IMG/VR virus record: IMGVR_UViG_3300009159_000038
Span: 62,001 to 126,000 of that record
Origin: an uncultured virus (IMG/VR IMGVR_UViG_3300009159_000038)
Taxonomy: Duplodnaviria > Heunggongvirae > Uroviricota > Caudoviricetes
Direction: 5' to 3' (one strand)
DNA: 64,000 nt
Shown: piece after piece, positions 1 through 64,000 of the stretch
Numbering within the stretch: position 1 is the first letter of the stretch
How the letters are laid out: the number at the start of each line of letters is the position of its first letter
The notes under the pieces: model-generated
Databases searched by the model: none
What the model saw: only the letters and a program-made list of their open reading frames with translations
Told to the model about the DNA's origin: nothing
Translations under genes and position numbers: made by a program

Positions 1-337
1 AAGAAGATTTCGTCAAGCTCTATCACCAGAGATGTTAATTGATAGAAACTTCACCGTCACATTTCAGCTGTTAGACGGAAATGTTAATTATTGGATATTA
101 TTAGAAACATTCTTTCATTATTATAGCTTTGATAATCGTAATCCATATACATTTGATGTTCCTATTGGTATATTTGATGCTGAAGGAAATAAGATGTACT
201 CATCAATATTCAAAGATTGTTTGTTTACCGGAATGAATCAATTCACACTTTCTTATTCAGAATTAACTCCTGAATTTAGAACCTTCGAAGCTACATTTGC
301 ATTTAATGAGATAAAATTAGAATTTGAAACTCAATAA
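1..337 (+). CDS. Tail-tube-fold structural protein (gp3/gp19-like), 5'-truncated by the window edge
   Basis: Frame is open from base 2 (RRFRQALSPEMLIDR...). The pattern VTF.L.....NY..L ... F..C...G....LSY......F.ATF.F resembles T4-like tail tube/terminator proteins. Confidence 0.45.
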   Translation, partial: RRFRQALSPEMLIDRNFTVTFQLLDGNVNYWILLETFFHYYSFDNRNPYTFDVPIGIFDAEGNKMYSSIFKDCLFTGMNQFTLSYSELTPEFRTFEATFAFNEIKLEFETQ

Positions 338-338
338 A

Positions 339-977
339 ATGAAATTTTACAAATATCATGAATTTCTAAATGAGGCATCTATTGCATCGGTGATTGATAG
401 AATAGGAAATGAAGAGAATATTCAAATTGAAAATATGGATGATTATGTTAATCATTTCATAAATATAGGCGCAAAAAGGATTGCCGGCGGTTCATCTGCT
501 GAAATACTCGAATACCAAGGTGGAGTTATCAAGATATATGCTCCTATCAATGATCCAGGAATGACTAGATATTTAGCATTTTGTTTATCTAATAAAACGA
601 ATTCATATACTCCTAAAATAGAAAAAATTCTAAAGGTTTGGGCCAATGAAGAAAGATGGATATTTGCAGTATTCATGGAAAATCTAGAAAAACCAAGTGG
701 AGATTTTACCAATGAATTAAACATGTATTTAGAAACTCAATTAAAGGGATATCGTTTCGGTAATAATAAAGAGGATACCAACTTTTTTGAAGGTTTAAAA
801 TCTATTATAATTAAATATTCAAAAGATTCAGATAAAAAATCTTTAAACGATATAATTGCATTCCTTAATGGATCAATTGACAAATATCGATATCAGGTAG
901 ATTTTGGTCCTCAGAATTGGATGATGCGAAGAGGTCAATTAGTTTTAATTGATCCATTTTGGCCAAGTATGGAATAG
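339..977 (+). CDS. Protein kinase-like protein (T7 gp0.7-type fold) with capsid-targeting-like leader
   Basis: Gly loop IAGGSSA, VIK lysine, ..FMENL hinge, catalytic-loop-like DFGPQNWM and LVLIDP. N-terminus MKFYKYHEFLNE; ATG at 339 preferred over the track start at 324. Confidence 0.6.
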   Translation: MKFYKYHEFLNEASIASVIDRIGNEENIQIENMDDYVNHFINIGAKRIAGGSSAEILEYQGGVIKIYAPINDPGMTRYLAFCLSNKTNSYTPKIEKILKVWANEERWIFAVFMENLEKPSGDFTNELNMYLETQLKGYRFGNNKEDTNFFEGLKSIIIKYSKDSDKKSLNDIIAFLNGSIDKYRYQVDFGPQNWMMRRGQLVLIDPFWPSME

Positions 978-1014
978 GATTGAATATATAAATTAATATA
1001 AAAACAACAAACTA

Positions 1015-1320
1015 ATGAATATCATTCCAACATTTGATGGATTTATTAACGAAGGAAAGATTTCCATCGGAAAAATGAATTTTTTTGTACGAGTTTTTAA
1101 CGATGCAAAAGGACTATACGTACAATTTATACCGGATGGCAAGACTTTAGATAAATTTTCTAAGAATGACATGGTAGAAAATATAAAAGATAAACTAGAT
1201 TCAGCAATGCCTCAATTTGCAAGTGCTCTTTGGTTCGCAATTGACAATCAAGCCACAGGAGTAATTTTCAGATTAGACCCATATAAATTAGAAGAAATAA
1301 TTACAAAAGCTATTAAATAA
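1015..1320 (+). CDS. Hypothetical protein, putative internal head protein
   Basis: Leader MNIIPTFDGFINE; late-promoter motif at 983. Confidence 0.6.
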   Translation: MNIIPTFDGFINEGKISIGKMNFFVRVFNDAKGLYVQFIPDGKTLDKFSKNDMVENIKDKLDSAMPQFASALWFAIDNQATGVIFRLDPYKLEEIITKAIK

Positions 1321-1685
1321 TGAAAACATTCAAAGAATATCTTATTGAAAGTAATACTTTCTCTGAAGAAGAAATCAAAGCACTTAATGAAAATCTTAAG
1401 TCTGAATTAACTGAAGCTGAAGAAGCTAAAATCGATAAAGCTATCAAAGAATTTTGTAGTCAATATCTTGATAAAAACAAGAATATAAAAGAATTTAATG
1501 AAGAGCTTACAAATGAAGGTTTTCTAGGATCTATCCTAGGAGGTCTTACCGGTTTTGCTCTAGGATCTTCGATCGGTAAAATTATTGCAAATGTACTAGG
1601 TATTGAGAGAGGCGTAATTTACGATTTACTAACAAGTAGACTTGTTGGAGCTGCATTAGGTGCTGCATTAGGAAAACGTGTATGA
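1320..1685 (+). CDS. Putative internal head protein with glycine-zipper C-terminus
   Basis: Leader MKTFKEYLIE; C-terminal GFLGSILGGLTGFALG...LVGAALGAALG. Confidence 0.6.
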   Translation: MKTFKEYLIESNTFSEEEIKALNENLKSELTEAEEAKIDKAIKEFCSQYLDKNKNIKEFNEELTNEGFLGSILGGLTGFALGSSIGKIIANVLGIERGVIYDLLTSRLVGAALGAALGKRV

Positions 1686-2299
1686 TAATAGGAATTGATT
1701 TCTCAATTAACAGTACAGCCGTATCTATAAACGAAGGAGGTAACCTCACTCTATTTTCATTCGTTCCAAATTTTCAATCAGGTAAAGCCGCATTCAGAAC
1801 ACATGATGCAATACGAGAAATTGTCACGGTTGTTAGCTATAATAAAGAACCTAATACTAAAGATAGTTTAGAAGATCAAAGAATTAAGATTCGTAATGCT
1901 AACGAATTATCCGATCAAATAATATCTCACATTAGACCTTATTTAGAAGAAGCAGAATTTATCAATATAGAAGGTTTCTCATTTGGATCTAAAGGAAATT
2001 CTTTCATCGATCTAATATCATACAATACATTTTTAAAAGTAAAACTGCTACAAATTGTAGGAGAGAAGATTTGGGTTATCCCTCCAAAATCTATTAAGAA
2101 GCTATATACAGGAAATGGCAATGCTTCAAAATGTATGATGGTTAATCGTTTCATGATGGATTCTTCTCCTCTTCGAGATAAAATCACCGAACTTGAATTT
2201 ATTCAAGAAGGAGAATACGCTATCCCTAAACCGATTGACGATATTGTTGATGCCGTAGCTCTTTCTCGATTAAACCCGAGTACACAATCCATCATATAA
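1682..2299 (+). CDS. RuvC-like (RNase H fold) nuclease / Holliday junction resolvase
   Basis: IIGIDFS, INIEGFSFG and DDIVDA acidic catalytic motifs; GNGNASK motif. Confidence 0.75.
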   Translation: MIIGIDFSINSTAVSINEGGNLTLFSFVPNFQSGKAAFRTHDAIREIVTVVSYNKEPNTKDSLEDQRIKIRNANELSDQIISHIRPYLEEAEFINIEGFSFGSKGNSFIDLISYNTFLKVKLLQIVGEKIWVIPPKSIKKLYTGNGNASKCMMVNRFMMDSSPLRDKITELEFIQEGEYAIPKPIDDIVDAVALSRLNPSTQSII

Positions 2300-2320
2300 G
2301 TAGTTAAAGACTGTAATTTC

Positions 2321-4150
2321 ATGAAAGTTAATATTATAACTAGGCTCACTCGACCTGAATACCTTAAAGAGGTTTGGAAATCTATAGAAGATTCTCGAGT
2401 AGATAACATCCAGATAAATTGGCATGTTATCATTGACATATTAGGTAATTTCTCAATATCCTCAGAACTTCTTAGGTTTATTGAGAGTAAAACTACCTCG
2501 ATCATTATGGAAAAAGGTGAACCAAACACTTTTGGATATAGCCTAATCAATAATCTAATTGATACTTTACCCGATGATGAATGGATATACATTCTTGACG
2601 ATGATAATGCAATACATCCTGAATTTTTCAAAATCGTACAAGAAAGAGTTAACCTTCCCGGAATCTGGGCATTCAATCAATTAGTCGAAGGAAAAGACTT
2701 TACGAAATTACATATCAGAGAAGCCACTCTCGATAATATGAGATGGCAAGGAGTAGATGTTGGCCAACTACTTATTCATAAAGGAACAATGAATCCACAT
2801 CGTTTTCATGCTCATTATAGTGGAGATGGATATTTCATCAATGCCATCAAGGCAGAAAAACCCGAGATATTTCATTTCATTAATGAAACCCTTACTAATT
2901 ACAATTATTTTCAGAAGAAGAAGCTCAATAGAAAACTTCCAAGAATTCTATTAATACACGATAAAGATGTTGAGTTAATATCCAACAATCCACCTTATTT
3001 TGAATGTGAAGAACTTACAGTTAAAAGAATAGAGAAATATGATGAATCGGTCGTTTCTGAATTTAATCCAGATTGTATTTTATCGATTGGCGGTGAATGG
3101 AAAGATTATCCTGAGCTAGCTAATTCATCATTTGACTTTAAACAAAGGTGGTTGCATTTCGAAGAGTACTCACCAGAAATAGGAGAAGATGCCTATCAAT
3201 GTGCAACTGCCTATATTCTAAATAGACAAACCACTCAACCGCTTTTAAGTATTATTACTCCAATATACAATACTGGAGATAAGCTAAGAAGAACTTATAA
3301 ATCAATCAAAGAACAAACTTACACGAATTGGGAATGGGTTATTGTTGACGATTCGACAGATGAATATACCTCTAATCTTGCAAAAGAAATCGAGAAAGAT
3401 GATTCGAGAGTAACTGTCTATCGAATACTTCCAATTAGTGGTGGAATTATTGGTGAAGCCAAATATCGTGCATTCATGCTTTCTCGAGGAGAAATTCTTA
3501 TGGAAATGGATCATGATGATGAGCTACATCCAGAAGCAAATGAATATATTATTAAGGCTTATAATCGATATCCAGATGCCGGTTTCTATTATTCAGATTG
3601 TATAGAGATTAACGAAAAACACGAATCTTTAACTTATGGACCTGATGGAACATGGGCTTTAGGTTATGGTAAATATTATGATTATCATCATAATGGAAGA
3701 GATTACAAATCCGTAGATCAACCTAATATTAATCCTCTTACTATTCGCCACATTGTGGCTGTTCCAAATCACTTTCGTGCTTGGCGAAGAGATGTTTATC
3801 TTTCAGTTGGATCTCATAATAGAAGATTATCCATAGCTGATGATTATGAGTTAATCGTTAGAACATTCCTACAAACTCGAATGGTTCACATTCCAAAACC
3901 TCTCTACTTCCAATATTATCATGGAGGAAATTCTCAAGATGATGGTAATGCAAGAGCCGATATTCAAAGAAGAGTAAGATCTATTTCAGTTTTCTATAAC
4001 TGGGATATCAGAAACAGATTCCGTCAATTAGGCGTAGAAGATTGGGCATTCGTTGATTCTAATTGGCCTTGGTACGAATCACCAAAATTCGGTGAGGAAG
4101 AGAAGTATGTTAATTATCTTTTAGATATTAATGAGAATGAAGGAGAATGA
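2321..4150 (+). CDS. Double-domain GT2 family glycosyltransferase
   Basis: N-domain WIYILDDDN. C-domain LSIITPIYN, WEWVIVDDS, EMDHDDEL, ADDYEL. Confidence 0.85.
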   Translation: MKVNIITRLTRPEYLKEVWKSIEDSRVDNIQINWHVIIDILGNFSISSELLRFIESKTTSIIMEKGEPNTFGYSLINNLIDTLPDDEWIYILDDDNAIHPEFFKIVQERVNLPGIWAFNQLVEGKDFTKLHIREATLDNMRWQGVDVGQLLIHKGTMNPHRFHAHYSGDGYFINAIKAEKPEIFHFINETLTNYNYFQKKKLNRKLPRILLIHDKDVELISNNPPYFECEELTVKRIEKYDESVVSEFNPDCILSIGGEWKDYPELANSSFDFKQRWLHFEEYSPEIGEDAYQCATAYILNRQTTQPLLSIITPIYNTGDKLRRTYKSIKEQTYTNWEWVIVDDSTDEYTSNLAKEIEKDDSRVTVYRILPISGGIIGEAKYRAFMLSRGEILMEMDHDDELHPEANEYIIKAYNRYPDAGFYYSDCIEINEKHESLTYGPDGTWALGYGKYYDYHHNGRDYKSVDQPNINPLTIRHIVAVPNHFRAWRRDVYLSVGSHNRRLSIADDYELIVRTFLQTRMVHIPKPLYFQYYHGGNSQDDGNARADIQRRVRSISVFYNWDIRNRFRQLGVEDWAFVDSNWPWYESPKFGEEEKYVNYLLDINENEGE

Positions 4151-4259
4151 AGGAGATTAACCTAACTAGTAAATACTAGTACTGCCTGAAGAACTATATT
4201 ATTTCCTCGATCACCTTAGATAAAGGTTATATGACAATTAGATAGGGGCAGATTCAGTA
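4142..4259. repeat. Copy 1 of a non-coding 92-bp (extended 118-bp) dispersed repeat
   Basis: 4142-4233 matches 63573-63664 at 91/92 nt. After 15 divergent nt, CAGATTCAGTA recurs in both copies. Confidence 0.95.
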
Positions 4260-4297
4260 TTGATATATAAACTGAATAAAATTAAATTTAGCTTCTA

Positions 4298-5164
4298 ATG
4301 GCAAATAGTAGAGCATTCGCATATAACCCGACTCTCGTGAGTGTAGCCGGAGCAACCAATTATGGATATCTATGTGTTGGATATCCGTCAGTTTCCTATG
4401 AATCTACTGGATTAACTTGGTGGGGTGGACCTAGTGAAGGTAAAGGTTATGTGATTGCTGCTGCTCTTCCAGGTGCTACTCAACCAACATCAGATCCAAA
4501 TCGCCCTTTTGCCTCCGTGCAATTTTGGGGTACTGAAGTTCTTGTTGGTCCAACTAGTAATAATGCATTTCTTACATTAGCAAATTCTATAGGATCCACC
4601 ACATTCACAACGGTCACTAATGCAACGAATTGGTTAACTGCTAATGGATACTGGACTTCATATTTACCTTATGTTGCTGGATTATATAAGACAACATATA
4701 GTGGATATTTTGCTGACAATGTTAGTTTCTTTGCAACGGCAACTCCTGCTTCAGTAGGAAATAATCCGGCAACATCTGTACAAACAACCTCTATATTTGA
4801 ACCGGCTACTGATGATGGAACTAATTTCAGTTGTCAATGGTTGGGATATTTCAAACCAACAACCACCGAAACCTACACATTTTTCACGTCATCCGATGAT
4901 GCATCGTATGTTTGGGTTGGAAGTAATGCACAAACCGGATTTACTACCGGAAATGCAACGGTTAATAATGGAGGTGCTCATGGACCCACTGAAAGATCTG
5001 GTTCTATAGCTTTAACCGCTGGAGTTTATTATCCAATCCGAATACAATTTGGCGAACAAGGTGGAGGAGATGTAATGACATTTAATTACTCAACTCCAAC
5101 TATTACTAAAACAACAAACGTAACCGGATTAGTTTTCTATAATTCAACAACTAACAATTTCTAA
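4298..5164 (+). CDS. Virion/fibre-like protein with C-terminal PA14 domain
   Basis: NFSCQWLGYFKP..TETYTFFTSSDDASYVWV...LTAGVYYPIRIQFGEQGGGD is a PA14/GLEYA signature; Thr/Gly-rich. Confidence 0.75.
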   Translation: MANSRAFAYNPTLVSVAGATNYGYLCVGYPSVSYESTGLTWWGGPSEGKGYVIAAALPGATQPTSDPNRPFASVQFWGTEVLVGPTSNNAFLTLANSIGSTTFTTVTNATNWLTANGYWTSYLPYVAGLYKTTYSGYFADNVSFFATATPASVGNNPATSVQTTSIFEPATDDGTNFSCQWLGYFKPTTTETYTFFTSSDDASYVWVGSNAQTGFTTGNATVNNGGAHGPTERSGSIALTAGVYYPIRIQFGEQGGGDVMTFNYSTPTITKTTNVTGLVFYNSTTNNF

Positions 5165-5168
5165 TTAA

Positions 5169-6446
5169 ATGGCAACCACTAGAACTTTCGCATATAATGT
5201 TGGTGCTACCGTTTCCGGTACTCAAAAGATGGGATCTATTGCAATAGGAAGACCTACTTCAGGATTCTTTGCAACCGGATTAACCTGGAGAGGTGGTCCT
5301 GATGAAGATCTTGGATATATTATTGCATATACTGCAACTCCTCCGAGAACTGCCGGAGGCAATACTATATCTATTTCGGTAAATGACATTGGATATAAAA
5401 GATCGATTGCTAAGACTGATCAATCATTTATAAATTTGGCTAATCAAATTGGTGCTACATCTTTTGCATCCGCAATTGCTGCAAAAACCTGGTTAAATAC
5501 AAACGGATACTGGACAAATTGGATACCAATAATTGATTCAGGATTAGTTCTGTATTTAGATGCAGGCTTAACTGCAAGTTATCCTCGTACTGGAACTACT
5601 TGGATTGATTTATCTGCATCTGGTAATATTGCAACTTTAGTTAACGGACCAACATTTAGTAGTACGAATGAGGGAAATTTTATATTTGATGGAGTAAATG
5701 ATTATTGTTCAACCTCTCTAGTAAAAACTTTTACATCCATGACAATACAGGTTTGGTTTCGTGGAGATGGTGCTAATCAAAATGGAACATATGGTTTTGC
5801 AGGAGTAGTAGCAAATAGAACTTCTCCGGCAGATGCAACTGGATTACTATTAAATAACAATAATAATAAATCATTAGGGTATAGTTGGAATGGTGTAACA
5901 AATACATGGAGTTGGAATTCTGGATTAGTATTAGATTATTATGGATGGCATTTTTTATCATTAACCGTAACACCAACATTAGCAACCGCATTTTTGAATG
6001 GAGCTACTGCTACTAACGTGGTTAATCACGCATCAACATCAATAACAAGTTTAGCAATAGGTAAAGATTATGTTACTGAACGATATGTTACTGGAGGCAT
6101 AGCCTCCGTATCCGTTTATGATAGAGCTCTATCTAACGCAGAAGTTCTCCAAAATTACAATGCAACTAAGGATAGGTTTGCCAATGCAACTATCGGTTAT
6201 ACCGTGTATAACGGTTGTAATGCTGCTTCTGCGGTAATTTGGGTTGCATCTGCTGGACTTACTGTTGGTAAAACTGTTTATGCGGATTCTAATTTAACTA
6301 CACTATATGCTAGCCAAACATTTTCTCAAAATGTCTGGCCAGATGATCCTGACTATTCCGCTGACGGAATAGTAACTAATAGTTCTGGAATAATTACTTC
6401 AATTACGCAAACAATAGGCGGCTGTAATGTACAAACCTATTGTTAA
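5169..6446 (+). CDS. Virion/fibre-like protein with LamG (concanavalin A-like) domain
   Basis: GLVLYLDAG..SYP.TGTTWIDLS..GN.ATL.NGPTF...FDG.NDY...YDRALS..EV.QNYNA. N-terminal ~115 aa is paralogous to the upstream gene. Confidence 0.8.
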   Translation: MATTRTFAYNVGATVSGTQKMGSIAIGRPTSGFFATGLTWRGGPDEDLGYIIAYTATPPRTAGGNTISISVNDIGYKRSIAKTDQSFINLANQIGATSFASAIAAKTWLNTNGYWTNWIPIIDSGLVLYLDAGLTASYPRTGTTWIDLSASGNIATLVNGPTFSSTNEGNFIFDGVNDYCSTSLVKTFTSMTIQVWFRGDGANQNGTYGFAGVVANRTSPADATGLLLNNNNNKSLGYSWNGVTNTWSWNSGLVLDYYGWHFLSLTVTPTLATAFLNGATATNVVNHASTSITSLAIGKDYVTERYVTGGIASVSVYDRALSNAEVLQNYNATKDRFANATIGYTVYNGCNAASAVIWVASAGLTVGKTVYADSNLTTLYASQTFSQNVWPDDPDYSADGIVTNSSGIITSITQTIGGCNVQTYC

Positions 6447-6470
6447 ACGATTAAATATAAAATAAAACTT

Positions 6471-6737
6471 ATGCAAGAGTATAAAAACCGAAAATTTATG
6501 ATTTTTAATGTATCGGAATTATCCCAAATCAATTTTGAAGAAGTGTTAGAATCTTCAATTGATACTTCAAGAAAAAGCATAGATGGAACAAAAACTTTTG
6601 TGAAGTGGGAAGGTGAAATCCCAGAATGTGTTAATAATTTAACAACTAAACATGGTCCATATACATACGAAGAAATAATTCCAATTTTATCCGCTTCCGA
6701 ATGGACATCAAATGAACAAACCGAGGTTACTATATAA
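6471..6737 (+). CDS. Hypothetical protein
   Basis: Clean ORF with typical codon usage; follows the fibre-like genes. Confidence 0.6.
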   Translation: MQEYKNRKFMIFNVSELSQINFEEVLESSIDTSRKSIDGTKTFVKWEGEIPECVNNLTTKHGPYTYEEIIPILSASEWTSNEQTEVTI

Positions 6738-6740
6738 TTT

Positions 6741-7412
6741 ATGATAATACATAGACCATATACCACTAGAGGAAACGTAAAAGCTGATTGGATTAATTCA
6801 TATAGAACATTTAGTTTTCCAAATTATTATGATCCTAATTATATGAATTTTAGTGATCTCCAAACTATCAATGATGATAGAGTTCAGCCAGGTGGTCATG
6901 TTCCTTTACATGAACATAAGAATATGGAAATATTTGGTTATGTTGTTGAAGGTACTTGTAGACACACCGATAGTCACGGTAAATCTTTAGATATACCATC
7001 AGGTTCCGTTCAAAGAATGAGTACCGGTTTAGGTATAAAACATACTGAAGGGAATGCTTCAGATAAACCAAATAGATATTTACAACTTTGGATAAGACCA
7101 AACGAACTTAATACGGAATCTTATCACGAATGGCATCAATTCACTAGAGAAGATAAATTAAATAAATTTTGTGATATAACAGAAAAATTGCCAATCAAAC
7201 AAGATGCTAAATTATTAGCAGGTATATTTACTGAAGATTTTAAATTTGAAATTAAAAGCAACCGAAAATATTATTTATATGTGGTAAATGGTTCAATTAA
7301 CGTAAATGGTTTAGATATTATTGAAGGAGATGGTTTAAGTTATATTGAAGAAGAATCAATAAATATCTCTCCAAAAGAAGAATCTGAAATTATAGTATTT
7401 GATTTAAGATAA
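6741..7412 (+). CDS. Pirin family (YhhW-like) bicupin protein
   Basis: SYRTFSF.NYYDP, INDDRV, H.H.NMEI..YV.EG...H.DS.G, VQRMSTG.GI.HTE.N, LQLWI.P. Confidence 0.92.
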   Translation: MIIHRPYTTRGNVKADWINSYRTFSFPNYYDPNYMNFSDLQTINDDRVQPGGHVPLHEHKNMEIFGYVVEGTCRHTDSHGKSLDIPSGSVQRMSTGLGIKHTEGNASDKPNRYLQLWIRPNELNTESYHEWHQFTREDKLNKFCDITEKLPIKQDAKLLAGIFTEDFKFEIKSNRKYYLYVVNGSINVNGLDIIEGDGLSYIEEESINISPKEESEIIVFDLR

Positions 7413-7435
7413 AAAACATATAAGATAAATATATT

Positions 7436-8044
7436 ATGAAACATATACAAAGCTTCGACGATTTCTTAAATGAAGAAGAGAAGAAACCTAGAGTAGGTCA
7501 TACTGTAAAAAGAGGACATTACAAATCAGATCCACCCGATATTGGTCTTTATTCTAAAGGAGGAAGAGACGCAATTAAAGGAACTGGATATGCCAACAAA
7601 GAAAAGGCAGAATTTACGGTAAAAGAGTTAGATAAACTTATGGACAAAGGTGAAAACGTTTGGGCTATGTCAATTGCAACTACTATGGAATCTCGAGCTA
7701 AAAAACATCCTCATCAATCAGATGGAATGCGAGATGCCATGAAGATATTTCGTGAATGGATTGATAAAAATAAGAAAAGTGAAGGTGTTGAAGAAGCTGA
7801 AAGTAAAACTCTATTTTCTCCGGGTAAAGATGATGCAGTAAAAGGAACCGGTTATAAAGATGCAGAAGCGGCAAACAAAACAATCACCATCATTAATAAA
7901 TTAAATAAAACCGATCATAGTCACGCAATGGCAATTGCTACGACTATGGAGAATCGAGCTAAAACCCATAAATTTAGCACACCTGATATGAAAGCTGCTG
8001 CCAAGATATTTAGAGAATGGATTGATAAAAATAGAACTACATAA
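7436..8044 (+). CDS. Putative internal head protein made of two tandem ~75-aa domains
   Basis: Leader MKHIQSFDDFLNE; duplicated DA.KGTGY...AM.IATTME.RAK.H...KIFREWIDKN. Confidence 0.7.
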   Translation: MKHIQSFDDFLNEEEKKPRVGHTVKRGHYKSDPPDIGLYSKGGRDAIKGTGYANKEKAEFTVKELDKLMDKGENVWAMSIATTMESRAKKHPHQSDGMRDAMKIFREWIDKNKKSEGVEEAESKTLFSPGKDDAVKGTGYKDAEAANKTITIINKLNKTDHSHAMAIATTMENRAKTHKFSTPDMKAAAKIFREWIDKNRTT

Positions 8045-8229
8045 TGAATAATGCCTGGCTATATAACAGAAACCGAATAATGCGTCAACGATCAGATGAG
8101 CAATTACTTCAACAAATGACAAATGCTCAACCAATTGATTTGCCTTTAGAGCAAACGATGTTACTTTTGTTAAATGACGATATCACAACCGTTACATCAA
8201 TAGGAACCGGTTTAACTGGTCCTGCATAA
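8044..8229 (+). CDS. Small hypothetical protein
   Basis: Overlapping TAATG junction with the upstream gene. Confidence 0.5.
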   Translation: MNNAWLYNRNRIMRQRSDEQLLQQMTNAQPIDLPLEQTMLLLLNDDITTVTSIGTGLTGPA

Positions 8230-8301
8230 TTTTTTGAAACCGAAATCTCATTTGAAGTGAGATACATATAATAATTATAACATCTAAAAAATGTTATAAC
8301 C

Positions 8302-8419
8302 AAGTAAGTAGAACAAGCTTAGATTAGGTGAAACTAATTTAATCCGGAGTAAGTAAGTGAATCTAAGATTTAAGTAAGTTCATATTAAATAAACAACGTA
8401 AATAAAAAAGTAAGTAAAC
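8302..8419 (+). promoter_or_regulatory. Long leader of the SSB gene with four AAGTAAGT repeats and a hairpin; candidate translational operator
   Basis: AAGTAAGT at 8302, 8351, 8372 and 8408; CTTAGATT (8318-8325) is complementary to AATCTAAG (8360-8367). Confidence 0.5.
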
Positions 8420-9343
8420 ATGGAAAACAAATTCGACATCTTTAATCTGTCTTTGGAAGATTTCAAAACAGAAGAAAAACCAAAATCTGGTCAGGATCTT
8501 TACAAAACAGATCCTAAATTATCTAAGGACTCTATCTACAGAGCAATCGTTCGTTTCATACCGAACGTTAAAAACCCAAAGAAATCTTTCGTTAAAAAAT
8601 TCTCATACTGGTTGGAAGACGCAGGTGGAAATGGATTTTACGTAGATTGTCCTTCATCAATTGGTGACAAATCAATTATTCAAGACACTTTCTGGAAGCT
8701 ATACAAATCGGAATCCGCTTTCGATAAAAAACAAGCTGAAAAGATTAAACGTAAAGAGTACTACTACTCTCTTGTTTATATCATGAAAGATCCACAACGT
8801 CCTGAATACGAAAACACCGTACAAATCCTTCGTTACCCTCGTGCCGTTAAGAAATTAATCGATTCGCAAATTCAACCAGATGTTACTGATTTGGAAATGG
8901 GAACCGAACCAACTAACGTTTTCGACTTCTTCGAAGGAAAAGACTTCTCATTAAAAGTTACAATGAAAGGTGGTTATTGGAATTATGACGAATGTAAATT
9001 CGCTCAAGCTAAAACTCCTATCACGGTAAATGCAGTTAAAATGGATAACAATTCAGAATCACGTAAAATGATTATGGACCTTTACGAAGGTGCTGCTGAT
9101 ATTGAAATCTATGACTTCAAACAATGGGATGAAGAATTAAGAAATAAGGTTAACAACGTATTGAGTGAAATTACAGGAAATCCCGGTGCTGCTTATAATG
9201 CAGTCACTTCTCCTGCTAAAACTGCTTCAGCTCCTCAACGAACTGAATCTGCTCCTAAAAAAGAAGAATCAATTCCTACTCCATCTAATCCAGGTACCGA
9301 TGAAAACATCGAGGATTGGTTGAAAGAATTTGATATCAAGTAA
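8420..9343 (+). CDS. 32: Single-stranded DNA-binding protein (T4 gp32-like)
   Basis: AIVRFIP, YY..VYI.KDP..PE.E..V, FDF.EG.DF.LK...KGGY.NYD.C.F, acidic C-terminal tail. Confidence 0.9.
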   Translation: MENKFDIFNLSLEDFKTEEKPKSGQDLYKTDPKLSKDSIYRAIVRFIPNVKNPKKSFVKKFSYWLEDAGGNGFYVDCPSSIGDKSIIQDTFWKLYKSESAFDKKQAEKIKRKEYYYSLVYIMKDPQRPEYENTVQILRYPRAVKKLIDSQIQPDVTDLEMGTEPTNVFDFFEGKDFSLKVTMKGGYWNYDECKFAQAKTPITVNAVKMDNNSESRKMIMDLYEGAADIEIYDFKQWDEELRNKVNNVLSEITGNPGAAYNAVTSPAKTASAPQRTESAPKKEESIPTPSNPGTDENIEDWLKEFDIK

Positions 9344-9368
9344 TCAAATCTTATTAACACAAATTCAT

Positions 9369-9396
9369 AAAGGGGTTCTATATGGACCCCTTTTTT
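9369..9396 (+). terminator. Rho-independent terminator
   Basis: AGGGGTTC/GGACCCCT stem followed by a T run. Confidence 0.85.
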
Positions 9397-9408
9397 CTTA
9401 TAATAAAT

Positions 9409-10479
9409 ATGGAATTAAAAGAATCTTCGAGGAATCATATTACATCGTTGATAGATTCAATTCTCCATGAACAATTTTCAGGAGAAAAGGCACAACCAAA
9501 AATATATCGAGATCGTATAAATTTTGCATGCCCTTATTGTGGCGATTCACATGGTGCTCACAAGAAACGTGGAAATATTTATTGGAAAAATTTAAAATTT
9601 CATTGCTACAATGGTGGATGTCCTAAACCACATACTACGGTAGTTGATTTTTTAAAAGATCATGGAAAATCTTTCAATAAGAAAGATGAACTTATTTATG
9701 TACTAGATTTTATTCAAGCAAATACGATTGTAGTACCAACTAAAGATTATCTTCAAGTAGGTATATTTGGCGAACTTCGAAAAGGTGCAATACCTTTAAT
9801 TGAAGTAAAAACCAAGCTAAATCTAATTGATCCAAATAAGAATTTAAGAATTGAAGCATATTTAAAAGCTCGATTCATGCATTACAAAATGGAATTCTTT
9901 GCATACGATCCTAAACGAGATCAACTCTACATATTCAATCTAACACCAGATAAACAAAGTGTATTAGGTTGGCAAATTCGTAATTTCGGTAAAAGAACCG
10001 ATGAAGCAAAATATGTAAGTTATAATATGGAAAAAATGCATCTCATCGTTCGAGAAAAACTTCTAGAAGGAAGTGGTGAAACGGTAATGCGTTTAAATAC
10101 TTTATCACTTTTCTTCAATATAATGTTAACCGACTTTACTCAAATGGTAACTGTATTTGAAGGTCCAATGGATGCATTTCTTTGTAAAAATGCAATAGCA
10201 CTTTCAGGAATCGATAAACCATTTGATATGTTTAATGAAATGCCTAATATGCGTTATCTATTTGATAATGATTATATTGGCAGAAAGAAAATGGAAGATA
10301 TCTTAAAGAAAAAACGATCAGTATTTATGTGGAATAAAATCATAAGAGATTATAAGATACGTGAAAAGGTGAAAGATCTACAAGATCTATTCGCTTATTG
10401 TTGGAAAACTAAGAATGAAGCAATTAAAAATTATGGTGAATACTTTACATCAAATCCCCTCGATATCAGATCTGTATAG
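9409..10479 (+). CDS. 61: DNA primase (T4 gp61-like)
   Basis: Zn finger NFACPYCGDS..KKRG...FHCYN.GC; TOPRIM motifs VFEGPMDA and YLFDND. Confidence 0.9.
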   Translation: MELKESSRNHITSLIDSILHEQFSGEKAQPKIYRDRINFACPYCGDSHGAHKKRGNIYWKNLKFHCYNGGCPKPHTTVVDFLKDHGKSFNKKDELIYVLDFIQANTIVVPTKDYLQVGIFGELRKGAIPLIEVKTKLNLIDPNKNLRIEAYLKARFMHYKMEFFAYDPKRDQLYIFNLTPDKQSVLGWQIRNFGKRTDEAKYVSYNMEKMHLIVREKLLEGSGETVMRLNTLSLFFNIMLTDFTQMVTVFEGPMDAFLCKNAIALSGIDKPFDMFNEMPNMRYLFDNDYIGRKKMEDILKKKRSVFMWNKIIRDYKIREKVKDLQDLFAYCWKTKNEAIKNYGEYFTSNPLDIRSV

Positions 10480-10480
10480 A

Positions 10481-10693
10481 ATGGAAAACGAAGCTAAAAA
10501 ACTCGAAGAATTTGAGGAACAAAATCTCAAAGCGCCAATAGATTTTATCGCATCCGAGAAATTAGTAGCCGAAGATCTACATAAACAATTTGAGATTCCC
10601 AGCATAAAATATAAAGAAAGACCCAAAAATAAGGGTAAGGCCATTGTGGTAAAACCTAATCGAAAACAAAAGGCTACTAATAATTTATTTTAA
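10481..10693 (+). CDS. Small hypothetical protein
   Basis: ATG at 10481 directly after the primase stop; coupled to the next gene. Confidence 0.55.
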   Translation: MENEAKKLEEFEEQNLKAPIDFIASEKLVAEDLHKQFEIPSIKYKERPKNKGKAIVVKPNRKQKATNNLF

Positions 10694-11139
10694 TGACACC
10701 AGAAGAACAAAAAGTCGAAACCTTAGATACCGCATTAACATCTGAAAGAGATGATTTTTCAGTAAAGATTCTTGAGCTAATCAAGAGTATTAACGATGTA
10801 TCTAAAATTGCAGAGGCTCAAGTTCTTATGTTATCTTATCGTCACATGATGGTTGATAAGATAACTAAATATCGAGTAGCACTTTACAAAAAGAAAACAT
10901 CGGATTCAAATTATCGAAAACTTCGATATGAATATTATAAAACTCAACATGATGTTAGATTAGATCATCGAGAAATTAACCAATACATTGATTCGGATAT
11001 GGCACTTAGAATCCGTCAAACTGAATTACTAGAATCTCAAGTAAACTTCTTTCAACAATGTGTTGAAACTCTCGATAAAATGGGATTCTCAATAAAGAAT
11101 CGAATACAAATCGAGGAAATTAATCAACGAGCATACTAA
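10693..11139 (+). CDS. uvsY: Recombination mediator UvsY-like protein
   Basis: Helical 148-aa protein with YEYY...YIDSD...GFSIKN.I motifs; adjacent to UvsW as in T4. Confidence 0.7.
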   Translation: MTPEEQKVETLDTALTSERDDFSVKILELIKSINDVSKIAEAQVLMLSYRHMMVDKITKYRVALYKKKTSDSNYRKLRYEYYKTQHDVRLDHREINQYIDSDMALRIRQTELLESQVNFFQQCVETLDKMGFSIKNRIQIEEINQRAY

Positions 11140-12662
11140 TGGAATGGAACTTAACACATAACGATAAAATACTTACTTTAGTTTCTGCAACGGAAATGGA
11201 GATAGAACAACTCAATTTGACATTTGAACGTGAAGTAGCAAATGCCAAATGGGATCCAAGAGTAAAGAAAGGTTGGTGGAATGGGAAAATTTCTTATTTC
11301 AAATCAAACCGATATCTTCCTGCTGGATTATGGGATGAACTAGTAGGATTAGGAAGACAATATAATTTTGAACTTAAAATCAATGGTATTGAACGTAAAT
11401 TCGATCGAGATATTACGATGGAAGATTTACAAGCTTGGGTTGATGATCGTTGGAAAGATGCTAAGATGAAACCTCGAGATTATCAAGTTGAAGCCGTATT
11501 CAATATTGTTAAATATCAAAATTGTTTAGCTGAACTTGCTACATCTGCTGGTAAGACCTTAATTACTTACATGGCAATCGCCTATTTGCTAGAAACTCAA
11601 AGATCTCACAAGATTTTAATGATCGTTCCTACCGTTGACCTTGTTGTACAAGGAACAGAAGATTTTTATGAATATAACGAAGAGTCTTGTAGATTAAAGC
11701 TAGACATTCAACAAATATTTGCTGGATCTATTATTCGAGAAAAATCTAACGTAGTTATCGGTACATATCAATCTCTGGTTAAAAAAGAAAAATCATATTT
11801 CGACGAATTCGATGCTGTTATTGTAGATGAAACTCATAAAGCTAAATCTGCATCAATTAAAACTATTCTTGAAAAATGTGAAAACGCAACAAGGAAATTT
11901 GGTTTATCTGGAACTATTCCAAAACCAGGAACTCTTGATAGATTAACTCTTATGGCATATACCGGACCGGTTATATCTAATGTTCGTGCTGATTTTTTAA
12001 TTGAACAAGGACATATCACTCCATGTGAAGTATATGTAGTTGAAATGGATTATGCCACTAAAGAAGTTAAAGAAGGATTCAAAACTTTATTTCAAAGATC
12101 AGAAGATGATCGTAAGAAGCTACTTCATATGGAACAAAATTATGCAATCCAATCCGAAGAACGATTAGATTTTATTACCGATCTAATTCTAAAGAACAAG
12201 AAAAATGCATTAGTTCTTTTTTATCGAATCGAATATGGCCAAAAAATATTCAATAAGCTAAGAGATAAAACCGATCGAAGAGTACTTTACATAGATGGTG
12301 GAATTGACAAAGATGTCAGAGAAACTCATCGTGAAGCCCTCGAAGAAGGTGAAGAGAAAATAATGATTGCATCATATGGAACTTTCTCAACCGGTATCAA
12401 CGTAAAGAATATTCATACGGTATATCTAACTGAATCATTCAAATCAGAAGTAATTATTCGTCAATCTATTGGTAGAGGATTAAGATTACATGAAGATAAG
12501 AAAAAACTTCTCATAGTTGACTTCGTGGATGATTTTAGATCAGGAAAATTTCAAAACTACTTATATAAGCACTCTATAGCTCGTCAAGCTATCTACGACG
12601 ATCAAAACTTTCCATACACCATAAAAACCGTAGATCTTCAGAGAATATATAATAAAAAATAG
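11139..12662 (+). CDS. uvsW: SF2 DNA helicase UvsW
   Basis: PRDYQ, ATSAGKT, VDETH, GLSGT, ASYGTFSTGIN, QSIGRGLR. Confidence 0.93.
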   Translation: MEWNLTHNDKILTLVSATEMEIEQLNLTFEREVANAKWDPRVKKGWWNGKISYFKSNRYLPAGLWDELVGLGRQYNFELKINGIERKFDRDITMEDLQAWVDDRWKDAKMKPRDYQVEAVFNIVKYQNCLAELATSAGKTLITYMAIAYLLETQRSHKILMIVPTVDLVVQGTEDFYEYNEESCRLKLDIQQIFAGSIIREKSNVVIGTYQSLVKKEKSYFDEFDAVIVDETHKAKSASIKTILEKCENATRKFGLSGTIPKPGTLDRLTLMAYTGPVISNVRADFLIEQGHITPCEVYVVEMDYATKEVKEGFKTLFQRSEDDRKKLLHMEQNYAIQSEERLDFITDLILKNKKNALVLFYRIEYGQKIFNKLRDKTDRRVLYIDGGIDKDVRETHREALEEGEEKIMIASYGTFSTGINVKNIHTVYLTESFKSEVIIRQSIGRGLRLHEDKKKLLIVDFVDDFRSGKFQNYLYKHSIARQAIYDDQNFPYTIKTVDLQRIYNKK

Positions 12663-12672
12663 TAGACTCAGA

Positions 12673-12879
12673 ATGGCGATACTAAAGTTCAAACAATTTC
12701 GTAATGTACGAAATGAGACTAAAGCGACTAAATTAAAAGAGAAAGCCTCAACTGCTTTCAAAGAAGCATATTATTCTAAATTAGAAGCTTTAGGTGCTAA
12801 AGATGCATCTGAATTAAATGATGCTCAGCTTACTCAATTCTTAGATGAATTAAAAACCTACCGAAACCAACAATCATAA
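12673..12879 (+). CDS. Small putative internal head protein
   Basis: Leader MAILKFKQFRNVRNE; late-promoter motif at 12644. Confidence 0.55.
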   Translation: MAILKFKQFRNVRNETKATKLKEKASTAFKEAYYSKLEALGAKDASELNDAQLTQFLDELKTYRNQQS

Positions 12880-14105
12880 TGGCAGAACTACAATCATTAA
12901 AGTCGATATTTCAAAGAGAAGGCTTGGAATTCATCCAAAAACTTTTCAACAATTTTGTGGTTGTTTCTGAGAAAGTTGGTGGGACTAGATTTGCATTTGA
13001 AAAAACCGAAAATGGTTTATCTTTCTTTAAGAAGGAAGGTAAAATCACTAAGGTCGATAGATCTTTATCTAAATTATACGAACAACCTATTAGGTATATT
13101 GAAACTTTATCCAAAGATATTATAAAAGAACTTCCTGAAGGTTATCGTTATGGATTCCGATACTTCTTAAATACCAAACCGGAAGCTATTCAATATGATA
13201 ATATGCCTCTCAATGGTTTAATTCTAACCGATCTTCAAAGAACATCTGATGGAAAAATGATTGAAGATCCTAAAATTCTTCAAAAAATATCAGATCTTTT
13301 AACCGTTCAATCACCTCCAATTATTTGGTATGGTAAATTAGACGACGCTCAAAAAGAAGACCTTTTGACATTTATAAAGACGGCAGAATCCGAGCTAACT
13401 TTACTTTATAAAACCTCTTCATTTACAAAATATGTGGTTTCTATACTGAATCCAAAGTTAAAGAAAACTGCACTTAATAATGATTTGAACAAACCGATTG
13501 ATTCAATCATATTCAAATTCATATCTGATGAAAATCAAGAAACCGTCTCTGCTAAAGTAGTAGATCCCATTATTGCAAATGTAAACCGCGATAAAAAAGT
13601 TGATAGAGAACCAACGGATATGTATGGAATTATCCTATCTGATATCGTTGAATTTCTTAAAATTACCGGTCTTGGCCAATATAGTTTAAAAGAAACTGAA
13701 GAAGAGGAAAGATTCCTTGAGTTAATGTGCTTGGTATATAATAAATATATTAAGAAAAATGAATACAAATATGAAGGCGTAGAAATGGATCCTCTTTCAT
13801 TTAATTCGGTTCCTCAATTTGATCTTAATATCGGATTCATTACTAACGAAGAAACTCGCGAATTCCTAGAGAAATCTAAAATGAATAAAATCATATTCCG
13901 AATTCTTGTATCTTCTATAATTAAACCCAAGAAGAAACCTACCGGAACTCTTACCGATCTTCTCTTAAAAGAACTTAAATTGATTGCCGATAAGATTTCC
14001 ATCAAAGTTCAAGGCAAATCAGACACAAACAAAAATGAAGGTCTTGCAACATTTGAAGACTTCCTAAAAAGAAAACAGGAAGGTAAATATATAATAAAAG
14101 ACTAA
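12879..14105 (+). CDS. Hypothetical protein with degenerate ligase-like nucleotidyltransferase motif
   Basis: VVSEKVGGTRFAF resembles ligase motif I (ExxDG-type) with D replaced by G; PPIIWYG; C-terminal LATFEDFL. Confidence 0.4.
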   Translation: MAELQSLKSIFQREGLEFIQKLFNNFVVVSEKVGGTRFAFEKTENGLSFFKKEGKITKVDRSLSKLYEQPIRYIETLSKDIIKELPEGYRYGFRYFLNTKPEAIQYDNMPLNGLILTDLQRTSDGKMIEDPKILQKISDLLTVQSPPIIWYGKLDDAQKEDLLTFIKTAESELTLLYKTSSFTKYVVSILNPKLKKTALNNDLNKPIDSIIFKFISDENQETVSAKVVDPIIANVNRDKKVDREPTDMYGIILSDIVEFLKITGLGQYSLKETEEEERFLELMCLVYNKYIKKNEYKYEGVEMDPLSFNSVPQFDLNIGFITNEETREFLEKSKMNKIIFRILVSSIIKPKKKPTGTLTDLLLKELKLIADKISIKVQGKSDTNKNEGLATFEDFLKRKQEGKYIIKD

Positions 14106-14113
14106 AACACCAA

Positions 14114-14374
14114 ATGAAAGCTATTCCAAAATTTAATGAGTTTAAAACTGTAGGTATGAATGAAGCCCATGATAATGTTGAGCATTACATGTTCTTTAAG
14201 AATATCGAAACTATTAAAATGATGATCGATGATCTTATGCAAATGAATCCTACTGAAGTAGATATGCTTTTGAATAATGGACACGATTGGGCAGCTGATC
14301 ATATTGCATCTTCAAAAGATGATATTCAAGAAGTTACTGACTTCCTTAAAGGAGAAATAAAACAACAATCATAA
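14114..14374 (+). CDS. Putative internal head protein
   Basis: Leader MKAIPKFNEFKTVGMNE; late motif at 14086. Confidence 0.6.
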   Translation: MKAIPKFNEFKTVGMNEAHDNVEHYMFFKNIETIKMMIDDLMQMNPTEVDMLLNNGHDWAADHIASSKDDIQEVTDFLKGEIKQQS

Positions 14375-14389
14375 AAAAAACATCTAAGT

Positions 14390-14746
14390 ATGTCACAAGA
14401 TCTAAACGAAGGAACTCATCAAATTAAACGCAAATATGCGGAACATGGAGCAATCAATGTATATGAAAGAGGTCCAATCAGAAACAAAATTATTGAATTC
14501 GTAAAAAACAAACATGTTACGGAATCTGAACTTAAAGATTATGTTAAGAAATTAGCAGAAGATCGTGGAGCTGATTTTGACTCTAACAAATGGTTCAAAA
14601 GAAATGAAAGATATTTTGAATCATATCAAAACCGAGGTCAACAAGTTTATACTCTTTCTAAATTTGGTCAACGAGTTTATGAGTATATTGTTAAAGCTCA
14701 AGCACAAAAACAAATCAACGAATCTGTTGGTTTATTCAAATTCTAA
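14390..14746 (+). CDS. Hypothetical protein (possible winged helix)
   Basis: Clean ORF; YTLSKFGQR wing-like segment; LNE/INE sites at both ends. Confidence 0.55.
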   Translation: MSQDLNEGTHQIKRKYAEHGAINVYERGPIRNKIIEFVKNKHVTESELKDYVKKLAEDRGADFDSNKWFKRNERYFESYQNRGQQVYTLSKFGQRVYEYIVKAQAQKQINESVGLFKF

Positions 14747-14764
14747 ATAAAAATTAACATAAAT

Positions 14765-15790
14765 ATGAAATTACTTAACTTTAATGAGTTCATTACTCAT
14801 CTAAATGAATCACAAGAACTTCTATTAGAAGCTTTCAATTCGAGCATTCTACAAAGCATCGTGACTAAACAACGTCAAGGAGGAATTGATAAGAAATTCT
14901 TTGATATGCTTTCTAAAAACTATGGTATTGCTCCTTCTGAAGTAACTAACCTAGATATTAATATCGTTCAACCTGCAGATGCTGCTAAATATGCGGCTGC
15001 AAATCCAAATCAAATCTTAATTTATTATTCAACAACTGAAAAGGAAAATCCTTATGTTTCCAAAGATGGTAAATATTACTACGGAACAATTAAAGCAGAT
15101 GTTCCTTTAGCTATCGTTAAAGGTAAATTATTCATGGGGTTATCTTATGATCGTTGGGCTTCCAAAGGTGGAAAAGCCGTATATAAATTAGTTCCTGGAA
15201 CCGATGCTGGTTCTTCATTAGGACTTGATAACAAACAAGGTAGTGGATATGGTTCTAGTGGAATCAATACCCTTAAGAAAATGGCAGATATTTCTGATAT
15301 CGTTTATGCCATCAATCCGGATACAGTTCCTTCATCTAAACAAACTAGAGATGATCGAAAAGAATCTAAATCTGGTGCTGCTGCTTTTATCGATGATAAA
15401 CAATTTAAAGCGGACAATCAAGCTAGATATGAAGCTATTTTAAAAGATCGTGCTTCTAATGAAGATATTGATGCAATAGTTTCTGCCGCAATCGAAGAGC
15501 TTACTGCACAAATTAAAGCGGCCGTAGCTAAAAAGACCATGACCAAATATGGAGATATTCTTGTTGGAACTTCACCTAAAGGAAGAGAAGTTAAAATGAG
15601 TGATGCTGGTAATCATATGAGTAACATTCTTAGAGATTATGGTTATTATGCTCAAGGTAAAAATGATCAAGCTAAATCTGAAGAACGTTGGGGTGAAATG
15701 GACAAATACCAACGTGATAGATCTGCTCAATATGCTAAATCTATTAAAGACGCTTATAACAAGATTAGTACTTTTAATTACGCTTGGTAA
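14765..15790 (+). CDS. Putative internal head protein
   Basis: Leader MKLLNFNEFITHLNE..LLLE; 341-aa ORF. Confidence 0.65.
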   Translation: MKLLNFNEFITHLNESQELLLEAFNSSILQSIVTKQRQGGIDKKFFDMLSKNYGIAPSEVTNLDINIVQPADAAKYAAANPNQILIYYSTTEKENPYVSKDGKYYYGTIKADVPLAIVKGKLFMGLSYDRWASKGGKAVYKLVPGTDAGSSLGLDNKQGSGYGSSGINTLKKMADISDIVYAINPDTVPSSKQTRDDRKESKSGAAAFIDDKQFKADNQARYEAILKDRASNEDIDAIVSAAIEELTAQIKAAVAKKTMTKYGDILVGTSPKGREVKMSDAGNHMSNILRDYGYYAQGKNDQAKSEERWGEMDKYQRDRSAQYAKSIKDAYNKISTFNYAW

Positions 15791-15791
15791 T

Positions 15792-16298
15792 ATGCCATCA
15801 ACTTCAATTGCACAACAAAGACTTATGGGTCAGGCTTACGCTCTCAAAACTGGAGAGCTTAAGTCTTCTGACTTAGATCCTAAATATCGAAAACAAATAG
15901 AAGATCTAGCCGCATCAATGACAGAAAAAGACCTAAAAGACTTTGCTGAAACATCACATAAAGGCCTACCACAAAAAATAAAAGAAAACTATAAAATGAA
16001 TAAACACATACCTACGTTCGAATCTTTCATTAATGAAAACATTGATGTTAAATATTGGGCAGGATATAATGATGATGCTGGAGTTCAAGGACAAAGCAAA
16101 CATTATTCAGATAAATCAACAGATTTTGAGGATACCTTTGAAGATGCTGTTACTGAATGGAACCAAGAAGCTGATGGTGAAAATATGATAAAAGGTGCTC
16201 AAATTCAAAAGATCAAGAAATTAGCACAAGAATTCTTCAAGAAAGCCGGTTGGATATCTGTTAATGTTGTCCAAGCAATGATTACTCAAGAATCTTAA
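15792..16298 (+). CDS. DUF3008-like protein fused in frame to a second leader-bearing domain (internal ATG at 15996)
   Basis: MPSTSIAQQRLMG.A...SMTEKDLKDFA.T.HKGLP, then MNKHIPTFESFINE. Confidence 0.65.
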   Translation: MPSTSIAQQRLMGQAYALKTGELKSSDLDPKYRKQIEDLAASMTEKDLKDFAETSHKGLPQKIKENYKMNKHIPTFESFINENIDVKYWAGYNDDAGVQGQSKHYSDKSTDFEDTFEDAVTEWNQEADGENMIKGAQIQKIKKLAQEFFKKAGWISVNVVQAMITQES

Positions 16299-16300
16299 TA

Positions 16301-16537
16301 ATGAAACCTATAAAAGAAAATACTTCTGCTGCAACACCTGCTTCTGTAAATGGAATGGGTGCTCCGGCATTGCCAGGTAATCCTGGAACTCAAGCTGGAT
16401 TCGTCTCACAAAAGACAGGATCCGGTGATATACCTTATTCGTTGGTTAAAGGCCAACCGAAGAAAAAGAAGAAATCCTCCTTCAAGAAATTTAAAGACTT
16501 CATTAAAGGAAGCGAGGAAGTTAGAACTGCCTTTTAA
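16301..16537 (+). CDS. Small low-complexity hypothetical protein
   Basis: Gly/Pro-rich with a Lys run; C-terminal FKKFKDFI. Confidence 0.55.
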   Translation: MKPIKENTSAATPASVNGMGAPALPGNPGTQAGFVSQKTGSGDIPYSLVKGQPKKKKKSSFKKFKDFIKGSEEVRTAF

Positions 16538-16572
16538 GTTAGCGGTCCTTAATAAAACAGAGAAAATGGACA

Positions 16573-16794
16573 GTGATAATTGTAAAACGAACATTCAACA
16601 AATTGTCTTGGAGGACGATTTGCCTGATCCTAGCAACATTCTTCAACCCTCTTGGATTCGACGCCTTATTCGCTTTGGTGACGAAACTGACTGGATCTTA
16701 TCTAATAACCGATATTATCTTCTATTCCATTTCGGCATTCTTTTTTGGTTTATATTTTTTAACCGATCCAAATAAAAAGTTTTCTACAAAGTAA
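16573..16794 (+). CDS. Small membrane protein
   Basis: Two hydrophobic segments; GTG start. Confidence 0.55.
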   Translation: MIIVKRTFNKLSWRTICLILATFFNPLGFDALFALVTKLTGSYLITDIIFYSISAFFFGLYFLTDPNKKFSTK

Positions 16795-16831
16795 AATCCC
16801 AACATATAATTTCATATAATTATAAAATCAT

Positions 16832-17323
16832 ATGAAATTTCTAAAAGTACGTAATGTGAAGTCACCTATCCGAGGAACTTCAAGATCTGCCGGTATCGAT
16901 TTTTTTGTTCCTGATGAATGGAATGAAGGTCAACCATACTCAATACCTCCAGGAGGCAGAGTTCTAATTCCCAGTGGAATCAAAGTAAATGTAATTGATG
17001 GTCATGCTCTTATTGCTTTTAATAAGAGTGGAATTGCCACGAAGAAAGGTATTGTCGTAGGTGCTGAAGTAGTTGATGAAGATTACCAAGGAGAAATTCA
17101 TTTACATATTATAAACACAAATCAACTAACCGAAACTTTCGGTGATAGTGCTTATGCAATAGATACTGGTTATGTAGACATTATTCCAGGTGAAAAATTA
17201 ATGCAATTTATTTTGCTACCTATTAATTATTCAATGCCAGAAGAAGTCGAAACCATCGATGATCTATATGATGGTGTTACTGAAAGAGGTGAAGGTGGAT
17301 TTGGATCAACTGGATTAAAATAA
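16832..17323 (+). CDS. dut: dUTPase
   Basis: SAGIDF, KSG, VVDEDYQGEI, QFIL, RGEGGFGSTG (motifs I-V). Confidence 0.95.
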   Translation: MKFLKVRNVKSPIRGTSRSAGIDFFVPDEWNEGQPYSIPPGGRVLIPSGIKVNVIDGHALIAFNKSGIATKKGIVVGAEVVDEDYQGEIHLHIINTNQLTETFGDSAYAIDTGYVDIIPGEKLMQFILLPINYSMPEEVETIDDLYDGVTERGEGGFGSTGLK

Positions 17324-17336
17324 AAAAAAACAAATT

Positions 17337-17564
17337 ATGCAAAATCAAAATTTAAAAGGACCGAGTGTCGATTTATCGATGACAACCGCTGTAAAATGTG
17401 AAGCTGAAGATTGTGAGAATGAACGTTTCCGAGAAGTATATTTGATTCGTAAAATATCATCTATAATTACCGGAAGTGCTAAAGATTCTTACATGCCAAT
17501 ACCAACTTTCGAGTGCACTAAATGCGGTCATATAAATAAAGAATTCACCGTAAAAACAACGTAA
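17337..17564 (+). CDS. Small zinc-ribbon protein
   Basis: C....C and CTKCGH. Confidence 0.65.
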   Translation: MQNQNLKGPSVDLSMTTAVKCEAEDCENERFREVYLIRKISSIITGSAKDSYMPIPTFECTKCGHINKEFTVKTT

Positions 17565-18965
17565 ATGATATTAGATATTGAAAACAATTTCAATGAATTA
17601 ACCATTTCTTATTTCAATAAGGAAGGAAATATTCGTTTAAAGAAATATAAACTAACTGAAGAACAATGTTCCAATTGGCGATTATGTTCTGAATCCGATA
17701 CCAAGAAATCTACACAATTCAGGAATTGGGATGGAAAACCAGTAAAGAAAGTTAAAGATAAAAAACTTCAAAAATTCTCCATCTATGAATTTATCAACAA
17801 TTTAGAAGATGAAGATAAAGATGAAATTATCGGCTTCCATCTTCCTAAAATACAATCCGTCGATATTGAAACTGAAGTAATTGATTCTTTTCCAGATCCA
17901 AATATTGCTCGAGAAAGAATCACCACAATTGCAATTTCAACAGAAACTAATAAAACTATTGTTCTTGGTTGGAAAAAGATCACAAAAGAACAAGAGAAAG
18001 AAATATTCGATAAACATCGAGAATATCTGAAAAACTTCGGTGATTGGGATTTCAAATATATTTGTTTCGAGGATGAATTCAATATGATGTATACTTTTGT
18101 TAATCAATTTATTCCAAATTTCTCCGTAATGATTGGATGGAATTTTATGAACTTTGACTGGAAATACATCTATAATCGTTGTAAAAAGCTCGGGATAGAT
18201 ATTACCTCGGCTTCTCCTAGTAAGAAAGTACAAGGTAATGACAATATCTTAATGCACGTTGGTATTATCGATTATCTTGATATTTATAGAAGATGGGATA
18301 GAACAGTAGCTATCAAAGAAAGCAATTCATTAGATTTTGTTGCTAGTGCTGTTTTAGGAACAACCAAATTAAAGTACAATGGAACTCTACAAGAGTTATA
18401 CGAAAATGATTATGACAAATACATTTTATATAATGCCGTCGATGCTGCATTGGTGTCTTTAATACATCGTAAATTAAAAACTCTTAATATGGTATTCTCT
18501 ATCGGATGTATTTGTCGCGTTCCCATCTATCGAGCTTCCTCGGCTGTGAATGTTACTGAAGCTCTTCTTTGGAAAGGATTCTATAATCGAAATCAAGTAA
18601 TTGCCGATGATAGAACCGAAAAAATCAAAGGATCTTATGAAGGTGCTTATGTTAAAGAACCTGAACCAGGAATGTTCAGAGCGGCAACATGTTTTGATTA
18701 TGCATCTCTATATCCATCAATTATGCGTCAATACAATGTGTCACCTGAATCATTCTTACGAAAAGAATTAAACCAAGAAAATCTAGAAAAATATCGTCAA
18801 GATCCCAATTTCGTTGTATCGGTTACCGGTGCAATATATGATAACTCTAAGGTTTCTGTGTTAAAAGAAATTCTAACCGACCTTTATACTGAACGTAAAA
18901 CGAATAAAAATCGTGGACTCGATATCGAAAGATCTCTAATTAAAATAAAAAAGAAAAATGCCTAA
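17565..18965 (+). CDS. 43: Family B DNA polymerase, N-terminal subunit (gp43A-like: 3'-5' exonuclease, motif A, first finger helix)
   Basis: ExoI DIETE, ExoII GWNFMNFD, ExoIII YNAVD, YEGAYV.EP, FDYASLYPSIMRQYNVSPE; ends just after LY.ERK. Confidence 0.92.
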   Translation: MILDIENNFNELTISYFNKEGNIRLKKYKLTEEQCSNWRLCSESDTKKSTQFRNWDGKPVKKVKDKKLQKFSIYEFINNLEDEDKDEIIGFHLPKIQSVDIETEVIDSFPDPNIARERITTIAISTETNKTIVLGWKKITKEQEKEIFDKHREYLKNFGDWDFKYICFEDEFNMMYTFVNQFIPNFSVMIGWNFMNFDWKYIYNRCKKLGIDITSASPSKKVQGNDNILMHVGIIDYLDIYRRWDRTVAIKESNSLDFVASAVLGTTKLKYNGTLQELYENDYDKYILYNAVDAALVSLIHRKLKTLNMVFSIGCICRVPIYRASSAVNVTEALLWKGFYNRNQVIADDRTEKIKGSYEGAYVKEPEPGMFRAATCFDYASLYPSIMRQYNVSPESFLRKELNQENLEKYRQDPNFVVSVTGAIYDNSKVSVLKEILTDLYTERKTNKNRGLDIERSLIKIKKKNA

Positions 18966-19962
18966 ACTATTCGAAGAACGATTGGAGTACAAGCCCTTTG
19001 AGTACCCTGTGTACTATAATGAAGGATGGTTAAAACAAATGCAAGCATTTTGGCTGCATACAGAAATACAAATGCAAGGTGATGTAAAAGATTGGAAAGA
19101 ACACCTTCTTCCTCATGAAAAAAATCTAGTTGGAAATATTCTTCTTGGTTTCGCACAAACTGAATGTGCTGTTTCTGATTATTGGACTGGAATGGTTACT
19201 AAATGGTTTCCTAAACATGAAATCAAACAAATGGCAATAGCCTTTGGTTCTCAAGAAACAATACATGCAACTGCATATTCTTATCTGAATGAAACTTTAG
19301 GTCTTGAAGATTTTGCTGCTTTTATGCATGAACCTACTATTGCTGCTAAATTCGAATATCTACTTTCAACGGAATCTGATTATACTCATGAAGATCTAAT
19401 AAAATCTCCTAAGGCTAGAAAAGATGCTGCTAAATCGCTTGCTATCTTTTCTGCATTTGCTGAAGGTGTTTCTTTATATTCATCGTTTGCCGTTTTATAT
19501 TCTTTTCAAATGCGAAACATGCTTAAAGGAATTGGTCAACAAATGAAATGGTCAGTAAGAGATGAATCACTACATTCTAAAATGGGTTGCCAACTATTCC
19601 GTCATATGTGTGAAGAGTATCCTGAATTAAAGGAAGATGTTCGTTATGAAGTTGAATATGCTGCGAAACTTATGGTAGATATGGAACATAAATTTATTAA
19701 TAAAATATTCGAAGAAGGAGATTTACTAAATCTCAAAGCTGAAGATGTTAAAAACTTTATTTCTCGTAGAGCAAATGAAAAGCTAATGGAATTAGGTTAC
19801 GATCCTATTTTAGAATATGATATTGAATCAGCTAATCAATTAGAATGGTTCGATCACTTAACTGGTGGAACTACACATACCGACTTTTTTGCTATTCGTT
19901 CAACTGATTATGCAAAAGCCGGTGAAGGTGAAGATTGGTCCGATGATGAACTATGGAATTAA
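18958..19962 (+). CDS. nrdB: Ribonucleotide reductase class Ia beta subunit
   Basis: YKPFEYP, FW...E, QETIH...YS, EGVSLYSSF, RDESLH, DFFA.R..DY. Confidence 0.95.
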   Translation: MPKLFEERLEYKPFEYPVYYNEGWLKQMQAFWLHTEIQMQGDVKDWKEHLLPHEKNLVGNILLGFAQTECAVSDYWTGMVTKWFPKHEIKQMAIAFGSQETIHATAYSYLNETLGLEDFAAFMHEPTIAAKFEYLLSTESDYTHEDLIKSPKARKDAAKSLAIFSAFAEGVSLYSSFAVLYSFQMRNMLKGIGQQMKWSVRDESLHSKMGCQLFRHMCEEYPELKEDVRYEVEYAAKLMVDMEHKFINKIFEEGDLLNLKAEDVKNFISRRANEKLMELGYDPILEYDIESANQLEWFDHLTGGTTHTDFFAIRSTDYAKAGEGEDWSDDELWN

Positions 19963-19976
19963 AAATTAAGTAATAT

Positions 19977-21785
19977 ATGGAAGAAAGAAAAGATAATATA
20001 AATCATCATGGAACCGAATTAGGTTGGGAACTCGGTGTAGATTTTCCTATGTGGGGAAATACCGAGATTTACGTAAAGACAATATCTAAAGGATATTTGT
20101 TAAAAGGAGAGACTCCTAAAGATGCCTATTGGCGAGTATGTACAACCGTAGCAAAACGTTTAGGCAAACCAGAAATGGCTTCTAAATTCTTTGATTATAT
20201 TTGGAAAGGTTGGTTAAATCTAGCTACTCCAGTTCTTTCAAATACCGGAACTGAACGAGGTCTTCCAATATCATGTTTTGGTATTGATGTTGCCGATTCA
20301 ATTTTTGATATTGGTACCAAGAATCTGGAACTTATGTTGCTTGCTAAACATGGTGGTGGTGTTGGAGTTGGTATTAATCAAATCCGACCTGCCGGAACAA
20401 TAATCAAGAATAATGGAACATCTGATGGTGTCGTTCCTTTTTGTAAAATTTATGATTCAACTATTTTAGCAACTTCACAAGGAAGTGTTAGACGAGGCGC
20501 TGCTTCTGTTAATATTGATATTGAACACAATGATTTTTGGGAATGGTTAGAAATTCGAGAACCAAAAGGTGATGTTAATCGACAATCTCTTAATCTGCAT
20601 CAATGCGTTATTATCTCTGATGCATTTATGAATAAAGTTGAACAAGGAGATAAAGAAGCAAGATCAAGATGGACTGCAGTACTTCGTAAACGACGTACAA
20701 CCGGTGAACCATATATCATGTACAAAGGAAATGTTAATCGCAACAATCCTGAAGCCTATAAACAAAATGGTCTTAAAGTTTACATGACTAATATTTGTTC
20801 AGAAATTACTTTACATACCGACGAATCTCATTCATTTGTATGTTGTTTATCTTCTATTAATCTTGCTAAATATGATGAATGGAAAGATACTGATCTTATT
20901 TACACATCAACTTGGTTTTTAGATGGTGTACTTGAAGAATTTATACAGAAAGCAAAATACATGAGCGGATTTACCAATTCTGTTAGATCTGCCGAAAAAG
21001 GAAGAGCATTAGGTCTTGGAGTTTTAGGATGGCATACTTATTTACAAGATAAAGGGCTTCCTTTCGAAGGTCTTCTTGCAAGATTCGAAACTCGCAAGAT
21101 ATTCTCTCAAATTAAGCTAGAATCTGATCAAGCTTCTAGAGATATGGCTAGAGAATATGGAGAACCACTTTGGTGTATTGGAACTGGAATGCGTAATACT
21201 CATTTACGAGCAATTGCACCAACCGTATCCAATTCTAAATTAAGTGGAAATGTATCTGCTGGTATTGAACCATGGGCAGCAAACGTATTTACCGAACAAA
21301 CTGCTAAAGGAACTTTCATTCGTAAAAATCCTACATTGGAGAAATATCTTAAACGTATGAAACGTAATCAAAAAGAAGTATGGGATCAAATACTTATTGA
21401 TGGTGGATCGATTCAAGGTTTACAATTTCTAGATGATTGGTTCTTTCACCGAGATTCTTTGGTAAATAAAGAAAAGATCGAAACTTTATCTGATATTGAA
21501 AAAACCGAATTGATTCCATTCAAAGATGTATTTAAGACATTCAAAGAAATTAATCAATTGGAATTAGTAAAACAAGCCGGATTACGTCAACAATACATTG
21601 ACCAATCAGTTTCTCTTAATCTTGCATTTCCTACTGAAGCTACTCCTAAATTTATCAATCAAGTTCATATGGAAGCTTACAAACAAGGAATTAAAACACT
21701 CTATTACATGAGAACCGAATCTGTTCTTCGAGGTGATATTGCCGCTAAAGCACTCGATGAAAATTGTGCATCTTGCGACGGATAG
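19977..21785 (+). CDS. nrdA: Ribonucleotide reductase class Ia alpha subunit (no ATP cone)
   Basis: ATPVLSN, PISCF, TNICSEI, CCLSS, AIAPT, KTLYY, C-terminal CASC. Confidence 0.95.
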   Translation: MEERKDNINHHGTELGWELGVDFPMWGNTEIYVKTISKGYLLKGETPKDAYWRVCTTVAKRLGKPEMASKFFDYIWKGWLNLATPVLSNTGTERGLPISCFGIDVADSIFDIGTKNLELMLLAKHGGGVGVGINQIRPAGTIIKNNGTSDGVVPFCKIYDSTILATSQGSVRRGAASVNIDIEHNDFWEWLEIREPKGDVNRQSLNLHQCVIISDAFMNKVEQGDKEARSRWTAVLRKRRTTGEPYIMYKGNVNRNNPEAYKQNGLKVYMTNICSEITLHTDESHSFVCCLSSINLAKYDEWKDTDLIYTSTWFLDGVLEEFIQKAKYMSGFTNSVRSAEKGRALGLGVLGWHTYLQDKGLPFEGLLARFETRKIFSQIKLESDQASRDMAREYGEPLWCIGTGMRNTHLRAIAPTVSNSKLSGNVSAGIEPWAANVFTEQTAKGTFIRKNPTLEKYLKRMKRNQKEVWDQILIDGGSIQGLQFLDDWFFHRDSLVNKEKIETLSDIEKTELIPFKDVFKTFKEINQLELVKQAGLRQQYIDQSVSLNLAFPTEATPKFINQVHMEAYKQGIKTLYYMRTESVLRGDIAAKALDENCASCDG

Positions 21786-21806
21786 TAAAAACTAATTAAC
21801 ATATTT

Positions 21807-21835
21807 AAGGGATTCATTTTTATGGATCCCTTTTT
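21807..21835 (+). terminator. Rho-independent terminator
   Basis: AAGGGATTCAT/ATGGATCCCTT stem followed by a T run. Confidence 0.8.
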
Positions 21836-21848
21836 CATATAATTAAAT

Positions 21849-22061
21849 ATGGCGATATTACATCATTTAAGTAAACCTAAATCTAGACAAGATATTGTCT
21901 TTGAAGAAGATCTAGCAATGGATTCAGATGGATGGTTCATTCGAGTAAAACACATAAACAAAAAAGACGGATCTACCGCTAGTTCATCGTGTATTATACT
22001 CAAAGATATGGAACAATGGCTAAATACTTATATCCGAGATGGATATGCAGAGCTTACTTAA
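21849..22061 (+). CDS. Small hypothetical protein
   Basis: Clean ORF following CATATAA at 21836. Confidence 0.55.
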   Translation: MAILHHLSKPKSRQDIVFEEDLAMDSDGWFIRVKHINKKDGSTASSSCIILKDMEQWLNTYIRDGYAELT

Positions 22062-22101
22062 TAATCAAATCAATCATAAAATAATAAACAAATCAATAAA
22101 A

Positions 22102-22848
22102 ATGAAAATTAAAATCACGAAAATTTCCGTTGCAAATTTATCTATGTTAGTAAGGAAAATGTTGCTAATGGACAATTCAATCTATTTGAATTTTGATAGT
22201 GAAAGAATTTGGTCAGATGTTTATACTCCAACAAAGGATGTTGTAAAATCTAATTACCTTCCAATCGCCAGCGTATTTGAATTTGAATCACCAATAACAC
22301 AACCAATTAAGTTATCGTTCTATTCAGGATCTAAGCTACTCGAATGTTTAAAATATTTTGATGCACATCATCTTTCTGCCGAAGTATCTTGCTTCGAAGA
22401 TATGGAAGATAAACTAATCTATGCAGATAAAATCATTCTACAAGATCAAAAACTAAAAATTGAAATTGCCTGTCAAGATATTTCTTTAGGATTCACTTCA
22501 ATGACTCCAGATCAAACCATTCGAGCATTTGATCTTGGTAGTGAAGAATTCCAATTTATCTTAGCCGCTGAAGACTTCAATAAAATTGTATCTTTACAAA
22601 CAATGGATAAGGGTGAATTACTATCAATTTATTCCGACGAACAAGGTGTACATATCAAAAATGAAGGATTTGATATTATCGTAGATGATCGAGTAAAAAT
22701 CAAATCTACTCCAAAAAATATCTTCAAATCTTTTCTATCTAGAATTGATAAAGAAACTTATCGCATCCATGTTTGTTCTAATAAATTAATTCTTGATTCA
22801 ACTGAAACAAACACAAAATTAGCTCTAAACCTAGCAATAACAGAATAA
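22102..22848 (+). CDS. 45: Sliding clamp (gp45-like)
   Basis: ~250 aa with a two-repeat beta/alpha pattern; replication context with clamp loader present. No sharp motif. Confidence 0.6.
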   Translation: MKIKITKISVANLSMLVRKMLLMDNSIYLNFDSERIWSDVYTPTKDVVKSNYLPIASVFEFESPITQPIKLSFYSGSKLLECLKYFDAHHLSAEVSCFEDMEDKLIYADKIILQDQKLKIEIACQDISLGFTSMTPDQTIRAFDLGSEEFQFILAAEDFNKIVSLQTMDKGELLSIYSDEQGVHIKNEGFDIIVDDRVKIKSTPKNIFKSFLSRIDKETYRIHVCSNKLILDSTETNTKLALNLAITE

Positions 22849-22853
22849 AAATT

Positions 22854-23030
22854 ATGTACAACCTATACCCAAAATTTATTCATTACAATGAATATACGAA
22901 AAAATGGTTCGCTTTCGATAGAGAAGAAGCCGTTTTATATCTTAACGATAATACACAAATGGAATCTCTTAAAGAATACAATTCAATTGAAGATTTATTA
23001 AAGGACCATAAACAAAAAACAAATGATTAA
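22854..23030 (+). CDS. 58-aa hypothetical protein (below the ORF-track cut-off)
   Basis: ATG 22854 to TAA 23030 (MYNLYPKFIHYNEYTKKWFAFDREEAVLYLND...); fills the gap exactly and overlaps the next start. Confidence 0.55.
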   Translation: MYNLYPKFIHYNEYTKKWFAFDREEAVLYLNDNTQMESLKEYNSIEDLLKDHKQKTND

Positions 23031-24231
23031 TTTCAATCCAGAAAAAATTGCAATAGAAGATATTCCAGCACTTCTCGAATCCCTATCAGGTAAAGATCGA
23101 GAAGATGCTATAACCGCTCTTAAAGCCGAACAACTTCGATGCAGTACTCAGGAACAGGGAATTAAACTAATTATTAACTCAATTTATGGAGCCTTCGCGA
23201 ATGAGTATTTTCACTTCTATAATATTTCAGTTGCAGAAACAGTAACTCTTCAAGGACAAGATGCTATCAAATTTACTGAACGTATGGTTGATAAGTATTT
23301 CAAAGAATTCTTTCATCGAGACAAACCTTTACTAACTGAATTAGGTGTTATCGAAAACCAAGTAGTTCCTAGAATCAAAGGTAATGTTTGGAAATATACC
23401 GATACGGATTCAGGTTATTTAATCTTCGAAGAATGTATGGAAGCGGTTCAATGGAAAGGTACCGTAAAAGAATTTGTTCTAACTCTTAATTCCTTTAGAT
23501 TATCTGATTATATTAAGAAAGTTCTTAATGATTATGCCAAAACATTTCAAACCGAAAATTATCTAGATTTCGAATTAGAAACTATTGCAGAAAATGCAAT
23601 TTGGGTAGCTAAGAAAAAATACATCCAAAATATCATTTGGAAAGATGGTAAAGATTACGATAATCTTTCATATATCAAAACAACTGGTCTAGAAATTATT
23701 CAATCATCAACTCCTGTATTTTGCAGAGGTAAACTTATCGATGCTGTAAAGTATATGTTCTCAAAAGGTAAGATTACCGAAAAAGACGTAAGTGATTTAG
23801 TTAAGCTAATCAAAGAAATCAAACGAGAATTTAAGCTATCTAATATTGAAAAAATTTCAATGGGTCGTTCGGTTTCCGATTATCAAAAATTTGTAATCAA
23901 CGATAACGATAAGCTAGAACTTCAAAAAGGTTGTCCTATTCATGTTCGAGCAGCAGCACATTACAATTATTTACTTAATCAAAATCCCAAACTTAAAGGT
24001 AAATACGAAATGATTCGATCAGGTGATAAGCTAAAATGGTATCATGCAAACGATTCATTTTGTGATGTATTCGCCTATAAAGCAGGAATGCATCCCATGG
24101 AAATTGCTCCTAAAATGAATATTGAAAGACAATTTCAAGGATCAATTCTAGATCCACTTAATCGAATCATAACGCCAACAGGTATTCCGGCTTTGAATCC
24201 TTCATTGGCATATACAGTAAGCCTTTTCTAA
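23023..24231 (+). CDS. 43: Family B DNA polymerase, C-terminal subunit (gp43B-like)
   Basis: Motif B Q.GIKLIINSIYGA, TLQGQ, motif C YTDTDS, AKKKY, GLEIIQSSTP, PIHVRAA..YN. Confidence 0.92.
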   Translation: MINFNPEKIAIEDIPALLESLSGKDREDAITALKAEQLRCSTQEQGIKLIINSIYGAFANEYFHFYNISVAETVTLQGQDAIKFTERMVDKYFKEFFHRDKPLLTELGVIENQVVPRIKGNVWKYTDTDSGYLIFEECMEAVQWKGTVKEFVLTLNSFRLSDYIKKVLNDYAKTFQTENYLDFELETIAENAIWVAKKKYIQNIIWKDGKDYDNLSYIKTTGLEIIQSSTPVFCRGKLIDAVKYMFSKGKITEKDVSDLVKLIKEIKREFKLSNIEKISMGRSVSDYQKFVINDNDKLELQKGCPIHVRAAAHYNYLLNQNPKLKGKYEMIRSGDKLKWYHANDSFCDVFAYKAGMHPMEIAPKMNIERQFQGSILDPLNRIITPTGIPALNPSLAYTVSLF

Positions 24232-24259
24232 CATATAAAAATTAAATTAAATAAACAAC

Positions 24260-25453
24260 ATGAGCAAAGAATTTACAATTGGTGAGCTTCAGAAAGAGCT
24301 TAGAAAAATCAATCCATTTGGTGACGTTATCAGCAAATCGGAATTTTCAAAAATAACAGAATGGATCGATACTGGAAATTATCATCTAAACGCAGTTTTT
24401 AGTGGTGATCTTTTCGGTGGTATTCCTAACAATCGAACAATATGTTTAGCTGGTGATTCAGGTACTGGTAAAACATTCTTACTTCTTAATATGGTCGCAA
24501 AAGCTCAGGAAATGGGTTATTATGTGGTTTATTATGATACTGAAGGTGCAGTCGATGTAGATAACATTCAATCATTTGGAGTTAATCCTGAAAGATTCGA
24601 TCATCAACCGGTTTCAGATATTGCAAAATTCAGAACTTCTATTACCACATTAGTGAAAAAAATGATGGAAGCTAAACAAGCTAAAATGACTCTACCTAAA
24701 ATCATGATTTGTCTCGATTCGTTAGGGATGCTTGCAACTACAAAAGAAATTGATGATGCAATCAGTGGAAATACTGCCGCTGATATGACTCGTGCAAAAT
24801 CGATTCGCTCTTTATTCCGTATTATTACTTCTGATCTAACTGGTCTTGGAATTCCATTCGTATTTACAAATCACACATACGCTTCTACTGGAATGTTCCC
24901 TACAGTGAACCTATCCGGTGGTGGAGGTTTAATCTATTCGGCTTCTGTTATCTTGGCTTTATCTAAAGCTCAAATTAAAGAAGGAACCGTACAAACTGGA
25001 ATTATTGTTACCGTTAAAACTCTTAAAAATCGTTTTGGTAAACCAATTCCTATTAAGTTTCATATCCGTTGGGATAAAGGAATGAACCCTTATATTGGAA
25101 TGGAAGAATATATGAATTGGGAAACTTGTGGTATTCAAAAAGGAAATTTAATTACCGATAAAGAATACGAGAAAATGAGCGATAAAGATAAAGCAACCGC
25201 TCATTCTTTTGATTATCAAGGTGAAACCAAATACTTCATTCCTCGCGAAACTGCTCGTAATTATATAGTTAAACATTTAGGAAAGGGTATTCCAGCTAAT
25301 GAATTATTTACTCCGGAAGTTTGGACTAACGAAATACTACAGATGATTAATGAAAAATGTATTAAACCTAAATTCAGCTATGGAATTAATTCTGCTGAAG
25401 ATGAAGTTGAATCAATTTTCTTAAACTCTGATGATATTAGCGATGCTGAATAA
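24260..25453 (+). CDS. uvsX: RecA-like recombinase UvsX
   Basis: IDTG.Y.LN, AGDSGTGKT, YDTE, LDSLG, TNHTY, SGGGG..Y.AS. Confidence 0.92.
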   Translation: MSKEFTIGELQKELRKINPFGDVISKSEFSKITEWIDTGNYHLNAVFSGDLFGGIPNNRTICLAGDSGTGKTFLLLNMVAKAQEMGYYVVYYDTEGAVDVDNIQSFGVNPERFDHQPVSDIAKFRTSITTLVKKMMEAKQAKMTLPKIMICLDSLGMLATTKEIDDAISGNTAADMTRAKSIRSLFRIITSDLTGLGIPFVFTNHTYASTGMFPTVNLSGGGGLIYSASVILALSKAQIKEGTVQTGIIVTVKTLKNRFGKPIPIKFHIRWDKGMNPYIGMEEYMNWETCGIQKGNLITDKEYEKMSDKDKATAHSFDYQGETKYFIPRETARNYIVKHLGKGIPANELFTPEVWTNEILQMINEKCIKPKFSYGINSAEDEVESIFLNSDDISDAE

Positions 25454-25754
25454 AGAACAAATAAAAATCAAATACATGCTCGGATCTTTTCGAGATGAAC
25501 TAGATTTTCCTACATATGAGGACTTCCTCTACCTAGTACATAATTGGTACTGGGTAGAAGGTGGTCATAATTTTATACATACATATCGTGGTTTAGAAGA
25601 AACCGGTAATGTGATTTTTCCAGATTCAACCTTGAAAGAAAAACTAAACGGAAACATTGAACAATATAACGACCTTATTAGCAATTTGCTAAAGGACAAC
25701 AAAATAAAAGTAAATAAAGATACTAAATTCACAATATACTATGAAGTTCTATAA
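25443..25754 (+). CDS. Hypothetical protein
   Basis: Clean ORF between uvsX and the helicase. Confidence 0.55.
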   Translation: MLNKEQIKIKYMLGSFRDELDFPTYEDFLYLVHNWYWVEGGHNFIHTYRGLEETGNVIFPDSTLKEKLNGNIEQYNDLISNLLKDNKIKVNKDTKFTIYYEVL

Positions 25755-25786
25755 CAACATATAATTAACATATAATTATAAAATCT

Positions 25787-27085
25787 ATGATTGGATCATC
25801 CGAATTTGAAAAGGCGTTTTACTTATATACCTGTAAAAACCCAGAATACTTATCAAGTATTGACGAAGGATTTTACGATAACGACGAAATCTCGACTTTA
25901 CACAAAATCACAAAAGGCTTTCACAGTAGATTTTCACAAATTCCTACCCGAGACCAAGTTAAATTAATTGCTAGACAAGATCAATTTAAAGATCGAATCA
26001 CGGAATCTATTATAGATCTTGTATTCGACGAACCTCTTGATTCATACGATCCTGATTGGATTCGAGAAACTAGTGAAGCTTGGATTCTTTGGAAATCTCT
26101 AGATAAATCTTTGATTGATACAATCGAATATGTTAAAACTGTAAAGGTTAATCCTGATAATGTTAAAGACGTAATTCAAAAAGTAAAATCTCTTATTAAT
26201 GAAAGAAACTCTATTACTTTTGATAAGGACTTAGGTAAAGACTTCTTCTCTGCTGAAAATCACATACCTACAGCAAATTCTAAAATCACCACATGTCATA
26301 ATTTCGTTGATAATTTCAGTGGTGGTTATCGAACAAAATCTTTAATTGTATATGCCGGTGAACAAAATGTCGGTAAATCAATTTGGTTAGCTAATGATGC
26401 TGTAAATTATGTTCGTGCAGGTTTCGATGTTGCAGTAATAACTGCTGAAATGGCAGATATTGATTTCATTCATCGTATCGGTGCAAACCTATTAAATGTT
26501 AAAGTAAGTGAATACGAAAGAAAATCTAAAGAATCAGGATTTATACAAACTCGTTTAGCTTCTTTAGCAAATGGAGTAATCCCTACTGGAAATCTATTCG
26601 TTAAAGAATATCCAACTTCTCAAGTAACTGTTCCTGAAATTGAAATGTATTTAAGAGAATTAGAATTAACTAAAGGAATTAAACTTAAAGTAATTATAAT
26701 TGACTATATTAATATTCTAGCAAATTATCGAAATCCCAATACAGAAAATACTTACATGAAGATTAAACAAATCGCCGAAGATCTTCGTGCTATGGCAGTT
26801 CGAAACGATTGGGTTGTAATAACTGCTACTCAAATTAATCGAAGTGGTTATGATTCAACTGAATTAAACCTAGGAAATATCGCTGAATCTGCCGGATTAT
26901 CACATACTGCCGATATGATTTATGGTATTATACAAGATACCTCAATGCATATGAATAATGAATATTGGTTGAAACTATTAAAAATAAGAAACGGTTCTGG
27001 TAAAAACAGCCGAACCATGTATCGAATAAATTATGAATATATGAGATTAACTGAAAGCGATACAACAATAACAGCAAGTATATAA
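25787..27085 (+). CDS. 41: Replicative DNA helicase (gp41/DnaB-like)
   Basis: AGEQNVGKS, TAEM, VKEYPT, IDYINIL, IAEDLR.MA, TATQINRSG, AESAGL.HTAD. Confidence 0.93.
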   Translation: MIGSSEFEKAFYLYTCKNPEYLSSIDEGFYDNDEISTLHKITKGFHSRFSQIPTRDQVKLIARQDQFKDRITESIIDLVFDEPLDSYDPDWIRETSEAWILWKSLDKSLIDTIEYVKTVKVNPDNVKDVIQKVKSLINERNSITFDKDLGKDFFSAENHIPTANSKITTCHNFVDNFSGGYRTKSLIVYAGEQNVGKSIWLANDAVNYVRAGFDVAVITAEMADIDFIHRIGANLLNVKVSEYERKSKESGFIQTRLASLANGVIPTGNLFVKEYPTSQVTVPEIEMYLRELELTKGIKLKVIIIDYINILANYRNPNTENTYMKIKQIAEDLRAMAVRNDWVVITATQINRSGYDSTELNLGNIAESAGLSHTADMIYGIIQDTSMHMNNEYWLKLLKIRNGSGKNSRTMYRINYEYMRLTESDTTITASI

Positions 27086-27086
27086 A

Positions 27087-27584
27087 ATGAATACTCCAGA
27101 AAATAACATACCAGAAAATGAATTATCGGAAGATGGTCTACCATTAGTTCCTGAAGAAAATGCAGTAAAACGAGATAAAATATTCGATAACGATTACGAT
27201 CAAATCGAATTAGAAAGTTCCAATCAAACGTTTTCTATTGATGATTCTTATAAAGCTCATTCCATCGAAGATTCAATCGATGTTGATCTAGTGAAAGAAA
27301 GACTATATGAAGAAATTGCTAAAGTCGAGAAATATCAAGCATACCTAGAACCCATCAATGGTGAATTTAAGAAAATTGGAAAATCTGAAATTAATGAAAT
27401 ATACAGTCATTTAATTAAAGCAATTGGTCCAGGAACTCGAATTGAAATTTACTCTTGTATGTGTGAAATATATGAAATATCACCTGACAAATTCTACGAA
27501 TCTTTATCTAATAAGTTCAAAACCGAACTTATTCAAGATCTCAAGTCCCGAGGATATTTACAAAACATAAAAGCACTTTTTTAA
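27087..27584 (+). CDS. Hypothetical protein, C-terminus reminiscent of late co-activator gp33
   Basis: IE....MCE...I.......LS..FK.EL......GYL pattern; weak. Confidence 0.35.
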   Translation: MNTPENNIPENELSEDGLPLVPEENAVKRDKIFDNDYDQIELESSNQTFSIDDSYKAHSIEDSIDVDLVKERLYEEIAKVEKYQAYLEPINGEFKKIGKSEINEIYSHLIKAIGPGTRIEIYSCMCEIYEISPDKFYESLSNKFKTELIQDLKSRGYLQNIKALF

Positions 27585-28660
27585 TGAAGATAAACGCAAA
27601 CAAAGCAATCATTGTATCCGATACACACTTAGGAGCAAGGTCAAATTCTGCTGAATGGTTAACCACAATGATGGATTGGTTTCGCGAAGATTTTATACCT
27701 AAAGCAAAAGAGCTTTACGAACCAGGAACAATTCTAATACATACTGGTGATGTATTTGATAATCGTCAATCTATTAATCTAATGGTTCTTCATGAAGGAA
27801 TGGCAATATTCGAAGAACTTGGTCATATTTTTGATGCTATATACATTATAGCCGGAAATCATGATGTTATGAAAAAAACATCAAACGACATATCATCTTT
27901 AGATTGCTTAAAATACATTCCTAAAGTACATATCATCAAAGAACCTACTTTAGCAGATATCAATGGAACCAAAGCTCTATTTATGCCTTGGAGAACCGAT
28001 GTTAATGAAGAAAAAACTTGTATTGCCGAATTTGGTAAAGAAGATCCTAAACTTCTATTCTGTCATACTAACATCTACTCGCTTAAATTTGATAATTCAA
28101 GAGATGTAGAAGAAGGTCTTCATGCCGATGATCTAAAAACCTACGAACGAGTTTATTCTGGTCATATACATTGGGGACAGAAACGAGGAAATGTAACAAT
28201 GGTTGGCAATCCATATCAAATGACTCGTTCCGATGCTGGAAATCCAAAAGGATTCTATGAATTTAACTTCAATACCTTTGAAGAAACTTTTCATGAGAAT
28301 ACTTATTCACCTAAGTTTGTTAGAGTTCATCTAAATCGTTATTTAGAGAATACTTTAGGAGAGATATTAGATGAATGTAGGAATAACAGAGTTGATCTGT
28401 ATATACCTTCGCACTATATACTTAAATACCAAGTTAATCCAATCATAGACGCCATCTCAGAAGTGGCTAGGAAGCTAGAGGTATTCCCATTTGAAGAAGA
28501 TCAAAATATTGATATCAATGGAGAAGATCTAGAAACACTTTCAATATTTGAAATGTGCCAAAAATACATCACTCAAATGCGTAGTGTAGATGATTCCGTA
28601 AAGAAAAGAATCGAGGTTAAAATCTCTAATTTATACAATCAAACCATCAAAGAAATTTAA
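27584..28660 (+). CDS. 47: Recombination endonuclease gp47 (Mre11/SbcD-like)
   Basis: SDTHLG, GDVFDNR, GNHD, FCH, SGHIH, GNPYQ...D. Confidence 0.92.
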   Translation: MKINANKAIIVSDTHLGARSNSAEWLTTMMDWFREDFIPKAKELYEPGTILIHTGDVFDNRQSINLMVLHEGMAIFEELGHIFDAIYIIAGNHDVMKKTSNDISSLDCLKYIPKVHIIKEPTLADINGTKALFMPWRTDVNEEKTCIAEFGKEDPKLLFCHTNIYSLKFDNSRDVEEGLHADDLKTYERVYSGHIHWGQKRGNVTMVGNPYQMTRSDAGNPKGFYEFNFNTFEETFHENTYSPKFVRVHLNRYLENTLGEILDECRNNRVDLYIPSHYILKYQVNPIIDAISEVARKLEVFPFEEDQNIDINGEDLETLSIFEMCQKYITQMRSVDDSVKKRIEVKISNLYNQTIKEI

Positions 28661-28661
28661 T

Positions 28662-30332
28662 ATGCGAATTCAAACAGTAGAATGGAAAAATTTCAATAGT
28701 TATGGAAATCAAATTCAGAAGATTGAATTTGAAAAAGATGCAGGAGATTTATACCTGCTTCTAGGATCTAATGGTCATGGAAAATCTACAATATCAGAAG
28801 TAATTACATTTGCTCTTTACGGTAGAATTGAAAGAAAAAACAAATCAGATCTTCCTAATAGAATTAATAAAAACCTTTGGTGTCGAATCGTTATTCGATC
28901 GAAAAATAAATTAGTCGAAATTACTCGTGGAGTATCTCCTAATCTATTTGAAGTTAAAATAGATACGGTTACTTATGATACTGCTGGTAATGCAAATGTC
29001 CAAGATTATCTAGAAACCGAAATATTCGATATTCCATATCAAGTATTTAAGAATATCATTGTACTTTCAATTAATGATTTTAGATCATTCTTAACAATGT
29101 CTACTGGTGATAAACGAAACATCGTAGATAGGCTATTTGGATTCACTATAATTAATCAAATGCGTGACCAAATTAGATCAGAAAGAAAAGATCTTCGCGA
29201 AAGAATTAAAACGCTTAGTGATGAGCTAAATATTATTCAAGAATCCATTGAATCTGTCAATACTAAAATTTCTACATTAGAATCTTCTAAAAAAGTAGAT
29301 CGAATTAGATTAATAGAAGAATACAAAGGGAAAATTAAAGATATGATTGAACAAAAACGTAAGATCAATGATGCTTTAGCCTTAGTTAAAACCAAAGAAA
29401 CCGACTTTAATGATGCAATCAAATCAAAAGGGAATGAAAAAGAACAATTATCTTTTGAGCTAAGAAATGCAGTAAATTCATTAAAGCTATACAACAATGC
29501 AAAATGTCCTACATGTAATGCAGATCTAAATACAGAAAATCATCAACATCTTAAATCTGAATTAGAAGAGAAAGTAAGAACCAAACAGGAAGAATATAAC
29601 GATATCCAAGAAGAATATCTAGACCTTTCCGGCAAAATGAATTCTCTTTCTTCTAAAATAAAAGAAATGGATTCATCTTGTATTAAGATCAATCTTCTTA
29701 TCGGACAATACAAAAATGAAGCTGAAAGAATTGCTAAAGAGACTCGAGAAGAAGATATGGATTATCTTAATGAAATCTTATCCGAGAATGAAACTAAACT
29801 TCTTGAAAGAAAATCTAGCGTCTCTAATAACTCAACCGAAGATACCTTCTTAGATATTGTTGAAAGTGTACTTGGCGATGATGGTGTTAAGAATTTAGCT
29901 ATGAAAACTATCATTCCAACCATCAATCAATCTATTCAAAATATGTCTAAACAAATGCACTTACCTTATTTGATTAGATTCGATGAAAAATTCGATTGTT
30001 CGATACACTCTTTAGGTGAAGAAATTAATGCTCGAAGCATGTCAACTGGTGAACGTAAAAAAGCAGATTTTGTTATTATTATCTCTCTTTTAAGATTGCT
30101 TAAAATTAGATATCCTTCATTAAACCTTCTTTTCTTAGATGAAATATTCTCATCAGTAGATTCTGGAGGTATTTATGAAATTTTAAAAATTCTAAAAGAT
30201 GTATCGGTTGAAAATTCATTAAACACATGGGTAGTTAACCATACAGAACTTCCAATAGAACTTTTCGATAAAAGAGTTGAAGCTATAAAAGAATCTGGGT
30301 TCTCTAAATTGCATATAGAAAATATCTCGTAA
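28662..30332 (+). CDS. 46: Recombination ATPase gp46 (Rad50/SbcC-like)
   Basis: KNF.SYGN, GSNGHGKST, zinc hook CPTC, MSTGE, LDEIFS, coiled coils. Confidence 0.93.
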   Translation: MRIQTVEWKNFNSYGNQIQKIEFEKDAGDLYLLLGSNGHGKSTISEVITFALYGRIERKNKSDLPNRINKNLWCRIVIRSKNKLVEITRGVSPNLFEVKIDTVTYDTAGNANVQDYLETEIFDIPYQVFKNIIVLSINDFRSFLTMSTGDKRNIVDRLFGFTIINQMRDQIRSERKDLRERIKTLSDELNIIQESIESVNTKISTLESSKKVDRIRLIEEYKGKIKDMIEQKRKINDALALVKTKETDFNDAIKSKGNEKEQLSFELRNAVNSLKLYNNAKCPTCNADLNTENHQHLKSELEEKVRTKQEEYNDIQEEYLDLSGKMNSLSSKIKEMDSSCIKINLLIGQYKNEAERIAKETREEDMDYLNEILSENETKLLERKSSVSNNSTEDTFLDIVESVLGDDGVKNLAMKTIIPTINQSIQNMSKQMHLPYLIRFDEKFDCSIHSLGEEINARSMSTGERKKADFVIIISLLRLLKIRYPSLNLLFLDEIFSSVDSGGIYEILKILKDVSVENSLNTWVVNHTELPIELFDKRVEAIKESGFSKLHIENIS

Positions 30333-30365
30333 TTACACGAGAATATATAAAATAAAAGATACTAA

Positions 30366-31250
30366 TTGTCTCAATACGATCTTCATTTTAATAAAGATGA
30401 CGTTTATTTTAGAAACGTCATGGTTGGGTTGCTAGCGACTCTTTATGATTCCATCAAATGGTATAATCAGACCGGAAGGGGTGTTAGCGATAAAAGAGAA
30501 ATTAAAGTTCCTTTTTATTTTAGTACAACCGGTACTGAACGTTACTTACAAGATAACTTCCTAAATAATATAGATTTTGATCCTCAATTATTAGAGGCAG
30601 AATCATTCTATAACAAGATTCCTAGAGGAATATGTGACTTTTCTGGAATTTCTATTGAAACTTCGGCTATCGTTAATAAGTTTGTTCGTATGAATAGACT
30701 TAAACAAGAAGAGGATGGTACTCTTAATACCTATAATTACGAAACCTATATGGTTCCCATGATTATGAATGTAGATTGCACAATCTATTTGGATTCTATT
30801 TTAGATCAATTGAAATGTTCAGAGGCTATTATCAAAACTTTCTATAAGAATAAAGTTTATCAAGTGGATATTGGTTATACTAGAATACCATGTCTAATTA
30901 TGTTCCCAGATGATCTTGCCAATGAAAGAACCGTAGAATTCACATTCAATGATAAGAAAGAATTCAAGGTAACTTTTTCTCTTCAAATTAAGAGTCATTT
31001 ACCGATATTTAGACCAGAAACCGAGATTTTTGCTGGAAATACTATGCAAGGATTCATTTCATCTACAGTAGCTCCTCCTTTTACTTTAGGACCTACCGGA
31101 ATAATTGGAAATACTGGAGCTAGTGGATCGTCAACAACCGATCCAAATTACAACGCAACCACTGTTACGCAAATAAATAGTGCAATCCCATCAGCGGATC
31201 CTGTGCCTTGGCCAAAATCAACTGATCCCCAAGGACCTATTAATGCATAA
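30366..31250 (+). CDS. 15: Tail sheath stabiliser/completion protein (gp15-like)
   Basis: IKVP..F...ERYL...IPR....SGI...Y.VP....... pattern; TTG start after a late motif. Confidence 0.6.
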   Translation: MSQYDLHFNKDDVYFRNVMVGLLATLYDSIKWYNQTGRGVSDKREIKVPFYFSTTGTERYLQDNFLNNIDFDPQLLEAESFYNKIPRGICDFSGISIETSAIVNKFVRMNRLKQEEDGTLNTYNYETYMVPMIMNVDCTIYLDSILDQLKCSEAIIKTFYKNKVYQVDIGYTRIPCLIMFPDDLANERTVEFTFNDKKEFKVTFSLQIKSHLPIFRPETEIFAGNTMQGFISSTVAPPFTLGPTGIIGNTGASGSSTTDPNYNATTVTQINSAIPSADPVPWPKSTDPQGPINA

Positions 31251-31283
31251 AAACAAAGATATATAATAAAATCAAGAAGTGAC

Positions 31284-32036
31284 ATGAGTATCAAATCTTA
31301 CGACGAATTTGTAAACGAACATTTAATAGGAGCTTACTCTTATTACGGACAAGGGTCATTATACCCTATTGTAAAAAAATTAGCTGAAGAAGGAAAAACC
31401 CCTCAACAAGTTTATACCTACCTTACAACTTTAGGAATTGACGAAGAACGCAAACAACGTGTTCTTGGTCAAGTATTTGAAAGAGTGAATGAAGGTTTAT
31501 TTGAAGATGATGACATCCTTAAGGCTGATACATCTGACCTTACTAAAGGAATTCCACCATCAAAAGCTAAACCCGATGAAGATGTTAAAGATGCCTTAGA
31601 TAAATTGAAAAAGGGAGATAGTGACGATATGGAAGATAAAGCAGAAGATGGTGAAACTAAAACTGACGATGATGATGCTTCCGCTAAAGTTGCTGCATTA
31701 CAATCTGCTCTTAAAGATGCAGAAAAGCTAGAAAAAATCAAGAAAATCCTTGGAGAATCTATGGAAATGGAAATTGAAGGAATCGAAGATGAAGTATTAG
31801 TTGACGTTTTAGATTATCATTTAGATGAAAAACTCGATCCTAAAGTTAGAGCTAAATTGAAAGACGACGATTTCGTATTTCCAGTTAAAAGATCATGGCC
31901 TATACATGACGAAAAACATGGTAAAACTGCATTAGTTTGGGCAACTTGGCCACAATATAAAGATCTTAAAAATGATATCGTTAAAGCCGTTATCAAAAAA
32001 TATCCTAACCTTAAAGGTGTAGGTGCTGCAAAGTAA
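31284..32036 (+). CDS. Putative internal head protein
   Basis: Leader MSIKSYDEFVNE; acidic linker; C-terminal LKDDDFVFP..RSWPIHD.KH..TAL domain. Confidence 0.65.
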   Translation: MSIKSYDEFVNEHLIGAYSYYGQGSLYPIVKKLAEEGKTPQQVYTYLTTLGIDEERKQRVLGQVFERVNEGLFEDDDILKADTSDLTKGIPPSKAKPDEDVKDALDKLKKGDSDDMEDKAEDGETKTDDDDASAKVAALQSALKDAEKLEKIKKILGESMEMEIEGIEDEVLVDVLDYHLDEKLDPKVRAKLKDDDFVFPVKRSWPIHDEKHGKTALVWATWPQYKDLKNDIVKAVIKKYPNLKGVGAAK

Positions 32037-32064
32037 AATCATTAAAACAAAAAAACATATAAAC

Positions 32065-33471
32065 ATGTCAAAATTAAAAACCGCTTTCGAATCTGCTTCT
32101 TTGAAAGATAGAGTTTCAACTCTACTTGAGAGTATTGATAGAAACAACACATCTAAATTTATTGCTGAACGTATTCTTTCTAGATTCGCTACAGTAGAAG
32201 TTTCTGAAGGAACTACAACTGCAACTGATGCATACACATACCTAATGGGTAAAGGTGTTGAACAAGCAAAAGCAAAAAGTGTTGCTAATGCTGCTATCAA
32301 CGAATCAACTTCACGGGTTGCTAATCCTTACTTAATTGAAAAGGTAAATATCATGAGAACCGCAGTTAAAGAATTATCTGCTTATTCTTGGATGCCAGTT
32401 ATTAACGATTACATCAAAGAATGTAATAACATCCTTGCTGAAAATGAATTTGCTATCTTAGTTGAATCTGTTATTTTTGATCTTGAAAATCACAGAGAAT
32501 CTAAATTCTATATGAATGCAATTAATAAACTTCGTGAATGTTCAAATGCAGAAAATCCAGTATTTGCCATATCTGAAGATCTTACATCAGAAAAATGGAT
32601 TCCTCTAGTTAAACAATTAGTTGAATTTGCTGAAAAATCTAAAGGATCTCTTTCAGAAAGCGATAGTAACTACAAAGTTTCTAAAGTTTATTCTCCAGTT
32701 ATCATTAACGAAGAAGAAAAATCTTATACATTCTATTCTAACGGAAAAATGTTAACGATTAAAGGTGAAGAAATCACTGAATCTACAATTACTCCTGATG
32801 AAAAATTTAAAGGATTACTTAACTTAATGGAATCATCTACTATCGTTAAAAACGGTATGAGATTCTATCCTAAGGCTGGATCTATTTTAGATGTTACCTT
32901 CGAAGCAGATGGTACTAAAATTACAGTTGATGGTAAATTGGTTGAAGCTGCTAATCTAGAAACACATTTACTTAAAACTGGTCTTTTCAAATTCAACGAA
33001 ATCAATAAAGTTAATGTTATCAATCGTGCAATTGCCGAAGGTGCAGAAATTAAAGATATGGATTTCGCTTACCGAGTTGAATCTAAAAAATTCCGTGGAG
33101 TATCTACAACTGTATTTACTATTGCAGAAAATATCTACATTCAAAAGGTTAATCCTGCAATGAATGTTAATGAATTTGTTAAAGCTGAAACTGCTGAAGC
33201 CGCCGTATCAATCGTTAAAGAATTTATGAATTATGATATTACTAATTCTTTGACTAAATTGATTGAAGCTGAAGAAGTTACTAAAGCTAAAATTGCTGAT
33301 GAAAACTCTAAAATTGAAAGAAAAATTCAATTCTTACAAGAGAAATTAGAAGAACTTAACAGAATCGAGAAATTATCCGTTTACGATATTGAGCATATAA
33401 ATAAAGCGAAAGCTATAGTAGAGAGTGAAATTAACACTCAATCCGAAGAGCTTACAAAAAAAAACTCTTAA
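32065..33471 (+). CDS. Hypothetical head-associated protein; possible -1 frameshift extension to 33659
   Basis: Many (L/I)xE sites, C-terminal coiled coil; ends ACA AAA AAA AAC TCT TAA. Confidence 0.7.
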   Translation: MSKLKTAFESASLKDRVSTLLESIDRNNTSKFIAERILSRFATVEVSEGTTTATDAYTYLMGKGVEQAKAKSVANAAINESTSRVANPYLIEKVNIMRTAVKELSAYSWMPVINDYIKECNNILAENEFAILVESVIFDLENHRESKFYMNAINKLRECSNAENPVFAISEDLTSEKWIPLVKQLVEFAEKSKGSLSESDSNYKVSKVYSPVIINEEEKSYTFYSNGKMLTIKGEEITESTITPDEKFKGLLNLMESSTIVKNGMRFYPKAGSILDVTFEADGTKITVDGKLVEAANLETHLLKTGLFKFNEINKVNVINRAIAEGAEIKDMDFAYRVESKKFRGVSTTVFTIAENIYIQKVNPAMNVNEFVKAETAEAAVSIVKEFMNYDITNSLTKLIEAEEVTKAKIADENSKIERKIQFLQEKLEELNRIEKLSVYDIEHINKAKAIVESEINTQSEELTKKNS

Positions 33472-33659
33472 TTGAAGCAAGTGACGATTATGTCGTTGCT
33501 ACTTTAGCTGAACCCTTTAAAGGTTTGGCAAAAGGTGATTCAGTAAAGATGGACGCTTTAGATTTTACCAAAAGAGGAGATGATGATATGGTTGATATTA
33601 TTATGCCTGATGGAAGTAAAGCTCAAGCGAAAAAAAGAATACTTTTCGCTAAAATTTAA
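33465..33659 (+). CDS. Start-less 64-codon frame, probable -1 frameshift extension of the upstream gene
   Basis: Reads LLIEASDDYVVATLAEPFKGLAKGDSVKMDALDF...ILFAKI*; fills the 190-nt gap before gp55; frame is closed upstream at 33432. Confidence 0.55.
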   Translation, partial: LLIEASDDYVVATLAEPFKGLAKGDSVKMDALDFTKRGDDDMVDIIMPDGSKAQAKKRILFAKI

Positions 33660-33662
33660 AAA

Positions 33663-34019
33663 ATGGCAATATACGTAAAACCAAAAGAACTATACGAAGA
33701 AATTTGTATATCACTAGAGCAAAAGAAACTAACTCCAAAGGCGGAGAAGATGCTCATATTAATAGCTGAACGAGCTAATCAAAAGCTAAGATATGAAAAT
33801 CCAATGGACCGAGAGGATTGTATCGCTTTTGCTCTTTTGGATTTGTTCAAGTACTGGGATCGATTCAAACCAGAAAAAACTAAAAACGCATTTGCATTCT
33901 ATACACAAGTTGCAAAGAATGCATATGCTAAAGGATGGAATAAACTACATCCAGGTAAATACAAAGGAACTTTATCACTTGATGGTGGTATGGATCGCGA
34001 AGGTATCTACTCAATATAA
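33663..34019 (+). CDS. 55: Late-transcription sigma factor (gp55-like)
   Basis: YV..KELY, LIAE....K..Y, DREDCI..A..D..KY..RF.PEK..NAFAFYTQ..KNA. Confidence 0.85.
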   Translation: MAIYVKPKELYEEICISLEQKKLTPKAEKMLILIAERANQKLRYENPMDREDCIAFALLDLFKYWDRFKPEKTKNAFAFYTQVAKNAYAKGWNKLHPGKYKGTLSLDGGMDREGIYSI

Positions 34020-34027
34020 AATATAAT

Positions 34028-34306
34028 ATGAGCACTATTAAAACATTTTCGGAATTCATTAATGAAGCTGCAAGAAGCAATGAAGCTCTTAAGTATGTAA
34101 CTTCTAAATACAAAGATCAACGAATTAATTCAGTTACATTTAATGAAGTTCTAGTTCCTTTAGCTAATCACCTAGATGATTATGCTGATAGAGAAATGGG
34201 TGATTTAGAGTATTCGAAGAAAACATTTGCTGCTTTTAAAGCTCTAGTAGATTTAATGGTCGTGGATCAAATCGAATCAGACAAATATCATCGAGGGGAA
34301 ATATAA
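34028..34306 (+). CDS. Putative internal head protein
   Basis: Leader MSTIKTFSEFINE. Confidence 0.65.
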   Translation: MSTIKTFSEFINEAARSNEALKYVTSKYKDQRINSVTFNEVLVPLANHLDDYADREMGDLEYSKKTFAAFKALVDLMVVDQIESDKYHRGEI

Positions 34307-34315
34307 AATAATTGA

Positions 34316-34711
34316 ATGTACGCAATTAAAACCTTTTCAGAATTCGTTAATGAAGGTAAAACTTCAGGATTTAATAGAACTTATACTATGGGTTCTACTT
34401 GGTGGGCTTTATGGAAAATTGAAAACAAAGAAGATTATACTATAAAACAAGATTCTTTTACTAAAACTTTCGAAGTGTATACTAAAGATAAAGAACCTAA
34501 ATTATCTTTCGTTTTTGATTATGGTCGTAATGTAGTTTTCACCAATGATTCACCTAAACAATTTGAGTTAAAAAGAGTTGATCCTAAAGCAAAAGCTAAA
34601 GCCGAAGAAACCGATGCCGAAACTGGTAAAAAAGAAGTTCTTCCTGGTGGAACTCCAAAAGAGGAAGAAGCAGAAGGTGAATTAGAAACCGATAAAACAG
34701 AAGAAGAATAA
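34316..34711 (+). CDS. Putative internal head protein
   Basis: Leader MYAIKTFSEFVNE. Confidence 0.65.
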   Translation: MYAIKTFSEFVNEGKTSGFNRTYTMGSTWWALWKIENKEDYTIKQDSFTKTFEVYTKDKEPKLSFVFDYGRNVVFTNDSPKQFELKRVDPKAKAKAEETDAETGKKEVLPGGTPKEEEAEGELETDKTEEE

Positions 34712-34727
34712 AAAATATATAATAACA

Positions 34728-35594
34728 ATGAATCATTTACCAACATACTCGGATTTTATTCTAGGTCCTCCAATTGCATTTGATGGAACCAACTTAAAAG
34801 TTGGTCAAAGCATTGTAGCTGCTGATGGTTACTCGGGTATTATAATTTCAAGAGAAATGGTTAATGGACGAATAATGTTCAGGGATCATTTAGGAGTACA
34901 TCATTTAGTTGAATCGCATAATGTAGTTATCGATGAAGCCATTAATGAAGATCTTCAATGGTGGGAAGTTACCAAAGGTATACTTGCTGCTGATGCAATT
35001 AAAACAGGAATGGCTATTGCCGGTGGTGGTCTTGCTATTGCCGCAGTAATTTTCTCTCAATGGTTTGCCGGTATCTCTCAGAAAATGATTGCCGCTAGAA
35101 AAGATGCTAAATTGAAAGCTTCGGCTGGAGCAATCGCTACTAAATTTAACGATGATCCAGAATTAAATGGATTTATGACTAAACTTCAACAATTCCCTTA
35201 TATGAAGCCTCTTATGGCAGGTAAAAGAGAAACTGTTAAAGTTGCTGCCAATAATAAAGAAAGATCTAAGATCTTAAGAGAAATGGCTAAATATGTAAAA
35301 TCTAAGCTAACTCCAGAAGAAATGGAATTCTTTATAGAAGTTAATAAGATGCTTAAAACCAAACCATTAGAAACTAATGATGGTCAAAAAGTTGAAGAAG
35401 ATTTGCAACAAATGGCCGATGCTGTTTTAGATCCATCAAATTCTAATGCAGAATCTTCTATTAATAAAGATCCAAATAGAACTGTTGGTACAGGAACTTA
35501 TACCTCTACTGCATCAGATCTAAATGTGAAAACTAAAGGTATATACAAAACTAATGATCCTGCATCTGGTGGTTGGAATCCAATTATGACTTAA
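34728..35594 (+). CDS. Putative internal head protein with central hydrophobic helix
   Basis: Leader MNHLPTYSDFI; INE followed by TGMAIAGGGLAIAAVIFSQWF. Confidence 0.6.
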   Translation: MNHLPTYSDFILGPPIAFDGTNLKVGQSIVAADGYSGIIISREMVNGRIMFRDHLGVHHLVESHNVVIDEAINEDLQWWEVTKGILAADAIKTGMAIAGGGLAIAAVIFSQWFAGISQKMIAARKDAKLKASAGAIATKFNDDPELNGFMTKLQQFPYMKPLMAGKRETVKVAANNKERSKILREMAKYVKSKLTPEEMEFFIEVNKMLKTKPLETNDGQKVEEDLQQMADAVLDPSNSNAESSINKDPNRTVGTGTYTSTASDLNVKTKGIYKTNDPASGGWNPIMT

Positions 35595-35648
35595 TTAGGC
35601 ATATAACTATATGTCATAGATAAATATAAAAAACAAAATAATACAAAT

Positions 35649-35951
35649 ATGAAAAATTTAATGTCTTTCGACGAATTCGTAGTTAATGAAGCTGGTAAAT
35701 ACGATGCTTCAGGATTTAATCCGGCAGCAGAAGCTACTAGCGATGAATTCAATCAAGAATTAACTCCAGGAAAAAAATACAATGTTAAAAAAGGAGAAGA
35801 AACTTCTCTTTGCATTTATCAAGGTAATACTGACGGAGTTTATATCTTCAACCCAGAAGCTAAAGAAGATGGTATAACTACTTCTCCATGTGAATTTACT
35901 GAAGCTGAATATGCTGCTGCATTTAAAGCTGGTGAAATCGTTGCTGCTTAA
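35649..35951 (+). CDS. Putative internal head protein, one copy of a repeated beta domain
   Basis: Leader MKNLMSFDEFVVNE; EL.PGK.Y...IYQG..DG.YIFN. Confidence 0.65.
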   Translation: MKNLMSFDEFVVNEAGKYDASGFNPAAEATSDEFNQELTPGKKYNVKKGEETSLCIYQGNTDGVYIFNPEAKEDGITTSPCEFTEAEYAAAFKAGEIVAA

Positions 35952-35972
35952 TTAAAAACTTAAAAATTCTAT

Positions 35973-36758
35973 ATGAAGAATCTAAAAACATTTTCTGAAT
36001 TCGTATCAGAAGCCGCTGAATTTAATCCAGCTAATACATCTGATATAGATGTTCTATTGCCTGCAATTAAATCTGCATCAGAGCTAATGCCTGGTAAAGA
36101 ATACGTCATTAAATTAGATGGTAAAACTCATTCGAATATGATGTATCAAGGAGTAAGTGATGGTAGTTATATCTTCAATTCCGAAGATATGGAAACTGTG
36201 CTTAATCTTAAGGATGACCAAATTAATAGTGCTGTTTCTGATGGTGGTGTTCAACCAGTAAATGAAGCAGTTAAAAGAACTGCAGATCAAGTAAATAAAG
36301 ATGCAGAAGATCGAATCAAAAATCAAATTGCTCGTTATTCAGAAATGATGAAATCTAAACCAGAAAAAGCTAATGTTTATAAAGCTCAATTGGATTTAGC
36401 TCATGCTAAAATGACGGTTGTTAATTTGAAGAAAAAGGTTGATGCTCTAAGAGAATCTACCGAATTAGATGAATCTAAACTTTATAAAGGAAAAGAAGTT
36501 TTACCTGATTATATTGATCCACGAAGAGATTTTGGTGCTCCTGTTAAAAACAGTAAAGAGTTAAAAGTTGGTGCTGAATATGTTATATATGAGCCTGGAA
36601 TGGATAACTGGCAAGCAGAAAACATTTATCAAGGTTACACTGGTGGAATTCATATATTCAATTCATCTACACAATTTGGTGAAGCGGAACCTCTAGAATT
36701 AACTGACAAAGAATTAGAATCAGCTATTAAAGATGGCGAAATTATTAAACAAAACTAA
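35973..36758 (+). CDS. Putative internal head protein, two copies of the same beta domain
   Basis: Leader MKNLKTFSEFVSE; two EL..G.EYVI...YQG...G..IFNS units. Confidence 0.65.
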   Translation: MKNLKTFSEFVSEAAEFNPANTSDIDVLLPAIKSASELMPGKEYVIKLDGKTHSNMMYQGVSDGSYIFNSEDMETVLNLKDDQINSAVSDGGVQPVNEAVKRTADQVNKDAEDRIKNQIARYSEMMKSKPEKANVYKAQLDLAHAKMTVVNLKKKVDALRESTELDESKLYKGKEVLPDYIDPRRDFGAPVKNSKELKVGAEYVIYEPGMDNWQAENIYQGYTGGIHIFNSSTQFGEAEPLELTDKELESAIKDGEIIKQN

Positions 36759-36772
36759 TAATTTCAACATGT

Positions 36773-37255
36773 ATGCGCTCAATAAAAGGAAACAAACCAA
36801 CTAAGAAATCAGGTTTCGTTCAAGGATATTTCCCTATCCAAGAGTGCAAGAAATACTTCGGTAATGGACCAATCATTTACCGTTCATCATGGGAAAAGAA
36901 ATTTTGCTTATATTGCGAAAGGAATCCGGAGATCATTCAGTGGTCTTCGGAATCGCTTTCTATTAAATACTTCAATCCTTTAGACGAGAAATATCATACA
37001 TATTTCCCTGATTTTTTGGTAAAAACTTCTAATGAAAGAACCATTATAGTTGAAGTTAAACCCAAGGCTCAATTAACGAAGCCAAATCCTCCAAAACGTA
37101 AAACTCCCAAACAACTAGAAAGTTATAAATGGGCATATTCAGCTTTTGTTACTAATATGTGCAAAAAGAAATATGCCGAAGAGTATGCTAAAAATAGAGG
37201 TTGGGAATATATGTTAGTCACTGAAGATTTTTTTACCAAAACCCTTAATTCATGA
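36773..37255 (+). CDS. 4: Head completion nuclease (gp4-like, TnsA-like)
   Basis: KY.G...IIYRSSWE..FC.YC, WSSE...I.Y..P.D...H.YFPDF, VEVKP..Q. Confidence 0.88.
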   Translation: MRSIKGNKPTKKSGFVQGYFPIQECKKYFGNGPIIYRSSWEKKFCLYCERNPEIIQWSSESLSIKYFNPLDEKYHTYFPDFLVKTSNERTIIVEVKPKAQLTKPNPPKRKTPKQLESYKWAYSAFVTNMCKKKYAEEYAKNRGWEYMLVTEDFFTKTLNS

Positions 37256-37983
37256 AAGGGCTATTAGATCTTTTTGGAATGCTTTTGGACCTTATTAAAG
37301 TCCAAGCTAATACAAATCCTGAAACTCCTCAATCTGAAGGCGTCGATGATGCGTATCAATGGTTCATTGACACACTCAAAGATACTCGAAATAAAAGAGT
37401 AGTTGAAACTGGTGATAATAAACTTAAGCCTGGTAAAATATACGTTTTTAAATACGATCCAAAATATAAGACCGTTCTAGATTATTATGATATGCATCCT
37501 ATTGTTATTGCATTAGGTCAAGTTATGACAGAGAATGGAAAGTTAGAAGTTGGTATCAATATTAGTTGGTATCCTCCAAAAGCTAGAAAATATATTGTTG
37601 GTAAAATTAGAGAAATGTATAAACCTCTATATGAAGCCGCATCAAAGAAGAATCCATTTGATGGACAAGAACAAGCATTCGTACCTATTGATTTGTATGC
37701 TCTTAAAGTTGCTCTAGATAGAGCCGGTTTATCATATGCCGTAAGAACTTATATTCCAGATAGAATAAAATCACCTAAAGCAATTGTTTGTTATGAAGAT
37801 TGGGAAATTGTTTCTAGAATGGATAAGCCTAAGATTTTTCCACAATTAGAAGGGAAAGTTTCGTTGTTCGATGTATATAAAGGATTTGAACTTTATCTTA
37901 GATCTCAAATGAGTAATGGTGCCGCAAACGCTAAGAAACGAGAGATGGCGAAAAAACTAAATAGATATAAATTCATAAAATAA
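37252..37983 (+). CDS. 2: DNA end protector protein (gp2-like)
   Basis: PGKIY.F.YDPK.K..L.YYD.HP...GIN...YPP..R...YAVR.Y..DR. Confidence 0.8.
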   Translation: MKGLLDLFGMLLDLIKVQANTNPETPQSEGVDDAYQWFIDTLKDTRNKRVVETGDNKLKPGKIYVFKYDPKYKTVLDYYDMHPIVIALGQVMTENGKLEVGINISWYPPKARKYIVGKIREMYKPLYEAASKKNPFDGQEQAFVPIDLYALKVALDRAGLSYAVRTYIPDRIKSPKAIVCYEDWEIVSRMDKPKIFPQLEGKVSLFDVYKGFELYLRSQMSNGAANAKKREMAKKLNRYKFIK

Positions 37984-38046
37984 GTAATTGAAGTCATTAT
38001 GGCTCGATCACAACGAATAAATAATAAAATACTAAAATAAACTAAT

Positions 38047-39660
38047 ATGGCAGGCTTTGTAAATAGAGAGGAAACCTACGCTGGTAGACCATCCGCATCT
38101 TCGAGAAATGTCGTTTCTAAAGCTCTTAAGTCGTTATCATCTTTCGGGATGATATACGATGATATGGTTCTTAGAAACTCAAAAGCCATAGGTATCAATG
38201 AAGACCGTTTCGGTTGGAGATTAGATCCAAGAAATGCAGCCGGTGGTGAATATGACGATTATGCTCTATTTGCCAACCTTTCAATGACGGATATTAATCT
38301 CCGTAAAAGTATTTCTATTTTTGACAAATCTTATATTAAAAAGAGAGAGGATCTTAGAAAATTCTCTATTCAAGATGAAATTGAAGAGATTCTCGATACC
38401 CTATGTGACGAATGTGTCGTCTATGACGAAAAAAATTACTTCTGTACACCATTAACTTTTGATGATCAGACACTTGAACCGGAAACACTAGAAGCCGTTA
38501 AGTATGCATTAGATACAAACTTTAAAAGAGTTTATCAATACTTTGGTTTCAATAACGATATTTCTGCTTGGTCTTATTTTCGTAAATGGTTAATTGATGG
38601 ATATCTCGCATTTGAGATTATCTACAATAAAGAACAAACTAGAATTATCGGTTTCAAAGAACTTGATCCAGTATCTTTAGAACCAGGTCTTGATAAAGAG
38701 GGTAAGAAAATTTGGAAACAATTTAAAGCTCAACCTGGTAAAGAAAGAGTTATATATGATTCTCAACTAATTTATCTTTCATATGCACATGCCAATACCG
38801 TAAGTCGTGTTTCTTACGTAGAACGTCTTATTCGTGCATTTAACTTGCTTCGTATCATGGAGCATTCAAGAGTTATTTGGGCTACGGTAAATGCCTCATT
38901 CAAAACTAAATTTGTAATTCCGGTTGGTGGTAAATCCAAAACTAGAGCTCGTCAAAGCTTAGGTGTTTTGATGCAAAATTATCGTGAGAATATTGATTTT
39001 GATACAGAATCAGGAGAACTTAAAGTTAACGGTAAACCAATGATGCCTTTCAATAAAGAGTATTGGTTACCATCCGGTGAAGCTGGAGAACCTACTATCG
39101 AGAATATTGGTAATGATGGTCCAGATTTATCAGATACAGATGCTCTTAAATATTTCCGAGAAAAACTAATTAAAGTATCTAAAATTCCTCTTTCTCGTTT
39201 TGATATGGAATCACCTCCATCATGGGAAATGAATGCTGAAGGTATGACAAGAGATGAAATTAAATTTGGTCGTTTTGTTAATCGTATGCGTTCAGTTTAT
39301 CAAGAGATTCTTGTTAAACCATTATGGATTCAAATGTGTTTAGACTTTCCAGAACTTAAAGAAGATGATGCTTTTAAAGCTCAAATTGGAATTAAGTTTA
39401 ACAAATATAACATCTTTGAAGAAATGAAAGAAATTGAAATCCTTCAAAAACGTCTAGATTTTGTTACTTCAATGAAAGATGGTCTTGTTGAACAAGATGC
39501 TAATATGAACGAAATCAAGTATTTTGCATCAGAATTCTTAATTCAACGTTTCTTAGGTTTATCATCAGATGATATCCGAACTAATAAGAAAATGAAAGAA
39601 ATTGAAGATGAAGAAAAAATTGCTTCTGCTAAGAAAGCTGCTGAAGCAACTGGAATGTAA
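38047..39660 (+). CDS. 20: Portal protein (gp20-like)
   Basis: FRKW.IDG, ELDP, LR.ME...VIW, EYWLP, LKYF..KL....KIP.SR, TRDEIKF.RFV.R.R. Confidence 0.93.
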   Translation: MAGFVNREETYAGRPSASSRNVVSKALKSLSSFGMIYDDMVLRNSKAIGINEDRFGWRLDPRNAAGGEYDDYALFANLSMTDINLRKSISIFDKSYIKKREDLRKFSIQDEIEEILDTLCDECVVYDEKNYFCTPLTFDDQTLEPETLEAVKYALDTNFKRVYQYFGFNNDISAWSYFRKWLIDGYLAFEIIYNKEQTRIIGFKELDPVSLEPGLDKEGKKIWKQFKAQPGKERVIYDSQLIYLSYAHANTVSRVSYVERLIRAFNLLRIMEHSRVIWATVNASFKTKFVIPVGGKSKTRARQSLGVLMQNYRENIDFDTESGELKVNGKPMMPFNKEYWLPSGEAGEPTIENIGNDGPDLSDTDALKYFREKLIKVSKIPLSRFDMESPPSWEMNAEGMTRDEIKFGRFVNRMRSVYQEILVKPLWIQMCLDFPELKEDDAFKAQIGIKFNKYNIFEEMKEIEILQKRLDFVTSMKDGLVEQDANMNEIKYFASEFLIQRFLGLSSDDIRTNKKMKEIEDEEKIASAKKAAEATGM

Positions 39661-39701
39661 TCATAATAAACCTAGATATATAAAAAAATCAACTAAGTAA
39701 A

Positions 39702-41603
39702 ATGAGTCAAAAGTATTTGCTCGTATTGGAAAGATCTTCTTCTGAATTGGACATCAAAACAGAAGGTGACAATTACATCCTAGAAGGAATCTTTACAGAA
39801 ATCGGCGTTAAAAACAAAAACAATCGTATTTACGACGAAAAGGAAGTTCTTCCTCACATAGATGAACTTCTTCAAAAAGTAAAAGGAAGTAAACTTTTAG
39901 GTGAATTAGATCATCCTAAATCTTTTGAAGTTTCTTTAAAAAATGCTTCTCATGTTATTGAAGCTTTAGATTACGACAAAAACACTAAGAAGGTAATGGG
40001 AAGAATCCGTTTACTTAATACTAGTGCTGGAAAAGAAGCAAAGGCTCTGGTTGATGCTGGTATTCCTTTACACATTTCTAGTCGTGCTGCTGGAGTGGTT
40101 GAAAGTAATGGTCACGTTAAAATCAAAAAAATGTTTACTTACGATTTAGTTGCAGATCCTGGATTTGCTAATGCTGAATTATCAAGAGTAAATGAAGCAT
40201 TTGGATTTGAAATGGATGATACATTAGGTCTTTACGAAATGCCTTATAGTGCTAAATTAGCCGAGTCTTTCGAAGATCACGAAAAAATTGATGAAAACAA
40301 ACAAACTCAAAACATAAACAAATCTTCAAAAATGAATAATACAACAGAGAACATATCAGTTGAAGATTTTAACGAATATACAAAAATCGTTAAAAACGAA
40401 ATTGAAAATCTTAAAAAACAAATCGCTGAAAGTAACACTGATTCTGTAACTGAAAGTACTGAATCATTAGTTAAGTACACTGAAACTATTGCCAAACGAG
40501 TAAATCAAATCCAAGAAAATTTAGGATCTTTAAAAGAGAACTTCGATCATTTGATATCTCACAATGATTACATCGTAGAAAACCTTGAAAAGGTTAAAGA
40601 TTACGCTGAAATGGTTGGCGAAAAATCAAATCAAGGAATTAACTACTCAGAAAAACTTGCTGAATCGGTTGACCACTTAATTGAATATACTAAAATGGTT
40701 GCTGAAAAAGCAGATAGTGGAATTTCTTACACTGAAAGAATTGCTGAATCTGTTGATTCTTCGATCGAATATCAAAATCATGTTGCTAAAGAAGTTAATG
40801 AGCGTTTTGCTTATCAAACTTACATCAATGAACAAGTTGACAATATCATTTCACATACCGATTATATCGTTGAAGGTTGTGATTCAATTATTAAGTACAG
40901 TGAGTACCTAAAAGAGAATCAAGCAAGCTTAACCGGTTATATGGATTATGTTGTTAAAGGTCTTAACGAAGGTACTTCTAATAACGATCCATCCGATAAT
41001 AACAAATCTGAAAATGCAAACGAAGATGATACTAAAGTAAATGAAAATGCTGAAGCTATCAATTCAACTGAAAGTGCTGATGATTTTGAAAATGAAATTA
41101 ACTCTAGAGTTGATGCTATTTTAGAATCTGCTAAATCCCAAAAAGATGAAGAGAAAAAATCTAAAATGCATTTCTTTAATTTCTTAGCTGAATCTAAAAG
41201 AAACGAATTTGAATCTTTAACTGCTGAAGTTCAAGAAAAAATTGTTGATCTTTTCGAAAATACTAAATGGTACGGATCAATTGATGCTAATAACATCTGG
41301 GAATCTGCTTTCACTAAACCAGTTGCTAAAAATGATTGGTTAGCTAATATGCCAAATCGTTATAACGAAGCTTGGAATTCTTTAAACGAATCTCAAAAGA
41401 ATGCTATTAAAGCTCAAGCATCAGTAAGAGTTCTTAGTACACAATATCAAATCGATTCATTTTGGTCTTCAAGAGATTTAAGAGTTTCTAAAGTAGAATC
41501 AACTGAACCGGTTGCTCCTATTAACGAATCTTCTAAGTATGAAACTCCTCAAGATTATATGGATACTGTTGCTGCTGAATTAAAACGTAGATTCAAAAGA
41601 TAA
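39702..41603 (+). CDS. 21: Prohead protease (gp21-like) fused to scaffold/core (gp22-like) region
   Basis: LEGIF....KN.N.R.Y, LGELDHP, SH.I, ISSRAAG, TYDLVADP; followed by ~430 aa of acidic helical repeats. Confidence 0.88.
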   Translation: MSQKYLLVLERSSSELDIKTEGDNYILEGIFTEIGVKNKNNRIYDEKEVLPHIDELLQKVKGSKLLGELDHPKSFEVSLKNASHVIEALDYDKNTKKVMGRIRLLNTSAGKEAKALVDAGIPLHISSRAAGVVESNGHVKIKKMFTYDLVADPGFANAELSRVNEAFGFEMDDTLGLYEMPYSAKLAESFEDHEKIDENKQTQNINKSSKMNNTTENISVEDFNEYTKIVKNEIENLKKQIAESNTDSVTESTESLVKYTETIAKRVNQIQENLGSLKENFDHLISHNDYIVENLEKVKDYAEMVGEKSNQGINYSEKLAESVDHLIEYTKMVAEKADSGISYTERIAESVDSSIEYQNHVAKEVNERFAYQTYINEQVDNIISHTDYIVEGCDSIIKYSEYLKENQASLTGYMDYVVKGLNEGTSNNDPSDNNKSENANEDDTKVNENAEAINSTESADDFENEINSRVDAILESAKSQKDEEKKSKMHFFNFLAESKRNEFESLTAEVQEKIVDLFENTKWYGSIDANNIWESAFTKPVAKNDWLANMPNRYNEAWNSLNESQKNAIKAQASVRVLSTQYQIDSFWSSRDLRVSKVESTEPVAPINESSKYETPQDYMDTVAAELKRRFKR

Positions 41604-41711
41604 AATATCCAAGAGATCATAGATAAATAGATTATAATATTCCACCACACTAAGATGCAAAAAGTGTAACGGAAAACTAAACAATAAAACAACAAAATAA
41701 AACATTTAAAA

Positions 41712-43322
41712 ATGTACTTAATTAACGAAAGTGAAATTTTTTCAAAATGGGCTCCAATTATCGAGTCTAATACTGGAATCACTGAGCGTGCTAGAGTTGA
41801 GTGGATGTCAAAATATTGCCATAACCACGAATTATATGAGAACAACTCATATGCACAACTAGGCGCTGTGAACGGTATGGGTGCTACTCGTTTCCCTGGA
41901 AACCCTGGTACTCAAGATGCTTTTGCTACATCCACTTCTGGATCTGGTGATAAAGCTCACACATTGCTACCTCTTGCTATGCAAGTTGCAGCTCAAACAA
42001 TCGGATTGGATTTAGTTCCAGTCGTGCCAATGCCTGGTCCAATGGGTGTATTAACTTACTTGGATTTCGTATATGCTGGTGGTAAAACTGCTGGTACTGG
42101 TGCTGATGTTCCTTTAATGGTTAAATTAGACTACGGTTCTAACACTATCCCTTCATTTACTGTAGGTGGTTCTGGTGCTTCTGGTGGTGCTACTTTCTAC
42201 ATGGTAGGATCTTCTCGTTTGGATGGTAATCCAATCTTACGTGTTGCTGGAACTTTAACTGGTTCTAACACAATCAAAGATTGTTTAACTAACATCACAA
42301 TCGGTGGTGCTTCTGCTGGAACTGTTACTAACTATTCTATCGAATTAGTTAAAGCTTTAGAAGATCACATCACTGGATTCTCTGGTAATGCTCTTGCTAA
42401 CAACGATTACACTGGATTTGATATTAACGATCCATATTCTCGTAACGACGGTGAAAGTACTACAGATAACGTAATGAACTTAAGTCTATTCAACAAATCA
42501 GTTGAAGCTAAGACTTTCCAAGTTGCTGCTGCTGTTACTCGTGAGCAAGTTCAAGACTTGAAACAATTTGGTATTGATGCAGTTTCTCAAGTAGAAGCAG
42601 TTCTTATCAATGAGTTAACTCAATCAATTAACAAGAACATCCTTGGACGTATCTTCGCTTTAGGAGAAAGAAACCACGAATACGTAATCCGTACTCAAGG
42701 TCAAAACTTCTTCTTGAACTTAGGTGCTACTGCCCTTTTAGTTTCTAACTCTGCGTCAGCAACTAACTTCGGTTCATTTATCCAATCAACTACTTTACGT
42801 GGTGCTACAATGGCTGCTACTGAAAACGTTAACTCTGCTTCAGAAAACATGCATACTCGTCAACGTAAAATTATGTCTAAAGTATTAGCTATCGCTAACT
42901 TAATCGCTATTAGAGGTCGTCGTGGACCAGCTACTTTCGTAGTTACTAACGGTCAAGTTTGTTCAGCTTTACAAGACGTTGCTGGTTTCGTACCTGCTCC
43001 AATGGCTAACACAATTAACCAAATGAGTGGTTCACTTTATCCTATCGGTACTTTAGCTGGTATGGCAGTGTACAACGATCCTAACATGAACTGGGCAGAT
43101 ACTCGTTTCTGCGTAGGTCGTAAAGGTGACGGTAACTCTCCAGGATTAGTATTCATGCCTTATTTAATGGCTGAAAGCGTTCAAACTATCGCTGAAGGTA
43201 CTATGGCTCCTAAAGTTGCGGTTAAATCTCGTTATGCTTTAGTTGAAGCTGGTTTCCACCCAGAAACTATGTACTTAACTTCAGGTGTATCTTTAAGTGC
43301 TACATTCGGTTCTTTAGTATAA
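41712..43322 (+). CDS. 23: Major capsid protein (gp23-like)
   Basis: KW.PI.E, DLV.V.PM.GP.G, KSVEAKT, E..QDL...GIDA, L..E....IN, MPY, K.RY; strongly biased codon usage. Confidence 0.93.
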   Translation: MYLINESEIFSKWAPIIESNTGITERARVEWMSKYCHNHELYENNSYAQLGAVNGMGATRFPGNPGTQDAFATSTSGSGDKAHTLLPLAMQVAAQTIGLDLVPVVPMPGPMGVLTYLDFVYAGGKTAGTGADVPLMVKLDYGSNTIPSFTVGGSGASGGATFYMVGSSRLDGNPILRVAGTLTGSNTIKDCLTNITIGGASAGTVTNYSIELVKALEDHITGFSGNALANNDYTGFDINDPYSRNDGESTTDNVMNLSLFNKSVEAKTFQVAAAVTREQVQDLKQFGIDAVSQVEAVLINELTQSINKNILGRIFALGERNHEYVIRTQGQNFFLNLGATALLVSNSASATNFGSFIQSTTLRGATMAATENVNSASENMHTRQRKIMSKVLAIANLIAIRGRRGPATFVVTNGQVCSALQDVAGFVPAPMANTINQMSGSLYPIGTLAGMAVYNDPNMNWADTRFCVGRKGDGNSPGLVFMPYLMAESVQTIAEGTMAPKVAVKSRYALVEAGFHPETMYLTSGVSLSATFGSLV

Positions 43323-43356
43323 TCCTAAAAAGATTAACTAATCTAACTATAAAATT

Positions 43357-43386
43357 AAAGAGCTTCCTTCGGGAAGCTCTTTTTTT
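43357..43386 (+). terminator. Rho-independent terminator with UUCG tetraloop
   Basis: AGAGCTTCC-TTCG-GGAAGCTCT followed by a T run. Confidence 0.93.
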
Positions 43387-43437
43387 GTTTGTAGCTTTTG
43401 CATGAATATATAAATAAAATACGATCATATAATTGAA

Positions 43438-44061
43438 ATGATATATCCCAGTCAAGCCATTCAAATTAGACCAGATCTAATAGAATACCGAGAACTTTGT
43501 TCAAAATTTGGTTATCAACCAAGCAAAGAAGAATATGAGGAGACTCTTAAATTTCTTTTATTATTTCATACTGGAATAGGCCATACATGTGAATCTAGTG
43601 AAGTAGATTTTTTCTATGAAAATATGGATATGCATCTTCTAGAAAATAATGTTAATGAATCTCTTTTTGAATCCGCTTTAATAGCAGAAGATTCAAACAC
43701 CGTTGCCGATGTCGCAAAAGAGAAAGATGCGGCATTAGGACTTGTAGCTGCTGCCGGTGTTGGTGCTGCTGGTGCAGTGGCTGGTGCTGGAGCATTAGCA
43801 GTAGTTGGAGTAGTGAAAGTTGGAGGACTTATTCAATATCTATTTAAAAAAGGTAAAGTAAAAAGTGCTGCAAAAGCAGAACTTGGAGTTGCTATGAAAA
43901 AATTAGAACCTTATCAAGAGATATACAAGATAAAAAAGGAATTGGCTACTCTTAAAGGAGAAGAATTCACTGGATTATCTTCGTTACCTGGAATGCCATC
44001 TGCTCCAGGATCACCTGCCGAGAAAAAATCTGCTCCTGCTCCTGCCTCTAAAAAGAAATAA
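43438..44061 (+). CDS. Hypothetical late protein with Ala/Gly-rich hydrophobic segment
   Basis: AALGLVAAAGVGAAGAVAGAGALAVVGVV after VNE/LIAE sites. Confidence 0.65.
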   Translation: MIYPSQAIQIRPDLIEYRELCSKFGYQPSKEEYEETLKFLLLFHTGIGHTCESSEVDFFYENMDMHLLENNVNESLFESALIAEDSNTVADVAKEKDAALGLVAAAGVGAAGAVAGAGALAVVGVVKVGGLIQYLFKKGKVKSAAKAELGVAMKKLEPYQEIYKIKKELATLKGEEFTGLSSLPGMPSAPGSPAEKKSAPAPASKKK

Positions 44062-44080
44062 TACCAAAAAGATAATATAC

Positions 44081-46666
44081 ATGATGACTAAAAATCTAGA
44101 AAATCTTATAAGAGACGAGTATTTAATTGCTCTATATGAAAAACAAATATTAGAAAATTTTGATAGTGCTGAGGTAGAAACCTTATTTTCTGAATTTGTT
44201 TTAAATATATCAGAACATTTTAACTTATCTATAGATGAAGATGCAACAATAGAAGATGTTATGGAAGCATTTTCAGATTGGGATCTTTCTGATAACGAAA
44301 CGTATCAAGAGCTTATTGAGGCAGTTAAAAGAAAACCTCGAGCTAAAAGAAAACCTGCTAGGCCGGCTGCCAAGAAACCTGCTGCTAAGAAACCGGCACC
44401 TAAACCTAAGGCAAAATCGGATGCCAAACCAAAACCGGATGCTAAACCAAAAGCCGAGGCAAAGCCAAAAGCGGAAGAGAAACCTAAAGGAGAAGAAAAA
44501 CCTAAAGGTGAAGAAAAACCTAAATCTAATCCAGAAGCAGATGCTAAAAAGATAGAAAAGATTAATGCAGAAAAGAAGAAGATTGACGATGAGTCTAAAT
44601 CGATATCTCAACAATTAGAAACCGAGAAAGATACAGATAAAAAAGGTGAATTAGAAGCAAAGAAAAAAGGTCTTAGAGCTGATTCCGCTATGTTATTAGC
44701 AAGTAAAAAGAAACTTGAAGGTGCTGATGATGCAAAAGAGGCATCTCAAATAGCTAAGGCTAAATCTGATGCTGCTAAAAATTACGATGAGTATATAAAG
44801 ATCAAACAGCAAATATCTAAATTAGGTGAATCTGCTAATGAAGCAGAAGAATTAACTCCGGCTACTCCTGCTACTCCAGCTGCTCCTATTGCTGCTGATC
44901 CCAAGATTAAAGAAGAAAAAGAAAAACTTGAAGCTGCTGCGAAAGTTGCACTTATTGCTTCATTAGAAGGAGATTTAGCTGCCGCTAAAATCGGAATAAC
45001 CACTGCTACACCTGAAAGTAAAGCAGCTGCCCAATTAACTCATGATAATCTTGTAAAGAAAATAGAAGATTTAAAAAAGGATTCTGGTGGAACTCCAGCA
45101 ACCGAAGAAAAACCTAAAGTAGATCCTGAAGCAGTCAAAGCTGCAGAAGCTAAAGTAAAAACTGCAACCGAAGCTAAAACCAATGCTGAAAAAGCATTAG
45201 CCGATAATAAGGATGAAACTAAAACCGAAGAATTAAAGAAAGCAGTTGCAGATGAAGATATTAAAGTTAAGGCTGCTGAAGGAGAATTAACTAAAGCTAA
45301 AGGTGAAGATGTAAAAACTCCTGGAACTGAAGAAAAACCTAAAGTAGATCCTGAAGCAGTCAAAGCTGCAGAAGCTGAAGTTGAAAAGGCTAAAACCGCA
45401 CTTAAAACAGCAACTGAAGCTAAGGCTGCTCTAAAATCAGATGCAACTCCTGAAGAGAAGACTAAGGCAGAAACCGAAGTCACTAATGCTCAAACGGCTT
45501 TAGATACTGCAAATACGAACTTAACTAAAGCTAAAGGTGAAGATGTAAAAACCCCTAAAAAAGGAGAAACTGAAGTTGATCAGGCTGCTATTGATTCCGC
45601 AAAGAAGAAAGTTGAAGAAGCTACAAAGGCACTTGAAACCGCAAAAGCGGCTAAGGCTGCTTTAAAATCAGACGCAACCGAAGAAGAAAAAGCTGCTGCC
45701 GAAACTGCCATTACTAATGCTCAAACGGCTTTAGAAACGGCAAACGGTGAATTGACTAAAGCTGAAGGTGCTGGAAAATCCGTAAAAAAAGAAGATCCAG
45801 CAAAACCTGCTAAAAATGTTTCACCTGAAGATAAAGCCAAAATAGAAAAATTAGAAGCTAGAGCAAAAGCTTTAGAAGAAGATATTGATCAGAAATCAGA
45901 TATTAATGATGAGCAATTCGATGCATTAGGGCAGAAAAGTAATGAAATTGCTGGAGATAATGGTATGCTTAAAAATCTCTTAACTAAAATCAGATTAGAA
46001 AACACTATAGAATATAATAACATGAGACTTAAATTGTCTAGTGATAAAGATTCCGAAAAAATTGAGGATCAAAACAAAACAGCAGAAAAAACAATCGCTA
46101 AAGCAGACGCTAATCTTACGGATGCCGAATCTCAATCTTCTGAGGATGCAGAAAAAAATGCAACTCCAGAACAAAAGGCGGAATTAAAGAAAGCCCAAGA
46201 AGCAGCGGCTAAAGAGGCTGCTAAAGGTGGTGAAGGTGGAGAAGAAGATACCGAAGCTAAATTTGCTGCTCAAAAGAAAGAAAGAGAAGCAGCCGAAAAA
46301 GCCTCTCAAGGAAAAGGTAGAGATGCTGATATAGAAGCAGTTGGTGATACTCAAGCAGCAAAAGAGAAAGATTTTAAAATAAAATCATTAGATAAGAAAG
46401 TTAGTGCTATATCTGTTGCTTGGCAAAAAATGCAAGATGAAGCTAGTAAAGCAGAAGGTGACGATAAACCTAAAAAAGAAAAAGCCGCTGCTGCAATTGA
46501 AGCCAATCTTAATAAAGCAAAAGAAGAATTAACCGCATTAAAAGGAGGAACTCCTAAGCCTAATGAATCTCTTAATGATTTTGACTCACAAATCTGGGCA
46601 ATCGAATTTATTCTAGAGAGAATCAATCAACAAATGGAAGAATATCAATTCTTAATTAATGAATAA
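44081..46666 (+). CDS. Large Lys/Glu/Ala-rich coiled-coil protein with internal repeats
   Basis: KP-rich tract; ~75-aa tandem repeats (48-bp identity at 45104 and 45329). Confidence 0.8.
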   Translation: MMTKNLENLIRDEYLIALYEKQILENFDSAEVETLFSEFVLNISEHFNLSIDEDATIEDVMEAFSDWDLSDNETYQELIEAVKRKPRAKRKPARPAAKKPAAKKPAPKPKAKSDAKPKPDAKPKAEAKPKAEEKPKGEEKPKGEEKPKSNPEADAKKIEKINAEKKKIDDESKSISQQLETEKDTDKKGELEAKKKGLRADSAMLLASKKKLEGADDAKEASQIAKAKSDAAKNYDEYIKIKQQISKLGESANEAEELTPATPATPAAPIAADPKIKEEKEKLEAAAKVALIASLEGDLAAAKIGITTATPESKAAAQLTHDNLVKKIEDLKKDSGGTPATEEKPKVDPEAVKAAEAKVKTATEAKTNAEKALADNKDETKTEELKKAVADEDIKVKAAEGELTKAKGEDVKTPGTEEKPKVDPEAVKAAEAEVEKAKTALKTATEAKAALKSDATPEEKTKAETEVTNAQTALDTANTNLTKAKGEDVKTPKKGETEVDQAAIDSAKKKVEEATKALETAKAAKAALKSDATEEEKAAAETAITNAQTALETANGELTKAEGAGKSVKKEDPAKPAKNVSPEDKAKIEKLEARAKALEEDIDQKSDINDEQFDALGQKSNEIAGDNGMLKNLLTKIRLENTIEYNNMRLKLSSDKDSEKIEDQNKTAEKTIAKADANLTDAESQSSEDAEKNATPEQKAELKKAQEAAAKEAAKGGEGGEEDTEAKFAAQKKEREAAEKASQGKGRDADIEAVGDTQAAKEKDFKIKSLDKKVSAISVAWQKMQDEASKAEGDDKPKKEKAAAAIEANLNKAKEELTALKGGTPKPNESLNDFDSQIWAIEFILERINQQMEEYQFLINE

Positions 46667-47154
46667 TGGAAATATTTAGACAAAATCTAGGTAAACGTCC
46701 AACGAAGTTCGGTATCGTTCTCGATCGATTAAAACCTAGATATCAAAAAATATTGAAGAAGAATCCCATCATTCGTAATTATTCTACGGATGATAGGCTT
46801 CTTAAATGTATCTTCAAAATAGAAGATCGATTAATACAAGTATCACATCTAAAAAGAGTTTTTATCGAACCTAAAAGTGGAGAAATATCTTCATTTAAAA
46901 TCATCAGGGAATCATATCATCAATTTGATTGGAATTGTACTTTTTGCAATAAACCTATCAAATCTCGTATAGATAATTATGAACCAGGAAACTTTACTTG
47001 CATGAAATGCGAGAATACATATATTAAAGGAACTCGAAAAATTCCAAGAAGAATTATCGAGGAATCTTTGAGATTCACAGAACATGTGAAAACCTTAATG
47101 AAAGAAGATCAAAAGAAAATTATAAAATATATCAAGAAAAATGATGAATCTTAA
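46666..47154 (+). CDS. Zinc-finger hypothetical protein
   Basis: CTFC...CMKC. Confidence 0.65.
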   Translation: MEIFRQNLGKRPTKFGIVLDRLKPRYQKILKKNPIIRNYSTDDRLLKCIFKIEDRLIQVSHLKRVFIEPKSGEISSFKIIRESYHQFDWNCTFCNKPIKSRIDNYEPGNFTCMKCENTYIKGTRKIPRRIIEESLRFTEHVKTLMKEDQKKIIKYIKKNDES

Positions 47155-48646
47155 ATACTTCAGTGATTTTGTTAACGAAGCAAAAACCACTGACGCAAAA
47201 ACTGTTAAAAATCCGAGAGTTAAATTAGTACTTCTAACAAATGCTAGTAAAGAATCTCATACAGTTCCTACCTTTGCAGCCGAATGTAAAAAAATGGGTG
47301 CTGAATTTATCGTTATTGATATTAGTACAGCAATGATTGCCGAAACCAAAGATGGTAATTTTCTAATCAGTGATAAAGAAAATCCCAAAGGTCTTAAAAT
47401 CAATGCTGATAATACCGCAATTCTTACTCGTCGTGGAGTTGTTAGAAATACTTATACAAAATCTCTAGTTGAAAAACTTCAAGATAATAACTTCTTTGTG
47501 GTTAATACTCTTGAAGCTATTATGGCTTGCGAAAACAAATATGTTACTACTAAAATCCTTAAAGAAGCTGGAATTCCAGTTCCTAAAACTGCAATCGTTG
47601 ATGGAGAAGATTCTATTGATAGAGCGGTTAAAGATATTGGTGGTAAATTTCCAGTAGTATGTAAGATACTTTCCGGATCTCAAGGAATTGGAGTTTCTAT
47701 CGTTGATTCTCTTGCTTCTCTTAAATCAGTTCTACAAACCATTTGGAAAGTGGATCCTTCAGTTGAAATCTTGATTCAAGAGAAAATTGAATCTGAATAT
47801 GATTTAAGAATACACGTTTTGACGAGAAAATTCAACTCGCCAACACCAGAAGATACAGATTCAGTACTTCTTGGTTATATGAGAAGAAATCGTGTTAAAA
47901 AAGACTTCCGTACCAATTACTCATTAGGAGGAACTGTTGAAAAAACTAAAGTAACTCCAGAACAAGAAAAAATTGCTATCGAATCAGCTAAGGCGGTTGG
48001 TTGCAATTGGTGTGGTGTGGATATTATTGTAGATAAGAAAACTGGAAAAAATTACGTACTTGAAGTTAATGCTTCTCCCGGAACTACCGGATTAAAGAAA
48101 GCAACTGGAGTTAACGTGGTTAAAGATATCGTTCAATTCTTAATGGATAAAACCAATTGGATTCGTTCTAGAAAACGTGTTGGATTCCGTGAAGTTATTA
48201 CAATTCCTAATATTGGAGATATGGTTGCTAAATTTGATACCGGTAATGGATCTCTTTCATGCACAATCACTTATGATAAATTAGATGTAAATGAGAAAGA
48301 GAAGATTGTTAAATGGACACTTGGTGGAAGAGATTTTGAATCTAAATTTGTAGGATTCACTGAAACTGAAGTAGGTGATACTATCGAGAAACGTCCTGTT
48401 ATCGAAATGGATATTCAATTTGCTGGTAAAGTTTATAAGAAAGTTCAAGTTGCATTAGATGATCGCTCAACCAAGAGTACTAAATTCCTTGTGAATCGTA
48501 AATTCATGGAGAGAATTGGTTGTTCCGTTGATCCAATGAGAACCTTCATCGTATCCTCATTCCCAGTAGCTTATCATGGTGGAGAAGCGAAGAAAGAGCC
48601 ACATGCCGGAATTATTTTCGAATGGGATAAAAAGAAAACTAAATAA
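47141..48646 (+). CDS. rimK: RimK-family ATP-grasp ligase fused to a retropepsin-like (RimB-type) protease domain
   Basis: NKY.T...L...GIPVPKT, FPVV.K...GSQGIGV, QEKI...DLRI.V, FRTNYSLGG, GVDII, VLEVNASPG. C-domain VG.RE...AKFDTG...RPVI...L.DR.......LV.R.FM. Confidence 0.88.
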   Translation: MMNLKYFSDFVNEAKTTDAKTVKNPRVKLVLLTNASKESHTVPTFAAECKKMGAEFIVIDISTAMIAETKDGNFLISDKENPKGLKINADNTAILTRRGVVRNTYTKSLVEKLQDNNFFVVNTLEAIMACENKYVTTKILKEAGIPVPKTAIVDGEDSIDRAVKDIGGKFPVVCKILSGSQGIGVSIVDSLASLKSVLQTIWKVDPSVEILIQEKIESEYDLRIHVLTRKFNSPTPEDTDSVLLGYMRRNRVKKDFRTNYSLGGTVEKTKVTPEQEKIAIESAKAVGCNWCGVDIIVDKKTGKNYVLEVNASPGTTGLKKATGVNVVKDIVQFLMDKTNWIRSRKRVGFREVITIPNIGDMVAKFDTGNGSLSCTITYDKLDVNEKEKIVKWTLGGRDFESKFVGFTETEVGDTIEKRPVIEMDIQFAGKVYKKVQVALDDRSTKSTKFLVNRKFMERIGCSVDPMRTFIVSSFPVAYHGGEAKKEPHAGIIFEWDKKKTK

Positions 48647-49104
48647 TGGCACTTCCTAGTAGCGGTGCAATTGGATTAGATGCCATATATACAGAATTAA
48701 GTGGAGGTAATCAACGTCCACGTACAGGAATAAGTCTTAAATTTGCATCTATTGGAACTTATGTCGCAATTAATCCAAATAGTGGACATAAACCAAATGA
48801 AGTTGCTCCTTTTAGTATTAGCTCTTGGTATTCATACGATCAAACGGCTTCTGCCGCATATAGTTATACTTTTGGTGATGGACCATTTCCATTTCCTGGT
48901 AGAGCTTGTGCATTTGGTCCAGGTATTGGAACTCAAACGCTTTTCTCAGCAGATTCAGAAATAACTTTTGGAACCATCCTATATACGGATCAAGAATTAA
49001 CCTCTGCTTTTGCTGGAATGAGCCAATGGTGGTACCGTACCAATTATTCAGTTTATCAAATTGATAATGGAGGATCCGTCCAAGATATTTCAACCTGTGA
49101 TTAA
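48646..49104 (+). CDS. Small fibre/adhesin-like virion protein
   Basis: MALPSSGAI.L..I..EL N-terminus; C-terminal domain similar to that of 5169..6446. Confidence 0.55.
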   Translation: MALPSSGAIGLDAIYTELSGGNQRPRTGISLKFASIGTYVAINPNSGHKPNEVAPFSISSWYSYDQTASAAYSYTFGDGPFPFPGRACAFGPGIGTQTLFSADSEITFGTILYTDQELTSAFAGMSQWWYRTNYSVYQIDNGGSVQDISTCD

Positions 49105-49129
49105 TTCAATAAACTTAATTTTTTGTTTA

Positions 49130-49154
49130 AAAGAGATCATCAGGTGATCTCTTT
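49130..49154 (+). terminator. Hairpin, probable terminator
   Basis: AAAGAGATCA-TCAGG-TGATCTCTTT. Confidence 0.65.
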
Positions 49155-49257
49155 ATTCCCATGTGGTATTATATAAAAGAGATCTTAAAGTATCTTAGAT
49201 GATCTCTCGGATACTCCTCTATACAATAGAGAATCCTCTAGTTAATTAACACCAAAA

Positions 49258-49323
49258 TGTTAATAAGTTTTGAAAAATAATTGACTAAAAATTTTTTTAT
49301 TCCACTTATTTGTATTATATTTG
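49258..49323 (+). promoter_or_regulatory. Early-type promoter copy 1
   Basis: TGTTAATAA...TTTTTTATTCC-N12-TATATTTG. Confidence 0.75.
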
Positions 49324-49346
49324 TTATAACCAATTAATATAAACAT

Positions 49347-49541
49347 ATGAAATTAACTATCGATCTTAAATTCTTCGCTTACTTCGTAATTGCATTTCTC
49401 GTTTCCTTTTCAATCGTCTCAGGATTTGCACAAAGGTACATTCATTTTGCTGCCGTGGAAAACGAAATGGCTTGCTTCACACTTTCTTCTACTATGGCCG
49501 TAATTTGTTTATTTGCCTCTTTCGAACGAGTAAAAAAGTAA
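49347..49541 (+). CDS. Small membrane protein
   Basis: Two hydrophobic segments; directly downstream of the early promoter. Confidence 0.6.
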   Translation: MKLTIDLKFFAYFVIAFLVSFSIVSGFAQRYIHFAAVENEMACFTLSSTMAVICLFASFERVKK

Positions 49542-49579
49542 TTTGTCAATCATATAATTAAAACAATTCAAATCTTAAT

Positions 49580-50530
49580 ATGAAGGTATCAAATATGTTA
49601 TGGACCGAGAAATATCGTCCAAAGGTTCTAGAAGAACTTATTCTCCCTGAACGTGTCTTTGCCAAAGTTAAAAATGGCGTATATCAAAATCTACTTTTTT
49701 ATGGTGGTCCAGGCAGTGGAAAAACTTCTACGGCAAAAGTACTTGCCAAAGAACATCCAACAATGTATATCAATTGCTCATCAGAAACTGGTGTCGATGT
49801 GGTTCGCACAAAAATCACAGAATTCTGCTCGACTCTTTCTGTAATCGATGGTGAACGTAAAATGAAAGTGGTTATTCTCGACGAGTTCGATGGTGTATCT
49901 GATCAATATATGAAAGCTCTTCGTGGAACAATCGAACAATTTCATAAAACTGCTCGTTTTATTGCAACTTGTAATTACTTCAATAAGATTCCCGATAATA
50001 TTCAATCTCGATTCGAATGTATTAACTTCGACTTTTCCGACGAAGAATCTAAAGAAATCGAAAAGAAATATCTTCGTCGAGTATTTGATATTCTTAAGAC
50101 TGAAGGTATGGAAATCGAAAAAGATGCTTTACTTGAATTAGTTCGTCGTAAATTCCCAGATCTTCGTGCTACCATCTCGATTCTTCAAGGTTATAATGCC
50201 GAAGGAAGAAATAAAATTACATCCGAAGATGTGAAGAAATTTCATGGTGTATTCCGTGATCTTTACGAACACATATTCTCAACTAATGACGAAATCAAGA
50301 ATTATCAATTTCTCGTTTCCAATTACTCAAATCGAGTTGAAGATGTTATTCAAGCATTAGGAACTGAATTTATCGAATATATTCAACTCGAAAAACCTCA
50401 TCTAATGCGTAAAGTTGGTGAAATCTGTTTCGAAACAAATCGACACTCTTACGAACAACGTTTTGTAATTGATCCGGTAATTACCATGCTTTCTTTGGTT
50501 TATAAAATACAGGCAATCGTACGATCTTAA
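49580..50530 (+). CDS. 44: Clamp loader large subunit (gp44/RFC-like)
   Basis: LW.EKYRP, GGPGSGKTS, IN.S...G.D..R, ILDEFD, FIATCN, SRF, PDLR. Confidence 0.93.
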   Translation: MKVSNMLWTEKYRPKVLEELILPERVFAKVKNGVYQNLLFYGGPGSGKTSTAKVLAKEHPTMYINCSSETGVDVVRTKITEFCSTLSVIDGERKMKVVILDEFDGVSDQYMKALRGTIEQFHKTARFIATCNYFNKIPDNIQSRFECINFDFSDEESKEIEKKYLRRVFDILKTEGMEIEKDALLELVRRKFPDLRATISILQGYNAEGRNKITSEDVKKFHGVFRDLYEHIFSTNDEIKNYQFLVSNYSNRVEDVIQALGTEFIEYIQLEKPHLMRKVGEICFETNRHSYEQRFVIDPVITMLSLVYKIQAIVRS

Positions 50531-50565
50531 ATCACTAGATATATAAAGTAATAAAACATCAGAAT

Positions 50566-50964
50566 ATGAAACATATACAAAATTTTGAGGAATTCGTTAA
50601 CGAATCGATCATAAACGAAGGTAAATTCACTGACGTTTGGCCAACAATGCCTTACGGAGATTGGAAATCTGAATATGACATTCCAAATAGCATTCAAAAA
50701 GAGCTATACCTGGAACTTCAATCTAAATTAGGTTCTAAGTCAGTAAAGGTAAAAGAAGACATTGAAGACCGAGCAAAATCTCCAGTATTTAATGAATTTA
50801 TTACGATGCCAGAATGGAATATGTTTTATAATTGGACTAATCGTTCTGAATCTACTACCGTTGCTGCTTTTGAATTAAAAAATGGAGAAATTGCAGTTGC
50901 CGTATATCAAACGTATTCAAGGAGCGATCCAAAAACCACACAAATGTGGACTATTACTAAATAA
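50566..50964 (+). CDS. Putative internal head protein
   Basis: Leader MKHIQNFEEFVNESIINE; late motif at 50538. Confidence 0.65.
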   Translation: MKHIQNFEEFVNESIINEGKFTDVWPTMPYGDWKSEYDIPNSIQKELYLELQSKLGSKSVKVKEDIEDRAKSPVFNEFITMPEWNMFYNWTNRSESTTVAAFELKNGEIAVAVYQTYSRSDPKTTQMWTITK

Positions 50965-51030
50965 TCTCTCAACCGGCGAGTCACTTCTAAAGTAGACTCC
51001 ACTTTTAGGACCGGTATAGTTACGACTATA

Positions 51031-51065
51031 AAAACCAGGAATTCGCTACTCCTGGTTTTGTTTTT
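51031..51065 (+). terminator. Rho-independent terminator
   Basis: AAAACCAGGA/TCCTGGTTTT stem followed by a T run. Confidence 0.8.
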
Positions 51066-51072
51066 GATAAAT

Positions 51073-51128
51073 TGTTAATAACTTTCCTCATAAAGATTTT
51101 TTTATTCCCAAAAGATTTATTATATTTG
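51073..51128 (+). promoter_or_regulatory. Early-type promoter copy 2
   Basis: TGTTAATAA...TTTTTTATTCC-N12-TATATTTG. Confidence 0.75.
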
Positions 51129-51159
51129 TAATATATTAATCAATTAAAAAATCAAATCA

Positions 51160-51645
51160 ATGGCAACATTCTTTATCAATCGCTTCCCTATTTGTACAAT
51201 GGTTTACAAGGAAGCTGCAGAAATGCAAAATCACGAACCACAATTTGCAAAATCACTTGCAGTCGCTAGAGCAGTATTCTTTGCTGCCGCCAAGAAAGGA
51301 TTCACAAACAAAAATGGAAAACATTACAACGGTCTAAATTCTCCAGATTTAGATATGCCTGAAATTTACTCAATGAACTTCTCCGGTATCGACGCATTTT
51401 GTATGGAAACTCCTAATGGTACTCGATCATGTTTACTTGATGGTAAAGTATTTGAACCTGAAGCTTATGATAAAACCGAAGAAAAAATCATTTCTTTAGT
51501 AGGTGTCGATGGGTTACAAAAAATGCAAACTGAAATACGAACTAGATTAGAAAAACTTGGTGATAAAATCAATTCCACTAAGGTATTCGATGTATATGCA
51601 TCTATTCGCGATAAAGTACGTTCAATCGAATTTATAAATTCATAA
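51160..51645 (+). CDS. Hypothetical early protein
   Basis: Clean ORF after the early promoter. Confidence 0.65.
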   Translation: MATFFINRFPICTMVYKEAAEMQNHEPQFAKSLAVARAVFFAAAKKGFTNKNGKHYNGLNSPDLDMPEIYSMNFSGIDAFCMETPNGTRSCLLDGKVFEPEAYDKTEEKIISLVGVDGLQKMQTEIRTRLEKLGDKINSTKVFDVYASIRDKVRSIEFINS

Positions 51646-51648
51646 TCT

Positions 51649-52161
51649 ATGCTAGCATATCCTCCTAAACCTACAGCAATTCTTCCACATGAATCCAAGA
51701 TAGAGAATTACATAATTCAACCTAAATGGCGTGGATGGCGAATTGCAATACATAAAAATAAATCATGGACAAGGACTGGTAATTCAATTCCAGTCCAAAC
51801 TGATTATCCTGAAAAACCTTATGAATATCAACTAGATGGAGAAATCATTTCAACGGACAAAGAAGTAGAACATCGAGTTCGTGGTGCAATAAAAAGTGGT
51901 CGATATCAAATTCGTATATTTGACATATATCTACCAGAAAGACCTGATGCTACTATTGAGGAAAGACTTCAAGTTCTTAAATCGGATTTTGGAATTGAAG
52001 TAGAAACTCATAGTGCAAAAACCGGAAAGGATATTGAATCGCTCTTTAAGATGTTTACTGCTCGTGGAAATGAAGGTTTGGTAATGAAACTTAAGGGATC
52101 TAAATATCGAGCATCGCAAAGTGGAAATGAAATTGATAACAATTGGTCAAAAATCCGTTAA
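51649..52161 (+). CDS. Minimal ATP-dependent ligase (adenylation domain only)
   Basis: IQPKWRGWR (motif I variant), TRTG, LDGEI (III), IFDI (IIIa), EGLVMK (IV), WSKIR (V); no OB domain. Confidence 0.75.
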   Translation: MLAYPPKPTAILPHESKIENYIIQPKWRGWRIAIHKNKSWTRTGNSIPVQTDYPEKPYEYQLDGEIISTDKEVEHRVRGAIKSGRYQIRIFDIYLPERPDATIEERLQVLKSDFGIEVETHSAKTGKDIESLFKMFTARGNEGLVMKLKGSKYRASQSGNEIDNNWSKIR

Positions 52162-52280
52162 AAATCAAAGTACCGAGATATATAATTAACAAACTTTTAA
52201 AATGTTTGTATTCTGTGAAACTGGATAACTTTCCATCATATAATATAAACAAACGTTCTTTAAATTAACACAAACTTTAA

Positions 52281-52340
52281 CAAGTGGTAAGCGGTCGAGT
52301 TACTTCGTTATCAGAAAAACACTCACCCATCATTCCCTTG
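52281..52340 (+). ncRNA. Candidate Y-RNA-like small RNA 1
   Basis: CAAG-U-GG/CC-CUUG closing stem; GGU(C)GAGU/ACUCACC helix with bulged C; sits upstream of Ro60. Confidence 0.6.
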
Positions 52341-52349
52341 ATAAGATAT

Positions 52350-52523
52350 TTTGATAGTAGTTATGCGTAGAGTTACATCGTAATCCAACTTCGCAAGAAG
52401 TTATTATACAATTAATTCTATAAATGAAAACCAAAGATTGCGGTTCTTAATTGATCCACTATCACACGAATTTAAGCTTAGGCTTTTATTCAAAACCATC
52501 TCTACCCGGGATTCTCTATCAAA
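52350..52523 (+). ncRNA. Candidate Y-RNA-like small RNA 2 (paralogue of RNA 1 with a large internal insert)
   Basis: UUUGAUAG-U-AG/CU-CUAUCAAA stem; GUAGAG/CUCUAC helix; shares GAGUUAC.UCGU.AUC with RNA 1; internal AACUUC-GCAA-GAAGUU hairpin. Confidence 0.6.
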
Positions 52524-52532
52524 CATTTTTAC

Positions 52533-52564
52533 AAGGGATTTGCTTTCGAGCGAATCCCTTTTTT
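52533..52564 (+). terminator. Rho-independent terminator between the ncRNAs and Ro60
   Basis: AAGGGATTTGCT-TTCG-AGCGAATCCCTT followed by a T run. Confidence 0.88.
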
Positions 52565-52594
52565 ATTGAATTGAAATTAATATAAAATCGATAT

Positions 52595-54184
52595 ATGGCA
52601 CGTTACAATCAAAAACCGACAAATACAGTAGAAACTGTAACTAACCACCAAGGTGGAGTATCTGTAAAATTAGATCCTAAAATAGAGCTGGTAAGCATTC
52701 TAGCTAATGGATTCGATAATACCTATTACGAGAAATTGAGTGATCGAGAAATTCGATTTGCAGACTTAATTCAAGAAATCGCAAAGACCGATTTGGAATT
52801 CGTTGCAAAAGCTCTTGTATATACTCGTTCAGTAATGGGTCAACGATCAGTAACACATTTTGGATCCGTTGCTTTAGCATCCGAACTTTCAGGAAGTGAA
52901 ATCGCAAAAAGATTTTTCTCTAAACGAGATCGTAAAGAAAATCAAGGTGGTATTGTATATCGCATTGATGATATGCTCGAAATTATGGCTTGCTATCAAG
53001 CTCTTAATCCCGGTAAACCAATGCCTAACTCAATGAAAAAAGGTTTTCGAGATACTCTTGAATCATCCGATGCTTATGAGCTAGCTAAATATCAAGGTAA
53101 AGGAAGAACGGTTTCATTGGTTGACTTAATAAACCTAGTTCATCCAAAACCGAATATCAAAATGCAACCCATCTTTAAATCATTGATGGAAGGAACTCTT
53201 AAACAATTCAATACCGTTGAAGATAAGAATACCTCATCTGGTCAAGAAGTTGCAAAGAAAGTGAAAGAAGGAACCATCACTAAAGATGAAGCGGTGATCG
53301 AGCTAAAGGTTGCAAAGGAATCGAATTATCGTGAGCTAATCACAACGAAGAAAATTGGTTATCTTGCTCTTTTAAGAAATGTTCGCAATATTCTCTCGAA
53401 TTCAACCGAAGCAGATTTAATCGATTCAGTTTGTGAAATGTTAACTAACAAAGGTGCAATTCACAAATCTCTAGTATTTCCATATCAAATCGATTTAGCA
53501 ATGGAAATGATTATGGAAACCGGATCTTCTACTAGTCGCAATCGAGTTATTAAAGCTCTTAATGATGCATATGAGCTATCAATTCCTAATATGGCTGAAT
53601 TGGGAATGAGTGGTAGAACTGCAGTTGTACTTGATACATCTGGTTCTATGAATTCTCAAATTCGTTTAGCAAATAAAGCACACGGTTCTCAATCAGCACT
53701 TGATAAAGGCGGTTTAATCGCTGCAACTTTTGCTAAAGGTTTAAATGCCGATGTTTATGAATTCTCTAATACTTGTAAACGAGTAAATGTGAATCCATTA
53801 GATACCTCCAATACCATCAAAGAAAAGATTATTCGTCAAGGATCTCATGGTGGAACTGAATTTAATTCAATCTTCTCAACCCTAGAAAAAAATGGTGCAT
53901 ATGATCGAGTATTCATTATTTCCGATATGCAAGGAAGAGATGATATTATTAATGGTAATCAATGGTCATCCAAAGGAAAAAGTACATACTCAAATTACAT
54001 ATCTAAATTTGGTTCACCACATGTTTATACAATTGATCTTTGTAGTTATGGAACTACCATGTTCAAACCAAATAACAAAGTTTATCAGCTATTTGGATAT
54101 TCATCAGAAATGTATGAGTTAGCTAAACGAATGGAAATTGATCCTAAAGCTCTTATCAAAGCGATTGAAGCTATTGTAATCTAA
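52595..54184 (+). CDS. Ro60/Rsr-like TROVE-domain RNA-binding protein with C-terminal vWA domain
   Basis: TNHQGG, YYE, FVAKA.VY.R..MG.RS, R.DD..E, YELAKY...VSL.DL.NL.HPKP, YLALLRN.RN, FPYQ; vWA DTSGSM, GGT, ISDMQ. Confidence 0.9.
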   Translation: MARYNQKPTNTVETVTNHQGGVSVKLDPKIELVSILANGFDNTYYEKLSDREIRFADLIQEIAKTDLEFVAKALVYTRSVMGQRSVTHFGSVALASELSGSEIAKRFFSKRDRKENQGGIVYRIDDMLEIMACYQALNPGKPMPNSMKKGFRDTLESSDAYELAKYQGKGRTVSLVDLINLVHPKPNIKMQPIFKSLMEGTLKQFNTVEDKNTSSGQEVAKKVKEGTITKDEAVIELKVAKESNYRELITTKKIGYLALLRNVRNILSNSTEADLIDSVCEMLTNKGAIHKSLVFPYQIDLAMEMIMETGSSTSRNRVIKALNDAYELSIPNMAELGMSGRTAVVLDTSGSMNSQIRLANKAHGSQSALDKGGLIAATFAKGLNADVYEFSNTCKRVNVNPLDTSNTIKEKIIRQGSHGGTEFNSIFSTLEKNGAYDRVFIISDMQGRDDIINGNQWSSKGKSTYSNYISKFGSPHVYTIDLCSYGTTMFKPNNKVYQLFGYSSEMYELAKRMEIDPKALIKAIEAIVI

Positions 54185-54198
54185 TTTAATAACCTCAC

Positions 54199-54232
54199 AA
54201 AAGCTCGGATTCGCAAGTTTCCGAGCTTTTTT
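54199..54232 (+). terminator. Rho-independent terminator
   Basis: AAAAGCTCGGA/TCCGAGCTTTT stem followed by a T run. Confidence 0.85.
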
Positions 54233-54244
54233 AATTTGTACTCC

Positions 54245-54676
54245 ATGAAAAAAGAAATATACATACAAAATCGCAAAGCAAAATTTGATTATCATTTTAT
54301 AGAACAATATGAAGCCGGTATTGTATTATTTGGTACCGAAGTAAAGAGTATCAAAGCGGCTAAAGTGTCTTTAGTAGATTCATATTGTTTCTTTGATAAA
54401 GGTGAGTTATTTGTCAAATCAATGAATATAACTCCGGTTGACAAATCTTTCGTTCATGAACCAATGAGAATACGAAAACTTCTTCTACACAAAAAGGAAC
54501 TTCGTAAATTAGAAAAGGGACTTAATGATGGAATTACTATTATAGTAACTGCACTCAAATCCGTGAATGGAAAAATCAAATGTGGTATTGCATTAGCCAA
54601 AGGTAAGAAAGAATACGACAAACGAGAAACTATTAAGCAGAGAGAATCTGATCGATATGTTCGAGAAGAATGTTAA
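54245..54676 (+). CDS. smpB: SsrA(tmRNA)-binding protein SmpB
   Basis: NRKA.FDY...YEAGIVL.GTEVKSI, HEP.R.RKLLLHKKE, LAKGKK.YDKRE.IK.RE. Confidence 0.96.
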   Translation: MKKEIYIQNRKAKFDYHFIEQYEAGIVLFGTEVKSIKAAKVSLVDSYCFFDKGELFVKSMNITPVDKSFVHEPMRIRKLLLHKKELRKLEKGLNDGITIIVTALKSVNGKIKCGIALAKGKKEYDKRETIKQRESDRYVREEC

Positions 54677-54682
54677 TAAAGA

Positions 54683-54748
54683 TGTTAATAAGTTTTGAAT
54701 CTTTTCCTCAAATAAATTTTTTTATTCCACAAAAAAGTATTATATTTA
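54683..54748 (+). promoter_or_regulatory. Early-type promoter copy 3
   Basis: TGTTAATAA...TTTTTTATTCC-N12-TATATTTA. Confidence 0.7.
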
Positions 54749-54774
54749 TACTATAATTAATAATACAAATAACC

Positions 54775-55086
54775 ATGGAAAAACATAATCTTCTATTAAC
54801 CGATTTAGAAACACGAGTTCTTGAAAATCTAATCGACAATCTTTATGCAGAACCCGGGTTTTCCGATGTAGACGCAAAAGATATTTCTCGTTCAACTGGA
54901 ATTCCAACGAAATCCATTCGAGGTGTACTTTCATCACTCGTTAAAAAAGGAATCGTTCATCTAGAAGAAACCGATACATACGGTGCTTCTGAACAATTCG
55001 TTCTCATTTATTTAATGGATTCACATTACTATCTCCATCCACAATGGAAGGAAGAATACGATTCACAAAGATATGGTCAAATATAA
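54775..55086 (+). CDS. Winged helix-turn-helix DNA-binding protein
   Basis: LT.LE.RVL..L...AKDIS..TGIP..SIRGVLSSLVKKGIV. Confidence 0.75.
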   Translation: MEKHNLLLTDLETRVLENLIDNLYAEPGFSDVDAKDISRSTGIPTKSIRGVLSSLVKKGIVHLEETDTYGASEQFVLIYLMDSHYYLHPQWKEEYDSQRYGQI

Positions 55087-55098
55087 AAACAAAACATT

Positions 55099-55833
55099 AT
55101 GCCAAAATTATTTAAAGTAGGAGGTTGTGTAAGAGATTCCTTTCTAGGAATTGATTCAAAAGATATCGACTTTACATTTGTTCTCGATAACCTTGAACAA
55201 ACCGTCGAACATGGTTTTGCCGATATGGCAAAATGGATGAAAGATAAAGGATTTGTAATATTTCTATCAACTCCAGAAATGTTTACTATTCGAGCTAAAT
55301 TTCCGAAAGGAGATACAAACGAAGGTTTAGTCGCTGACTTCGTAATGGCTAGAAAAGAAATTGGTTATGTTGAAGGAACTAGACGTCCAATACTTGCATT
55401 AGGTACTTTGGAGGATGATCTTTTACGAAGAGATTTTACTCTTAATGCAATGGCTGTTGCAGAAGACGGAACGCTAATCGATCTATTCAACGGTAAAGAA
55501 GATCTTGAAAATGGTTTACTTAGAACTCCTCTTCCGGCTTCACAAACGATGATGGATGATCCATTAAGGTTCCTAAGAGCTTTAAGATTTTCCATCACTA
55601 AAGATTTTCAAATACATCCTTCTATATTTGTTGCTATGATGCAACCGGATATATTAGAAAAACTTAAACATGTAGTTTCTGCTGAAAGAATAAGAGATGA
55701 AGTTTACAAAATGATGAAAGCCGATACCATAAAAACTCTCGAGCTATTTGCAGTTGTAGAAGCCACTATACCTGGATTTATTGAATTAGTATTTAGTCGA
55801 GGTCTATGGTTAAAACCAACATTCGAATTATAA
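55099..55833 (+). CDS. Class II tRNA nucleotidyltransferase (CCA-adding / poly(A) polymerase family)
   Basis: VGGCVRD..LG...KDIDF, R.E..Y..G.R.P, DL.RRDFT.NAMA, DDPLR.LRA.RF, SAERI..E..K. Confidence 0.9.
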   Translation: MPKLFKVGGCVRDSFLGIDSKDIDFTFVLDNLEQTVEHGFADMAKWMKDKGFVIFLSTPEMFTIRAKFPKGDTNEGLVADFVMARKEIGYVEGTRRPILALGTLEDDLLRRDFTLNAMAVAEDGTLIDLFNGKEDLENGLLRTPLPASQTMMDDPLRFLRALRFSITKDFQIHPSIFVAMMQPDILEKLKHVVSAERIRDEVYKMMKADTIKTLELFAVVEATIPGFIELVFSRGLWLKPTFEL

Positions 55834-55874
55834 TGGCAATTCCATCATAAAATAATAAAATTAAAACAAAACAA

Positions 55875-56318
55875 ATGGCGCAAGCACAAAAGAAAAAACC
55901 GGTAAGCAAAACAAAAGAGCTAACGGATATAGAAATTGCAAAGAAGATGATTAATATACATCAAAGTGCAATGGATCGTAAAATCGAATTTAACCTATCA
56001 TTTGAATATGTTAAACGTATGTTAGGATTCAAAACCTGTTATTATACAGGAGTAACATTTACTGAAGATGGACCTAATGCAAGATCATTCGATCGAATAG
56101 ATTCCGATAAAGGTTATATTGAAGGTAACGTAGTTGCATGCACGATCGATATCAATGGAAAGAAAAGTAATTTAACCATTGATGAAATCGCTTGTCTTTA
56201 CAACAAATTAGTAAAGACTAAAAAGGAACCAATCCATAAAGCATTTGATGAAGATCATGCAACGGATATGGTTCTAAATTCGATGGTTGTTGATATCGCT
56301 GAAAATCTAAATTGTTAA
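55875..56318 (+). CDS. HNH-like (His-Me finger) nuclease-fold protein
   Basis: CYYTG...SFDRIDS.KGY..GNVVAC...N..K. Confidence 0.7.
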   Translation: MAQAQKKKPVSKTKELTDIEIAKKMINIHQSAMDRKIEFNLSFEYVKRMLGFKTCYYTGVTFTEDGPNARSFDRIDSDKGYIEGNVVACTIDINGKKSNLTIDEIACLYNKLVKTKKEPIHKAFDEDHATDMVLNSMVVDIAENLNC

Positions 56319-56333
56319 TAATTAACATAAACT

Positions 56334-56663
56334 ATGAAAAAATCAATTATGATGGTATTATTAGTAAGTAGCTTACTAAGTTTTACAAAAGTAAACGCAC
56401 AATCTTTCAACAAAGAAACAAACTATAAATTGCAATTCAGTCCAACCATGATTGGAGCAATTGCTGGTGGAGGTTTTATCGTGGCAGGAATATTACAGAA
56501 ACCTGATCGTAAATGGGTGATAGATCAAAACAGTTATAATGCAACCGCTTATGGACAACCAGGTTATTGGCGAAATGAGCACATTTGGGAATCGCCGGGA
56601 CGTATGGCTGCAATAATTTCTGGAGTAGCAATAATGGGTTTATCTATAACATTTAGTTTTTAA
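56334..56663 (+). CDS. Exported/membrane protein
   Basis: Signal peptide MKKSIMMVLLVSSLLSFTKVNA-Q; two hydrophobic segments. Confidence 0.65.
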   Translation: MKKSIMMVLLVSSLLSFTKVNAQSFNKETNYKLQFSPTMIGAIAGGGFIVAGILQKPDRKWVIDQNSYNATAYGQPGYWRNEHIWESPGRMAAIISGVAIMGLSITFSF

Positions 56664-56673
56664 ACTTACAAAA

Positions 56674-57000
56674 ATGAAACTATTATCAACATTTATCCTA
56701 TTAACCAGTATTTGCGTATCATGTAATTCTGACTATCCATATATCATTAAAGAAACCAGAACAACCGATACAATACAATATCCGGTTGTTGAGTATACTA
56801 ACAATATATCTTTTAAAGAAGATACTGCATTTTATGGGATTATAAAGGATTGTCAATTTAATTGTTATGTTATGGATATTTATAAGGAAAATGATTCGGT
56901 TACTGCATATGTAACAGAATGTGGTCTTTATTTTTATTCGGATATCCCATATAGCATAGGAGATTCACTTTTTAAGTTTTCGTCACCTAAACATAATTAA
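56674..57000 (+). CDS. Putative lipoprotein
   Basis: MKLLSTFILLTSICVS-C lipobox-like signal. Confidence 0.55.
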   Translation: MKLLSTFILLTSICVSCNSDYPYIIKETRTTDTIQYPVVEYTNNISFKEDTAFYGIIKDCQFNCYVMDIYKENDSVTAYVTECGLYFYSDIPYSIGDSLFKFSSPKHN

Positions 57001-57016
57001 TCCATTATCTTTAAAT

Positions 57017-57072
57017 TGTTAATAACTTTTTGTCAATAAATTTTTTTATTCCACAAAGATTTATTATATTTG
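57017..57072 (+). promoter_or_regulatory. Early-type promoter copy 4
   Basis: TGTTAATAA...TTTTTTATTCC-N12-TATATTTG. Confidence 0.75.
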
Positions 57073-57099
57073 TATATACAATTTAAACTATTTAAAATT

Positions 57100-57441
57100 A
57101 TGTACAAACACGAAGAAAACCAATTAGATCCAAGAGATAAAGCTTTAGTTACTTACTCTCCCACTACAAAAAGATTTATTGTAGAAGCATCCTCTCTTAA
57201 AGGTTCTGGAATCGAACCACAATATCATCCAGGTGTTCTTGGATCTTATTATTATTTATGGTTATGGTCAGAAAAACTACAAACGAGTATTCTTTACAAA
57301 GAAAAAAATGTAGTAAAATCATCTGATGGTGAAATTATTGCAAATGTTTTTATTCCGGATTTTACTATGATTACTACGGATAAAGAACTAAAAGCTAGAT
57401 CATTATCAAAAGAAACGGAATTACACATCTTAAACGATTAA
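57100..57441 (+). CDS. Hypothetical early protein
   Basis: ATG at 57100, downstream of promoter copy 4. Confidence 0.6.
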   Translation: MYKHEENQLDPRDKALVTYSPTTKRFIVEASSLKGSGIEPQYHPGVLGSYYYLWLWSEKLQTSILYKEKNVVKSSDGEIIANVFIPDFTMITTDKELKARSLSKETELHILND

Positions 57442-57451
57442 TAATCTACAT

Positions 57452-57643
57452 ATGCAAAAACAAGTAATATACCTGCAAATAAGCAAATATCGTCGTTTGT
57501 ATAACGATAATGTTCGAAAATCTCTAGAAAGAATTGGAATCAAATATTCAGAAGTATCTACAAAATTCGGTTATCGATTAATGGTCAACGAATCAGATTT
57601 TTCGGCTGCATCTAGAGCAATATTAAGCATTCCACTTAGATAA
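57452..57643 (+). CDS. Small hypothetical protein
   Basis: Clean 63-aa ORF. Confidence 0.5.
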   Translation: MQKQVIYLQISKYRRLYNDNVRKSLERIGIKYSEVSTKFGYRLMVNESDFSAASRAILSIPLR

Positions 57644-57677
57644 AAACATCATATAAAAATAATAAAACATTTATAAA

Positions 57678-58949
57678 ATGGTTGGTAAATACACTCTTAT
57701 ATTCGATGCAAATTTCTGGTTACACAAAACCTATTTCATCGGTCAAAAAATTAAACAAGGAAAACCTTTTAATTTCTTTGACGAACCCGAAGCCGATAAG
57801 AATTTGCTTCTTTGGAAACTTTCAGTAGACTTCGCTGCCGAAGTAAAACGTTTCGACGGAATCGTTAATCGTGTGGTTTACTGCATCGATTCATCTTCAT
57901 GGCGTAAGGAATTCTTTCCACAAGCCGAATACAAAGGAACTCGTAAAAAATCTAGCGAAATCAATTGGAATGCAATCTATCAAGTACATGATGAATTTGC
58001 TAAAGCTCTTGAATCTCTTGGTGTTACAATTTCTCGAGTACCTGGTGCTGAAGCCGACGATTTAATTTTCGCATGGTCAGCATTCCTTAATCAAAATGGT
58101 CAAAATGCCCTTATTATCTCTGGTGATAATGATTTACTTCAATTAACTAATCATGATACATCTGCTGGTACAAACACTATTTACTACAACAAATTCGATA
58201 AAGATATTCACGTCTTCCGAGGATTCGAAAAATGGTTAAATGAAGATGCTACTCAATCTGCACCAACGGATATTTTCAATCTTCCAGTAGATCTAATGTC
58301 TAATGTAAAACTGAATCTTCGAGATATCGTTCGTACTAATAAAATGAAAATCGATGAAGTAAATACTCTTGAATTCGTTTTCAAAAAAGTACTTATTGGT
58401 GATGCCGGCGATAATGTTTCGCCATTAGATACCAAGATTAAAGAAACTAAAAAAGGACCTATTACTTATCGAGTTACCGATAATCATGCTCGTCAAGTTC
58501 TAGATGAATTCAAAAGCGATAAAGTATTTGTTAATCAATCTCACTTTTTTCAAGATGAATTCATCGAGGAAATCTGTACAATTGCTAAAAGAATAATCAA
58601 AATCGATAAACCTATCGAAGATATTATTACCAAATGGAAACAAAACCGAGATCTAGTATTCTTACATAAGCGTTGTATCCCGGAAAGAGTAAACGGTCTT
58701 ATGTTCGAAAATATCGAAACTAAATGGAACAAATCACTTTCAGGTGCTTCAGTTCATGGTATTCAAGATAAAGATGCTATTCTTCGAGGAACTACATATT
58801 CAAAAGAAAAAACAGATTCATTTAACGAATCAGGAGTTTTCAAAGCAATGAAAATTGAAGATATTATAAAAGGAAATCATGAAGTAACGGTAACTAAAAC
58901 TCCGGCTGAAGGATTCAATGATGATTTTTGGTCAAATCTAACTAAATAA
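57678..58949 (+). CDS. rnh: 5'-3' exonuclease / T4 RNase H-like flap nuclease
   Basis: LIFDAN, D..SWRK.....YKGTR, EADDLI, ISGD.DL.QL, GD.GDNV. Confidence 0.9.
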   Translation: MVGKYTLIFDANFWLHKTYFIGQKIKQGKPFNFFDEPEADKNLLLWKLSVDFAAEVKRFDGIVNRVVYCIDSSSWRKEFFPQAEYKGTRKKSSEINWNAIYQVHDEFAKALESLGVTISRVPGAEADDLIFAWSAFLNQNGQNALIISGDNDLLQLTNHDTSAGTNTIYYNKFDKDIHVFRGFEKWLNEDATQSAPTDIFNLPVDLMSNVKLNLRDIVRTNKMKIDEVNTLEFVFKKVLIGDAGDNVSPLDTKIKETKKGPITYRVTDNHARQVLDEFKSDKVFVNQSHFFQDEFIEEICTIAKRIIKIDKPIEDIITKWKQNRDLVFLHKRCIPERVNGLMFENIETKWNKSLSGASVHGIQDKDAILRGTTYSKEKTDSFNESGVFKAMKIEDIIKGNHEVTVTKTPAEGFNDDFWSNLTK

Positions 58950-58950
58950 T

Positions 58951-59220
58951 ATGAAACCTAAATTAAAAGAATTTACTACATTATTCGTAATACAAGTTAT
59001 CTCATATTCTCTATTATGTATAAACTTTAGAGCCGTTGCTCAAGCGCATTACATGCAATCAGCAATTACTGACTTTGTAATTGCGACTCTTTCGTTTTTT
59101 GTAATTCGTAAAATTGCTAAAAGTGAAGATACCTTTCATGGATGGGCAGGTTATGCTTTTGGAGGAGTAGTCGGTTCTTTCCTAGGAATATGGCTTTCTA
59201 AAATACTATTAGGATCATAA
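58951..59220 (+). CDS. Small three-helix membrane protein
   Basis: Hydrophobic; ends GYAFGGVVGSFLGIWL. Confidence 0.65.
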   Translation: MKPKLKEFTTLFVIQVISYSLLCINFRAVAQAHYMQSAITDFVIATLSFFVIRKIAKSEDTFHGWAGYAFGGVVGSFLGIWLSKILLGS

Positions 59221-59234
59221 AATAAAAAAAATAT

Positions 59235-59465
59235 ATGGCAGAAACAAATTTTCATTCAACTCGTAGAGGATCTAAATTCTACGATTTCGATATTCCTAAA
59301 TTAACTGAGCAATTAGAAAGAATTGCAAATGCATTAGAAGGAAAAAATAAAATCGAAGAAAAACGATTAATTCTAGAACAGAAAAAATTACTTAAAGAAA
59401 CCAAAGATGCCAGAGTTACCGGAAGTAGCGAGGACAGCAACGAGTCTACACCAGAGAATGTATAA
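59235..59465 (+). CDS. Small hypothetical protein
   Basis: FH.T.RG.KFYD..IP.L...LERIA.ALE. Confidence 0.6.
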   Translation: MAETNFHSTRRGSKFYDFDIPKLTEQLERIANALEGKNKIEEKRLILEQKKLLKETKDARVTGSSEDSNESTPENV

Positions 59466-60225
59466 TTCGGAAATTTCCGAAATTAACATTTTATCAGGTC
59501 GATATTCTCGACACGGAAAACCTCCAGGTTTCGATGAATTTACCAATAACCTTCCTATGAAGGTAGACAAAGTTTCCTTTTCCGGGAAACTTTTGATTTT
59601 TTATTTAAAAGATAAAAATGACAAACCTTGGTTTATTTGGAATACATTAGGAATGTCTGGTGGATGGCGATTAGAACCATCTAAACATGGTCATGTTGAA
59701 GTAGTAACTGAAGATGGTAGATTTTATTTCACGGATCCTCGAAACTTTGGAACTATGCGTTTCACTGATTCTGAAGAACTTACTCGAAGAAAATCAAATG
59801 GAATTGGACCAAATCATCTTCAACATGAAATTACCGACGAATTATTTAAGACTCGTTTGATGAAATTTCCACATTTGACACTCCCGGCAGTTATGATGAA
59901 TCAAAGTCTAATTGGTGGTATTGGAAATTATATTAAAGCAGAAGCTCTTTATCGAGCTCAACTTTCTCCTCATCGAATTGTTGAATCTTTAAATGACCGA
60001 GATTTTTCTCGTCTTAATGCTGCAGTTAAAGAAGTTATTGTTGGATCATATGAAAATCGAGGTGCAACAATAAGAACATATGCTAATCTAGACGGAGAAT
60101 CAGGAGATTTTCCATTCTTCTTTAAAGTCTATGGAAGAAACATTTGCGAAGCCGGCTATGAGGTAATTACCGAAGGAACTCAAGATGGTAGAACAACACA
60201 TTGGGTACCACAAATACAAATCTAA
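59407..60225 (+). CDS. mutM: Fpg/Nei family DNA glycosylase/AP lyase
   Basis: N-terminal PELPEV, GK, LGMSG.W, F.DPR.FG, H2TH NQ..IGGIGNY...E.LY, R.T.W.P..Q. Confidence 0.92.
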   Translation: MPELPEVARTATSLHQRMYNSEISEINILSGRYSRHGKPPGFDEFTNNLPMKVDKVSFSGKLLIFYLKDKNDKPWFIWNTLGMSGGWRLEPSKHGHVEVVTEDGRFYFTDPRNFGTMRFTDSEELTRRKSNGIGPNHLQHEITDELFKTRLMKFPHLTLPAVMMNQSLIGGIGNYIKAEALYRAQLSPHRIVESLNDRDFSRLNAAVKEVIVGSYENRGATIRTYANLDGESGDFPFFFKVYGRNICEAGYEVITEGTQDGRTTHWVPQIQI

Positions 60226-60238
60226 TCATATAATTATT

Positions 60239-60652
60239 ATGGAACTATTCGATCTTGTCAGAATTATGTTTTCTGATCAAAAGAAATATGCAAAGCTATC
60301 TTATCATGAAAAGTCTAAAAACTTCTTTATGATTCAAAGATTCATGTCTATTAAATACCCAACAACTGCTCAATCACTTAATCGTGTAGGTGCTAATCCC
60401 GGTGCCATCATTGATCTATGGCAATTAGTTGCTTCTCGTTTTAGTAAAGTTCCAGGATGGATATATACTAAGACGAAAAAAGTATCTACTACAACAGAAA
60501 AACGTTGGAAACCTGATCCAGAAATTGCAACTATTTGGATGCAAAGAAATTCAGTAGGTCCAAGAGAACTAGATGAATGTATCAAATACCGTCCAGAGGA
60601 AATGAAAAAACTTTTCAAATCCCTAGAAAAACAGATTGGAATGTATGAATGA
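60239..60652 (+). CDS. Probable clamp loader small subunit (gp62-like)
   Basis: LFD....FMI.RFMS......LN...W pattern and size fit; preceded by CATATAA like the other replication genes. Confidence 0.5.
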   Translation: MELFDLVRIMFSDQKKYAKLSYHEKSKNFFMIQRFMSIKYPTTAQSLNRVGANPGAIIDLWQLVASRFSKVPGWIYTKTKKVSTTTEKRWKPDPEIATIWMQRNSVGPRELDECIKYRPEEMKKLFKSLEKQIGMYE

Positions 60653-61298
60653 TTACATATCACCATTAGTACAACCTTTAATTCTCGAAGTATTTCTCTA
60701 TCAAAACAATTATAAAGATCGTTTATTGGTATCTGAGTTACGAAAGAAGACTAATATTATTCAAAATGGCGAAGATGAGAATTCTTTCTTTGTTAAAGCA
60801 GATGATGTTTTTTTCGTGATTAGCTCAAAATTTGCCAAAGATCTAGATACATTCAGAAATTCATCGGATAAAACTATTTTTAAAAATGCCACTTCGATTT
60901 ACTTTCTAGATACAATTCTAGAAAGGTTTCAATCTATAAAGTACTTCAAAATTAATGTATCTCAATCTACCAATTTTACTAGAGAGAAAGAAAACGTCAT
61001 TAATTTTGATTATCGAATAGCTCATTCTCGAGTAGATCTTACTTCTGAATTTGATGGCGTAGATCTATTTCTATTGGAGTGTATTTTGCGAGATATTAAA
61101 ATTTTCGAATATGATATTCTTCAACCGAAGGCTTATACCGAGATAAATGCACACGATCTAATTGATAAACTATCCATCTATCTTACCGGCATAGAAGAGA
61201 GTAGCGAAGAATTCGAAATTATCCAAAGAATTCTTATGATTATTGGTCCAAAACTCGAACAGGACAATTCAATTATACTTCTAATTATTAAGAAGTAG
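60645..61298 (+). CDS. Hypothetical protein
   Basis: Clean ORF overlapping the upstream stop. Confidence 0.6.
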   Translation: MNDYISPLVQPLILEVFLYQNNYKDRLLVSELRKKTNIIQNGEDENSFFVKADDVFFVISSKFAKDLDTFRNSSDKTIFKNATSIYFLDTILERFQSIKYFKINVSQSTNFTREKENVINFDYRIAHSRVDLTSEFDGVDLFLLECILRDIKIFEYDILQPKAYTEINAHDLIDKLSIYLTGIEESSEEFEIIQRILMIIGPKLEQDNSIILLIIKK

Positions 61299-61329
61299 TT
61301 TGAATATATAAAAAAAACATTCCGAAATA

Positions 61330-61731
61330 ATGTCAGGAACTGGTCCAACTATAGATAAACGATTCGAAGAAATCTTACTAGCAATACAAACCATTCAAGC
61401 TAAATTACCAAATGGCGAGCTTGAGAGTATGAAATCGATGATTGCATCTATGCAGAACGATCAAAAAGTAATTAAAGAAGACTTAGAATATTTCAAAAAA
61501 CGTCTGTTTAATCCAGATGATGGAGTTATTGTAAGAATCAACAAAAATACCGACTCTATTGAAAGATTCGGAAAGGAAATTGAGGACATCGTTGATGATT
61601 ATCCTAGAGTACTTTCTAGATTAGAATCTCTTGAATCTTGGAGAGATGGAGTAAATAAAGCACTTTGGATAATATACACATCTATTATAGGTTTAATTCT
61701 TACTGCAGTTTTCGGCATTATTTTAAAATAA
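61330..61731 (+). CDS. Coiled-coil protein with C-terminal transmembrane helix
   Basis: Ends ALWIIYTSIIGLILTAVFGIILK; late motif at 61303. Confidence 0.65.
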   Translation: MSGTGPTIDKRFEEILLAIQTIQAKLPNGELESMKSMIASMQNDQKVIKEDLEYFKKRLFNPDDGVIVRINKNTDSIERFGKEIEDIVDDYPRVLSRLESLESWRDGVNKALWIIYTSIIGLILTAVFGIILK

Positions 61732-61740
61732 CCAAACTTA

Positions 61741-63570
61741 ATGAGATTTGTACTTGATATATCTGCAAACAATAACACTTACAAGGCTAATGATTCTTTG
61801 GTTGTTAAATTTTCAGATTCTTTTAAATTAATTGGATCTATACAATCAATTAACTTTGATTTTGCTCCACTAGATACTGCATCAAATGGACACGATATTT
61901 CTATTCGTTGGTCGTATGACGGTATGGTATGGTCAGCATGGGAAGATTGGATAATCAAAACAGCAGCTGTTGCAAATCAACAAGATCTAATTAGTAAAAT
62001 TATCACCAATCACGATTCATTCTTTTTAGAATTTCGTTTAGTTAGATATGGTACAGATGTAGGAACTAGAACTCTTACATTAGCGGCAATGGAATTCGAG
62101 AGCAAATCTGCTCCTGAACAAATGGTTGAATCGCCATTTGGAAATACATCATGTTATGCACAATGTTCTCCATCACAAAACTTCTATACCGGAGTAAGAA
62201 TTGATTGTGATCCAAGACTTCTATTTCAACCTTACAATTTAATGAATCCGGCAATAAACTTCTATCGAGAAGCTTCGAATGCCGTATCTGAAATGTTTGG
62301 TCATTGTGTTCGTTATTTCAAAACTCAAGCAGATGTTGCTTCAGCTGATGCGGTACTTAAAGAATATTCATTATTCAATGTGACTGATGTTAAAGACATC
62401 AAAATCATGGTTCCGGATAATACATTCCCAGATAATGCTATTGCATTCTTTCCTTATGATATGGATTTTGGAGAAGGTCTAGAGATACACATAGTAAGAG
62501 ATCATTTCGAAAGAGCATTCGGTGTAGATGATTTACCTGAACAAAAAGATTATTTATACTTTCCTCTCATAGATCGTATGTTCGAAGTTCATTCAGCATA
62601 TCTTTATAGAGATTTTATGATGTCTCAAGTTTATTACAAAGTGATGCTATACAAATGGCAAGATAAGCTAAATGTAATGAGAGATATCAAAGAAATCAAT
62701 GATTATGTAGATAATTTAACTGAGAATTTTGATGAAGTTCTACAACCAGAGGTGGATAAAGAATTTTTACAAATAACGAAACCAGATCAATATGTAACTT
62801 CATCCATGAATAATATCGGTGGATATGATAATGTTAGATCTCTTATTAATACAGATATTCAAATAAAGACTTATGATCTAAACAATTACTTTACAATAGT
62901 AGGTAAGTATTTTTACGAATTGAATACCGGAATAAAACAAAATGATTTAGCGGTGAAATATAAATTGTTAGTAAATAGATCACAAAGTGAACATACTGCA
63001 TTTTCTGCATGGTTCAAACCTTTAAAGTCTAATTGGACAACGCAAACAAATACATACGATACAATAATCAATGGATATAATACTGCAGAATCCAAAGGTT
63101 ATCGAATCAATCTTCTTTATAGTAATGTAAATAATACAGTTGTTACTAGTGGAATAGAAGTTAAAATAAATGGACAAACTTTACAATTCAATCAAGATTT
63201 TCCTCAATTAAATAGAGACGAATGGTATGCAATCGTATTTAATCAGCTAAACGATTTTTCACAGGCATCAATTCATATTTGGAAAATGAAATGGACAGGG
63301 GCACCAAACACACAAAAGACAACCGATCTTCAATTAGTATACACTCAAAACGTTTCAATTATTGCAGAAGAAGTCAAACCAACTGCAACTAATTTTACTT
63401 TAGTCGGTGGAACTTTAGGAATAACAAATGTAAGAATTTGGAAAGAATCTATTGAAGAAGAAAAACAACCATTGGTTCTTAATCAATATGTAGTAAGAGA
63501 TTCTCATTTATCTTTAGCTACAGACAATGCTATACCACCTTTACGATTAGTTAAAGAATATGTTAGATAA
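61741..63570 (+). CDS. Neck protein (gp14-like domain) with N-terminal extension and C-terminal LamG-like domain
   Basis: MFGH.V.Y...D.VL.E...F...LP...D.LYFPL..RMFEV; C-terminal FSAWFKP...WY.IV...VRIW. Confidence 0.6.
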   Translation: MRFVLDISANNNTYKANDSLVVKFSDSFKLIGSIQSINFDFAPLDTASNGHDISIRWSYDGMVWSAWEDWIIKTAAVANQQDLISKIITNHDSFFLEFRLVRYGTDVGTRTLTLAAMEFESKSAPEQMVESPFGNTSCYAQCSPSQNFYTGVRIDCDPRLLFQPYNLMNPAINFYREASNAVSEMFGHCVRYFKTQADVASADAVLKEYSLFNVTDVKDIKIMVPDNTFPDNAIAFFPYDMDFGEGLEIHIVRDHFERAFGVDDLPEQKDYLYFPLIDRMFEVHSAYLYRDFMMSQVYYKVMLYKWQDKLNVMRDIKEINDYVDNLTENFDEVLQPEVDKEFLQITKPDQYVTSSMNNIGGYDNVRSLINTDIQIKTYDLNNYFTIVGKYFYELNTGIKQNDLAVKYKLLVNRSQSEHTAFSAWFKPLKSNWTTQTNTYDTIINGYNTAESKGYRINLLYSNVNNTVVTSGIEVKINGQTLQFNQDFPQLNRDEWYAIVFNQLNDFSQASIHIWKMKWTGAPNTQKTTDLQLVYTQNVSIIAEEVKPTATNFTLVGGTLGITNVRIWKESIEEEKQPLVLNQYVVRDSHLSLATDNAIPPLRLVKEYVR

Positions 63571-63572
63571 TG

Positions 63573-63690
63573 GGAGAATGAAGGAGATTAACCTAACTAG
63601 TAACTACTAGTACTGCCTGAAGAACTATATTATTTCCTCGATCACCTTAGATAAAGGTTATATGTTATTTTGAAGTAGTCAGATTCAGTA
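63573..63690. repeat. Copy 2 of the non-coding 92/118-bp dispersed repeat
   Basis: Matches 4142-4259; same orientation. Confidence 0.95.
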
Positions 63691-63772
63691 CCATCGTTGA
63701 TTCATTTACACATTTCCTGCAAATAATAATAAAACCTAAGAGATGCTAATTTATGCATCCAATAAATAAATT

Positions 63773-64000
63773 ATGGAAGATAAAAACGATTCAGTAAGAA
63801 AATCTATAGATGATTTATTAGCAGAAGATCAACAATCAAATTCTTTGTCTACTACATCAGGTGGAGGTTTACCTGCATTTCAAGTAACAGATCCTTTAGA
63901 TTATGATGGAGAAAAAGATATAGCACAGAATAAGGCCAAGAAATTAATGAATTCTCTTTTGAAATTCTACCTATCACAGGAGATAATTCAAAAGAATGAA
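63773..64000 (+). CDS. Hypothetical protein, 3'-truncated by the window edge
   Basis: ATG at 63773, open to the end (MEDKNDSVRKSIDDLLAE...); late-type AATAAATA at 63761. Confidence 0.65.
   Translation, partial: MEDKNDSVRKSIDDLLAEDQQSNSLSTTSGGGLPAFQVTDPLDYDGEKDIAQNKAKKLMNSLLKFYLSQEIIQKNE

Follow-up and report, generated by a model that had tools for sequence, protein, structure and literature searches.

Ro60 proteins with RNA partners have been described in settings that resemble the locus presented here. In bacteria and mycobacteriophages, the YrlA and YrlB genes lie no more than 4 kb from Ro60 and in the same orientation, and the 5' and 3' ends of the RNAs pair in a stem (Chen et al. 2014, PMC4201824; RF02553); the same source describes the YrlA of M. 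smegmatis as being cut by RNase P and receiving CCA. A phage Ro60 with two upstream Y-like RNAs, Yrl1 and Yrl2, has already been published from Thermus phage phiLo (Hu et al. 2025, PMC12135203; PDB 9KOP, 9L5Y), where the protein is reported to bind both RNAs and to form complexes with the host PNPase. The rsr-yrlBA-rtcBA RNA repair operon of Salmonella is described as placing Ro60 and Y RNAs beside RNA-end repair enzymes (PMC7790460). SmpB, tmRNA and tRNA nucleotidyltransferase are reported within the translation gene sets of phages larger than 200 kb (Al-Shayeb et al. 2020, PMC7162821).

We analyzed a 64-kb stretch of DNA from a large uncultured freshwater phage (the window), in which a minimal ligase, Y-like RNAs, Ro60, SmpB, a winged-helix protein and a CCA-adding enzyme had been grouped in a preliminary description as six co-oriented elements of one RNA-repair and translation-rescue module. 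All six lie on the + strand exactly where they had been placed (Table 1). That four of them are devoted to tRNA-like RNA is true only at the level of family annotation, and neither RNA of the window is itself tRNA-like. We consider it rather likely that the region is a mosaic of a replication/repair backbone and an accessory island with two separate units, and not one conserved machine. Gene identities, conservation of RNA structure, linkage patterns and presence in RNA libraries are backed directly by the data presented below.

Table 1. Features of the region around the Ro60 gene, in window coordinates
Feature	Position	Strand	Basis or remark
orf161	51160..51645	+	Backbone, not island; conserved partner 5' of the small ligase
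NTase-only ATP-dependent ligase-like protein, 170 aa	51649..52161	+	PF01068; stops at motif V, without OB domain
Leader, a diverged copy of the repeated promoter-like element	52162..52271	+	Left edge of the island
RNA1, mini Y-like RNA	52279..52342	+	CM R1, cognate duplex
RNA2, long Y-like RNA	52352..52521	+	5' motif, closing stem, MFE fold
Intrinsic terminator 3' of RNA2	52533..52560	+	12-bp stem, 5 G-C pairs, T run
Ro60 / TROVE ring protein	52595..54184	+	PF05731, phrog_850, PDB 9KOP/9L5Y
SmpB	54236..54676	+	PF01668
Repeated promoter-like element	54666..54765	+	Repeat comparison; contains TATATTTG
Winged-helix protein	54775..55086	+	TrmB, phrog_18303
Short class II CCA-type tRNA nucleotidyltransferase, head and neck only, 244 aa	55099..55833	+	PF01743, phrog_24229
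HNH endonuclease-like protein, travels with the CCA gene	55875..56318	+	phrog_1400, phrog_3118
Repeated promoter-like element	57007..57102	+	Right edge of the island

Comparison with a related contig (L266) defines the left end of the island. There, the orf161-ligase pair is followed directly by the 5'-3' exonuclease gene; the Y RNA-Ro60-SmpB-winged-helix-CCA block is absent with nothing in its place, which locates the boundary immediately past the ligase stop codon. The island spans 4.9 kb (52162-57013) and is flanked by copies of the repeated promoter-like element, to which the leader shows a weak alignment. The motif TATATTTG in the copy that precedes the winged-helix gene fits what we take to be the Bacteroidota -7 box and may hint at a host from this phylum. 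The presence or absence of the island may reflect either insertion or loss, since no relative's record is both complete and island-free. A blastn search against annotated phages returned a single 200-nt match only. The genes had also been described as separated by terminators and promoters: one long, strong hairpin stands among the four terminator-like sites found (2.9 expected), while a sigma-70 promoter scan of the window gives 27 sites against 30.7 expected, with no excess over chance.

The backbone would serve DNA replication and repair, with a clamp loader, orf161 and the 170-aa ligase-like nucleotidyltransferase, a 5'-3' exonuclease and an Fpg glycosylase. The first unit of the island would be a transcription unit of ~290 nt that yields the two Y-like RNAs and ends at the terminator, with the Ro60 gene next. 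SmpB, the winged-helix protein, the short CCA-type nucleotidyltransferase and the HNH endonuclease would make up the second.

SmpB (PF01668, 160.4 bits) starts 51 nt behind Ro60 and ~95 kb from the phage tmRNA, which lies outside the window (G000:C1:20731-21169). This tmRNA scores 85.6 bits with RF00023 (gathering score 47), has G3-U70, and encodes a tag, DNTSTFTFEDAMAFVGGEVAIAA, that ends like a degradation tag. Its CCA end is not encoded, which points to a phage substrate for the CCA enzyme. SmpB would work with the phage's own tmRNA, and the CCA enzyme would complete or repair the 3' ends of this tmRNA, of two phage tRNAs and of host tRNAs. An action of SmpB on the long Y-like RNA, as once speculated, is at odds with the lack of a tRNA-like domain in RNA2 and with the canonical tmRNA that the phage encodes.

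The CCA enzyme matches the PolyA_pol head domain (PF01743, 72 bits) and a tRNA nucleotidyltransferase family (phrog_24229, E 4e-57). In its translation, read by eye, we find GGCVRD, DID, RRDF and DDPLR, which we take to be the catalytic motifs. It lacks the body and tail domains, which grip the elbow of the tRNA: the protein has 244 aa, compared with 390-580 aa in solved relatives, which align to it over their first ~290 residues only, and the PolyA_pol_RNAbd match stays below the cut-off (16.6 vs 22). The winged-helix protein scores 26.5 bits with TrmB (cut-off 25.6) and belongs to phrog_18303; its MarR_2 and DnaD_N matches are below cut-off.

The preliminary description had suggested surveying phage TROVE genes for linked smpB, cca and ligase genes. 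Ro60 with its upstream RNAs is the one linkage kept in all 11 related records. SmpB is present in three of these 11 Ro60-bearing records, in the third at a distance of 172 kb, and none of the 12 SmpB loci outside the window lineage has a TROVE gene within 10 kb; among the records examined, Ro60 and SmpB are linked only in the window lineage. In a second lineage (L279-L282), SmpB and the CCA gene again lie no more than 5 kb apart, in a rearranged order that includes an HNH homologue (61-68% identical, 1.6-2.3 kb from CCA), without Ro60 and beside a PTH2-like fragment. The CCA gene lies 2 kb from Ro60 in L007, with no winged-helix homologue before it, and a calcineurin-like phosphoesterase adjoins Ro60 in both L007 and L008. 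Annotated SmpB, CCA enzyme and ligase are absent within 5 kb in all four annotated TROVE phages sampled.

These patterns bear on the proposal that the six elements together constitute a single module for RNA repair and translation rescue, directed against host abortive infection that damages tRNAs or ribosomes, a purpose deduced from family names. The common theme of the elements is the handling of tRNA-like RNA, and jumbo-phage reviews, as cited here, place TROVE, CCA enzymes and RNA ligases in counter-defence RNA repair (PMC7824862); the joint recurrence of SmpB, CCA and HNH after rearrangement and the neighbors of Ro60 in L007 and L008 agree with it. However, Ro60 meets SmpB only in the window lineage, the four annotated TROVE phages lack the other partners, the small ligase stays with orf161 and replication genes where the island is absent, and a Rnl2-type RNA ligase (96.9 bits) is encoded 84 kb away. 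We therefore regard the single module as unlikely. The Ro60/Y-like RNA pair, the SmpB-CCA recurrence and the tmRNA without CCA are retained from it, and the ligase and the Ro60-SmpB link are not. The SmpB-CCA-HNH set in two lineages and the phosphoesterase beside Ro60 leave room for a shared RNA-care function. The mosaic reading suggests that thematic neighborhoods of jumbo phages can be built from independent cassettes at repeated promoter elements, and it cautions against taking such neighborhoods for single machines.

The match of the small ligase to ATP-dependent DNA ligases is confined to the adenylation domain (PF01068, 34.2 bits vs cut-off 26.2; phrog_114). A phmmer search against the PDB gave no match, and the AF2 model (pLDDT 83) has DNA ligase adenylation domains as its top Foldseek matches (E 1e-7). 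Close homologues number 21, 19 of them with 170-172 aa; the wider family (32 representatives at 50% clustering) is mostly 170-200 aa long and retains motifs I-V, with I, III, IIIa, IV and V kept across 18 members, even at 24% identity. The window protein stops 3 residues past motif V, as do the members of ~170-200 aa, and has neither the C-terminal OB domain nor motif VI. If active, this OB-less family could represent the smallest ligase core known; to our knowledge there is no smaller one, and a literature search turned up no enzyme of this kind.

The gene orf161 adjoins the ligase in every relative found. Its product has 94% identity to the L004 homologue, 78% to that of L266 (whose ligase is 80% identical) and 42% to those of L267-269; in the last group, the end of orf161 and the ligase start share 20 nt. 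It has no Pfam or PHROG family, and a search of the ESM Atlas gave no usable match. The orf161-ligase pair persists in L266 without the island and in L267-269, on whose contigs no TROVE gene was found, which removes the ligase from the RNA set in which it had been placed. We assign the 170-aa ligase to the replication/repair backbone. The phage already has a NAD ligase (127.4 bits), which makes the part of the small ligase in this backbone hard to define. The NAD ligase would also fit the unlikely alternative that the small ligase acts on RNA, as a stand-alone adenylyltransferase which, together with orf161, would make up a split RNA ligase arranged like DraRnl/Rnl5 (with an N-terminal module ahead of the NTase domain) and would be functionally tied to the adjoining island. 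The ligase directly adjoins the Y RNA genes and the order of N-module and NTase is like that reported for DraRnl (PMC1807946), but its top 50 Foldseek matches are DNA ligases only, and the pair is kept where island and TROVE are missing. The orf161 model (AF2, pLDDT 71) is mostly helical with no PDB fold match at E <= 0.001, so that nothing points to an OB fold. We retain the backbone assignment.

The Ro60 protein is identified by its TROVE domain (PF05731, 50.5 bits vs cut-off 23) and by phrog_850 (E 5e-35). Its best solved relative is the Thermus phage Ro60 (PDB 9KOP/9L5Y, E 1.3e-20 over residues 13-515), and the likeness to the solved ring is full-length, including the C-terminal vWA part; a DUF7788 match over residues 345-506 is below cut-off (17.9 vs 27.1). 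RNA modules lie directly upstream of all its relatives, both those with 61-66% and those with about 30% identity.

The interval in front of the gene (52162-52594) contains no ORF of a known family and has a fold z-score of -4.8. The 3' ends of RNA1 and RNA2 lie 74-250 nt ahead of the Ro60 gene, on the same strand, and the modules of relatives are placed likewise. RNA1 is composed of a closing stem with a bulged U, an upper helix with a bulged C and a loop of about 20 nt. It scores 65.7 bits (E 1e-11) with the covariance model CM R1, of whose nine seeds it is itself one, and its cognate duplex reaches -7.3 kcal/mol, compared with a row mean of -5.0 kcal/mol. In RNA2, a closing stem of the family type surrounds a ~140-nt non-tRNA insert with three hairpins (MFE -38.6 kcal/mol, z -4.0). 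The lower helix is retained in the fold and is alone secure; the upper helix is ambiguous, as 52367-75 pairs with 52412-20 in the MFE fold instead of with the 3' CUCUAC. CM R1 does not recover RNA2 at full length (best match local, 10.9 bits). RNA2 shares an identical closing stem with the last modules of L006 and L027; the Ro60 proteins encoded there have 66% and 30% identity, respectively, to the window protein.

The tRNA-like character earlier ascribed to these RNAs is not borne out: YrlA (RF02553), tRNA and tmRNA models give no match at E <= 10 in 51000-56500. Rfam has no match in the window at the gathering threshold and two chance matches at E <= 10, and ARAGORN, which misses the tmRNA found by Infernal, detects neither tRNAs nor tmRNAs, whether in the window or across the 134-kb record. 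Most modules lack the published Ro60-binding motif GNCGAAN0-1G, with its CGAA core; RNA1 reads GUCGAG, and RNA2 and most other modules read xGAGUUAC in its place.

Assembled contigs from RNA libraries cover both RNAs. A contig from library X9 spans 52272-52564 at a depth of 18.1 (3-5 for other X9 contigs) and stops near the terminator, and one from X16 spans 52272-52507 at 12.2 (2-4 for other X16 contigs). Further contigs span 52265-52537 (X17) and 52358-52508 (X15), so that RNA1 is covered in X9, X16 and X17. Loose contig ends fall at 54716 and 54764, in or near the repeated element that follows SmpB. No contig lies on smpB (54128-54679) or on 55784-56151, an absence that is not evidence of silence. 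Such libraries may hold DNA, and the contigs are a hint of expression, not proof of transcription, ends or strand.

CM R1 returns 56 matches at E <= 1 in 23 sources, only one of them in the window. The closing stem of RNA1 and RNA2 is common to 56 modules in related phages and shows strong compensatory variation: the consensus has 14 pairs, 12 with compensatory change, and the covariation score is 0.543, compared with 0.172 in shuffled and at most 0.124 in slid alignments. Base pairs form in 94.2% of the alignment cells vs 71.8% after shuffling. These pair counts all lean towards structure because the CM alignment is fitted to the model. Across 40 distinct modules, cognate upper helices average -7.61 kcal/mol and non-cognate ones -4.01 kcal/mol, and none of 10,000 permutations reaches the cognate value. 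The seed alignment (A8) had left out L006:4684, L049, L091, L045:4759 and L077 owing to MAFFT misalignment, and the model later recovered all five. Among the loci listed, CM matches occur in 22 of 80 viral loci (19 contigs, 10 with TROVE within 3 kb) and in 0 of 80 bacterial ones. Matches of the pattern scans were mostly chance, 58 of the 80 viral and all 80 bacterial loci listed having no CM match.

Many sister modules are tRNA-like, with T and D arms, unlike RNA1 and RNA2. Modules of relatives show a permuted tRNA-like layout with Rfam YrlA scores of 31-39 bits, below the gathering score of 69 (L006-L008), and up to six modules stand in tandem, some with unpermuted cloverleaves. The window RNAs represent a previously uncatalogued phage type of Ro60 partner RNA, phage-only as far as sampled, and a structurally defined branch of Ro60-associated RNAs, which escapes the current Rfam model. 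An improbable alternative is that the conserved stems are not Ro60 ligands but signals for the processing or stability of a transcript of the tRNA array, as leader-trailer helices for RNase III, P or Z, and only happen to end beside Ro60. In its favor, the stems of relatives enclose full cloverleaves (called by ARAGORN as tRNA-Gln, Gly, Ser and Lys) where tRNA arrays have their 3' end, and the CGAA motif is absent. Against it, the window phage has two modules directly before Ro60 and no tRNA array here, TROVE is near in over half of the CM-positive viral contigs listed, the stem is kept beside Ro60 proteins only 30% identical, some modules are permuted and YrlA-like with a closed acceptor end, and G003 also has an ordinary tRNA-Gln.

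As a Ro60 partner, each Y-like RNA would be bound at its conserved closing stem. By analogy with the bacterial Rsr-Y RNA-PNPase and the Thermus phage Ro60, the particle would redirect or restrain a host exoribonuclease on structured RNA. Binding, the substrates of the enzymes and a role in countering host defence are all inferences. A bolder reading, to which we give little credence, is that the stem is a portable Ro60-docking handle put by large phages on interchangeable cargo, be it none, permuted tRNA mimics, tRNA-Gln/Lys-like cloverleaves or the three-hairpin domain of RNA2, and that the Ro60 particle is joined in the window lineage with SmpB and the tail-less CCA enzyme, all acting on one tRNA-shaped RNA pool during infection. 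Were this true, attacks by the host on the 3' ends of tRNAs and on stalled ribosomes could, for instance, be sensed or buffered. With dozens of natural variants of both docking stem and cargo, it becomes possible to test how Ro60 recognizes its RNAs and what the tRNA-like domain does.

Compared with known systems, the small ligase shares the adenylation-domain fold and motifs I-V with minimal ATP-dependent DNA ligases (Lig E, PDB 6GDR/8U6X; Chlorella virus ligase). Lig E and the Chlorella virus ligase have an OB domain and motif VI in about 250-300 aa, whereas the window family stops at motif V with 170-200 aa, always after a 160-aa ORF of the orf161 type. As reported for the Salmonella operon, Ro60 and Y-like RNAs are found near RNA-end repair enzymes; however, RtcB (PF01139) is encoded in none of the three records of the window phage lineage, and the adjoining ligase is DNA-ligase-like and part of the backbone. 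SmpB, tmRNA and a CCA-type nucleotidyltransferase are shared with the huge-phage translation sets, but the account in PMC7162821, in the parts cited here, gives no Ro60 linkage, whereas SmpB directly follows Ro60 in the window and the CCA enzyme has the 244-aa head-and-neck form. With YrlA and YrlB, the window RNAs share the same-strand placement near Ro60 and the long bulged 5'/3' stem, and sister modules in relatives share the permuted layout of T-arm, closed acceptor and D-arm. The conserved stem sequence (AGURGU ... GAGUUACUUCG / ACUC ... AUUCYCUU) is unlike that of YrlA, the window RNAs lack the tRNA-like domain, and relatives carry up to six tandem modules. The Ro60 of phiLo is about 24.5% identical to that of the window, has no SmpB or CCA enzyme annotated within 5 kb and is accompanied by RNAs with the CGAA motif that most modules here lack. 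It is the closest solved relative of the window Ro60, and in phiLo, too, two Y RNA-like genes stand ahead of the Ro60 gene in the same orientation.

Family searches of the window confirm the six-element cluster of the preliminary description, with coordinates and gene calls correct. The source record (133,957 bases, judged 47% complete) contributes its bases 62001–126000, and a 254-kb record, G001, is identical to the window phage across the cluster region. Upstream of the clamp loader, at 47141–48646, lies a RimK-like ATP-grasp protein whose C-terminal part resembles a zinc protease. The six elements had been read as a single RNA repair and translation-rescue module against abortive infection. 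This reading is partly supported, in that the links between Ro60 and the Y-like RNAs and between SmpB and the CCA enzyme hold, but not that to the ligase, which stays with the backbone of replication and repair genes when the island is absent.

Features of the cluster region and of related loci (G000, record of the window; G001, 254-kb record; L-numbers, related loci; X-numbers, RNA libraries)
Feature	Position	Strand
gp44-type clamp loader	49580-50530	+
orf132	between clamp loader and orf161	+
orf161	51160-51645	+
170-aa protein, matching the adenylation domain of ATP-dependent DNA ligases only	51649-52161	+
Gap of 433 bases without family-bearing ORF	52162-52594	
Ro60/TROVE	52595-54184	+
SmpB	54236-54676	+
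Winged-helix protein	54775-55086	+
tRNA nucleotidyltransferase, 244 aa, PolyA_pol head	55099-55833	+
HNH-like protein	55875-56318	+
Small ORFs, then 5'-3' exonuclease, then Fpg glycosylase	57678-58949 (exonuclease)	+
Repeated promoter-like element	49291-49360, 51069-51152, 54666-54765, 57007-57102; diverged copy 52162-52271	
RNA-library contigs over the RNA genes	52272-52564 (X9), 52272-52507 (X16), 52265-52537 (X17), 52358-52508 (X15)	
Loci of the Rnl2-type RNA ligase, the weaker second one and the NAD-dependent DNA ligase	G001:C1:199018-199503; G001:C1:239373-239846; G000:C1:3362-4066	
One-piece tmRNA, beyond the window	G000:C1:20731-21169 = L017:1501-1939	- (L017)
Cloverleaves inside a Ro60-type closing stem (Gln-UUG, Gly, 'Ser', Lys-CUU-like)	L007:4717-4852, L007:4137-4267, L006:4453-4577, L030:2997-3130, L045:2897-3030, L084:2997-3132	- (L045)

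The gap before Ro60 folds far more strongly than shuffled sequences (z -4.8) and is closed by a 12-bp terminator; Rfam and ARAGORN find no match in it. A Ro60-based search yielded seven related viral loci. Where Ro60 is 61–66% identical, large arrays of 12–24 tRNAs fill the space before the gene, and at the Ro60-proximal array end stands a repeated unit, whose 5' part reads AGURGU...GAGUUACUUCG and whose 3' part reads ACUC...AUUCYCUU. The window has two copies of both parts, at 52283 in RNA1 and at 52356 in RNA2, and the 134-kb record has no further copy. They form a module with a lower helix, which contains a bulged U and in which R of the 5' part pairs with Y of the 3' part, and an upper helix ending in GAGU/ACUC, whose outer pairs vary between modules yet remain complementary.

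Three tests back this structure. Across 40 distinct modules, the 5' and 3' variable segments of the same module pair with a mean energy of -7.61 kcal/mol, compared with -4.01 kcal/mol for 3' segments from other modules, a difference reached in none of 10,000 permutations. A covariance model seeded with nine short modules gives 56 matches at E ≤ 1 from 23 sources and recovers every module that had been omitted from the seed for MAFFT misalignment. In its alignment, 94.2% of cells are paired (71.8% when shuffled), both partners change in 12 of the 14 pairs, and covariation scores 0.543, compared with 0.172 for shuffled and at most 0.124 for slid partners; because this alignment is fitted to the model, these counts are biased toward the structure, a weakness from which the cognate-pairing test is free. 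The model has a single match in the 64-kb window. RNA2 is the weakest family member: the model fails to match it over its whole length, and its upper helix could form with either of two partners. In favor of its membership, its closing stem is letter-identical to that of the last module before Ro60 in the related loci L006 and L027, which encode Ro60 proteins with 66% and 30% identity to that of the window.

The apical part varies from module to module. In RNA1 it is a short loop, while some modules of relatives carry a tRNA-like core that is circularly permuted, running from the T arm through a closed acceptor stem to the D arm, and others a whole unpermuted cloverleaf, called by ARAGORN as tRNA-Gln, Gly, Ser or Lys. 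The Gln-like embedded cloverleaf is retained in five phages; in the virus record G003 it is an extra copy, since an ordinary tRNA-Gln is also present. ARAGORN also predicts a CUA-anticodon tRNA, labeled Pyl, in the array of a relative (L045:4018-4092, minus strand), a possible amber suppressor. Annotated tRNA genes, candidates for tRNA-like modules of Y RNAs, lie 120–760 nt before Ro60 in the unrelated phages csAssE-Sib (L272, 4666-4884) and CcrColossus (L274, 4173-4240).

A pattern scan of viral contigs gave at least 80 readable loci, with model matches at E ≤ 0.01 in at least 22 (19 contigs). Among the matches listed, many of the 19 contigs come from records of 160–434 kb, and 10 have a TROVE gene within the fetched 3 kb. 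Among the matches listed when bacterial genomes were scanned with this pattern, 80 loci were readable and none has a model match. Contigs over the RNA genes were found in four lake-water RNA libraries from four studies. In X9 and X16 they are the deepest of each library's contigs on the region (18.1 and 12.2, against 2–5); two share their start base, and one stops just beyond the terminator. These contigs give a weak hint of expression of the RNA genes, because contigs cannot prove transcript ends or transcription.

TROVE is present in all 11 Ro60-bearing records of the wider group. SmpB occurs in three, two of them of the window lineage and the third (G011) with SmpB 172 kb away from Ro60; the CCA enzyme occurs in six and is near Ro60 only in the window lineage and in G003 (2.7 kb). 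An SmpB-centered scan yielded 16 viral loci. Four are of the window lineage, and four of a G011-like lineage in which HNH, CCA enzyme, a PTH2-like fragment and SmpB lie within 5 kb, in changed order and without TROVE. At the remaining eight, tblastn finds no HNH, CCA enzyme, PTH2-like fragment or TROVE; at one of these, a tmRNA and 18 tRNAs adjoin SmpB. In the annotated phages Vibrio pv27, csAssE-Sib, Thermus phiLo and CcrColossus, the annotation shows neither SmpB nor a CCA enzyme or ligase within 5 kb of TROVE, and all four have tRNA genes near it. Two relatives encode a calcineurin-like phosphoesterase 1–2 kb downstream of Ro60 (L007:8567-9223, L008:8768-9430), which could be an RNA-end healing enzyme. 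From the linkage counts, Ro60 and its RNAs form one unit, and SmpB and the CCA enzyme, with HNH, a second, looser unit, whose union is peculiar to the window lineage.

Of the 21 close homologues of the 170-aa ligase, 19 are 170–172 aa long. Its family comprises 32 cluster representatives, mostly of 170–200 aa, which keep motifs I–V and stop there, lacking an OB domain; more distant members have the canonical motif I, KYDGWR. The predicted structure (pLDDT 83) resembles the adenylation domain of DNA ligases, and every one of the top 50 Foldseek matches listed is a DNA ligase. In every case found, orf161, whose model (pLDDT 71) matched no solved fold, directly precedes the ligase, with a 20-nt overlap in L267–269. 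The pair (51160-52161; L266–L269) is kept down to 42–47% identity. In L266, with a ligase 80% identical to the window's, the clamp loader is followed by orf161, the ligase, the promoter-like element and the exonuclease, and the counterpart of 52162-57013 is absent; TROVE was not found on the contigs of L266–L269, all fragments. Since the pair is kept where the island is missing and where TROVE was not found, the small ligase belongs to the backbone. Elsewhere in its genome the phage has two further kinds of ligase, one NAD-dependent (658 aa) and one an Rnl2-type RNA ligase; a second, weaker Rnl2-type ligase precedes the only two tRNA genes of the phage by ~700 nt. RtcB was not found in the phage records.

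Copies of an ~85-nt promoter-like element precede the ORFs at 49347, 51160, 54775 and 57070, and copies of it bound the island. The element contains TATATTTG, which fits the Bacteroidota -7 box TAnnTTTG. RNA-library contigs break at 54716-54764, exactly within an element copy, and then run into other sequence. This switching of partners would fit an exchange of cassettes at these elements between co-occurring strains.

The phage tmRNA (RF00023, 85.6 bits; gathering score 47), which ARAGORN misses, carries the G3-U70 pair and a reading frame encoding DNTSTFTFEDAMAFVGGEVAIAA before the stop, a 23-residue tag ending in AIAA. Its 3' end is ACUUCC with no encoded CCA, which must therefore be added post-transcriptionally. 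In the more complete record, the only tRNA genes are two, 125 kb from the cluster. The suggestion that SmpB acts on the long Y-like RNA2 is not supported: the phage encodes its own tmRNA, and the ~140-nt apical part of RNA2 comprises three hairpins, with no tRNA feature found. The tRNA array of a relative contains a circularly permuted tmRNA (L008:1062-1220; RF04321, 64.3 bits; gathering score 47), and no SmpB gene was found in that 104-kb record.

The gene families and the layout of Ro60 with two RNAs are already known. Earlier papers describe tmRNA, SmpB and CCA enzymes in huge phages (Al-Shayeb et al. 2020, PMC7162821), jumbo-phage RNA repair including TROVE, CCA enzymes and RNA ligases (Iyer et al. 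2021, PMC7824862), and a phage Ro60 whose gene is preceded by those of two Y-like RNAs, which bind Ro60 and host PNPase (Hu et al. 2025, PMC12135203). Our literature search found no paper on the stem family, the Ro60–SmpB neighborhood or a 170-aa ligase lacking the OB domain, and supplementary tables may contain such loci. New variants that deserve bench work are the RNA family, the cargo that its modules carry and the pair of orf161 with the OB-less ligase. Chen et al. (2014, PMC4201824) describe Y RNAs that mimic tRNA and lie next to Ro60 genes of bacteria and of 22 phages, and report that M. smegmatis YrlA is cut by RNase P and receives CCA. The permuted tRNA-like core of the relatives' modules is the YrlA design, with sub-threshold RF02553 matches of 31–39 bits in L006, L007 and L008.

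Follow-up and report, generated by a model that had tools for sequence, protein, structure and literature searches.

The stretch of DNA analysed here (the window, 64,000 nt of a viral record of 133,957 nt in total) is AT-rich DNA of a lake phage, with approximately 33% G+C. Its genes include those for a clamp loader, a ligase-like protein, a 5'-3' exonuclease, SmpB and a nucleotidyltransferase of the CCA/poly(A) type, together with a gene for a Ro60-like protein composed of TROVE and vWA parts (Table 1). The nearest solved relative of this protein is phiRo60 of the Thermus phage phiLo (PDB 9KOP/9L5Y; E 1.3e-20, residues 13-515), with which it shares an aligned D-x-S-x-S motif, and Xenopus Ro60 (1YVP) is matched at E 4e-4. 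The fold was assigned from these PDB sequence matches; an AlphaFold2 model based on 5 sequences was of low quality (pLDDT 58.5, pTM 0.39). A blastn search of the locus against GenBank phages gave no match, and ARAGORN found no tRNA gene in the window or in the whole record.

Directly before the TROVE gene lies a gap of about 430 nt (52162-52594), in which no credible ORF was found, the longest being of 44 aa. Two RNA elements, RNA1 and RNA2, are located there on the strand of the TROVE gene, and RNA2 ends 72 nt before its start. An earlier description of this DNA, made from the letters only (hereafter the sequence-only reading), had noted two related elements with paired ends and a bulged U at the same position. 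The sequence is as it claimed, and the observation of two related structured RNAs is confirmed by the covariance model described below, which finds both of them.

Table 1. Features of the TROVE locus, with positions counted in the window
Feature	Position	Strand	Basis or detail
Upstream box ACGTTCTTTAAA, conserved; putative promoter or processing site	52253..52264	+	recurrence of GTTC[AT]T, in the window at 52255-52260
RNA1, short Y-like hairpin lacking any tRNA-like module	52279..52343, core 52281-52340	+	R1 64.8 bits, E 4e-13
RNA1, helix 1	C52281-G52284 with C52337-G52340
RNA1, bulge and following pairs	U52285; G52286-G52287 with C52335-C52336
RNA1, helix 2	52293-52300 with 52321-52327		GGU(C)GAGU with ACUC-ACC
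RNA1, conserved motif	52301-52307		UACUUCG
RNA2, RNA1-type basal stem with a 113-nt insert of three hairpins	52350..52523	+	R1 22 bits, filters off
RNA2, helix 1	52350-52357 with 52516-52523		(UUU)GAUAG with CUAUC(AAA)
RNA2, bulge and following pairs	U52358; 52359-60 with 52514-15		AG with CU
RNA2, helix 2	52367-72 with 52500-05		GUAGAG with CUCUAC
RNA2, conserved motif	52374-80		UACAUCG
RNA2, insert	52386-52498		includes a hairpin with a GCAA loop
Intrinsic terminator, end of the RNA unit before TROVE	52533..52567	+	12-pair stem 52533-52560 and T-run
TROVE + vWA protein, Ro60-like, 529 aa	52595..54184	+	Pfam TROVE, E 2.4e-13

The two RNAs have a common basal stem. It begins with a closing helix and a bulged U, continues with two R-G:C-Y pairs and an internal loop, and ends with a second helix and the motif UAC(U/A)UCG. 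RNA1 ends in an A-rich loop, and RNA2 carries in its upper part the insert estimated at about 100 nt in the sequence-only reading, which also recognized the GCAA hairpin. No T-arm or D-arm motif was found in RNA2, and on inspection of the sequence the T-arm motif GTTC[AG]A is absent from both RNAs. When RNA2 was folded under the constraint of the basal stem, an energy of -34.1 kcal/mol was obtained, 3.6 above its MFE of -37.7. Both RNAs are kept in the closest TROVE relatives (98% and 91% amino acid identity). RNA1 is kept in loci L017 and L003, and RNA2 has a mean identity of about 94% to its counterparts in these two loci, with changes only within the insert.

Covariation and conserved unpaired bases

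TROVE homologues of 46-100% amino acid identity were taken from viral contigs and metagenomes; their loci were fetched by TROVE homology alone, and TROVE is the sole gene common to them. In a plain MAFFT alignment of the short forms, helix 2 fell into three different registers, and helix 1 was all that RNAalifold recovered (compensatory pairs 5 of 8); therefore the structure was supplied and the sequences were realigned with Infernal. A crude script for own-versus-other helix matching, which chose the wrong 3' partner when regions were long, was dropped for the covariance model. This model, R1, has 10 short forms as its seed, with RNA1 among them and RNA2 outside. With filters off, it gave only two matches at E<=0.1 on both strands of the 64-kb window, i.e. 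RNA1 and RNA2. The default filters miss RNA2, whose score corresponds to E 5.7e-4 when 4 kb are searched and to E 0.009 for the whole window.

The differences between the two basal stems had been described as compensatory, and covariation across the homologous upstream regions is strong. In an alignment of 55 sequences, 89.9% of the cells are paired versus 63.3 +/- 1.1% in shuffled alignments, none of which (0/500) reaches the observed value, and versus 43-53% when the partners are slid by 1-3 columns. Double changes occur in 15 of the 16 pairs, and the pair next after the bulge (8:254) is AU in 30 sequences, GC in 25 and unpaired in none, these pair counts being drawn from a model-fitted alignment that is biased towards the structure.

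The unpaired positions of the stem are near-invariant. The bulged U is present in 54 of 55 elements, the 5' internal loop retains its U in 53 and its A in 54, and a UU just before the 3' CY is found in 54-55 of 55. The sequence common to both window RNAs on the loop side of helix 2, already noticed in the sequence-only reading, reads U (55), A (53), C (55), N, U (53), C (55), G (52) in the family, and RNA1 has every invariant unpaired position. Such near-invariance of unpaired bases is what a surface in contact with a protein would be expected to show. The bulged C of RNA1, on the other hand, which had been stressed as a feature of the Ro60 site, does exist in RNA1 but is not a trait of the family: apart from RNA1 itself, it was seen only in the copies of RNA1 that the closest relatives carry, and both RNA2 and the 61-66% identity relatives that were read lack it. 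The GGUCGAG of RNA1 is equally confined.

These results leave very little room for a chance likeness or for an AT-rich intergenic repeat that has no function. Such an origin would be in keeping with the folding energy of RNA1, which is unexceptional (z -1.58; 15 of 200 shuffles as good); that of RNA2 is stronger (z -3.89; 0 of 200). It is contradicted by the R1 matches, by the covariation and by conservation down to 46% TROVE identity, and we regard it as highly improbable.

Linkage to TROVE and the proposed transcription unit

When R1 was applied to 39 loci at E<=1, all 74 matches were on the TROVE strand. At E<=0.01 it gave 55 matches, 1 to 6 per locus, in 27 of the 32 loci with >=300 nt of upstream DNA (some of the 27 stemming from closely related phages), and all 55 lie upstream of TROVE on its strand. 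No match at this threshold was obtained in the other five TROVE loci (L020, L028, L034, L041 and L051), nor at E<=1 in Vibrio phage pv27, which also has TROVE. Relatives of 61-66% identity have tRNA arrays before TROVE, with elements bearing the family ends among and after the tRNAs.

Linkage was also examined in the opposite direction, by a motif-first scan of viral contigs, which gave at least 120 matches; 80 were fetched, representing 74 non-duplicate loci. As many of the pattern matches must be due to chance, R1 was run on these 74 loci. Of the 80 fetched loci, 28 have TROVE within 5 kb, on the same strand in 28/28 and downstream of the motif in 24/28. It is this close in 20 of 34 model-positive loci and in 2 of 40 model-negative ones (odds ratio 27, p 3e-7). 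Among the 14 model-positive loci without TROVE within 5 kb, two are on contigs known to carry it, two have it 12-20 kb away, and another three are whole records, 11-67% complete, in which no TROVE was found; the remaining seven are short contigs outside the wider TROVE search. Linkage is therefore strong without being obligatory. Among genomes of bacteria and archaea, the pattern matched at least 121 stretches, almost all by chance; R1 matched 3 of the 80 loci fetched, on 2 contigs, one of the matches being on a MAG contig labelled Flavobacterium, where TROVE follows directly downstream.

The loci without TROVE raise the question of whether these structured RNAs act independently of phage Ro60, as scaffolds, processing handles or tRNA/tRNA-mimic decoys working via host factors, with the TROVE linkage merely incidental. 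Such a role would also suit the relatives inside tRNA arrays and the 8 of 54 matches outside the window that enclose a standard tRNA according to ARAGORN; all 8 have the T-arm motif GTTC[AG]A, and so do 16 more of the 54, for which no tRNA was called. However, the record of the window is tRNA-free, yet has two copies directly before TROVE, and an incidental association is hard to reconcile with the uniform strand, the prevailing order and the odds ratio found in the motif-first scan. Moreover, the three TROVE-less records are all incomplete. We consider independence from Ro60 unlikely.

The gap seems to hold a separate transcription unit. The terminator claimed at 52533 is present (Table 1), and a similar hairpin with a T-run separates the last family element from TROVE in 24 of 27 loci. 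The promoters claimed at 52177 and 52237 could not be upheld, as sigma-70-like matches (52158-52186 and 52215-52244) are at chance level, 9 being found versus 10.5 +/- 3.1 expected. A different candidate for a promoter or processing signal may be the box upstream of RNA1, since 12 of 52 family elements have its core GTTC[AT]T at a distance of 15-24 nt on their upstream side, against a background of 2.7% of 45-nt windows (88/3202).

Contigs from lake metatranscriptomes of four studies cover the unit: X1 (52272-52564), X2 (52265-52537), X5 (52275-52732) and X6 (52144-52512). X6 is from a variant strain, whose listed changes are in loops, in the insert and in flanking DNA, with none listed in the basal-stem cores and 34 further differences unlisted. 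The presence of these contigs in RNA libraries gives a weak hint of expression, as they show neither ends, strand nor level, and RNA libraries can contain DNA; uncovered stretches and differences in depth between contigs were not counted as evidence.

Contig X5 runs into the TROVE gene, and both elements are in the gap directly before this gene, with a terminator between. This arrangement might be expected of a cis-acting leader of the TROVE mRNA, e.g. an attenuator or an autoregulatory site, rather than of separate RNAs. In the relatives, however, the elements can be as far as 1.6 kb from TROVE, separated from it by ORFs or tRNAs, form arrays of up to 6, are in a few cases downstream of TROVE, and in some loci are 12-20 kb from it. 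We therefore find a leader function quite unlikely, and prefer to treat RNA1 and RNA2 as separate RNAs.

Relation to YrlA and other Y RNAs

Particles of Ro60 and Y RNA are found in animals, in bacteria and in a few phages. A possible resemblance of the family motif to the stem of a human Y RNA was checked through Rfam, which gave no match. The window gave no Rfam match at gathering scores, and a permissive scan of the gap, as suggested in the sequence-only reading, detected no Y_RNA (RF00019), YrlA (RF02553) or tRNA at E<=10. As neither RNA1 nor RNA2 scores >=69 bits, the YrlA cut-off, or has a tRNA-like domain of T and D arms, we describe the window RNAs as Y-RNA-like yet outside YrlA.

The relatives with T-arm and D-arm inserts modify this conclusion. 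They score 39, 36 and 31 bits with the Rfam YrlA model (cut-off 69), the long forms among the relatives follow the YrlA order V-T-AS-D, and in relative L005 Rfam places the family UUCGAAAUC on the CGAA motif with which the YrlA model starts. Because of these scores of 31-39 bits, the family is to be regarded as a divergent YrlA/YrlB-like branch and is not independent of YrlA. The suggestion of a family distinct from canonical YrlA is thus correct for the window, where Rfam has no match, but does not extend to a separate origin.

According to Chen et al. (2014, PMC4201824), YrlA adjoins Ro60 in 254 bacteria and 22 phages, and their supplement names Bacillus phage G and CcrColossus; YrlA has the motif GNCGAA(N)G, each species has a second Y RNA of hairpin type, and Deinococcus Y RNAs need Ro60 for stable accumulation. 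YrlA and YrlB of Salmonella and Mycobacterium smegmatis resemble the present RNAs in that they lie on the same strand beside Ro60, often two or more per locus, have pairing ends, and carry a conserved CG-containing motif near the 5' side. YrlA also resembles the relatives whose family stem carries a permuted T/AS/D tRNA-like module. Two differences from YrlA are evident. Firstly, the window RNAs have UAC(U/A)UCG, unpaired in the covariation model, instead of GNCGAA(N)G: the window has CUUCGUUAUC and CAUCGUAAUC, so that only the CG of GNCGAA(N0-1)G is in common. Secondly, the basal stem of the family is extended, with an invariant bulged U and UU, and in the one relative examined Rfam aligned this extension outside the model.

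One type of published Y RNA, to which YrlB and Yrn2 belong, is a plain hairpin without a tRNA module. RNA1 fits the description of YrlB/Yrn2, for which no sequence model exists, but the loops described in PMC4201824 are small and pyrimidine-rich, whereas that of RNA1 is A-rich. Metazoan Y RNAs and Deinococcus Yrn1/Yrn2 are similarly built, from an end-paired bulged stem that is the Ro60 site, followed by a variable apical module; in contrast to metazoan Y RNAs, the conserved bulge of the family is a U and not the C of GGUCCGA.

A precedent is phage phiLo, for which PMC12135203 reports two Yrl RNAs upstream of phiRo60 and binding by gel shift. As in the window, two Y-like RNAs precede a phage Ro60 gene, and both sets are composed of stem, bulge, stem and a CG(AA) motif. 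However, the proteins are only about 25% identical, and binding demonstrated in phiLo is, for the window RNAs, suggested by analogy. R1 gave no match in the phiLo gap upstream of phiRo60, the validated Yrl region.

Proposed function and interchangeable cargo

We propose, with a probability of roughly 80%, that one small RNA unit gives rise to two Y-like RNAs bound by phage Ro60, whose basal stem serves as a handle and whose tops gate Ro60 or tether a partner. The short and long pair for a phage Ro60, put forward in the sequence-only reading, is supported by comparison, through the same-strand linkage to TROVE, the covariation, the sub-threshold homology of insert-bearing relatives to YrlA, the lack of any Rfam match in the window and the precedent of phiLo; from all this we infer that the TROVE protein binds both RNAs. 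Transcription would start shortly downstream of the box, end at the terminator, and yield a transcript that is probably cut into RNAs of approximately 60 and 170 nt. The presumed handle would comprise both helices, the bulged U and the two R-G:C-Y pairs, together with the internal loop, in which U, A and UU are invariant, and UAC(U/A)UCG, which is unpaired. The tops vary, RNA1 having an A-rich loop there and RNA2 its insert of three hairpins, and may gate the Ro60 cavity or tether factors. The tethered partner might be, for instance, host PNPase, by analogy with Deinococcus, Salmonella and phage phiLo (PMC4201824, PMC12135203).

A phage Ro60 with Y-like RNAs is already in print. What is new here is a signature outside Rfam, its spread among phages, the absence of a tRNA mimic from either window copy, and the modular cargo of the relatives. 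The signature marks dozens more phage Y-like RNAs in the sampled viral contigs, from lake phages to human-gut crAss-like phages, RNAs which annotation pipelines leave unmarked or whose inserts they call ordinary tRNAs. In two gut crAss-like phage genomes, the annotated tRNA-Tyr, tRNA-Lys and tRNA-Gln sit inside family handles. Outside subscription journals, we found no literature on Ro60 or Y RNA in crAss phages, or on tRNAs embedded in Y RNAs.

By this signature, the presumed Ro60 handle is a portable module. Although this is a tentative idea, to which we give rather less than even odds, there might be one universal Ro60 handle whose cargo is interchangeable and can be missing altogether, a tRNA mimic in circular permutation, or an entire tRNA of standard topology, the window RNAs being cargo-less and odd-cargo members of a large phage RNA family that no catalogue lists. 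If phage Ro60 binds such handles, its substrates during infection would be tRNAs and tRNA decoys, which it would act on, mature, protect or deliver; if so, it could counter host defences that target tRNA. Ro60 RNPs have not been described in such a role. Targets for mutation offer themselves in the bulged U, in UACUUCG and in the 3' UU.

A minor observation concerns crAss001, a crAss-like phage that bears TROVE: weak matches of 17-20 bits were obtained, in the 900-nt gap after gp96.

Complete tRNAs inside family elements

ARAGORN identified a complete tRNA of standard topology enclosed in 8 of the 54 family matches outside the window, with four of the enclosed tRNAs assigned to Gln and one each to Ser, Gly, Cys and Asn. 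In those elements that we inspected by sequence, the acceptor stems of the enclosed tRNAs were rich in A/U and the tRNA-enclosing element was the first of its run. Seven of the eight are preceded by the conserved GTTC[AT]T box.

Features of the window and of the relatives' loci (L-numbers, each in its own coordinates)
Feature	Locus	Position	Remarks
Inverted repeat ACAAAC-N9-GTTTGT	window	52186-52212	3' of ligase-like gene
SmpB gene	window	54236-54676	just downstream of TROVE
CCA/poly(A)-type nucleotidyltransferase gene	window	55099-55833	just downstream of TROVE
tmRNA	L056 (phage's own record, C1)	20731-21169	minus strand; outside window; Rfam, 85.6 bits
tRNA-enclosing element	L012	2139-2261	
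tRNA-enclosing elements	L013	1638-1766; 2218-2351	
tRNA-enclosing element	L014	2894-3025	
tRNA-enclosing elements	L022	2674-2803; 2991-3114	
tRNA-enclosing elements	L025	1377-1507; 1612-1746	
Family matches	L179 (phage csAssE-Sib, OR575929.1)	2997-3415	directly upstream of TROVE
Family matches	L302 (crAss-like cr111_1, MT774387.1)	1890-2327	directly upstream of TROVE
Weak family-like matches (n=2; 19.6 and 17.1 bits)	L301 (crAss001)	4352-4522	gap after gp96
Extra element	L013	5102-5172	downstream of TROVE
Extra element	L015	5110-5207	downstream of TROVE
Extra element	L016	1486-1558	downstream of TROVE
Elements of ~200 nt	L006, L007, L014, L016		downstream of TROVE
tRNA-like sequence	L005	2755-2968	directly upstream of TROVE

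Human-gut phages

Family matches were also found in two human-gut phages, csAssE-Sib, whose TROVE gene is annotated as 'Ro sixty-related protein', and cr111_1, which is placed in Crassvirales. These matches contain the annotated tRNA-Tyr, tRNA-Lys and tRNA-Gln, and position 33 of the annotated tRNA-Tyr is G, not U. In the cultured Bacteroides phage crAss001 (MH675552.1), the TROVE gene gp96 is followed by an unannotated gap of ~900 nt holding two weak family-like matches; this phage could provide an experimental system for such elements.

Other elements and genes around TROVE

Some relatives carry an extra long element just 3' of TROVE, with 5' and 3' ends as in the family, to which R1, the covariance model built from ten short family forms, gave weak scores (E 0.02-0.6) and truncated matches. 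The L005 sequence, not called by ARAGORN, has the matching acceptor ends and T-arm of a tRNA interrupted by ~130 extra bases. The interruption could be intronic or form a giant variable arm, or the sequence could be a further mimic.

The SmpB assignment in the window is given by Pfam (E 3e-47). SmpB adjoins TROVE only in relatives of at least 90% identity; a nucleotidyltransferase near TROVE is also present in L013. The tmRNA of the window phage was detected by Rfam and missed by ARAGORN, and no tRNA genes were found in the phage's own record. The inverted repeat in the window, which is kept in L003, is a candidate terminator or operator.

RNA-library contig end

X6, a lake metatranscriptome contig of a variant strain, stops at window position 52512, ~10 nt short of the predicted RNA2 3' end, and is followed by 17 loose letters. 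These are presumably Illumina adapter sequence, in which case many fragments of the RNA library would end at 52512.
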